Notes under the pieces: generated by a model
What the model was told of the DNA's origin: nothing
What the model saw: only the letters and a program-made list of their open reading frames with translations
Database searches by the model: none
NCBI GenBank assembly: GCA_021498095.1
Contig: JAIZWK010000001.1
Coordinates: 300,001-332,000, forward strand
Length of the DNA stretch: 32,000 bases
Source of the DNA: Candidatus Harpocratesius repetitus
Lineage (GTDB): Archaea; Asgardarchaeota; Lokiarchaeia; Sigyniarchaeales; Promethearchaeaceae
Direction of reading: 5' to 3'
Translations under genes and position numbers: made by a program
Shown: in pieces, positions 1 through 32,000 of the stretch
How the letters are laid out: every line of letters begins with the position of its first letter
Numbering within the stretch: the stretch's first letter is position 1

Positions 1-151
1 CTTCATCGGATGTTTCATATTGATTTAGATCTGCAGTTAAATTAGGATAAAGTAGGGGTAATCCAAAATACCCTCCCGCTCCAATAATTATCAATGTTAG
101 AAATACACTAATAATCACCGTTCCAAACATTGAAGATGAATTTTTCGCCAT
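1..151 (-). CDS. Partial (runs off the window edge) hypothetical protein with N-terminal signal anchor
   Basis: Read manually: ATG at 151 gives MAKNSSSMFGTVIISVFLTLIIIGAGGYFGLPLLYPNLTADLNQYETSDE, open to base 1, with one hydrophobic helix; purine-rich AAAAGGAAGG upstream. Confidence 0.7.
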   Translation of the reverse strand, partial: MAKNSSSMFGTVIISVFLTLIIIGAGGYFGLPLLYPNLTADLNQYETSDE

Positions 152-241
152 ATTTCTATCCTTCCTTTTAATTCATGTTATTTTTTTATTTACATCACAA
201 GGTATTCATATAGCTTTATTTCATGAAAAAAAATATATTAT

Positions 242-260
242 AAGTGAACAAATTTCACTT
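242..260. terminator. 7-bp inverted repeat (AAGTGAA-N5-TTCACTT): possible terminator of the 269-574 gene or an operator
   Basis: Perfect 7-bp arms 9 bp past the stop of the minus-strand ORF; function inferred. Confidence 0.3.
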
Positions 261-268
261 TATCAACG

Positions 269-574
269 TTAATTCTCTGCAGAAATCCGTCGAAGTTCAA
301 ATAATGCATTCAATTCATCCAATATTGCCCTCTTTGATGATTGAACATTTATTGGTTTAGGAGCAATTCTTGGAGGTAGTCTAAAATGTGGAGTAGATCT
401 TAAAGTACCAACTGTTGTACTAAGAGTAGAAGAAGGTAATTGTTTACGATTTACAGATATATCACCTTTCATGATTAATTGTTCAAAATTGTTGTTTAAT
501 TTCACTAACATATTGGACATTTGAGCGATCATTTCTTTTATATCTATAGATGTAGTCAAGGACATTCTGGGCAC
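269..574 (-). CDS. Small hypothetical protein: coiled-coil, S/T linker, Pro-rich segment, C-terminal WH2-like motif
   Basis: 101-aa ORF (GTG at 574, alternative ATG at 565), not overlapping other genes; C-terminus LPPRIAPKP...KRAILDELNALFELRRI. Confidence 0.65.
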   Translation of the reverse strand: MPRMSLTTSIDIKEMIAQMSNMLVKLNNNFEQLIMKGDISVNRKQLPSSTLSTTVGTLRSTPHFRLPPRIAPKPINVQSSKRAILDELNALFELRRISAEN

Positions 575-835
575 AAAACAGGTATTATTTCCAGTAATTA
601 CTCCATTCCATCTTCGATATTGATGTACAATGGCTCGAATAGTGGAAGATATTCTTTTTTAGGGCGTCCTAACATAGGATAACACATGATCAATGTGATT
701 TAAACATTTTCAAAATATCAGATTACGAACTGACTTGAAATAGATGCTTAAGATAGTGTACGCTTTGCTCATAAATTTCAACTAAATTGCCAAAAATAAA
801 TATTTGAAAGATTATTTGGGAATAATTTAAAAAAT

Positions 836-1405
836 ATGGCTTCTCTTAATCATACTATGGATAATTCCAAACTTTTATGGAAACAACGCCAAGAAAAAGT
901 GATATTCCGGAACCAATACATTGGGTTAAGAAATGATGAAGTTGAAAGACCTGACGGGGAATTGGGGCATTATATTGTTATTGAAAATCGGAATTTCGTA
1001 AATGTATTTTGTCATACTCCAAACAATACATTTTTGATGGTATATCAGTATCGTTATCCTTGGAAATGTTTTTCTTGGGAACCTCCATCCGGTATTATTG
1101 AAACAAGTAAAGGTGAAACACCTGAAGAAGCTGCTCGTCGTGAGGTAGAAGAAGAAACAGGATTTAGGGTAAAATCACTAATAAAGCTGGCAAAAGTTCA
1201 TCCATTTGCAATGTGTGCGGGATGGGCGCATGTATTTTATGCCGAAGTCGTTCACTCTGGAAATCAACATTTAGATCCAGGGGAATTTCTTATATTCGAG
1301 GAAAAAACACCAGTTCAAATTGAAAAATTAATTGAACAAGGCGTTTTTTTACATGGAATGTCGCTGTTAGGTTGGGAAATAGTCAAAAAACAGTTTTTAA
1401 AATAA
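836..1405 (+). CDS. Nudix hydrolase (ADP-ribose pyrophosphatase-like)
   Basis: Nudix box GIIETSKGETPEEAARREVEEETGF, plus upstream VYQYRYP and WEPPSG typical of the ADPRase subfamily. Confidence 0.92.
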   Translation: MASLNHTMDNSKLLWKQRQEKVIFRNQYIGLRNDEVERPDGELGHYIVIENRNFVNVFCHTPNNTFLMVYQYRYPWKCFSWEPPSGIIETSKGETPEEAARREVEEETGFRVKSLIKLAKVHPFAMCAGWAHVFYAEVVHSGNQHLDPGEFLIFEEKTPVQIEKLIEQGVFLHGMSLLGWEIVKKQFLK

Positions 1406-1552
1406 CATTCTTCAGTATTTAAAAGCATAGCAAAAGCTTTAATGCTCACCATATTGAATAAATATCTAAGAAACGCATTGTTCCATTCGCTCATATTATA
1501 ATTATTAAAGTATAAGAAATAAGTAAGATAAAAAAATAGGAGAAAAATAAAA

Positions 1553-1951
1553 GTGATCTTTACCGATGCTGATTTAATTCGCCTTCTTTTTACATTCTGG
1601 GCTGCTGCACATGTAGCACATTTAATTGCCTTTATTTTCGCCAATCTAGATGATATATTTATTTCAAAGATTTTCTTTTTAGGAGATCTTGCAGGATGGG
1701 GCTTAGTTTGTGGACTAACAGTACTTATGATTAATGTTTGGCAAGTACCACGCTGGATGATCTGGGGTTTCTACATTCTTCATATTCTCATAATCTCAAC
1801 TATCTTTTCTGATTTAGCTTTATATCAAGATTCAATCGCTTTAACAGATATCAAGGAATTAATTCGAGAAACGTTAATTGAATCCATCGTTATCCCATGG
1901 GGTGTAGGTATTGTGGTTGGCGTTATCAGCGCGGTGATTTTCGGGCTCTAA
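1553..1951 (+). CDS. Hypothetical membrane protein (~4 TM)
   Basis: 132-aa ORF with GTG start and several hydrophobic helices; start position uncertain. Confidence 0.7.
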   Translation: MIFTDADLIRLLFTFWAAAHVAHLIAFIFANLDDIFISKIFFLGDLAGWGLVCGLTVLMINVWQVPRWMIWGFYILHILIISTIFSDLALYQDSIALTDIKELIRETLIESIVIPWGVGIVVGVISAVIFGL

Positions 1952-2040
1952 AAATAAATTATAAGGATCGGGCTCCCTTACTTTAATAAGGTTCATGTGC
2001 GATATTATAATTAGTAACTGTTTAAGAATTGTGATTCATT

Positions 2041-2715
2041 ATGACACTACTTCAAATATTTCAAATTGCTGATGGAATCCTTGATCTCTGGGTTAAAGTC
2101 TTTGGTGATTCAGGGGCTTGGATGTTAATCTTCTGCGGCCTTATGGCACTTGTTTGGTTCTTTTATGAAGGTATGCGCCGAGGTTGGATCCGACGAAAGA
2201 AAGAAGATTGGGAAATGGATTCAGTATCCCGCTTTCTGAAATTCTTGATCTTTTTAGGCATTATATTAGGATTAATTAACGTAATTACTGCAGTTATAAC
2301 CATTTCCTTAGACATTCCTCCTTCCTATGCTTACCGTGATAATATCGGAAATCATTATGACTTACTTACTAGTATTAGTTTACTTGTAATGGGTCTTGCG
2401 ATGTTTATTAAACCACTACAAGATGTACCAATTGCAACAATTGTTGGTCTTATTGCTGGAGCAGCTGTAGCTTTATTACTCGCAATGGTAATTCCATCTG
2501 GATTTGTCTCTGATTCTACCTTAAAATGGATATTGGTTATTGTTTTTGTGGCAATAACAAGTATTGTTGGAGCACTTTTGAAGGTATGGGTAGATGGAAT
2601 TGAAGCAATTGCCAAACTTCTATCTTGGCCTCCAGTAGCATTAATTCTAGCCGCTTACTGCATTGTGCAAGGAATATTTGTATTGGTTGGCGGAAATACT
2701 TTGGTTAAATTCTAA
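2041..2715 (+). CDS. Hypothetical polytopic membrane protein (~6-7 TM)
   Basis: 224-aa ORF, alternating hydrophobic helices and short charged loops. Confidence 0.8.
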   Translation: MTLLQIFQIADGILDLWVKVFGDSGAWMLIFCGLMALVWFFYEGMRRGWIRRKKEDWEMDSVSRFLKFLIFLGIILGLINVITAVITISLDIPPSYAYRDNIGNHYDLLTSISLLVMGLAMFIKPLQDVPIATIVGLIAGAAVALLLAMVIPSGFVSDSTLKWILVIVFVAITSIVGALLKVWVDGIEAIAKLLSWPPVALILAAYCIVQGIFVLVGGNTLVKF

Positions 2716-2778
2716 GAAACAAAAAAATCGTCTAAATCATTTTTTCCTTAATTTTAATTTGCTTTATTTAAATCCTTA

Positions 2779-2794
2779 TTTCAATATATTGAAA
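2779..2794. promoter_or_regulatory. 16-bp perfect palindrome TTTCAATATATTGAAA upstream of the NikR-family gene; candidate operator overlapping a TATA-like element
   Basis: Perfect palindrome ending 47 bp before the ATG at 2842; function inferred. Confidence 0.4.
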
Positions 2795-2841
2795 GAAGGA
2801 GATTTTTAAGGGGAGCCTTTTTGTATTAAGATAGAGTATTC

Positions 2842-3495
2842 ATGGGAGAAAAAAAGAAAGATTACGTGCGATTTTCAGTATCAGTTCCAAGCGATCTTAA
2901 TGAAGAATTTGAAATGTTGCGAACAAAAATTCATTTAAGCAGATCAGATGCGATTCGTCGTGGAATGCGTTTGCTAATTAATGCAAATGTGGAACAAATT
3001 AGCAAAGCTGAAGATATTGAGGTGCTAGGAACTATTGCATATATTGAAAAAGCACATGTTCATTCAATCTCGCCTAAATCGTCTGTTAAGCCTCAAAGTA
3101 ATATAAACATGAATTCACTGAAAGCTTCTGAGAAGGATTCAAGAATCGAACATAACCATATTCATGATCACAAGCACATCAATGATCATAATCATATTCT
3201 TGAACCTCTTTCCCATTCTATACAACAAAAAGGAGAAATTTCAGGAGAACAATATTATTTTCCTGTAGATCAATTAGAATTCATCCAAATTAACGATCTA
3301 CAACATAAGTTTTTAGAAGAAATCATTTCAACGACTCATATTCATGCCAGTCGTGAAAAATGCATGATTTTAATAGCAGTTAAGGGTAAACTTACACGTA
3401 TTAACGCTTTGATGCAAAAGTTAAAATCATTCAAAACAATTCAAAATCTTCAATTTTTAGCATTAGAAAAGTATTCAATTAATAAAAATAACTAA
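2842..3495 (+). CDS. nikR: NikR-family nickel-responsive ribbon-helix-helix regulator with His-rich insertion
   Basis: N-terminal RHH (VRFSVSVPSDL...SRSDAIRRGMR); C-terminal ACT-like domain with QH...HIH...C ligand pattern (LQHKFLEEIISTTHIHASREKC). Confidence 0.82.
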   Translation: MGEKKKDYVRFSVSVPSDLNEEFEMLRTKIHLSRSDAIRRGMRLLINANVEQISKAEDIEVLGTIAYIEKAHVHSISPKSSVKPQSNINMNSLKASEKDSRIEHNHIHDHKHINDHNHILEPLSHSIQQKGEISGEQYYFPVDQLEFIQINDLQHKFLEEIISTTHIHASREKCMILIAVKGKLTRINALMQKLKSFKTIQNLQFLALEKYSINKNN

Positions 3496-3878
3496 TAAAT
3501 AAAAGAAATTCAAATGTTATTATAAGAGGGTATTTTAAATTTCAAAGATTCGAAGTTTTTCATTCCTTCAACTTGATTCTTCCGACTCAAATCCAAAATA
3601 TCCCTCCATATTTTTTGTCGATTTAACCAAGGGGCCAAATTCAAGATAGGTAAATCAAGAATTATAATAAAATCGACTTCAGATTGAAGAATTTATAAGC
3701 AGGATGGTAAATTTTTAACAAATTCTTTGAAAAAATCGAGTTCGACAAAAAAAGAATTGCGATATTTCAGATTTAAGTCGGATATATATAAATGATATTC
3801 AAAAAAGCGTTTAAATTAGAATAGATAAAAGATCCTCATAAAATCAAATATAGAAATTTAAAGAATATTAAATCTTTT

Positions 3879-4220
3879 TTATCCGCCATGGAGAGATGAA
3901 ATTAGCGTTATACTACATGGTTGGTTAATTTTTTTGTTTAATCCACCTGCTAAATTTATATCAACATCATCAATCAAACATATTATCCCAACTTCCAATT
4001 GATTTCCTGCCTCATTTAAAATATGGGTCTTTTTTGGTAAAAAATAGGTTTCTTGAAGTTTTTGTAAGGCAATTTTTAATCTTATTCCACTTTCTAAAGA
4101 AAGTTCTATCTCGGAAGTTCCAACAATATTGCGGATAGTAGAAAAAAATCGAAATTTAATATTAATGAGTGAATTCAATTCAACAGAATCTGAATTTGAT
4201 TCTAAACTTTTTTGAGTCAT
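3879..4220 (-). CDS. Ubiquitin-fold sulfur carrier/modifier, MoaD/ThiS/Urm1 family
   Basis: Beta-grasp pattern (IKFRFFSTIRNIVG...) and C-terminal ISSLHGG diglycine. Start uncertain (ATG at 4220, TTG at 4244). Confidence 0.85.
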   Translation of the reverse strand: MTQKSLESNSDSVELNSLINIKFRFFSTIRNIVGTSEIELSLESGIRLKIALQKLQETYFLPKKTHILNEAGNQLEVGIICLIDDVDINLAGGLNKKINQPCSITLISSLHGG

Positions 4221-4340
4221 TATGAAAGATAATGGAAGATCCAAAAAAAACTTATCAAGATTTGATTATCATCGCAAGAAGAATTTTAAATAGATAGAAA
4301 GCGAAAATTACATACTAAATATTTTTTTGGGTGAAACCAT

Positions 4341-5858
4341 ATGGCCAATTTTTGGACTGAAGTCGATGAGAATTTAAAAAGAGGAAAGGGGGATAAATTA
4401 GTAAAGGTTCGAGCAAAGGATTTAAGCGATTTGCGAAGCAAGATGAGTGAATTAGAAAATGAAATCAGCACCGCTCAAAATAGAATCCAAACACTAACTG
4501 AGATCAAGCTAGATTTGACTCGTCAAATAGATATATTACAACAAAGTAAGGTTTCACTCGATAATACTATACAAAATCAACTTCAAACCCAGACGGAAAT
4601 GATTCAGGAATTAGAAAAGGAAATTCAAGAATATCAAACAAAATTAGCAGCACTACAAACAAAAGCAACGAAAAAAGACCGACTAATAATTGAATTCAAA
4701 CAAAAATTAGATGAAGCGATAAATAAAATTAAGTCTCAAGTTGCTGAAATAGAACAACAGAAACAACAAATAGCAACTCTAGAAAGTCAAATTAGTAAAT
4801 TAAATACTCAAGTATCTGAATCTGAAAATCAAGTAGCCCTAGAACAAAAAATCGATGAGTTATTAAGAATTCAAAAGCGATTGGAGACAGATTTAAAAGA
4901 AAGAGATCAAAAAATTCAAGTTTTGCAGTCACAATTAGAGAATACTAAATCAAATGAAGAAATTGCTGATCTACAAAACCAAGTTTTATCTATTCAAACA
5001 GAATTAGAGCGAAAAGAACTTGAATGGAAACAAGAACGGCAGAATTTTGAAATAATGGAGCAATCCATGAAAGAACAATTGCAAATTGCTCAAATAAAAA
5101 TAAATGAAATTGAAGAAAGTAAAAAATTAGCAGAAGAACAATTTGAAAAAGAGATTTTGCAATTAAGAAACACCCACCAAGAAGAACTTGAATTAATTCA
5201 ATCAGAAACAAATTTGAAACCTTCAGAAACAGAAGGAACAGCCGCAGGAAAAAATGCAGATCCACAAGTTCATGATTTAATTAGAAAATTGCGAATATCA
5301 AATGCCAAAATGCAAGAATATCAATTGAAAGCACGAAAGTCGTTAAAATCACTTCGATCTTTAGAAGATAAATCAAAGAAACTAGAAAAAGAACTCGCAC
5401 GAATTCAAAAAAATTCAATTCCGAAAAGAGATTACGATCTTTTGCAGAAAAACTATCAAGAAATGAAATCAAAACTTGAATCATTAGCCCAAAATCGTGA
5501 ATTACTTCTTAGTGAAAATGAATCACTAAGAATCCAATTAGAATCCAAACAACCAAGTGAAATTGAAGTTAGAGCAACTAAAGCAACTCCATCTGCAAAA
5601 ATTAAAGCACCAACAATAGGCAAAATTAAACAACCACCTGTTAAAAAACCTTCTAGAAGAAAGAAAAAGCCAATACGACATATTGAAGAACCACCAGTTG
5701 AAATTGTTCATGTTAAGCATATAGGACGACGTAAATGTCCTCATTGTGGAAGTACAAAATTAAAAGTAATTGAAGATAAATCAACAATAATTTCATATGT
5801 ACCTCAAGTAGTCTATGCCAAGAAGACTGTTTGTACTCAATGTGGATATATTTTCTAA
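4341..5858 (+). CDS. Long coiled-coil protein with Pro/Lys-rich linker and C-terminal C4 zinc ribbon
   Basis: About 400 aa of E/K/Q/L heptad-like sequence, then a basic Pro-rich linker, then CPHCGS...CTQCGYIF. Confidence 0.88.
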   Translation: MANFWTEVDENLKRGKGDKLVKVRAKDLSDLRSKMSELENEISTAQNRIQTLTEIKLDLTRQIDILQQSKVSLDNTIQNQLQTQTEMIQELEKEIQEYQTKLAALQTKATKKDRLIIEFKQKLDEAINKIKSQVAEIEQQKQQIATLESQISKLNTQVSESENQVALEQKIDELLRIQKRLETDLKERDQKIQVLQSQLENTKSNEEIADLQNQVLSIQTELERKELEWKQERQNFEIMEQSMKEQLQIAQIKINEIEESKKLAEEQFEKEILQLRNTHQEELELIQSETNLKPSETEGTAAGKNADPQVHDLIRKLRISNAKMQEYQLKARKSLKSLRSLEDKSKKLEKELARIQKNSIPKRDYDLLQKNYQEMKSKLESLAQNRELLLSENESLRIQLESKQPSEIEVRATKATPSAKIKAPTIGKIKQPPVKKPSRRKKKPIRHIEEPPVEIVHVKHIGRRKCPHCGSTKLKVIEDKSTIISYVPQVVYAKKTVCTQCGYIF

Positions 5859-6046
5859 TTAGAACAAACCTATCAACAGCTTATCAACGTTGGAGAATAA
5901 AGCCAATCATTAAAAAAATTATCCATTTTTCCACTTTTTAAGAATTATATTTAATTGAATATGAAATCCACTCTAATGAGTACTGGTGTATTCAAAAAAG
6001 TTATAAAGATTTCATTTTTAGAAATAAATAGGATTTATAAATAAAG

Positions 6047-8692
6047 ATGAATTACATGCTAAGTAAAAAAAAAAAGTCGAAAAACTGGATTATTATCGGT
6101 TCAGTTCTACTAATACTTCTTGTTCCCGGAGTTTTCATAATATCTAATCGAAATCATATTTTTTATGATTCAAAAACTGAAGCAAAATTGATTTATAATT
6201 ATAGCGATTCAAAAATTGAATCAACAAAAACCTTTGATGAAAATATACCACATAAATCATCTGGTACCGAAATCTCTTCATTTAATTATGGTTCTGATGA
6301 TATTATAAAATCAATCCCGATTACTACAAAAAATGGAGATTTTATAATTCTTGGTAACAGAGGTGACGTAAATCCGAATTTTTTTATTGTTAAATATCCG
6401 AATGAGATGGAAAATCAATTCATTACTCCAACAGATGAATATATTATAGATACAAAATTATATCCAGAAAATTCTGAAACGAATATTTTTGTAATCGAAA
6501 ATACTAAAGAAAATTCAATCAACAAAGTTTGTTATTTCAGTATTGAATTGGAAAATTTGCAAAAAAACTATGAAAACCAAATTTCCCTTGGTGATAATTG
6601 TTGGTGTAAACAAATGATTTCTCTTCCAAATGGGAATCTTTTAATATTAATTAAGAGTATCGAAAATTCCATAGAATCTTTAAATTTATTCGAAATCAAT
6701 TTAAATTCTGGAGTTATTGAAAACCAAAAAACGTTTCCTCATTTTTCAAATAATGTTCTCTCTGATATTGAATTGGGAAGCCTCAATTACATTAGTATAA
6801 TCAATACAGATGAAATTCTTCTAGTTGCAGAAAATCACACCAAAGCAGATGCAGGAATTGTTTTATCAAAAGGTATTTTTGGAGAATCATGGACTAATGT
6901 TTCAATTCATGGAGATTTAGAGTTAATAGGTTCAATACTTGATTCTGATAACAATTTGTATCTTGCTTTAAAATATGATAACTCATTATCAAATCAAAAT
7001 GAATTGAGCATTCTTAAATATTCATCAACACTTTCACTTTTAAATAATGCTACTTTAAAGGATCCATCAAAATCATACAATCTTATTGACTTCAGGCTTG
7101 GAACAATAGATAATTATGGCTGTCCTTTTATTGTCTATAGTATATGGGATTCATCGGCAAATTATGGATTAGGTTTCAGTTTTGTTCAAGGAAATTCCTT
7201 TTTATCACAAATCGAAAAGAATCCTAATGATACTTATGAATATTTTCTTAACGGAATTTCACTCTTTAATAATGGAGATATTTGTCTTGCGATATCTTCA
7301 ATACATTCCAGCGATATAGTAGCAATTATATTATATCGAGTCAATAAATTCAATAATTATTATTACAATTTTCCTGAGTATTCATATTCACAATTTTCAC
7401 TTTTTACAGTTATTGGTGAATCATCTGATGAGCAATTAGTATTTATAGGAATTCAAGATTTTGGGAATTCAGGAGTAATAGAACTTGACAAATTTTTAAA
7501 TGGTATCGTTCTGCAGATTAATCTAGATAGCAATGAAGTGTGTAAATCAACAATAATTCAAGATGATTCAGAGGAATATATATTATTCTATGGATATCAA
7601 GGAGATTATTTTAGCAATAATGCAAATGCAATTATTGAAATGTATCATACCTCTGGAACTAAGATTATATCGCTTACTCTTGAGAATTTACCAGGATATT
7701 CTCAAACTTGGGAGTGGTTGCATTTTGATTCAGGAACTATTTATCTTGCAGGTTCAATTTCCCAATATGATATAACTACTTACCCATCATTATTGATTGG
7801 AATTCTGACAATTGATAACCTAAAGAATGGCATGATTTATAGTTCAAATATTGAAATACATAATATAGATCAAGTAAACAATTATAAACAGATAGGTATT
7901 CTCAAAGGTTCAGGAAATGAGCAAGATCCTTATATTATTGAAAATTTGATAATTGATGGAAATAGGGAATCAGTTAAAGGAGATCAATCTGGAATAGATA
8001 TTACTTATTCTGATTATTGGTTTATTATCCGTAATTGTGAAATTTGCAATCTTGAAGAAAGTAATACAGACACTGCAGGAATCTCAATTTCAAACTGTGA
8101 TTTTGTCTTAATTACCAACAACACAATTAGTAATTGTGATAATGGAATTAAAATCTACAATTCAAATAATGGCACAATCTCAGCCAATAATATTAATTCA
8201 TGTCAATATAACGGAATAATCATAACAGACAATTTTGACGGAGATGGCAGCAATGGAAATATAATTTATGATAATTCAATTACAAATACAGAAAATGCAA
8301 TAGAAGTTTGGTATGGAAATGGAATATGGCTTGCATCTGGTGAACACACATTAATATACAATAATACAATTACACAGAATGCCAATTATGGAATATATAT
8401 CGACAATGCATGGAATTATGACGAAAATCCCAAAGTGCAACATTCAAGAATTCATGATAACAATCTAAATAATAATCGAGAACCCTATAATTCTGGCATG
8501 GATGAAAGATGTGATAATAGATTATGGAATAATATAGGTGCTGATGATTTTCCTGAAGCGACTAATTATTATGAAAATATTAATATTCCTGGCTATTCTT
8601 TAGGATTAATATTATCTACCAATTTTTGTTTGATTTCATTCTTATTTGTTGCAACAAAAATAATTATAAAGAAAGAAAAAAGAAGTAGTTGA
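6047..8692 (+). CDS. Cell-surface protein with right-handed parallel beta-helix (NosD-like) repeats and IPGY C-terminal sorting/anchor segment
   Basis: N-terminal hydrophobic helix; beta-rich middle; repeats like GIxIxNSNNGTISANNI and IYNNTITQNANYGIYI; C-terminus IPGYSLGLIL...TM...KKEKRSS. Confidence 0.85.
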   Translation: MNYMLSKKKKSKNWIIIGSVLLILLVPGVFIISNRNHIFYDSKTEAKLIYNYSDSKIESTKTFDENIPHKSSGTEISSFNYGSDDIIKSIPITTKNGDFIILGNRGDVNPNFFIVKYPNEMENQFITPTDEYIIDTKLYPENSETNIFVIENTKENSINKVCYFSIELENLQKNYENQISLGDNCWCKQMISLPNGNLLILIKSIENSIESLNLFEINLNSGVIENQKTFPHFSNNVLSDIELGSLNYISIINTDEILLVAENHTKADAGIVLSKGIFGESWTNVSIHGDLELIGSILDSDNNLYLALKYDNSLSNQNELSILKYSSTLSLLNNATLKDPSKSYNLIDFRLGTIDNYGCPFIVYSIWDSSANYGLGFSFVQGNSFLSQIEKNPNDTYEYFLNGISLFNNGDICLAISSIHSSDIVAIILYRVNKFNNYYYNFPEYSYSQFSLFTVIGESSDEQLVFIGIQDFGNSGVIELDKFLNGIVLQINLDSNEVCKSTIIQDDSEEYILFYGYQGDYFSNNANAIIEMYHTSGTKIISLTLENLPGYSQTWEWLHFDSGTIYLAGSISQYDITTYPSLLIGILTIDNLKNGMIYSSNIEIHNIDQVNNYKQIGILKGSGNEQDPYIIENLIIDGNRESVKGDQSGIDITYSDYWFIIRNCEICNLEESNTDTAGISISNCDFVLITNNTISNCDNGIKIYNSNNGTISANNINSCQYNGIIITDNFDGDGSNGNIIYDNSITNTENAIEVWYGNGIWLASGEHTLIYNNTITQNANYGIYIDNAWNYDENPKVQHSRIHDNNLNNNREPYNSGMDERCDNRLWNNIGADDFPEATNYYENINIPGYSLGLILSTNFCLISFLFVATKIIIKKEKRSS

Positions 8693-8702
8693 TGGTGTAA
8701 TG

Positions 8703-8722
8703 ATGCTCTTTTTTGAGAGCAT
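8703..8722. terminator. Hairpin (ATGCTCT-N6-AGAGCAT) followed by a T-tract, between convergent genes
   Basis: 7-bp stem followed by TTTAATTTTTTATTTTTT, between stops at 8692 (+) and 8741 (-). Confidence 0.55.
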
Positions 8723-8740
8723 TTTAATTTTTTATTTTTT

Positions 8741-9598
8741 CTATCTTTTCTCTTGTAACAATTTTTCTTTTAATTCCTTAACCAATTTCTCTGCATATTC
8801 CGCTCTTTCCTTCTCTTTGTCTGCTCTTTCCTTCTCTTTGTCTGCTCTTTCCTTCTCTTTATCTGCCCTTTCTTTCTCTTTGTCTGCTCTTTCCTTCTCT
8901 ATTTCTTTTTCCATTAAGTATTTTTGGGTCGAATTCGGTTTTAAAAATATAATTTTAAAAATATCTTTATCTTTATCATATTTTTCTTGAATTCTTTCAA
9001 GTGCAACATCAAAAGGTAGATCATTTTCCAGATGATACTTTGCTTTAGAATTAATTAATGCTCCTTTATCATACATTATTTCAGTTATATCAGAAGATTC
9101 GTATTTTCCACTATTATTTAAATGATAAACTCTTAAGAATGGAGGTGGATAGAATTGAGGTGAAACTTCATATGCAAAAAACACAATATAATATTTTATT
9201 CCAAGATTTTCACAAATAACTGCATTTTCAAGTAAATCTTTTCTCCAAGTGCTTTTTGATAAAACATTAATAACAATGTCAGGAACTTTATTGTTATACT
9301 TTTCAGCATGATACGATGATAATTGATTATCAATTTTTAAATTTAGAAAAAATGATATATCAAATTGAATATTTATAGGTTCTCCATTATAGTAGAAATA
9401 ATGATGAAGATCCCACATTACACGATGCTCAGGAAAATTAGTTTTTAAAATATCATGAATATAAGAAATATTTTCTGAATGGGGTTCACTTTCTCGTCTC
9501 CCTAATCTAGGAACAGAGGTTTTAGATTCTTTCTTTTCATTTGAAGCATGTCGTGTGCTGATAAATTTTACTTCTTTTGATATATTATCTTGCATCAA
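8741..9598 (-). CDS. Uma2/DUF820-like PD-(D/E)XK-fold protein with C-terminal heptad-repeat coiled coil
   Basis: PDIVINVLSKSTWRKD...LGIKYYIVF resembles Uma2 PDLVVEVLSPST...GVxEYW; tail (EKERADK)n. Confidence 0.7.
   Translation of the reverse strand: MMQDNISKEVKFISTRHASNEKKESKTSVPRLGRRESEPHSENISYIHDILKTNFPEHRVMWDLHHYFYYNGEPINIQFDISFFLNLKIDNQLSSYHAEKYNNKVPDIVINVLSKSTWRKDLLENAVICENLGIKYYIVFFAYEVSPQFYPPPFLRVYHLNNSGKYESSDITEIMYDKGALINSKAKYHLENDLPFDVALERIQEKYDKDKDIFKIIFLKPNSTQKYLMEKEIEKERADKEKERADKEKERADKEKERADKEKERAEYAEKLVKELKEKLLQEKR
8802..8900. repeat. 21-bp coding tandem repeat, ~4.7 copies (GCTCTTTCCTTCTCTTTGTCT), encoding EKERADK
   Basis: Units start at 8802, 8823, 8844, 8865 and 8886 (last one partial), with only synonymous-type differences. 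Confidence 0.95.
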
Positions 9599-9852
9599 AT
9601 CTCACTATATTCTTTGCATATTTACAATTATTTATACTTAACTACCTTGAAAATTTTTTAATGTATTCATTAAAAGTTGAAGTATTTACAAAAAAATGAA
9701 GCAAAAAACAAAAAATAACAAATTATTTTACTTAAATTCAATTTGAATTAAGCTTATCAAATATACTGCGATATTTTTTACTTCTAAATCGTCCAACTAC
9801 AAAAGTTGATAAGTTTCAAAAAATAAAAATGAAAAAAAATCAATATCTAAAA

Positions 9853-10779
9853 TTATTCAAAACCAAAAGCTTTCAAAGTCTTTATTGGTTTAACTTGATG
9901 GAATTTCAACCCAATCTCAGAAATAGAGGCTCCAAAGGCTAAAGCCATTAATTCAGTTACATATAGAACAGGAATTTTTACATCCATTTTGTAAGCTTTT
10001 TTCATTGCACGTTGTCCAACTTCTAATTGTTGAAAACAAGAAGGACAAATAACTGCAATAATATCTGCTCCTGCTTCTTGAATACTTGAATATTTACGCT
10101 TCAACATACCGTTAGCTGCATCTTCATTTACACGAGCTACAGCAGAACCACAGCACATCAATTCTTCTTGATATTCTAATACAGTAGCGCCTAATGCTTC
10201 TAAGATCTTTTTAGGATAAATTGGTTCCAATCCATCATCAGTATTTACAAGTTCATGTGGTCTGGAATAATGACATCCTGGATGAACAGCAATTTTTATT
10301 CCTGTTAGAGGTTTTACAACTAACTCTTTTATAGGATCAATTCCAACTTGTTCATATAAAACTTCAATAAAATGATTGACTTCACTCGTTCCATTAAATT
10401 CTCGACCTATTTCCTTTAACCGTGATTGAATGATACTTTTTTCTTCAGGATTTTCAAGTAATTCATGTCGAACTGCCTTTAATGTCTCAGAACAACCATT
10501 ACAGAAACTAACAATTGGTCGATTATCTTGTTCAGCTAAAGATAAATTTCGTGCCCCCAAAGTTAACCATGTTTCATGATTGGTACTTTGAACACCTACG
10601 GGATCAGGACAGCATCCAAATTCATTATTGTCATATAATTTAATTCCTAATTTTTCAAATACAAATCGAGCACTTTTTTCAATAAAAGGAATCCGATTTT
10701 GAATTGTACAACCCACAAATATATCAAATTGAAGGGATTGAGTTGTTTGTTCAGTAGATTTGTTTGATTCTGATTCCAT
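9853..10779 (-). CDS. hdrB: Heterodisulfide reductase subunit B (CCG-domain protein)
   Basis: Two CCG domains: FVGC...GCCPDP...CNGC and HPGCH...CCG...CPSC; overlaps the hdrC stop (TAATG coupling). Confidence 0.92.
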   Translation of the reverse strand: MESESNKSTEQTTQSLQFDIFVGCTIQNRIPFIEKSARFVFEKLGIKLYDNNEFGCCPDPVGVQSTNHETWLTLGARNLSLAEQDNRPIVSFCNGCSETLKAVRHELLENPEEKSIIQSRLKEIGREFNGTSEVNHFIEVLYEQVGIDPIKELVVKPLTGIKIAVHPGCHYSRPHELVNTDDGLEPIYPKKILEALGATVLEYQEELMCCGSAVARVNEDAANGMLKRKYSSIQEAGADIIAVICPSCFQQLEVGQRAMKKAYKMDVKIPVLYVTELMALAFGASISEIGLKFHQVKPIKTLKAFGFE

Positions 10780-11324
10780 TATGAAGAACCCTCCGAAAGA
10801 TCAGATTTCGTATTTGCATGTTCTAAAATAAGTTTTACAGGAGTAAGATCCATTAGATGTTGGATTTCACTTATAGATACTTCAGGTGAAGGCGGTAATC
10901 CCAATTGTGCCCGACGTTTAGCAATAACTGGTTGTAAAGGAACAGCTTTGCCATGAAGATAAACTTGATTTGTTTCACTAGTATAGGACTCAGGAATATT
11001 TCCAAAATCTGCTGCTGCATTTTTTACACTGATAAAAATCTCATGTAAATTTACATGTTGTGGACATACTTCTTGACAGACTTCACACATACTACATTCC
11101 CAAGTATTAGGCGATAGATCTTCAATTAATCTTTCTTCAAATCCACAATTAGCAAGTTGAATAATGCTACGGGGGTTAAATTTTCCACCTGTTTCAAGAG
11201 CTACTGGGCAACTAGTAGAACAAGTGCTACAATTATAACAAACCCGAAGTGAAACCCCAAGTTCAGAATCTGTAAATTCATCCCGAAGACATGCAGCGGG
11301 GTTATCTAACTCATGTTTTTCCAT
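10779..11324 (-). CDS. hdrC: Heterodisulfide reductase subunit C (2x[4Fe-4S])
   Basis: CYNCSTCSTSCP and CSMCEVCQEVCP motifs; directly upstream of hdrB. Confidence 0.9.
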   Translation of the reverse strand: MEKHELDNPAACLRDEFTDSELGVSLRVCYNCSTCSTSCPVALETGGKFNPRSIIQLANCGFEERLIEDLSPNTWECSMCEVCQEVCPQHVNLHEIFISVKNAAADFGNIPESYTSETNQVYLHGKAVPLQPVIAKRRAQLGLPPSPEVSISEIQHLMDLTPVKLILEHANTKSDLSEGSS

Positions 11325-11420
11325 CGTAATGATCTATAATGAAGCAAAAAAAATAAAATGATCTAAAAAAGGAACAAAGAAAAAATAGATGATCCAAAAA
11401 AAAAGATGTAAGAAGGAATT

Positions 11421-12041
11421 TTATTTCTCGTTTTCTTTCCCAATCATAGTTTGAGCGACTTCTTCAAAAAGATTTTCGATTCCAACTCCATTTTTAGCAC
11501 TAGTTTCGAAATATTTAGAAATACTAAATTCTTCTCGAAAATCTTCTATAAAACTATCAGGAATTTTAGAATATCCATTTCCAATTAAGTCACTTTTTGT
11601 TCCAACCAAAAAGAATTTTACATCTGGGTTCCCCCAAATACCACCTTCCTTTAAAATCTCAATCCAATTGTGTAATCTTTGTAATGAATTTAATCTTACC
11701 AAATCAAATACAAGAATAACACCTTCAGCACCTTTAGTATATTCTTTCACAATAAATCGGAAACGATCTTGACCAGCAAAATCCCATAGAAGCATGGTTA
11801 AGCGATTTTCGTATTCTTCATCAACAGTTCTGATCTTCTTAATAAAAAAATCACTACCAATAGTCATTTTCGTTGAATCTATAAAAATATTATTTATATA
11901 TCGATAAAGTAGTGTAGTTTTACCAACACCACCTTCACCAAGAATTAAGATCTTCTTTTTAATATGACGAACAAGCTTTCCATTTGAATATAAATCAAGA
12001 TCTTCTTTTTCTTCATCTTTTTTCTGTAGCAATTCAGACAT
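11421..12041 (-). CDS. Rab-like small GTPase (Ras superfamily) without C-terminal prenylation motif
   Basis: G1 GEGGVGKT, G2 TIGSDF, G3 WDFAGQDRFR, G4 GTKSD, G5 ETSAK; ends MIGKENEK with no Cys. ATG at 12041 preferred over TTG at 12056. Confidence 0.93.
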   Translation of the reverse strand: MSELLQKKDEEKEDLDLYSNGKLVRHIKKKILILGEGGVGKTTLLYRYINNIFIDSTKMTIGSDFFIKKIRTVDEEYENRLTMLLWDFAGQDRFRFIVKEYTKGAEGVILVFDLVRLNSLQRLHNWIEILKEGGIWGNPDVKFFLVGTKSDLIGNGYSKIPDSFIEDFREEFSISKYFETSAKNGVGIENLFEEVAQTMIGKENEK

Positions 12042-12206
12042 TTTGATCGTGATCAATTAGATCAACCTAGTAAATAAGTAGTTGCTATTAAAAAGAACAC
12101 AAAAAAAAACGCAAAATAGTATTGGAATAATTATAATAAATAAATAATCAAAAGAAAGTATGATATATAATTATTTATAAAAAAGAAATTAAAAAGATCG
12201 AAATTT

Positions 12207-13631
12207 TTAAGAATCATCCAATTTACCTTGTAAAAATTTATGGATCCCCTTAGCAGCTTCTTTTCCTGCTCCCATAGCGGAAATTACTGTAGCACTTCCA
12301 GTTACAATATCACCACCCGCAAAAACATTTGGAATAGAAGATTGCATGTGTTTATTCACTTCAATATATCCCCATTTATTTAATTTAAGGTTAGGGATAT
12401 TTTGTGTAAGTAATGGATTAGCACGGGTTCCGATTGCCATAATAACAAGATCCACCGATATGGTATATTCACTTCCTGGAATAGGAATAGGTCTGCGCCT
12501 GCCAGAAGCATCAGGTTCACCCAATTCCATCTTGATAACTTCCATTTCCTTTACGAAACCCTTTTCATCTCCAATAATCTTGGTAGGATTGCGTAAAAAG
12601 TGAAATTCAATACCTTCTTCAACAGCATGTTCGTATTCTTCGCGCCGTGCAGGAATTTCTTTTTCGCTTCGACGATATACAACAATTACCTTCTCGGCAC
12701 CAAGTCGTAAAGCAGTGCGCGCAGAATCCATGGCAACATTTCCACCACCGAGAACAGCAATTACTTTACCAGAATCCACCATAGTATCATATGAAGGATC
12801 ATACGCTTTCATTAGATTCACGCGGGTGAGATATTCATTCGCAGATAATACACCATTAAGCTCAATACCTGGGATATTTAAAAAGATAGGTAATCCGGCT
12901 CCAACTCCAATAAAGAATGCTTTATATCCTTGTTCCTCCAAATCCTCTAATGTATAAAGTTTTCCCACAACTGCATCTAACTTTATTTTTACTCCACATT
13001 CACGCAGATTGTCGATTTCTTTTTGTACAATTTTTTTTGGTAGTCGAAATTCGGGAATTCCGTATACTAAAACTCCACCTGTTTTATGAAAAGCTTCAAA
13101 AATAGTAACATCATAATCTAATTTTGCCAATTCGCCGGCACAAGTGAGTCCAGCAGGCCCTGCACCAATTACTGCAACTTTAGTTTTTCCACTTAAATCA
13201 ACACATGTACCTTCATCAAACTCTCCAATGTCTTTTACTCGTTGTTCCCAATCTGCAACAAATCTCTCTAATCTTCCAATTGCTACTGGTCTTGATCCAG
13301 TTATTTTTCCGAGAGTACACTTTGCTTCACATTGAGTTTCTTGAGGACAAACGCGCCCACAAATTGCGGGAAGGACATTTTTTTCTTTTATTTTATCAAT
13401 TGCACCTTCGAAATCATGAGCAGCTACTTTTGCAATGAATTCAGGTATGGGAACTTCAACAGGACAACCTTTCACACATGGTCGGGTTTTACATTGAATG
13501 CAACGATTAGCTTCTTTAATGGCCATTTCTTCTGTATATCCCAAAGCAACTTCGCTAAAATTATGCGCTCTCTCATGAGGATCTTGCTGCGGCATTGGGG
13601 TACGTGTTTTTATAATCTGATATTTTCTCAT
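12207..13631 (-). CDS. nfnB: NfnB/SudA-type (GltD-like) large subunit of NADH-dependent reduced ferredoxin:NADP+ oxidoreductase
   Basis: RCIQC...GCP and GRVCPQETQCE Fe-S motifs; GAGPAGL (FAD) and GGGNVAMD (NADP) motifs; GGAGG ribosome site before ATG 13631; paired with nfnA. Confidence 0.88.
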   Translation of the reverse strand: MRKYQIIKTRTPMPQQDPHERAHNFSEVALGYTEEMAIKEANRCIQCKTRPCVKGCPVEVPIPEFIAKVAAHDFEGAIDKIKEKNVLPAICGRVCPQETQCEAKCTLGKITGSRPVAIGRLERFVADWEQRVKDIGEFDEGTCVDLSGKTKVAVIGAGPAGLTCAGELAKLDYDVTIFEAFHKTGGVLVYGIPEFRLPKKIVQKEIDNLRECGVKIKLDAVVGKLYTLEDLEEQGYKAFFIGVGAGLPIFLNIPGIELNGVLSANEYLTRVNLMKAYDPSYDTMVDSGKVIAVLGGGNVAMDSARTALRLGAEKVIVVYRRSEKEIPARREEYEHAVEEGIEFHFLRNPTKIIGDEKGFVKEMEVIKMELGEPDASGRRRPIPIPGSEYTISVDLVIMAIGTRANPLLTQNIPNLKLNKWGYIEVNKHMQSSIPNVFAGGDIVTGSATVISAMGAGKEAAKGIHKFLQGKLDDS

Positions 13632-13705
13632 TGATTTTCCTCCATTCTTTCTATTAGTATTTCCTTTGTTCATTTAATTATGTTATAATTTAAAAATATC
13701 CTTCC

Positions 13706-14602
13706 TTATTCTTTACATTCTCCCTCAGCTTTATCAGCCATTGCCAATAATTTACATTCATGCTCGAATTTTTCTAAACGTTCATGCTCCTCACGTTGAA
13801 ATCGACTGTTACGGGCAATAAGATTGTCAAAATTGACATTATGACCATCAACATCAGGACCATCCACACAGGCAAATTTGGCTTGTCCATCCAATGTTAA
13901 AAATCGGCACCCTCCACACATACCTGTTCCATCTACCATTATAGGATTAAGTGAAACAGTAGTTGGTATTTTTGGCAGATCTCCTTGACCATTAGTCAGT
14001 TTAGCTACAAATTTCATCATAATAATTGGACCTATGGCAATTACATGCGAAAGTGGTTTATTTTCCATTAGTTCTTTTAATCGATCTGTAACAAAACCCT
14101 TTTTTCCGTAAGATCCGTCATCTGTGGTAACAATCACTTCATCAACAATTTGACGGAATTTATCTTCCCAGAAAAGCAGATCTTTTGTTCTGGCACCTAA
14201 AATAACAATTACATGGTTTCCTATCGCTTTTAGTTCTTTTGCTTGCGGAAAAATAGGGGCAATACCAACACCACCACCAACTAGGACAACTGGATGCTCA
14301 TATTTTTCAATATGCGCTGACTTGCCCAATGGACCAACGAAATCAAGAATTTCTTCCCCAGGTTCCATTAATGATAATTCAGTAGTACTTTTTCCTATCT
14401 TCATTACTACAATGGTGATTGTGCCTTTTTCAACATCATAATCAGCAACAGTTAATGGAAAGCGTTCACCTTGTTCTGTTAGCCGTAGTATTACAAAATT
14501 CCCCCCGTGGGCCTTTTTTGCCATATCGGGAGCCTCAACGACCATTTCAAACACAGATTGCTCATTATTTAAAAATTTTTTTGAAAGAATTTTCCAACCC
14601 AT
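13706..14602 (-). CDS. nfnA: NfnA/SudB-type small subunit (FAD, [2Fe-2S])
   Basis: RFPLT, GPLG, GGGVGIAP, DGTGMCGGCR...CVDGP motifs. Confidence 0.9.
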   Translation of the reverse strand: MGWKILSKKFLNNEQSVFEMVVEAPDMAKKAHGGNFVILRLTEQGERFPLTVADYDVEKGTITIVVMKIGKSTTELSLMEPGEEILDFVGPLGKSAHIEKYEHPVVLVGGGVGIAPIFPQAKELKAIGNHVIVILGARTKDLLFWEDKFRQIVDEVIVTTDDGSYGKKGFVTDRLKELMENKPLSHVIAIGPIIMMKFVAKLTNGQGDLPKIPTTVSLNPIMVDGTGMCGGCRFLTLDGQAKFACVDGPDVDGHNVNFDNLIARNSRFQREEHERLEKFEHECKLLAMADKAEGECKE

Positions 14603-14629
14603 AGTATATCACTATAGAGAAATCAAAAA

Positions 14630-14655
14630 CGGTTGACATTTAAATTTTTCAACCG
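14630..14655. promoter_or_regulatory. Inverted repeat CGGTTGA-N12-TCAACCG bracketing a TTTAAA TATA-like box upstream of nfnA
   Basis: Perfect 7-bp GC-containing arms in an AT-rich spacer, 28-53 bp upstream of the ATG at 14602. Confidence 0.55.
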
Positions 14656-14787
14656 AAAATGTGGAAAATCAAAAAAATGGGTGCATATACCCACAAATAA
14701 TCAAATTATGAAGTTGAAGTGCTTTTTTTTTGCACAATGATGCATAACTTTGAAAGAATACAAAGAATACAAACAAAAAAATGATTA

Positions 14788-15609
14788 TCAAATTTCGTGT
14801 TTCTTTTTAGTTTTATCAAGATTCTTCTTTATTATAAAGAAAGTTATGCTGAATATCATAATAATTCCAAAAACAATCAAAATAATGGAACTAAATTGAA
14901 TTCTATTAATGGCACCAATATCAATATTTGAATCAACTATCTGCAAATAACCATGAAATTCAGAAGCATTAAGAAGATATAAGAAAAATAGATCTTCTTC
15001 ATTGAACGAACACCAGTTAACAAGAACATTATTTAACTTGCTATAATGATAAACTGTGTATGTTTCGTTATCTACTAAAATCGAATTAGCAGGAACTTTG
15101 CCAAGAGGCGTGTTTATTTCATCATCATCTGCATTCAGCGAAAAAGGATATCCTACAGTTGTATTATTATTGAATCGATCAATTATTATTTCTTTTTGGT
15201 TCCCATCAAATTCGTCCCTTAAAAAAATCGGCAGCTTTCCAATATACGAATAATCTTGTAAGTTATATATCTCAGCTGTGTTTGGATCAAAATAGTATTC
15301 TTTTTTTATCTCAAAATTGCTGTTGTTATTACTTGATATAGTTGTTTGAATTTTTAATTCAATAGAAATCACTCCTTTCTCCTCGAGTGAAGGAAAAGAG
15401 AAAGAAAGTTCTAAATTGTGGCTTAAATCATCAAAATGATACTGTTGTTCTTCCTCAATATCCAAATTAAATGAAACATCTGAATATTTTATGTAGTAAT
15501 TTTCATCTTGCTTGATTGGAGAGACATAAAGAAATAGAAAATTTTGGAATAAGAATAGTGGAATTATAACAAAAACCATAATTTTAATGAGATATTTGCA
15601 AACTTTCAT
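14788..15609 (-). CDS. Hypothetical membrane-anchored/secreted protein
   Basis: 273 aa; N-terminal hydrophobic helix, soluble beta-rich body, C-terminal TM followed by a basic tail. Confidence 0.8.
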   Translation of the reverse strand: MKVCKYLIKIMVFVIIPLFLFQNFLFLYVSPIKQDENYYIKYSDVSFNLDIEEEQQYHFDDLSHNLELSFSFPSLEEKGVISIELKIQTTISSNNNSNFEIKKEYYFDPNTAEIYNLQDYSYIGKLPIFLRDEFDGNQKEIIIDRFNNNTTVGYPFSLNADDDEINTPLGKVPANSILVDNETYTVYHYSKLNNVLVNWCSFNEEDLFFLYLLNASEFHGYLQIVDSNIDIGAINRIQFSSIILIVFGIIMIFSITFFIIKKNLDKTKKKHEI

Positions 15610-15818
15610 TTTTTGTCACGATTCGTCAAATTTGGTAAATATGTGATTATAATTACTATTATTCTTGATATTATCATTTATATACATTACTATATCTTAA
15701 AAATATGAAAATATCGAATAAAATTGAGTAAAAATGAACAAAATTTAACTAAATGGAATAAAATGAAAAAAGCAATTTAAATTAGGAAAAGGGAGAAAAA
15801 AAATTCTGTTAAAACATT

Positions 15819-16921
15819 TTATTCTACTAAAGTTTTTAGTTCTTCTTTTGGAATATTGCTGATTCTAAATTCTGTATCATCCATTAAATCAATCTCATTA
15901 GTATTCAATTCCTCATTTCCAGTATTCTCATCATAATGCATCATTTTGGTAAATTTAATTAGTAAAAAATATACAACTAACGAAATCGAGGGAGATATCA
16001 AGAAAAGCCATATTACAGGAACCATTTCACCAATCATTCCCAAAATTATTAAACCAACTGGATTCATAGCTTTAATGAGGGTGAACATAGTGGCGAATAC
16101 TCTTCCCTGCAAATCTTTTGGAATAGTTGTTTGGAGAACAGATATTAGTTGAGTATCGATATATGCTAGATTAATACCCATCAAAAAACAGATAATAAAG
16201 AACAACCAAAACCACCCGCGAGGAACAAGAGACAATCCTAGAAGCACCACAGAAAGCATCATTCCTGAAATAATCACCGACTTCATTGAGCCTTGCCGTT
16301 TCGATGCCATTAATAGAATAGATCCAAGGATTAATCCCGCTTGAAATAATATTTCCACCCAACTATATTCAGAAGCACCTCCATTATGATATTCCAAGAA
16401 ATTTGTTCAATAGAAAAACTTGCAATCGCGACAGCTCCGATGGCAGGACTTGCGATATTCATCAAAGATGTAAAAATTTGATTCAATGAATTCATAGATT
16501 TAATTTTTTCTTTTGGAACCATTAAGGATGTAATTGAGACAGCAACAGGAAATTGAAATCCTTGACATGTTCCACGGACAGCTAATAGAGCGATTATGTG
16601 CCACAATTGGGCAAGATTTAAATAAAACAAGATGATGAGAACAAATGTTCCCAAAGCCTGAATAAAATCTGCGAGAATCAGCACTATATTTTTATTAACA
16701 CGATCAGAAATCACTCCTGCAAATGGTCCAACTATAATCATTGGAACTATCGAAGCAATAGAAGCAAGGGAGAGAATGAACGAAGACTCTGTTTGAAGTG
16801 TTAAATACCATATAACAGCAAATGATACAATGTTTGAGCCGATCAATGAAATTATTTGGGAAATCCAAATCCATATATATCCATGAAATGATTTCTTAGA
16901 GATTTTATCATAATTTATCAT
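15819..16921 (-). pseudogene. Disrupted MFS transporter (DHA3/MefA-like), split by an internal deletion plus frameshift near 16400
   Basis: ORF 16331-16921 carries TM1-5 (WISQIISLIGS, GPFAGVISDR); ORF 15819-16397 in another frame carries TM8-12 (DLQGRVF). TM6-7 are not present at the junction. Confidence 0.75.
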
Positions 16922-17108
16922 AATTAATCACTATTATTTGAATAGAAAAAGTGTGCAAATATATATAAACGATGTGTAATCCAATTCTTTTTTCTTCCGT
17001 TTCTTAATGAAAATCATAGATTGAAAGGTTAGTTGATGTTTTAAGTGTGTAAGTAAGGTATGTATATATGAAGCAAAAGTTTTTTTATCTTCGAATTAAA
17101 AATTTCTC

Positions 17109-17144
17109 AAAAGAAAGAAATAAGTTTTGAAAAGAAAGAAATAA
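17109..17144. repeat. Direct repeat AAAAGAAAGAAATAA x2 (21-bp period); U-rich terminator-like on the minus strand
   Basis: Copies at 17109-17123 and 17130-17144, followed by a TATA-like TTTTAAATA at 17145-17153. Confidence 0.6.
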
Positions 17145-17174
17145 TTTTAAATAACTTAATAAGAATATCTAGTA

Positions 17175-17311
17175 GTGAACAGCTCACTATGAGGTAAAGA
17201 AATTTACCAGCTGATCTGGATTTTAAACACCTTTGCTTAATGGCAACGGTGAATGAATCATAAATTCAGGTGAACAGCTCGCCTTTAAGGCAGACATCTG
17301 CCAGCTGATCT
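17175..17311. ncRNA. Candidate structured ncRNA or cis-element with two covarying ~43-nt units and two intervening hairpins
   Basis: Units GTGAACAGCTC...AGCTGATCT at 17175-17217 and 17270-17311; inner stems GGTAAA/TTTACC versus GGCAGA/TCTGCC show two compensatory pair changes. Strand unresolved. Confidence 0.6.
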
Positions 17312-17391
17312 TATTCTTTTTTTATTTCTTCTTTCACAAAAACAATTACAGAGCATTATGATTCAATTTTATATCAATTTGAATTCAACAA

Positions 17392-17994
17392 TTAATTTTT
17401 AGGAATAAAACACTTCCGCAAGAGCGATTTTGAAACTTCACGATAAGAATTACAGATAACAACAAGATCCCATGATTTAAGTTTTTCAAAATATAATAAT
17501 TCAACTATCTTTCCAAGTGAAATTAATCGCTTAACAAGTGGAATAAAATCACCATCACTACTAACCAAAATCCCCACATCATAAACATCTTCATAAGCAT
17601 CACTTAACATATCTACTGCAATTGAAATATCATCACCTTTTATTGTGCCCTTTGATCTCTGAATGACAGCGTTTGAATTTTCAATTCGATATTTAGTTTT
17701 GCAAAGAATTACATTTATTTTTTCTTTTTTTAAGCGAGCAAAGAATTTTTGTTGTTCTTGATAAATAGTAGCATTTCTTTGTTGCTTAAAGGGTGTTGAA
17801 TAGTAATTAATTCCTATAAGTTGTCGATTCTTTGTAGTTATCTTTCTCCCCATTTTTGCAAAATCAAACTGAAATTCTCTAAATTTTTTACCCATACTTT
17901 TCAAACCGTGATAAAAATTAGGCTCATCAATGTAGATTTTGACTCGAGGTCTATTTAAATGGACATTTTCACCCAATTCATTTTGCTTTTGCAT
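17392..17994 (-). CDS. NYN domain (LabA/DUF88, PIN-like fold) putative RNase
   Basis: IYIDEPNF, KGDDISIAVDML and LVSSDGDFIPLV...GKIVE acidic motifs. Confidence 0.9.
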   Translation of the reverse strand: MQKQNELGENVHLNRPRVKIYIDEPNFYHGLKSMGKKFREFQFDFAKMGRKITTKNRQLIGINYYSTPFKQQRNATIYQEQQKFFARLKKEKINVILCKTKYRIENSNAVIQRSKGTIKGDDISIAVDMLSDAYEDVYDVGILVSSDGDFIPLVKRLISLGKIVELLYFEKLKSWDLVVICNSYREVSKSLLRKCFIPKN

Positions 17995-18092
17995 AATTCT
18001 AATTCACACCAAAAGATAATAAATCTATCACCTTATTTTGGTATAGATAAAAATTAGAAAAAAGACATGAAAAACACCAAAAAATATTGAAT

Positions 18093-19391
18093 TCAATGAT
18101 TATTTCTTAATAACCAAATCGGTAAAGGTTGGATATTTATTTTTATGTTTTCAACAGTTTCCTGGCTGATAGCATCTTTTGTTAAAATTGTTCCTTCTTT
18201 TTTATTGAAAATTTTCGCAACAGCAATTATCCCTTGAATTTCTCTTTTTTTTGTCTTTGGATTTGAAATATCCCATGATACTTGAATTAATTCCTTAATA
18301 TCGGATCCTTTTGATATTAAAAAGTCAACTTCATGATTTTTATCTTTCCAATAAAAAATATCCCTGTTAAAGGTAGATAATTGATTATAAACAATATTTT
18401 CTGCCATCTTTCCAAAATCAGCTGTTGTCTTAAATGACATTGAATTTCTTAAACCATTATCAATTACATAAATTTTTTTATTTCTTCTAAATTGAGTACG
18501 CATTTTATAAGAAAATAAATCTAACCTTGAAATAAGAAAGGATTGTTCTAAATATCCAATATATTTTTCTAATGTAGAAATATGAATTCCCAAATCATTT
18601 GATATTTTCCTATACGAAAATTCTCTTGTGAAATTTGTCATTAAGTATTTAGTTAGCATTTTTATTTTATTCATATCAACTCTAAAACGAGAAGATATAT
18701 CACGGGAAATAATGTCATTAACTAAACCAGAATTTATTTGTTGCTGCATATATTCTTTTTTATCAATTATTTCTGGAAAACCTCCATTTTTCATGAATTT
18801 GAAAAAATAATGATTTAATTTGGATTGATTATTTAGTAGATAATTCAAATTGAAATTTTTCCAATTTTGAGAGTGGAGATACTCATAAAAATTGAAGGGT
18901 TTTAATTGAAATGTGATATGTCTCCCACTTAAAACTCTTCCAATATCTTCAGAAAGCAATGAAGCACTGGAACCAGACACATAAATCTGTTTCACTAACT
19001 TCTGATCATAAATTTTTCGAACCCAACGTTCCCAATTTGATTTTTCTTGCACTTCATCTAAAAAGAGATATTGAACATCAGGACTTAGCTGAAAAATTGT
19101 ATTTAGAATATCAACAAAATCCGATGTATTAATACTTATATCATCAAAATTGATAAATAGAATTGATTGTGGTGATATACCTGTTGAGATTAAATAATGA
19201 ATAATTTGATACATCAAAGTCGTTTTTCCAGATCTTCTAATTCCAATTATATCTTTTATATGAGTGATTTGAAAGTAATCTTGAATTTGGTCAAAAATCT
19301 CCCTTTTTATTTTCGATCCTAATATCCAATCGTTTGCCCACCAAGGATTCCAAGATCTTATAGCTTGAGATAATTGATCCAGATTTATCAC
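18093..19391 (-). CDS. AAA+ ATPase with C-terminal DUF4143 (restriction-endonuclease-like) domain
   Basis: Walker A GIRRSGKTT, Walker B FLDEVQE, SGSSA...GR, GGFPE, KIYVIDNGL, EVDFL...IQVS; GTG start. Confidence 0.9.
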   Translation of the reverse strand: MINLDQLSQAIRSWNPWWANDWILGSKIKREIFDQIQDYFQITHIKDIIGIRRSGKTTLMYQIIHYLISTGISPQSILFINFDDISINTSDFVDILNTIFQLSPDVQYLFLDEVQEKSNWERWVRKIYDQKLVKQIYVSGSSASLLSEDIGRVLSGRHITFQLKPFNFYEYLHSQNWKNFNLNYLLNNQSKLNHYFFKFMKNGGFPEIIDKKEYMQQQINSGLVNDIISRDISSRFRVDMNKIKMLTKYLMTNFTREFSYRKISNDLGIHISTLEKYIGYLEQSFLISRLDLFSYKMRTQFRRNKKIYVIDNGLRNSMSFKTTADFGKMAENIVYNQLSTFNRDIFYWKDKNHEVDFLISKGSDIKELIQVSWDISNPKTKKREIQGIIAVAKIFNKKEGTILTKDAISQETVENIKINIQPLPIWLLRNNH

Positions 19392-19458
19392 TTCATTAAT
19401 TATTAATTTTTAAATAAATTATAACTAAAAAATAAAATAAAATTATTACTTAAATATG

Positions 19459-19509
19459 TGACCATAAACTTGATCATTATTTTGTATATAATGATCATAT
19501 TTATGATCA
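19459..19509. promoter_or_regulatory. Array of TGA(T/C)CA sites forming nested inverted repeats upstream of the AAA ATPase gene
   Basis: Sites at 19459, 19471, 19492 and 19504; 10-bp IR at 19471-19480/19488-19497; 8-bp IR at 19492-19499/19502-19509. Confidence 0.55.
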
Positions 19510-19793
19510 AAATTAAAAAAAAAAGAATATTTTAATGATCTTCAAACGAATCTAATAATTTTTCTTATTAAATTCTGTCAAATTAATCTAGAATACTCCA
19601 AATTATAAAATTTGTTAATCTTCTTAATTATTTTTACTTTCTCTTTGTATTTTCGGATATTTTAGCACAAGATTACCTTAAATTTGAATATATTATATCG
19701 TTTTATAAATGATGAAGATAATGAGGGGAAAAAAATAAAAATAAATGTAGTAATGAAAAAGTAAGTAAATATTAAAGGAAAAATATCTATCCT

Positions 19794-20492
19794 TCAATTC
19801 TCTTTTCGATTTCTATAAAGAACACAAAATACAATACACAAATTTCCAACAGATAAGAAGCCAAACAACAATGAATCAAAAAGTGTTTCATTTTCGACAA
19901 AATTCCCGATTGCATCCATGATCAATCCGAGAATCATACAAATCAATCCAATAAAGAAAAAAATCATTTTTTTTCTATCTACTCCTTTGGTTTTCTTTAC
20001 ACCAAGATAATACGTTGTGAAAATGGAATAGATTAGAATTAAACCGATAAAACTCGCAAATATATAAAAGGGAATGGGTTCAAAATGAGTTTCTGCGTTG
20101 TGGATATCAGTTACTTGAATATAATTAGAAATTCCTAAAAGAAGAGAGATTGCACTGGTAATCCCTAGCATGATGTACTTTAAAGAACGATTCGTACTTA
20201 ACCAAAAACTTGAATTAATTAATATTTTCATCGTATAGAATAAAAACAATAATGAAAAGCAAATCATTATCATTCCTAATTTTAGTAACACAATAATTGC
20301 TAACTCAGAATTCGCAAAAGAATAAATTATAGTTGAAAGAGCATATATTCCTAAAAAGAGTGAAGAAAAACCCAAAAAACGACTTGATTTTGATTCGCTT
20401 GTGGCAAAACCTTTTTTTAAAAGAAAAAAGCTTGATAATAAAGCACTAATTGTAGTTAAAAATTCAAAAAAATATGTGATGATTGCTGTCAT
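19794..20492 (-). CDS. Standalone seven-transmembrane protein (resembles HisKA_7TM-type sensor domains)
   Basis: Seven hydrophobic segments in 232 aa and no cytoplasmic catalytic domain; family assignment tentative. Confidence 0.7.
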   Translation of the reverse strand: MTAIITYFFEFLTTISALLSSFFLLKKGFATSESKSSRFLGFSSLFLGIYALSTIIYSFANSELAIIVLLKLGMIMICFSLLFLFYTMKILINSSFWLSTNRSLKYIMLGITSAISLLLGISNYIQVTDIHNAETHFEPIPFYIFASFIGLILIYSIFTTYYLGVKKTKGVDRKKMIFFFIGLICMILGLIMDAIGNFVENETLFDSLLFGFLSVGNLCIVFCVLYRNRKEN

Positions 20493-20709
20493 AATACCTT
20501 ACTTTCTTTTAAATATTAATAAAGATATGGATTAAATTGATAAATTACTTCAAAGGAGAATATACAAATATATTATATATAAATAAGTCGGGTTTTTTAT
20601 CAATAGAATTTCCTCTTCTTTTTGTACTATGATTGTTAAAAAAAAAAATTCAACACAAAGTTTCTTTTTTTACGACAAGTTAATAGCATGTTCTAATTGA
20701 ATTAATAAT

Positions 20710-22524
20710 ATGGGAAAGGATCGCTTTCCGTACCTACGAACTATGTTAATGAGTTTTGGCATGTTCAGCTCGAATATTGCTTTAAGTGCTTACGTAATCT
20801 ATGTTCCACTTTTTGTTCGGCGAAATTTTTTAGCGCATTTTCCAAATTCTGGTTTAATCAACACTATTGTCGGGATTGTCATGGTTTTAGATAACATAAT
20901 TGCATTATTCATACAACCTGCAGTAGGTTCACTCTCAGATAGAATTTGGGTAAAACATTTAGGTCGCCGAATGCCCTTTATCATTATTGGAATTCCACTC
21001 TCAGCCTTTTTTCTCGGATTAATTGGCACATTTGAAGAAACGTTGATTTGGTTACTGATTGCAATTACTTTCTTTAATATATCGATGGCTTTCTATAAAT
21101 CACCTATGTTAGCACTCATTCCTGATTTTCTTCCTTCCTCTTATAGATCAGAAGGATCCGGTGTTCTTTCAGTGGTAGGAGGATTTGCGAGTATTTTAGG
21201 ACTTTTCCTTTCAGCATATTTATATCAAATTCATCATCCCTTAGCATTTTGGGTAATTGGGGCAATTATGTTAGTATGCTTGCTGATTTTGATACTTTCA
21301 GTGCACGAGGATCCAAATAAATATGTTGTTTCAAAAGAAACAGCAGAAGGATGGTCTAGAATTCTCTATAATCTACGTCATGAAAAAAATAAAGCATTAA
21401 TACTTGCTTTAATTGCAGTTTTTCTAAATCAATGCGGATATCAAGTAGCTGAATCATTTCTTAGCACTTTTACAGTTTCAATTCTTGGATTTAGTGAAAC
21501 ACATGCAAATTATGTTTTAGGAACGTTGGGCTTATTTGGAGTTCTATCTGCAGTACCTGCAGGATTGTTGGGGAAAAAGATGGGAGCACGCGATGCATCT
21601 TTACTTGGATTAATCTTATTTGGAGTAACAGTTATTCCGATGGCATATTTTGCATTAGTTTCTCCTGATGTTGTTGCAAATGTTTTTCAGCTGAATCAAT
21701 TCCAGATTGAATTACGATTTTTTATAATACTTCTGTGGGTATTGGTCCTTGGTTTTTCTTTAACTGTTATTTCCATTAATCTCCTCGTAGTGGTTTGGGA
21801 CATGGCATCTGAAGATAAAATTGCCACTTATACAGGATATTACTACCTTTTTGTTCATACTGCAGCAATTGCCAGTCCATTAATTGCAGGTGTCATCTTT
21901 GATATTCTTGCTTCAATATTTCCCATTAAAGGTTTACAAGGTCTTTTCAGTTATGTTGGTCTTATGTATATTGGAGCAATTCTCGCAGTACTAGAAGTTC
22001 GTCGTATTCAAGTGGCTAAAGAGTTAGGGTTGACACCTGAAGAACAAGAGTTGTTAAGAAAGAGGGCAAAAAGACGAGCAACTTTAATATTGCCATTAAT
22101 TCTCTTTGGATTTGGTGCACGACAAAATCCTGTAAAAGAAAAACGAAAGGAATTAAAGCAAGATTTACATCTTTTTGAAAAAAGATTCCGAGAATTTATG
22201 AAAGATGGAGATTTAAATAAAAAAGAATTCCGAGAAGCGATTAAAGCATTAAAACAAGAGCATAAAAAGGAGATTAGAGCTTTAAAACGAGAATTAGCTC
22301 ATGAAGAAGCAGCAGAAGAAAAGGCAAAAACAGAAATGCATCAAGACTTTATCTTATTTAAACAACAATTCAGCGAATTCATGAAAGATGGTGATTTAAG
22401 TAAAGCCGAATTAAAGCAAGCAATTCGCGCGTTGAAGAAGGAGCAAAGCAAGGAATTAAATGCATTTAAACAAGAAATGGTTGCCCGACGAAAAGCCCAG
22501 ATAAAAAAATATGAAGAAATATAA
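20710..22524 (+). CDS. MFS transporter (maltose/sucrose GPH/SLC45-like) with duplicated C-terminal cytosolic domain
   Basis: VGSLSDR...GRRMPF, LIPDFLP...RSEGSG, ATYTGYYY motifs; ~12 TM followed by a charged tail of ~135 aa. Confidence 0.87.
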   Translation: MGKDRFPYLRTMLMSFGMFSSNIALSAYVIYVPLFVRRNFLAHFPNSGLINTIVGIVMVLDNIIALFIQPAVGSLSDRIWVKHLGRRMPFIIIGIPLSAFFLGLIGTFEETLIWLLIAITFFNISMAFYKSPMLALIPDFLPSSYRSEGSGVLSVVGGFASILGLFLSAYLYQIHHPLAFWVIGAIMLVCLLILILSVHEDPNKYVVSKETAEGWSRILYNLRHEKNKALILALIAVFLNQCGYQVAESFLSTFTVSILGFSETHANYVLGTLGLFGVLSAVPAGLLGKKMGARDASLLGLILFGVTVIPMAYFALVSPDVVANVFQLNQFQIELRFFIILLWVLVLGFSLTVISINLLVVVWDMASEDKIATYTGYYYLFVHTAAIASPLIAGVIFDILASIFPIKGLQGLFSYVGLMYIGAILAVLEVRRIQVAKELGLTPEEQELLRKRAKRRATLILPLILFGFGARQNPVKEKRKELKQDLHLFEKRFREFMKDGDLNKKEFREAIKALKQEHKKEIRALKRELAHEEAAEEKAKTEMHQDFILFKQQFSEFMKDGDLSKAELKQAIRALKKEQSKELNAFKQEMVARRKAQIKKYEEI

Positions 22525-22613
22525 AAAGAACTCAGATGTGAAGAGAGATTTTCAACATTTATGTAAATTAAAATAGAATAAAATAAAATATTCCAAAATA
22601 AAGTAAAATCCAT

Positions 22614-22892
22614 TTATTTATTCAAGAATTTGTGAATTTCTTCAGCTTGCTGGGAAATCCATTCTTTCATTTTTTCACTTTTCAGATATTCATCGATCTG
22701 TGCTTGTAATTTAGTATCATCTTCATCTGAAGGATCAATCTCGAGTCCATCTAAAACTGAATTATAAAGAAAACTCCATAATTGCATCCGGACTTCTTCT
22801 TCTACGGAAGATCCTGACTCTAATATCTCGTCCCAAAATACTAATGTAAGATCGAGCTGATCAAGCGGGATGTTATCCAAATCAATTTCCAT
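22614..22892 (-). CDS. Small acidic hypothetical protein
   Basis: 92-aa ATG-started ORF filling the gap between neighbours, with natural composition. Confidence 0.7.
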   Translation of the reverse strand: MEIDLDNIPLDQLDLTLVFWDEILESGSSVEEEVRMQLWSFLYNSVLDGLEIDPSDEDDTKLQAQIDEYLKSEKMKEWISQQAEEIHKFLNK

Positions 22893-23126
22893 TAATCTTA
22901 ATCACTCTCTATTCTTCATTTGGCTTTGAGCTTCTAAAAGCTTTTCGACTAATTTTAGATAAATGGGTTTAAAAGGGATTGATGCGGTTGAAACTTGGGA
23001 AAAGAAGAAAGAATTCTTAGGCAATCTTAGATTTAATACAATAGCCGCACTCTTGTTCAATAGTGCATTTATTCTATTTTGATTATTCAATAATAATAAG
23101 TTAAACTTGTTATCAAAGTGATTATT

Positions 23127-24413
23127 ATGACAATTTATTGGGCGCCTTTTCTTCATGCATATCAACCACCGTGGCAAGATGTAGAAATTTTAAAGCAGAT
23201 ATATAATGAATGCTATGATCCACTACTGAGCATGTTAGAACGACATGATAATGCCAAAATAACGGTAAATATCCAAGGATGTTTGGTCGATTTACTAAAT
23301 GGTTTAGATTTAAAAAATGTACGGGAAAGATTATCGCATTTAATGCAAATGAACCGCGTAGATCTGGTAGGTTCGGCGAAATATCACCCGATTTTACCAC
23401 TTATCCCTGAACAAGAAATAAAGCGCCAAATTTCCTTGAATTCTCAGACAATTGAAGCAAGTTTTGATGGAAATTGGCACCCAAAAGGATTTTTCCCACC
23501 AGAAATGGCGATTTCAACAAAAGTTATCCAAATAGTGTCCGAATTGGGTTTTAATTGGATAATAATGGATGGAATCGCCCATACAGGCCAATGGCCTCAA
23601 GATTATATTCAAACTCAAACATTCTCTCAAGATGGAGCAAATACAACAAAAATTTGCACATTTTTTAGAGATACTTTGATATCCAACATGATTTCATTTA
23701 AAAGCATCGATGCAAACGGTTTCATTAAACATCTCTTAACTATATTTCCTGATCACAAAGAACACAATTATTATATCATTACAGCTCAAGATGCTGAAAC
23801 CTTTGGTCATCATCATAAGTATTATGAAACAAGCTTTTTAGGCAAAGTATTTTCATTAATTGAAGATAGAGACGAAATCGAAGTAGTTTTTGTCTCTGAT
23901 CTCTGTAAGATATTTCCTCAACGACAACAAACACCCAAGGCAATTCGGGCATCTTCTTGGAGTACAGAACTTGCTGATCTTGCTTCAAATGTTCCTTATC
24001 CACTTTGGGCACATCCGCTTAATTCAGTTCATAAATATCAGTATAGATTACTCAAAGCACTTTATCAACTTATGGCATTGCTTGACTATCACATGCCCAA
24101 TTATCAAACACAAAAAAATTTTATGCATTATTATAAAACAGCGCGCTATTTTTTCGATCAATCTTTGCATTCTTGTTGGCTTTGGTGGGCAAGCATGAGA
24201 CCAATGTGGTCACCTAATTTAATTTATAAAGGTCTGGATTTAGTTTGGAAAGCTTCACTAAATGCACAGTTGGCATTGATTAATGCAAAAATTGGCTCAG
24301 GTGATGAATTTTACAGCATTATTATTGACAATGGTGAGAGAATCATGGAAGAAATGATCGAGCAAGAATTAGCTGGGCAACATGTTCGAACTTTTGGAGA
24401 TGCAACTGTATAG
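23127..24413 (+). CDS. Glycoside hydrolase family 57
   Basis: HAYQP (region 1), GSAKYHPILPL, PPEMA (nucleophile Glu), DAETFGHH (acid/base Asp region). ATG at 23127 preferred. Confidence 0.9.
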   Translation: MTIYWAPFLHAYQPPWQDVEILKQIYNECYDPLLSMLERHDNAKITVNIQGCLVDLLNGLDLKNVRERLSHLMQMNRVDLVGSAKYHPILPLIPEQEIKRQISLNSQTIEASFDGNWHPKGFFPPEMAISTKVIQIVSELGFNWIIMDGIAHTGQWPQDYIQTQTFSQDGANTTKICTFFRDTLISNMISFKSIDANGFIKHLLTIFPDHKEHNYYIITAQDAETFGHHHKYYETSFLGKVFSLIEDRDEIEVVFVSDLCKIFPQRQQTPKAIRASSWSTELADLASNVPYPLWAHPLNSVHKYQYRLLKALYQLMALLDYHMPNYQTQKNFMHYYKTARYFFDQSLHSCWLWWASMRPMWSPNLIYKGLDLVWKASLNAQLALINAKIGSGDEFYSIIIDNGERIMEEMIEQELAGQHVRTFGDATV

Positions 24414-24517
24414 AATGAAAGATATTTTTAATATCAAATCTTTGAATAAATCGTCACAATTCTTCATAACCTAATATTTTTAACTTAATTGAACATGATA
24501 CTAAATGGTGAAATAAT

Positions 24518-25105
24518 ATGAATCGATTAGTTGAAGCTCTAGCACAAGCCTATGTAGGCGAAAGTCAAGCACGAATGCGCTATACAGAATATGCAAAAAT
24601 TGCAAAAAAAGAAGGTTATGAACAAATTGGAAGTATCTTTCTTGAAACAGCCGATCATGAGAAAACTCATGGTAAGAATTTTTACCGAATGATTCATAAA
24701 GTGTTTCAAAAATTGAATATAAAAGAAGAAATGCTTGAATTAAACAATGTAGCAGTACCTGTTGTTAGAGGTTCGCTGAAGGAAAATCTTCGAGCAGCAA
24801 TTAATGGAGAACATCACGAACATTCCGAGTTATATCCAGAAATTGCTAAAATTGCTGAAGAAGAAGGATTTTCTGAATTGGCAATACAAATTCGAGCAAT
24901 AGCAAAAGCTGAAGAACATCATGAACAAAGATATCGTAAACTACTTGAACAGATAGAGAAAGCAAGTATGTTCAAGAAAGATGGAAAAGTTTGGTGGCTC
25001 TGTCTTGAATGTGGGTATTGGCATTATGGTGAAGAGCCCCCAGAAATTTGTCCTTCATGTCTGCACCCAAAAGCCTTTTTTAAAAAAATGGATGAAGACT
25101 ATTAA
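24518..25105 (+). CDS. rbr: Rubrerythrin
   Basis: Di-iron helices (GESQARMRY...E..H; EHHEH...AEEHHE) and a rubredoxin-like CLECG...CPSC C-terminus. Confidence 0.95.
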   Translation: MNRLVEALAQAYVGESQARMRYTEYAKIAKKEGYEQIGSIFLETADHEKTHGKNFYRMIHKVFQKLNIKEEMLELNNVAVPVVRGSLKENLRAAINGEHHEHSELYPEIAKIAEEEGFSELAIQIRAIAKAEEHHEQRYRKLLEQIEKASMFKKDGKVWWLCLECGYWHYGEEPPEICPSCLHPKAFFKKMDEDY

Positions 25106-25260
25106 TTATTAGAGTATAGATCTGTGTCTTCTTTTTTCATTCTTTATTTTTCTTGCTTTAACATATATGAGCCAAATTATTTCTATATTTAATGTCGATA
25201 TGTATAAAATGCGAGAAATCTTTAAAACAATAAAATAAATAAAAGTGAGAAAAAAAAAGT

Positions 25261-28200
25261 TTACGCAGAGATCGTTAACGTAATTGTAGCTTCATAACCT
25301 GCAATAGTGCGAATTATCAAATAAATTGGCTCGTTTTGGGTCAAAGTGATGCTATATACACTAGGATCAATATTTAAATAGAATAATTGAATCGTTGTAT
25401 CATCTGCAGCACCACCAGTTAAAGTCAAACCAGTTAATGGATTATTATCTTCATCACGTAAATCAATTCCACCCACAGCAGTTAAATTCAAATATTGATA
25501 ATCGTTTGAATCTCCACTTAAAGAGAACATAATACTATCAATATTAACAACTTGCTCGTTTTCAACTTGAATAACCAAATGAATCAAATCATCACCTACA
25601 GATGCATAAGTTTCATCAATTTGGTGAGGATAGATTTGACCAGGTGGAACTATTGCAAAAACGGGTTCTAATGTTGGTAGTATTGAATCAATTGTTGATA
25701 CGCTAAATCCGTTTACATCTTCATCAATATTTACTTGAACGGAAAGAGTATTAGTTAAATTAACTGCAAATGTTGAAATTGGGAATTCAATTACTGCAAT
25801 ATCGTCAGGTAATAAAGATAAACTTCCTTCACGTACCATTGTTTCATTTAATTCAATAGTCTCTGTTCCATTAATCACAACTTGATCAAGTGTAATTGGA
25901 TCAAATCCAATGTTCTTTAAGGTTAATCGGACAGTTTCATTAGTAAACGCAAAGGTTTGTGCATCAGTTGAATTAATAATTGCTACCTTAGGAGTGACAC
26001 TACGAGGAACAAATAGAGCACTATTGCGAGTAACTCTTTGTCCATCCACTGTAGCAGTAATTGCGATTAATTTCGGTTCATTTAATTCAACATTTGAAAC
26101 TTCAGCTCTAATTTTTCTTGTTTCTCCCGGATTTACAAATAGCAGTTGATAATTATCTCCTTCAAGTGGATTCACATATTCACCTTGAGCATTTTGAATG
26201 TCATAAATGCTAATAGTATCATCAGGTGTGATGATATTTTGTAAAGAGAACATTTCATCCCCTGTATTTGAAATCTCTAAATAGAGTGTACCGTTATCTA
26301 AAAGATAGGAATTATTGTTATAATTAACGTAAACATTCTTTGAAAGAGAAGACGAAATTGGTTGATAAGTACTTTGATCAAATCGATAAGCGGTTTCAGG
26401 TAAATCAGCTAAAATTGAAGGATTAAACCCGATTGAATATCCTGTAATTGATTGTGAAATGACAGTTTGTACAGAAGGCCCTCGAATAGTATAAATAGAC
26501 ACTGAAGCGTCTTGACTGAAATCGGTAGCAATGGGTAAAGTTAATCCAGCCAACTCTATTTCTTCAGTCGAATTTGGTACCACCAGCAATTTTCGACCAA
26601 GAATTGATTCAATTTGAGTTTGATTATATACTTCACCTGCAATGTGAATTTCATTTACTTTCAATGGAAGTTCACCAGTATTTTGTAAAGTAAGATGAGC
26701 CGAATAGTCACTTCCTATATATTCAAAGTATGATTGACCTTTATCAATAGAGATTTCGCCAGACATGGGCGAAACAACTGTAGTGGAAACACTATTATTT
26801 GAAAATGAATATGTAGATGTGCTTTCAGCAACCTTCATTTCAGCTTCAATATGATATCCATCATTTAATCCAAATTGTTCCCGATCAATTTCAGTAGAAT
26901 CAAACCATACATAACGAGTATCACCAGGTGCAAATTCTTCATCACCATCTTCAACTGTAAAATTGACAGGATAATTGTTCACATTATCACTTACTACTAA
27001 TTGTTGAAGATCTAATGAAGTTGTTCCAGTATTTTCAATAATTGCATACCCTAACCCATTAGTATCGATGTATGTATCTTTAATTTGAAAAGCAGAATCC
27101 AAAGCATCGTAATCAACCTTGAATACTTTTACCAATCGATTAATAGAATAATAGGCTGGAGTGAAATACTGTAGTTGATAATTTCCATTAACAGTATCAT
27201 AATTGGTCCATGGATTTCCATAACTATCAGTTCGTCCAGGTTGTGAATCGGATCCTTCTAAAGCTGAAACTAAATATTGAGCAGTATATGGTGAATTATC
27301 AGATAACTGAGCAGATGAAGTAATTTCATCAGCAAACATCAACTTTACAAGAGTGGTATTAAACCAACTTGCGTAATACTTCCCTGAACTGCCGTTTACA
27401 TAATAATCTTCATTAAACACTGTATCTACGGAATCATCTCCACCATACCAATTATCTTTTGGAATATTTGACATACCTTCATAGAATTTGGTGTTATCAT
27501 TGCAGATACGCAGCATCCAAGGCCATTTACCTTCATCACCACCTAATCCATTCAATAAATGACCGAAATAAACTAAAACATAATCGGCATGTAAAGCTCT
27601 AAATACTTCAGCGCTGAATTGCTCATTCGTCTGCATAAATGCCATGCCTGTGAGCCCAATTCTCGTTTGATTCCATGTTCCGTTATCATTTACTGTAGTT
27701 ACATTTCCTATAGTAGTAATCCAATAACCGTAATCCCACCAAGAGACCACAACGGTACTACTATCCAAATTATATTTCATCCAAGTAAATGTTTCTTCCC
27801 AATCATGGAAAGCTCCTGCAGCCACCAATTCAGAATAACCTAATTGATCAGCAGACATATCAATGGCATGATTGGCTTGAACAAACAATAAAATCCCTAT
27901 CATGAAATAGACAACAATTCCTTCAGATTTAGCTAAGGTACGCTTTAATTGACGTTTGCGTCTTCTTGTGATTGTAGGTTGATCTTTCATCAAAGTTCCA
28001 AAGAATTTCAAGATGGTAGATAGAGCATAACCTCCAATCAAAGCCATTGCAGGGGCAAATAACAATATAATACGAACCATACTTCCTGTAAAATAGAATA
28101 AAGTTATAACAAAAATAACCATCAAAATATCTTCGATATTTGCGCGACGTAGTGCAAAGAAAATCCCAGGAATTACCAGTAAAACAGGAATCAAAGCGTT

Positions 28201-29310
28201 AAAGTAATAAACACTCCAAGGACTTGGAGAATGTTCTCCAACTGAAGCAACTAAATGAATTTCTTCCCGAATACTTGGATTTATAATTGATTGCAATCTT
28301 GCACCAAGATTAAATGGTAACCAACTTGGATCAATCCATAGGATAATTACCACAGCTGCAGAAATCGGAATCATTGACCATTTTATCGCCGTAAGGATTT
28401 GTCTATAGCGTTCGGTACCTTTCAATGCATAAAGATAATGATAAGCGATCAAAAACACTAAGAATAGCAACGAAACGACATATTCAGTTTCTTGAAATGT
28501 TTTATTCCAGCTAAAATGACGATCGAGCGAAGATAACAGGAATCCAACACCCACTGTGGTCGTATATGCCATAAAAACTCTGCTATCATATTTATCTGTT
28601 AAGATTAATACTCCTACGATTAAAGGAAGGAGTAAAAAGCCATAAGATAGACCCCCCCAACTTAGTGCCAAATAACCTAAACTTAATCCTGCAAATAATC
28701 CATCTGAAAGTTTGCCGTATTTTGTTGCTCGAATGAAGAATAGGAATTCGAGCAAAATTGCGAATACTCCAATTGTTTCGTTATCATAAAATCCAGCCAC
28801 TGTCCGTTGCATATGTCCTGGAGAAAATGCTAAAAAGAACGCTGCAAACAACCCCGCTCGACGATCCAACACTTCCTTCCCCAAATAATACATTACAACA
28901 ACTGTTAATCCACCCATCACCGCTGGAAAATAATATACAACTTGGAATACGGTGACGTTAAAGCCTATTGCGATCAATAATTTGTAGATCAATGCGTTTG
29001 TGACTAACAATCCTGGACGCAGATTGAACCTGTCGACACCCTCTGGATACCAAAACTTATAATCATGAAAATGGAACCAATTAAAAAATCCCATATCTAT
29101 TAACTTCTTTGTAGAATCATATTGATACCACGGATCGAACGCTTTAATTAGAAACGTTCCTTGCACAACAGGTGATAATCGGACAATGACGGCCAAGATA
29201 AAAATGATCAACAATGAGATATAAAAGAAAGGGGCATCTTTATCGATTTTAACCGATGTTTTAATGCGATCCCCAATATCAGTGAACCATGTTTTTACTT
29301 TATTAGCCAT
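25261..29310 (-). CDS. aglB: Oligosaccharyltransferase AglB/STT3 with long C-terminal extracellular extension
   Basis: FDPWY, YDNE, SVGEH, WWDYG and DNGTW motifs; multi-TM N-terminal half; 1349 aa in total. Confidence 0.95.
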   Translation of the reverse strand: MANKVKTWFTDIGDRIKTSVKIDKDAPFFYISLLIIFILAVIVRLSPVVQGTFLIKAFDPWYQYDSTKKLIDMGFFNWFHFHDYKFWYPEGVDRFNLRPGLLVTNALIYKLLIAIGFNVTVFQVVYYFPAVMGGLTVVVMYYLGKEVLDRRAGLFAAFFLAFSPGHMQRTVAGFYDNETIGVFAILLEFLFFIRATKYGKLSDGLFAGLSLGYLALSWGGLSYGFLLLPLIVGVLILTDKYDSRVFMAYTTTVGVGFLLSSLDRHFSWNKTFQETEYVVSLLFLVFLIAYHYLYALKGTERYRQILTAIKWSMIPISAAVVIILWIDPSWLPFNLGARLQSIINPSIREEIHLVASVGEHSPSPWSVYYFNALIPVLLVIPGIFFALRRANIEDILMVIFVITLFYFTGSMVRIILLFAPAMALIGGYALSTILKFFGTLMKDQPTITRRRKRQLKRTLAKSEGIVVYFMIGILLFVQANHAIDMSADQLGYSELVAAGAFHDWEETFTWMKYNLDSSTVVVSWWDYGYWITTIGNVTTVNDNGTWNQTRIGLTGMAFMQTNEQFSAEVFRALHADYVLVYFGHLLNGLGGDEGKWPWMLRICNDNTKFYEGMSNIPKDNWYGGDDSVDTVFNEDYYVNGSSGKYYASWFNTTLVKLMFADEITSSAQLSDNSPYTAQYLVSALEGSDSQPGRTDSYGNPWTNYDTVNGNYQLQYFTPAYYSINRLVKVFKVDYDALDSAFQIKDTYIDTNGLGYAIIENTGTTSLDLQQLVVSDNVNNYPVNFTVEDGDEEFAPGDTRYVWFDSTEIDREQFGLNDGYHIEAEMKVAESTSTYSFSNNSVSTTVVSPMSGEISIDKGQSYFEYIGSDYSAHLTLQNTGELPLKVNEIHIAGEVYNQTQIESILGRKLLVVPNSTEEIELAGLTLPIATDFSQDASVSIYTIRGPSVQTVISQSITGYSIGFNPSILADLPETAYRFDQSTYQPISSSLSKNVYVNYNNNSYLLDNGTLYLEISNTGDEMFSLQNIITPDDTISIYDIQNAQGEYVNPLEGDNYQLLFVNPGETRKIRAEVSNVELNEPKLIAITATVDGQRVTRNSALFVPRSVTPKVAIINSTDAQTFAFTNETVRLTLKNIGFDPITLDQVVINGTETIELNETMVREGSLSLLPDDIAVIEFPISTFAVNLTNTLSVQVNIDEDVNGFSVSTIDSILPTLEPVFAIVPPGQIYPHQIDETYASVGDDLIHLVIQVENEQVVNIDSIMFSLSGDSNDYQYLNLTAVGGIDLRDEDNNPLTGLTLTGGAADDTTIQLFYLNIDPSVYSITLTQNEPIYLIIRTIAGYEATITLTISA

Positions 29311-29650
29311 ATTAAAAACCTTGTAACAATGTAGAAAGGTGTAATAATGTCACGATAAACTAGGGAGAAAAAGGTAAACTCAATAAAAAATATTGTAGTT
29401 CATTTGTGCAATAAAGATTAAGAAAAGGGAAGGGAATAATCTGTATAATAAAGTTAAACTTTTTAAAATTTAAAATATACAAAGCTCGCAAAATAATGGC
29501 ATAAAGAAATTACTCAAGAAAAAAACTTCATGGATTGCAAATAAAAGAAGAATTAGTGGATAAATTGGAAAATATCTTATTGAAATCAATAGAAATTGAA
29601 TAAAAAATAATTAATAATTACAAAATTGATCACTTTTATAGTTGTATGTA

Positions 29651-32000
29651 TTAATCAGGAAGCAATCCAACCCAAGATTCACCTTCTTTTAAAGCCAATG
29701 GGTTCAACAATGGTAGACTCGTATCCTTACCTTTCACATCTCGATAAACAATTGTACGAATTACTCGATCGGGAATATTAGTCCAAATAACTGTGATTTT
29801 GGCTTCATGAGACAGTTTATTATAATCAAGCATGAAATACACTTGAGAGAAAAACACAGGAATTCGGAGAGTATCTTCCTCTGCATATACTTTGGGTGAT
29901 AAAATAAGCTTTTCATCAATTCCATCATAAAACATTCCCGACAAAGCATGTAAAACACCCCAAATAACAGGACGAGTCATATATGTATATCCACTCCTCC
30001 CAAACAAATTCGTATCCCATGGAAATCCTTCATAAAAACCTTTATCAAAAATCATTTTAATTATCTGCAATCCTGCTTCAACCCGTCCCAGATATATGGC
30101 TTCAAAGGCTTGATATGAAATGGACTGCCATACATAATTACCCATATATTTCTCACCTTGAAGATGACCGTAAACTTGCTCAATTCCTTTAATATTGGCT
30201 TCTAAATAGGGAAGTGGCATTGTTGCTTGTTTTTTAAAGTAACTAAACTTATGAGAATCTACTAAAGTCTGAGTTTGCAATTGACTCATTTTCAGACTTT
30301 TTTCAAATTCAAGTACAGGTTTTAATCCAGAATAGCGGGAAAACCAATCGCCTGCCAAAGCACCGGTAAAAATAGTATCTTTATCAAATGAAGTTCGAAA
30401 ATATCCTTTTTCATTCCATAAATCATACTCAATTTTTGTCAAAACTTTTGAGTATAGATTGTATATATCTTTTGCAGTTTCTTGATGGTGAATTAAGTTC
30501 TCTGTGTCAAATTTCTGCATTTTTAAAGCAAGTTGATGAAGCATTTGTAGAGTACTAAGATATAATATTGCACTGTAAATGAATCCACGACCAAATTCCA
30601 TCACATCATAGGTAGTAATTCCTTCTGGAATATTATCAATTGAAACGCGCTGAAGATATTTCCACATGGTTAAAAAACGCTTCCAATATTTTTTCAGATA
30701 ATCAGTTTTACCTTCATTTAAAATCCAACGCCCCATTTGTAAAATTTGACTCATTGTTAAATCCACCCATTCCCTCTTGCCCTTATTAATTATTTTTATG
30801 GGACGACCATAAGGAACTTCAGCCGTACCCAAAGCAATATCACAATTACCATTTCCATGAGGAACTTTCCCATTTTCAGTTAATTCTAAAAATGTAAGGA
30901 CTTCAGATTCATTCAAGGATGGAAAAAATATAGAAAGAAATATATGACTGGATAAACGTTGATCGTTGGTTCCTGTCAAACCACCAAATGGCCAATCCCA
31001 AGGCACACCCTCAATTGTGTAAAATTTACCTTCTTTCGTGAATACTGAATTAGTTATTATAGCATCCATAGAATTAAGTAAATAATTTTGCAACCAAACA
31101 GGTAAATTAGAATCGGTTAAAATATATTCGAGTGATAAAGATTCAGTATAGAGCATATCGTGGTTATTTACAATATATTTTGATAATTGATCAACAGTTT
31201 GAAAATGATTTAAATAATAATGTCCATAATCAATACCCCAATGTTGGTTAATTAATTTTCGGATTCGTTGCTTTTTTTCAATGACATGCTCCGGCATCCA
31301 CCAAACGACATAAAAATCAACCAAAATATTTGATTCAGGTTCAACCATGAATTTGACAGCAAAAGCTCCACTTTTACCAGTCGAATCTGTCTGCTCATCT
31401 ATTGTTCCATCTACAGAAAACTGCTCCAAAATTGAAGCACGCTCAGCAGATTCATCCCATTGTAGACACTTGGTAATATATAACCGAGATTGAGTTCGAA
31501 TATCTGGTGTATGACAGAATACGTAATAACTCCCTACCACACGGCGCATTGGATCAATTTTTGAGGGATTTAATTTAGTTCCATACATTAAGCCTGAACC
31601 AAAATCTTGTTCTAAATTTTGAATGAAATTATCATTAGATTTATTATATTTTACAGGACCATCAAATGGAACAAGATATTTTGATCCTCCGCTCCCTCCA
31701 ATTCCTAAAATGTTTTGAAAACTAAAAAGTATGGAAGTAAAAATTGGATTATATGTAGGATTTGATATTTTAAACCGAAATACAGATACGGGTAAGGAGG
31801 AATCCTTAGGATTATGAGGTATGAAAGGTGTAAATCCATTCAATTCAATTTTTAAAGGAATGTTAGAATCACCATATAAAATCTGAAAACGGGGAAATTT
31901 TCCTTCAAAAAGAACATTTTCGATTGGATCTATGTTTTTATACTCGGAATTTACTAAAGAATTTTCATAAGATCGCCTTAAAATCCGTGTCGCCATAGTT
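29651..32000 (-). CDS. Glycoside hydrolase family 116 (non-lysosomal glucosylceramidase/beta-glucosidase-like); 5' end probably outside the window
   Basis: SLPVSVFRFKISNP N-domain; FYTIEG (nucleophile), VPHG, WVDL and TTYD (acid/base) motifs. The usual N-terminal GxPLGGxG motif is not in the window and the frame is open to the edge. Confidence 0.8.
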   Translation of the reverse strand, partial: TMATRILRRSYENSLVNSEYKNIDPIENVLFEGKFPRFQILYGDSNIPLKIELNGFTPFIPHNPKDSSLPVSVFRFKISNPTYNPIFTSILFSFQNILGIGGSGGSKYLVPFDGPVKYNKSNDNFIQNLEQDFGSGLMYGTKLNPSKIDPMRRVVGSYYVFCHTPDIRTQSRLYITKCLQWDESAERASILEQFSVDGTIDEQTDSTGKSGAFAVKFMVEPESNILVDFYVVWWMPEHVIEKKQRIRKLINQHWGIDYGHYYLNHFQTVDQLSKYIVNNHDMLYTESLSLEYILTDSNLPVWLQNYLLNSMDAIITNSVFTKEGKFYTIEGVPWDWPFGGLTGTNDQRLSSHIFLSIFFPSLNESEVLTFLELTENGKVPHGNGNCDIALGTAEVPYGRPIKIINKGKREWVDLTMSQILQMGRWILNEGKTDYLKKYWKRFLTMWKYLQRVSIDNIPEGITTYDVMEFGRGFIYSAILYLSTLQMLHQLALKMQKFDTENLIHHQETAKDIYNLYSKVLTKIEYDLWNEKGYFRTSFDKDTIFTGALAGDWFSRYSGLKPVLEFEKSLKMSQLQTQTLVDSHKFSYFKKQATMPLPYLEANIKGIEQVYGHLQGEKYMGNYVWQSISYQAFEAIYLGRVEAGLQIIKMIFDKGFYEGFPWDTNLFGRSGYTYMTRPVIWGVLHALSGMFYDGIDEKLILSPKVYAEEDTLRIPVFFSQVYFMLDYNKLSHEAKITVIWTNIPDRVIRTIVYRDVKGKDTSLPLLNPLALKEGESWVGLLPD

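Follow-up and report, generated by a model that had tools for sequence, protein, structure and literature searches.

The question raised by this locus is whether a short reverse-strand open reading frame (ORF) in the genome of Candidatus Harpocratesius repetitus encodes a small protein with a function of its own or is a part of something else. The ORF lies in a stretch of 32,000 nucleotides, called the window below, which corresponds to C1:300001-332000 of the closed 4.36-Mb contig of the host genome. The earlier note on this DNA described an N-terminal helix, an S/T-rich linker, the segment LPPRIAPKP and a terminal WH2-like helix, and, reading the product as an autonomous small protein, proposed it as a candidate actin regulator. 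The anatomy and its coordinates proved accurate, and the terminal helix KRAILDELNALFELRRI occupies exactly nucleotides 284-334 of the window; the linker between helix 1 and LPPRIAPKP is S/T-rich and disordered. The autonomy was not borne out: the ORF is the 3' fragment of a GTPase gene equipped with a start codon derived from an insertion sequence (IS). The features of the locus are listed in Table 1. The use of a GTG start (572-574) would extend the product to 101 aa and the ORF span to 269..574(-).

Table 1. Features of the relic locus and its surroundings, in window coordinates
Feature	Position	Strand	Description
Called ORF	269..565	(-)	98 aa from ATG 563-565, stop TAA 269-271; chimeric
Native remnant	272..557	(-)	Counterpart by homology in P0002 (398-aa syntenic GTPase): residues ~292-398
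C-terminal helix KRAILDELNALFELRRI	284..334	(-)	Residues 78-94; best-conserved element of the family
Proline-rich segment LPPRIAPKP	353..379	(-)	Residues 63-71, within the disordered linker
Helix 1 IKEMIAQMSNMLVKLNNNFEQL	476..541	(-)	Residues 9-30 from the ATG; heptad-like, shortened stalk helix of the module
IS fragment	561..850	(-)	290 bp, ~95% identical to the closest copies; part of a ~1.6-kb IS-like element
Transposase stump MIMCYPMLGRPKKEY...	598..693	(-)	31-aa N-terminal piece, ending at a stop absent from intact copies
Divergent NUDIX hydrolase gene	836..1405	(+)	Syntenic anchor shared with the same-genus genome G002

The match of the ORF to a profile built from 11 homologous tails (E 1e-22, model positions 16-125) and the conservation of its C-terminal helix show that it is not a chance reading frame. 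In the alignment of tails, residues E84 and L85 are invariant and F89, R92 and P64/66 are near-invariant; the ORF keeps all the residues that are invariant in the family, and its frame is open over 98 codons. As the earlier note had expected of a genuine motif, conservation is concentrated there, the C-terminal helix being the best-conserved part of the homologous tails. The ORF is entered as a protein in NCBI nr; the Pfam search revealed no domain in it at E<=1, and no ribosome-binding motif is evident before its ATG.

A six-frame search of 40 relatives found a single homologue of the ORF, located in the same-genus genome G002. Neither the ORF nor the tail of this homologue, used as queries in word-based searches, brought up anything beyond the ORF itself, and the HMM built first, from two sequences, retrieved only low-complexity S/T/P-rich giants in an exhaustive search. 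In G002, a TPR-like gene and a divergent NUDIX gene enclose a gene encoding a 398-aa protein, P0002, and the ORF occupies the equivalent place here, with flanking genes collinear between the two genomes (DNA identity 73% for the TPR-like gene and 69% for the NUDIX gene). P0002 consists of three parts. The N-domain is helical and weakly matched by DUF4332, the G domain is of the Arf/Rag-like type (Pfam Arf 1.9e-22, Gtr1_RagA 1.3e-19), and the tail, comprising residues ~292-398, can be aligned with the whole length of the ORF (MAFFT identity 40%; BLASTP identity 30% across 113 columns, E 5e-10). The best structural matches of the AlphaFold 2 (AF2) model of P0002 are LokiRagO (8yl2), Arl2/3, Arf and Asgard ArfR (PDB 8oum/8ouk); the counterpart of ORF helix 1 in this model is the helix 293-333. 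The 'EF' head segment (EPEY/EPEF...), present in P0002 and in the stand-alone proteins described below, is replaced in the ORF by IS sequence.

The remaining parts of such a gene are absent from the locus: the gap between the ORF and the NUDIX gene measures only ~260 bp, and the search upstream of the ORF revealed no trace of a G domain, only noise at E>=0.5. No intact gene fusing a GTPase with the tail was found elsewhere in this genome, where the best GTPases are paralogues 27-34% identical with roadblock-type C-termini. The contig of a third genome from this genus breaks off at this locus. Compared with the C-terminal extensions of Asgard Arf/RagA-like GTPases, the ORF is homologous residue for residue, syntenic and placed in the same tree group, whereas the G domain and the N-domain present in those proteins are missing from it.

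What adjoins the tail instead is a piece of a mobile element. Positions 561-850 of the window have nine other copies in the genome (84-95% identity), in which the similarity runs on past both sides; at least seven of them lie within near-full elements of ~1.6 kb (for example, G000:C1:2063706-2065312, locus L131), each with one 460-aa ORF on the strand corresponding to that of the ORF studied here. About 24 further end pieces of ~103 bp, equal to window 744/748-850, are scattered through the genome. The 460-aa product has a zinc-ribbon-like N-terminus and matches DDE_Tnp_IS240 (E 9.3e-5) with 23.0 bits, below the 27-bit Pfam cut-off. The fragment in the window comprises the upstream region of the element and the first ~44 transposase codons, and it lies, transposase upstream region included, in the same orientation as the ORF. 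In the alignment, the breakpoint between the fragment and the tail falls at about 558-561, directly after the ATG, and the likeness to the element stops just after ...CCCAGAATGTC. Both the ATG at 563-565 and the GTG at 572-574 are IS sequence, out of the transposase frame; the first two to three codons of the ORF are IS-derived, and the native tail begins from about codon 3. Logan contigs, made by an independent assembler from two DNA runs of one sample, break at 590 and at 744-850, and the depth is raised there, as expected for a repeat. The arrangement resembles IS-mediated truncation by DDE-transposase insertion sequences in that the element of ~1.6 kb is multi-copy and has a single transposase ORF, a fragment of it adjoins a broken gene and both flanking genes are affected; it differs in that only a 290-bp internal-to-end piece is present and that the transposase scores below its Pfam cut-off (23 bits vs 27).

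The fragment reaches into the NUDIX gene as well, the first five codons of the called start (MASLN..., 836-850) lying inside it. Since these codons belong to the IS fragment, the true start is probably the ATG at 857, at the equivalent of which the orthologue in G002 begins (MDNSKLLW). On the other side of the relic, between it and the TPR-like gene, lies a gene for a 201-aa predicted membrane protein (window 2-151(-) and further upstream; L001:775-1380). This gene is missing from the syntenic interval of G002 and represents a second rearrangement, so the locus has been rearranged more than once. A contig from a public run has ~140 additional bases inserted between positions 243 and 242 of the window, together with a 2-base deletion at 181 and two substitutions, which points to variation of the spacer downstream of the relic between populations or strains. 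Elsewhere in the window (2842-3495(+)), a NikR-like regulator composed of RHH and NikR_C domains contains a histidine-rich insert, HNHIHDHKHINDHNHI, between them.

The locus is very probably the relic of an Arf/Rag-like GTPase gene truncated in a rearrangement involving the IS-like element. The starting gene would have been an Arf/Rag-like small GTPase with a tail, of which the ORF represents the last ~96 codons; its 5' part of ~880 bp, encoding the helical N-domain and the G domain, would have been lost in the rearrangement, leaving a 290-bp piece of the ~1.6-kb element next to the tail and an ATG provided by accident. Since this piece is cut on both sides, at least two events would be needed, insertion and then deletion or recombination. 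The IS fragment is ~5% diverged from its closest copies, and the truncation is therefore not brand new. An IS-generated truncation of a GTPase-borne copy of the module is what is new at this locus.

The direction of the change is indicated by the maximum likelihood tree of 29 tails, where the ORF shares a clade (support 99/98) with four tails carried by GTPases from the same taxonomic family, and all 20 stand-alone proteins, including that of this genome, are placed apart. Given this tree and the fused orthologues in other genera, the fused gene appears to be ancestral, with the 5' part lost here, rather than the fusion having arisen in the relative; the polarity is drawn from the tree and those orthologues and not from a dated strain series.

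The relic is probably non-functional, as suggested by the loss of the N-terminal head (model positions 1-15 of the profile) and of most of the long stalk helix found in the stand-alone forms, by the lack of an evident ribosome-binding motif, by the dead transposase stump upstream and by the intact stand-alone copy in the same genome. Any transcription would start from the IS fragment. Nevertheless, the relic might be kept as a working mini-gene, with a promoter supplied by this fragment, which includes the upstream region of the transposase in the same orientation, and with the accidental ATG as its start of translation. Such a mini-gene would act like the stand-alone paralogues, which are clearly functional genes, or compete for their partner; the intact frame with every invariant residue and the entry in nr agree with this. 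We consider both the retention and such an activity unlikely: the head and most of the long helix are gone, no ribosome-binding motif precedes the ATG, a full stand-alone copy already exists, and conservation is inseparable from recent ancestry. Between this genome and G002, dN is 0.32 for the end helix, 0.62 for helix 1 and 1.29 for the linker, as against 0.18-0.22 for the flanking genes, and with dS saturated between the ORF and the G002 tail, only these relative dN values are usable. By a rough estimate, an open frame of this length would be expected to last by chance for the time implied by the ~5% divergence in only about half of cases; some residual function of the relic may still exist, considering its open frame and retained invariant residues.

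Being a truncated copy, the ORF nevertheless leads to a family of intact proteins. The profile of 11 tails matches 290 of the 400 Asgard genomes sampled; for the two families of the class with the best sampling, the matches amount to 13/13 and 131/135 genomes. By far the commonest architecture is a stand-alone protein of 120-180 aa, sometimes encoded in tandem. In the second architecture, the module forms the tails of Arf/Rag-like GTPases of ~380-460 aa belonging to at least two paralogue groups; in one of these groups (~420 aa; L136:1055-2311(-), G015:C78) the tail has the stalk and the end helix and almost no proline tract (…RLRVLDELKDLFAKKKRLDL). Many genomes of the family to which G015 belongs contain both fused paralogues and the stand-alone gene; the relative genome G010 has the stand-alone form only, a protein of 152 aa (G010:C1:2628799-2629254), and no close P0002 orthologue. 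The third architecture was seen once, in a 356-aa HEAT-like/wHTH protein with a complete C-terminal module (…RAALNEELKKVLLKRK; L137:977-2044(-), G046:C1). Matches confined to model positions 2-98 were suspected of representing one more architecture, but proved to come from ordinary stand-alone proteins whose linkers are long.

In the genome studied here, an HMM of the end helix finds two loci only, the ORF and the intact stand-alone gene (G000:C1, 1,118,111-1,118,521). The stand-alone proteins begin with a head M-x-E-E-F; in the AF2 model of the stand-alone protein, a predicted helix spans 17-75 (pLDDT above 90 for residues 31-70) and is separated by a disordered arm from the end helix, 112-133. 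The arm is rich in GPP/GPPPPP tracts, and homologues carry PPPPPPP or (GPP/GPPPPP)n at the site of LPPRIAPKP. The arm is followed by P-x-S-[LA]-R-x-A-[ILV]-[MLQ]-x-E-L-K-x-L-F-x-[KR]-[RKM]-[KR]; across the family, E and L of the end helix are invariant, and F and one R/K are near-invariant. The long helix probably oligomerises. All database members are hypothetical proteins of Asgard lineages without a Pfam domain, a single member labelled as bacterium being probably a mis-bin, and the literature examined on Asgard actin regulators and Arf GTPases contains no description of the module. The module thus appears to be undescribed and Asgard-restricted, and it is portable, being found as a separate protein, in GTPases of at least two paralogue groups and on a HEAT-like protein.

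Two neighbours of the stand-alone genes may be mentioned. In 17 of the 22 loci examined in one large family of the class, an all-helical protein of ~207 aa is encoded beside the stand-alone gene, usually just upstream and on the same strand (L045, L052-L062 and others; e.g., L052:2014-2631), and the orthologue in the present genome (L130:1501-2121) is not adjacent to the module. One language-model search placed BAR, FAM92 and Arfaptin clusters nearest to this protein (0.81-0.87), the same search with the orthologue from this genome gave no usable match, Pfam searches gave nothing, and a sequence profile run against the PDB found only weak vinculin-tail and designed coiled-coil matches (E>=0.005); the BAR likeness is a weak lead. 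In G046, a gelsolin-repeat protein (Pfam Gelsolin 9.2e-5, above the cut-off; L024:1-559(-), G046:C5) is encoded ~1 kb from the stand-alone gene and adjoins a roadblock-sized ORF of 112 aa, an arrangement seen in this one genome only.

The earlier note had aligned the end helix with WH2 motifs without gaps, and this alignment stands for the ORF and the closest GTPase tails, which read LRRI, LRKI, LRNL and MRGI at the LKK-type position. The spacing in the ORF from the core of two hydrophobic residues, xx and a hydrophobic residue to LRRI is identical to that of WH2, where basic residues likewise follow ~6-8 positions on, and the order of a Pro-rich tract and then a short amphipathic helix is shared with WASP, WAVE, WIP, MIM and VASP. 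The proposed scan with the WH2 HMM, on the other hand, gave nothing for the ORF or the family: Pfam WH2 (PF02205, cut-off 23.1 bits) matched neither the ORF (E<=1) nor eight full members (E<=5) nor 29 C-terminal pieces of 32 aa (E<=10), and in a six-frame scan of the whole genome neither module locus was matched. The single match of the model in the genome lies in a 494-aa open frame (G000:C1:3989012-3989077(-)) and is below the cut-off as well (12.8 bits, E 0.69). A profile of the end helix run against PDB sequences retrieved nothing but a designed coiled coil and two proteins of no relevance, with no WH2-bearing chain among them.

The residues themselves tell the same. The L/M of the LRR/LKK element is kept in the closest GTPase tails and fails beyond them: most members have K/R in place of the Leu, and a one-residue shift of the hydrophobic position is seen in other classes. 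The absence of these residues from homologues, named in the earlier note as a refutation of its reading, is in part what is observed. What is conserved is the amphipathic core, I/L/V, then L/M/Q, two residues of which the second is the invariant Glu, and L. WH2 motifs have a Gly break at a position where the end helix has a conserved hydrophobic residue and Phe, and they lack the invariant Glu and the Phe of the module, in which the motif lies at the very C-terminus of a protein with a coiled coil or a GTPase. The earlier note had warned that such a short match can arise by chance. A loose pattern (two hydrophobics, xx, hydrophobic, x5, [LM][KR][KR][ILVT]) occurs 8 times in the 3,357 long ORFs of this genome and 8-17 times in shuffled sequences. 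By every sequence test, the end helix lies outside WH2; the motif is real through its conservation and not through WH2 likeness.

With its IS-derived start codon and its truncation, the ORF itself is a poor candidate for an actin factor. An autonomous product combining an oligomerising helix, a profilin-recruiting Pro segment and a WH2 on G-actin, that is, a minimal nucleation or elongation factor, is very improbable, in spite of the gapless WH2-like spacing seen in the ORF and its closest GTPase-borne relatives. The WH2 model and the end-helix profile, as described, find no connection to WH2, the LKK-type Leu is mostly K/R, a hydrophobic residue and Phe stand at the site of the Gly break, and the loose pattern occurs at chance frequency. 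Published Loki profilins, as cited in PMC8410842, did not bind VASP polyproline.

For the family, the picture is less one-sided. FH1/VASP-like GPPPPP tracts directly precede the helix in the stand-alone relatives, the family is Asgard-only, and the eukaryote-like actin of Asgard archaea is more than 90% conserved within most of the class. In view of these FH1-like tracts, the confinement of the family to Asgard archaea and the extremely conserved Lokiactin, actin together with profilin is the leading named candidate for the partner of the end helix, though a tentative one. As context rather than evidence on the module family, a Lokiactin co-immunoprecipitation in L. ossiferum enriched an Arf GTPase (UYP48373.1) and detected two BAR proteins below significance (10.1101/2025.11.30.690169). 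The fuller proposal that the module is an Asgard-wide actin-assembly adaptor, with a stalk, a profilin-recruiting arm and a thymosin/WH2-like helix binding the actin cleft, is rather doubtful.

The features of the module can be accommodated by a more general scheme, in which it would serve as a tether: the long helix and the flexible proline arm would present the end helix as a docking peptide to a conserved partner. This scheme is suggested by the portability of the module, the helix suited to oligomerisation, the flexible arm and the end helix conserved residue by residue. The invariance of specific residues across the phylum, one of them acidic, favours a protein partner over lipid. Apart from actin, small shares of the probability fall to G domains or their regulators and to the membrane, and the remainder falls to other proteins.

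The hypervariable or polybasic C-termini of eukaryotic small GTPases are targeting regions, and the C-terminal helices of MinD and FtsA are membrane-targeting. By analogy, the end helix might be a membrane-targeting amphipathic helix and the proline arm a mere spacer, and we hold it improbable that either the role or the analogy applies. The helix does lie at the extreme C-terminus after a flexible linker, some GTPase tails have polybasic runs (KKNKRTKKK, KKMKKGRKKK), and the 29 end helices analysed have a net charge of about +3.3, with a mean hydrophobicity H of 0.18 (0.00-0.36) and a mean moment of 0.31 (0.17-0.40). The flexible linker and the short positive terminal element are common to the module and the above C-termini; the module differs from them in its weak hydrophobicity, its residue-level conservation and its existence as a free-standing protein with a coiled-coil stalk. 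Lipid-binding helices conserve physical character rather than sequence, and phylum-wide invariant residues, Glu among them, are unusual for such helices. Asgard Arf-like GTPases are reported to associate with membrane by amphipathic helices (PMC11914678), which is in favour of a membrane role; the H and moment values are, however, low for lipid-binding helices and borderline against the ranges quoted in that study, with about half of the 29 helices falling below its H range.

The C-terminal helix of MglB docks on MglA, and in a similar way the end helix might dock, in cis or in trans, on the G domain of a small GTPase or a roadblock/longin regulator. On this view, the stand-alone proteins would be effectors or regulators of GTPases and not cytoskeletal factors. 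The repeated fusion to Arf/Rag-like GTPases in at least two paralogue groups and the abundance of such GTPases and roadblock partners in Asgard genomes fit this possibility; on the other hand, the single-chain AF2 model of the fused protein predicts the end helix with moderate confidence only (pLDDT 51-72), with no sign of docking in its summary, and the module is present on the non-GTPase HEAT-like protein, too. The docking itself, and likewise the effector role for the stand-alone proteins, seem to us to be of low probability.

If the actin-assembly reading of the module were true, the module in many lineages would be hard-wired to an Arf/Rag-like GTPase and would represent a prokaryotic forerunner of the GTPase-controlled WASP/WAVE/VASP-type factors, and the genome studied here would show a GTPase-coupled copy lost to a transposon and a free-standing copy kept. 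The locus itself calls for caution: an attractive 'minimal regulator' is a gene fragment made by a transposon, and its resemblance to WH2 does not exceed chance. Tests should be directed instead at the fused GTPases found in relatives or at the stand-alone gene that is intact here (G000:C1:1118117-1118518). To our knowledge, neither a nucleator nor an elongation factor has been reported for the filaments of Asgard actin, profilins and gelsolins being all that has been characterised, and for this reason the family is worth testing. It is a phylum-wide unannotated family with an oligomerising helix, FH1-like tracts, a near-invariant docking helix and repeated fusion to Arf/Rag-like GTPases, and it opens concrete and cheap experiments in cultured Lokiarchaeia.

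Follow-up and report, generated by a model that had tools for sequence, protein, structure and literature searches.

A Small RNA Gene Predicted Beside an NYN Nuclease Gene

The window, a 32,000-nucleotide stretch of the Candidatus Harpocratesius repetitus genome, carries on its minus strand a gene for a LabA-like NYN-domain nuclease of 200 amino acids (17392–17994). Convergent with this gene, on the plus strand, lies a compact structured block whose 3′ end is 80 nt away and for which the nuclease is the proposed protein partner. A previous examination of the letters alone, referred to in the following as the sequence-only reading, had described two tandem units here. Both were found when the sequence was read, at 17177–17216 and 17272–17310 (+), with the form GAACAGCTC...AGCTGATC and a 95-nt period between the two modules. 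The composite two-unit pattern did not occur in any of 100 shuffled versions of the window, and in the whole 4.36-Mb single-contig genome these two sites were its only matches.

The whole gene, designated type A, is predicted to span ≈142 nt (17171–17312, +) and consists of module 1 (17174..17214), a structured linker (17217..17268) and module 2 (17269..17308); full-length matches to our covariance model, R1, cover the same extent. A predicted archaeal promoter at 17132–17154 (+) comprises a purine-rich BRE-like stretch and the TATA box TTTTAAATAA at 17145–17154, ≈26 bp ahead of the first module. Given the usual TATA-to-start spacing of ≈26 bp, transcription is predicted to start at about 17172–17176. 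The promoter block AAGAAATAnCTTTAAATAAC is kept at an equal distance in the related genomes G013, G007, G002 and G011 and in the metagenome loci. At the other end, the conserved block runs into an oligo-T tract (17311–17335, +), a predicted archaeal terminator with a T7 run at 17317–17323, and in the aligned sequences every relative has GATCTT followed by a T-rich tract. The GC fraction of the block is 0.35–0.38, compared to 0.21–0.27 in the flanks. The TATA-like box, the downstream T-tract and the higher GC content had all been pointed out in the sequence-only reading. A conserved BRE/TATA block together with a T tract is characteristic of an independent archaeal transcription unit, here on the plus strand, and 17171–17312 appears to be a single, self-standing structured RNA gene.

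The promoter region of the window also contains a tandem duplication of ≈19–21 bp, AAAGAAAGAAATAA(G/T)TTT, at 17110–17149 (+), by which the BRE/TATA-like block is present twice; the relatives have a single copy. Beside the promoter, two overlapping minus-strand ORFs (15819–16397 and 16331–16921; 192 and 196 aa) each correspond to half of an MFS_1/MFS_3 transporter. The syntenic transporter is whole (453–463 aa) on contigs L076 and L082, and the window's copy looks broken by a frameshift.

Folding and Covariation

Module 1 begins with a 5′ hairpin, S1 (17174–17178/17184–17188), in which pair 6–16 is UA, CG or UG among the relatives. Within its loop, ACAGC (17179–17183), the bases CAGC (17180–17183) pair with GCUG at 17210–17213, and these pairs are invariant. 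Between the two lies P2, a variable hairpin with a GAAA loop (17193–17198/17203–17208), where pair 23–38 changes between GC and AU. In the linker, P3 (17217–17221/17264–17268), which includes a G-U pair, encloses the hairpin P3b (17228–17236/17243–17251), where pair 65–75 changes between AU and GC. Module 2 repeats the design of module 1, with its own S1 (17269–17273/17279–17283), which contains a U-G pair and has UG or UA at pair 102–112, a loop segment CAGC (17275–17278) that pairs with the 3′ segment GCUG (17304–17307), and the hairpin P4 (17289–17293/17298–17302), with a change between UA and CG at pair 122–131.

Pairing was tested on an alignment of seven distinct sequences (A6). At the predicted pairs, 98.6% of the alignment cells were paired, compared to 24–41% when the partners were slid against each other, and two-sided changes were found in four pairs. 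Across the 7–8 relatives, P2, P3b and P4 have one two-sided, compensatory change each. The sequence-only reading had proposed selection on structure from the two compensatory swaps between the inner stems of the two units; these are seen directly in the sequence, and the compensatory changes in the homologues bear the proposal out. Of the two linker hairpins that it drew, the one corresponding to P3b gained support from the AU-to-GC change. The other, TGAAT/ATTCA, fared worse: a pair is lost in two of the seven relatives, and it competes with P3, which is intact in all seven and shows a GU-to-AU change in G002.

The plus-strand RNA has a fold z-score of −3.7. The minus strand is also stable (z-score −3.1), but the G-U pair of P3 and the U-G pair of module 2 would become A·C mismatches there, which identifies the plus strand as the functional one. 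The sequence-only reading had left the choice between a standalone plus-strand RNA and the 3′ UTR of the NYN mRNA. The conserved BRE/TATA block, the T tract and the G-U pairs specific to the plus strand favor the standalone RNA over the 3′ UTR.

The 8-bp outer stem that had been drawn around each unit is indeed invariant in all relatives. Since it never varies, covariation neither supports nor refutes it, and it competes with S1, formed by the first five bases of each module (AGUGA/GGUGA) and the bases UCACU/UCRCC just past ACAGC. Over nine distinct unit variants, three of the five S1 pairs have two-sided changes (AU to GC; UA to CG, with UG also present; and AU to GC). S1, together with P4, is the minimum-energy fold of module 2 folded alone, and S1 is also the minimum-energy fold for L084_B, one of the type B relatives described below. 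The covariation of this competing 5′ hairpin suggests an H-type pseudoknot in each module, with a hairpin embedded in it; the alternative is a nested stem with a one-sided bulge. The fold preferred by RNAalifold, in turn, is a "swapped" four-way junction that joins the 5′ strand of module 1 to the 3′ strand of module 2, an exchange that only the identity of the modules' strands allows. The strands common to the nested, swapped and pseudoknotted folds are invariant and do not discriminate among the three. The local hairpins, P3 and the CAGC/GCUG pairing are the solid parts of the predicted structure. Overall, the proposal of a novel structured RNA stands, the fold as originally drawn needs revision, and the connection to the NYN gene is stronger than mere position would imply, as described below.

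Homologues and Distribution

Homologues were recovered with BLAST and with R1, which was built from alignment A2. Full-length homologues of 17171–17312 were found in G013, G007 and G002 and on contigs L063 (identical to L078-80), L081, L076 and L166, the contigs being from metagenomes or NCBI and L076 coming from a Candidatus Harpocratesius assembly. They share 82–85% identity and score 146–173 bits with R1. In the R1 search, a full copy was present in 4 of the 151 genomes of the order, with partial copies elsewhere: G011 has promoter plus module 1, and so does a second copy in G013.

A pattern scan of 400 Asgard genomes of the phylum gave nothing convincing outside family f1; the seven other matches were about as many as a control pattern gave. 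The scan of viral contigs yielded no match to the RNA, and that of metagenomes yielded two true and two chance matches. The four full copies among 151 genomes and the lack of convincing matches outside f1 among 400 point to the RNA being a narrow family specific to one lineage of Loki-type Asgard archaea, with one locus per genome, and not a dispersed repeat. The type A loci come from two genera and represent just 2–3 syntenic contexts, so that part of their adjacency to the NYN gene may be inherited synteny.

Type B Relatives

A second, shorter form, type B, is a one-module RNA with its own TATA box. In G006 it adjoins an NYN gene with 43% identity to that of the window, and on metagenome contig L084 it directly follows an NYN gene of 41% identity that has the same orientation; at both loci the RNA lies directly downstream of the nuclease gene and is co-directional with it. 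Type B shares the core of the modules described above, here consisting of GGUGRAG.AGCYCACC, a short A/U-rich joint, a variable hairpin and CCAGCUGC. After the core come another hairpin, rich in compensatory changes, and a U tract. On GTDB genome contigs, the type B pattern matched G006 itself and 69 chance sites, mostly in GC-rich bacteria, and the type B loci gave no match in Rfam 15. From these likenesses, types A and B are read as two subtypes of one RNA family, previously unannotated.

The window's genome also has an orphan type B copy (G000:C1:2712880-2712964; locus L065 1498–1590, +), located between a CoA-ligase-like gene and rpl10e (uL16/L10e), upstream of the latter. It has 76% identity to the G006 copy, and there is no NYN gene nearby. 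Its housekeeping context implies that the RNA may work without the nuclease.

The NYN Gene and Its Linkage to the RNA

The NYN protein matches Pfam PF01936 (E = 2.8e-19) and PADLOC HEC-09 (3e-20) and keeps the conserved acidic motifs. The closest solved structure is 2qip, a protein of unknown function. Orthologues with at least 64% identity are present in exactly the 4 of 151 genomes that contain the full RNA. At all eight distinct type A loci with enough flanking sequence, the RNA is convergent to the NYN gene and 40–190 nt from its stop codon, while the outer neighbors vary: MFS transporters, enoyl-CoA hydratase (ECH), an ABC ATPase, HepT-MNT and an OLD-like AAA_15 ATPase. An RNA with promoter and T tract adjoins a PF01936 NYN gene at these eight type A loci and at two type B loci. 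Copies of the RNA without NYN do occur (the orphan type B and the partial copies in G011 and G013), but the type A clade of NYN genes was never seen without the RNA.

Outside that clade, no member of the RNA family was found alongside the NYN paralogues with 35–40% identity (family f3) or the second NYN copy of G006, and no recognizable member lies beside the 49%-identical NYN gene on contig L083. In the draft metagenome assemblies G007 and G013, the NYN genes contain one frameshift each and the RNA is intact. These frameshifts may be assembly errors and are not good evidence of the RNA outliving the gene.

Duplexes of the RNA with the NYN mRNA had energies within the range of shuffled controls, giving no indication of antisense pairing. 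The two transcripts are also parted by T tracts, a T5 on the minus strand between the NYN stop codon and the element, and the T7 that ends the plus-strand RNA before it reaches the NYN gene. Both observations argue against cis-antisense control.

Several genes of toxin–antitoxin or defense type occur in the neighborhoods, including HepT-MNT, the OLD-like ATPase, an integrase-like gene and an AAA_14-DUF4143 gene ("PDC-S01"), and a 232-aa neighbor protein belongs to a multicopy family. The region reads as a rearranging island. At the G011 locus (G011:C1:2749400-2758100; L164 1-8700), the partial RNA copy, promoter plus module 1, lies beside an OLD-like AAA_15 gene, followed by a 211-aa gene of unknown function, a 412-aa gene with a weak phage-integrase SAM-like match, and MNT-HepT. 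Then comes an N-terminal fragment of enoyl-CoA hydratase, with the rest of the hydratase gene ≈4 kb further on. This order suggests that the RNA gene was broken by an insertion or rearrangement.

In the window, the AAA_14-DUF4143 ATPase gene (18093–19391, −; PADLOC candidate PDC-S01, E = 4e-102) is directly upstream of NYN; it is missing from the other Asgard type A loci. On the bacterial contigs L170–L172, the gene directly after a 36%-identical NYN gene codes for an AAA_14-DUF4143 protein, and a type I restriction-modification methylase gene is adjacent.

Comparison with Known RNA Classes

At the Rfam 15 gathering score there were no matches in the whole window, and at E ≤ 10 none overlapped 17171–17312; the families covered include the hammerhead, twister, pistol, hatchet and HDV-like ribozymes, riboswitches and snoRNAs. 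ARAGORN found no tRNA or tRNA-like genes in the window. The element thus matches no Rfam family or tRNA, in keeping with the sequence-only reading. The multicopy REP/MITE repeat against which the sequence-only reading had set its proposal was not borne out, since the exact motif occurs at one locus in the 4.36-Mb genome and degenerate patterns add one type B copy. Hammerhead, pistol and HDV-like ribozymes, H/ACA and C/D RNAs and K-turns were ruled out by reading the sequence and by Rfam.

In box C/D RNAs, the C box RUGAUGA and the D box CUGA form tandem sheared G·A pairs next to a 3-nt bulge. In archaea, L7Ae recognizes K-turns of the box C/D and H/ACA guide sRNAs. Like these guide sRNAs, the element is small, archaeal, GC-richer than its surroundings and apparently equipped with its own promoter, and it contains a CUGA word. 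Unlike them, it has no RUGAUGA box, tandem sheared G·A pairs, ACA box or two-sided pocket and matches no snoRNA model. A K-turn-like GA/GA core that might bind L7Ae had been suggested. The sequence does not permit tandem G·A pairs in register: the 5′ strand is GUGAACA, its sole pairing register leaves a single A·A, and there was no match to a C/D model.

In the preQ1-II riboswitch, an H-type pseudoknot carries an extra hairpin within loop 3. If S1 forms, the modules would share this topology, with a 5′ hairpin, a loop-to-3′ pairing and a hairpin between them. The likeness is one of topology only: there is no Rfam match, neither a downstream gene nor a ribosome-binding site is involved, and the conserved nucleotides are unrelated.

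The closest functional parallel is found in the type III toxin–antitoxin and abortive-infection systems, ToxIN, CptIN and TenpIN (PMC5086642, PMC3401426). Their toxins are the endoribonucleases ToxN/AbiQ, CptN and TenpN, and the antitoxin is an RNA of short, direct tandem repeats encoded immediately upstream on the same strand, with a terminator between the two. The toxin, which is toxic alone, cleaves the repeat RNA into units that bind and inhibit it. As in these systems, a small, repeated RNA, capable of forming pseudoknots and with its own transcription signals, lies directly beside a lone endoribonuclease gene, has a patchy distribution among toxin–antitoxin and defense genes, and includes copies that lack the nuclease. 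The differences are considerable. The partner has an NYN (PIN-like) fold, with matches to PADLOC HEC-09 and NYN rather than ToxN, and with 2qip as its closest structure. The RNA is downstream, convergent (type A) or co-directional (type B), rather than upstream and co-transcribed. Instead of tight 34–45-nt tandem repeats, there are two diverged modules of ≈40 nt, 95 nt apart, or only one. The host is an archaeon. Since the toxin family and the upstream tandem-repeat layout both differ, we do not assign the locus to the type III class, and the comparison is that the RNA may work like a type III RNA antitoxin, not that it is one.

Proposed Role of the RNA and Alternative Explanations

Taken together, these results make it very likely that the block is a real structured sRNA gene that is genetically coupled to the NYN gene. 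The RNA is probably a dedicated partner of the nuclease. Our preferred reading, by analogy with the type III systems, is that it inhibits the nuclease in the manner of an antitoxin, to which we give a probability of roughly 0.4. In such a two-component module, the folded RNA would bind the neighboring LabA-like NYN endonuclease, probably with one protomer per module, and would keep the bound nuclease inactive or restrict the targets that it cuts; loss or turnover of the RNA would free the nuclease. That the RNA binds the nuclease and restrains or directs it is suggested by its folded, modular form, by a transcription unit of its own with strong signals and by the strict linkage to a lone endonuclease gene. 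The patchy spread among toxin–antitoxin and defense genes points the same way, as does the occurrence in the clade of RNA without nuclease and never the reverse. From the sequence we infer transcription of the RNA, its binding to the protein, inhibition, and toxicity or a role in defense. The accessible part of a survey of the PIN superfamily lists the function of the NYN group as unknown and describes no RNA partner, and states that none of the group had been studied for putative nuclease function (PMC5499597). As far as that part of the survey goes, the LabA-like NYN proteins are without demonstrated toxicity, which counts against the antitoxin reading (PMC5499597). Our search of the literature found no description of an NYN–RNA module.

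The partnership could also be of another kind, in which the NYN protein uses the RNA as a cofactor or guide, or cuts it as a preferred substrate; the protein would process the two-module precursor or pick its targets via the single-stranded joints ACUAUGA and GCCUUUAA. The genetic linkage is equally compatible with this explanation, and the conservation of the joints between the helices and the RNA's own strong promoter signals fit it as well. A guide, on the other hand, is difficult to reconcile with joints that hardly vary among genomes, and are therefore not variable guide sequences, or with pairing to the NYN mRNA no stronger than that of shuffled RNA; as a whole, we consider the explanation unlikely. 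A similarly low probability attaches to an independent, trans-acting regulatory or protein-sponging sRNA, whose position next to NYN would be synteny inherited within one small archaeal family. The orphan type B copy between the CoA-ligase-like gene and rpl10e, with no NYN gene near it, speaks for such an RNA, and the two genera and 2–3 contexts of type A, as well as the intact RNA beside the interrupted NYN frames of G007 and G013 (perhaps assembly errors), are consistent with it. However, the RNA–NYN pair stays together while the outer neighbors change, the presence and absence of RNA and NYN are identical over the 151 genomes, and a diverged subtype of the RNA adjoins a diverged NYN clade in another orientation on two further contigs.

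A role of the element in cis in the expression of NYN is very unlikely, whether as a structured minus-strand 3′ UTR or terminator of the NYN mRNA or as a convergent antisense or roadblock transcript. Its location 80 nt past the NYN stop codon and the stability of the minus-strand fold (z-score −3.1) would suit such a role, but the G-U pairs turn into A·C mismatches on that strand, the BRE/TATA block is conserved on the plus strand, and T tracts lie between the two transcripts (T5 after the NYN stop codon, T7 at the end of the RNA). Moreover, type B is co-directional with NYN and has its own TATA box, and the antisense complementarity does not exceed that of shuffles. The least probable explanation is an element that works at the DNA level or moves, such as a REP/MITE-like repeat or a recombination or attachment site, or else a riboswitch or self-cleaving ribozyme belonging to a known class. 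Mobility is suggested by the partial copies (promoter plus module 1) at the rearrangement junction by the integrase-like gene in G011, and again in G013, and the pseudoknot-plus-hairpin topology resembles that of some riboswitches. Against this, there is one locus per genome plus a single type B copy, and the compensatory changes and G-U pairs indicate selection at the RNA level; a search as permissive as E ≤ 10 brought up no Rfam family, and no gene lies downstream on the plus strand for a riboswitch to control.

The LabA-like NYN nucleases comprise thousands of proteins. Extending the inhibitor reading to all of them, we tentatively propose, as a possibility short of an even chance, that they are generally RNA–protein pairs in which a dedicated, fast-evolving small RNA gates the nuclease. 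They would then constitute a new type III-like RNA-antitoxin or defense class that reaches the Asgard archaea, and the locus in the window would be a two-module, pseudoknotted variant with a convergent RNA. To our knowledge, the non-coding RNAs of Asgard archaea are almost unexplored. If the RNA gates the nuclease, RNA-antitoxin systems would gain both a toxin fold and a gene layout new to them, and the Asgard archaea their first such candidate. Even under another mechanism, RNA libraries would be extended by a new family of structured RNAs that comprises two subtypes.

Other Elements Associated with NYN Genes

On the bacterial contigs L170-172, a sigma-70-type promoter, two strong hairpins and a T tract are located right before the NYN gene (L170 1108–1195, +). 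A Methanoregula contig, L167, has the same arrangement of promoter, two-hairpin RNA and T tract before NYN (1100–1195, +) and has the 5′ word GUAUUACUUC in common with L170. Like the Asgard RNA, these predicted RNAs adjoin a PF01936 NYN gene, contain two structured elements and come with a promoter of their own and a T tract; they, too, gave no match in Rfam. The recurrence of this layout in two unrelated lineages counts in favor of a partnership between nuclease and RNA. These RNAs differ in being upstream, on the same strand and of a plain two-hairpin form, and, a short word apart, no homology to the Asgard RNA in sequence or structure could be established. In the g6 genomes (G007, G013 and G011), the type A RNA is immediately preceded by this UAUUACU-like word, AUAUUACU, which is similar to GUAUUACUUC and is degenerate in the window. 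The likeness of the two words could reflect shared ancestry, a promoter element or chance.

Contig L085, a short metagenome contig, contains two copies of a different two-hairpin element (750–830 and 1235–1310; GTTCGC..GCGAAC and AAATTTGGG..CCCAAATTT) near a 45%-identical NYN gene; in sequence, this element is unrelated to the type A/B family. Finally, at five loci of the sister family with 35–40%-identical NYN paralogues (L053, L054, L056, L058 and L059), a conserved, AT-rich, hairpin-like word, GTAATAGTTAAAATTATTAC, lies ≈90 nt upstream of NYN; it may represent either these paralogues' own NYN-associated RNA or a promoter element.
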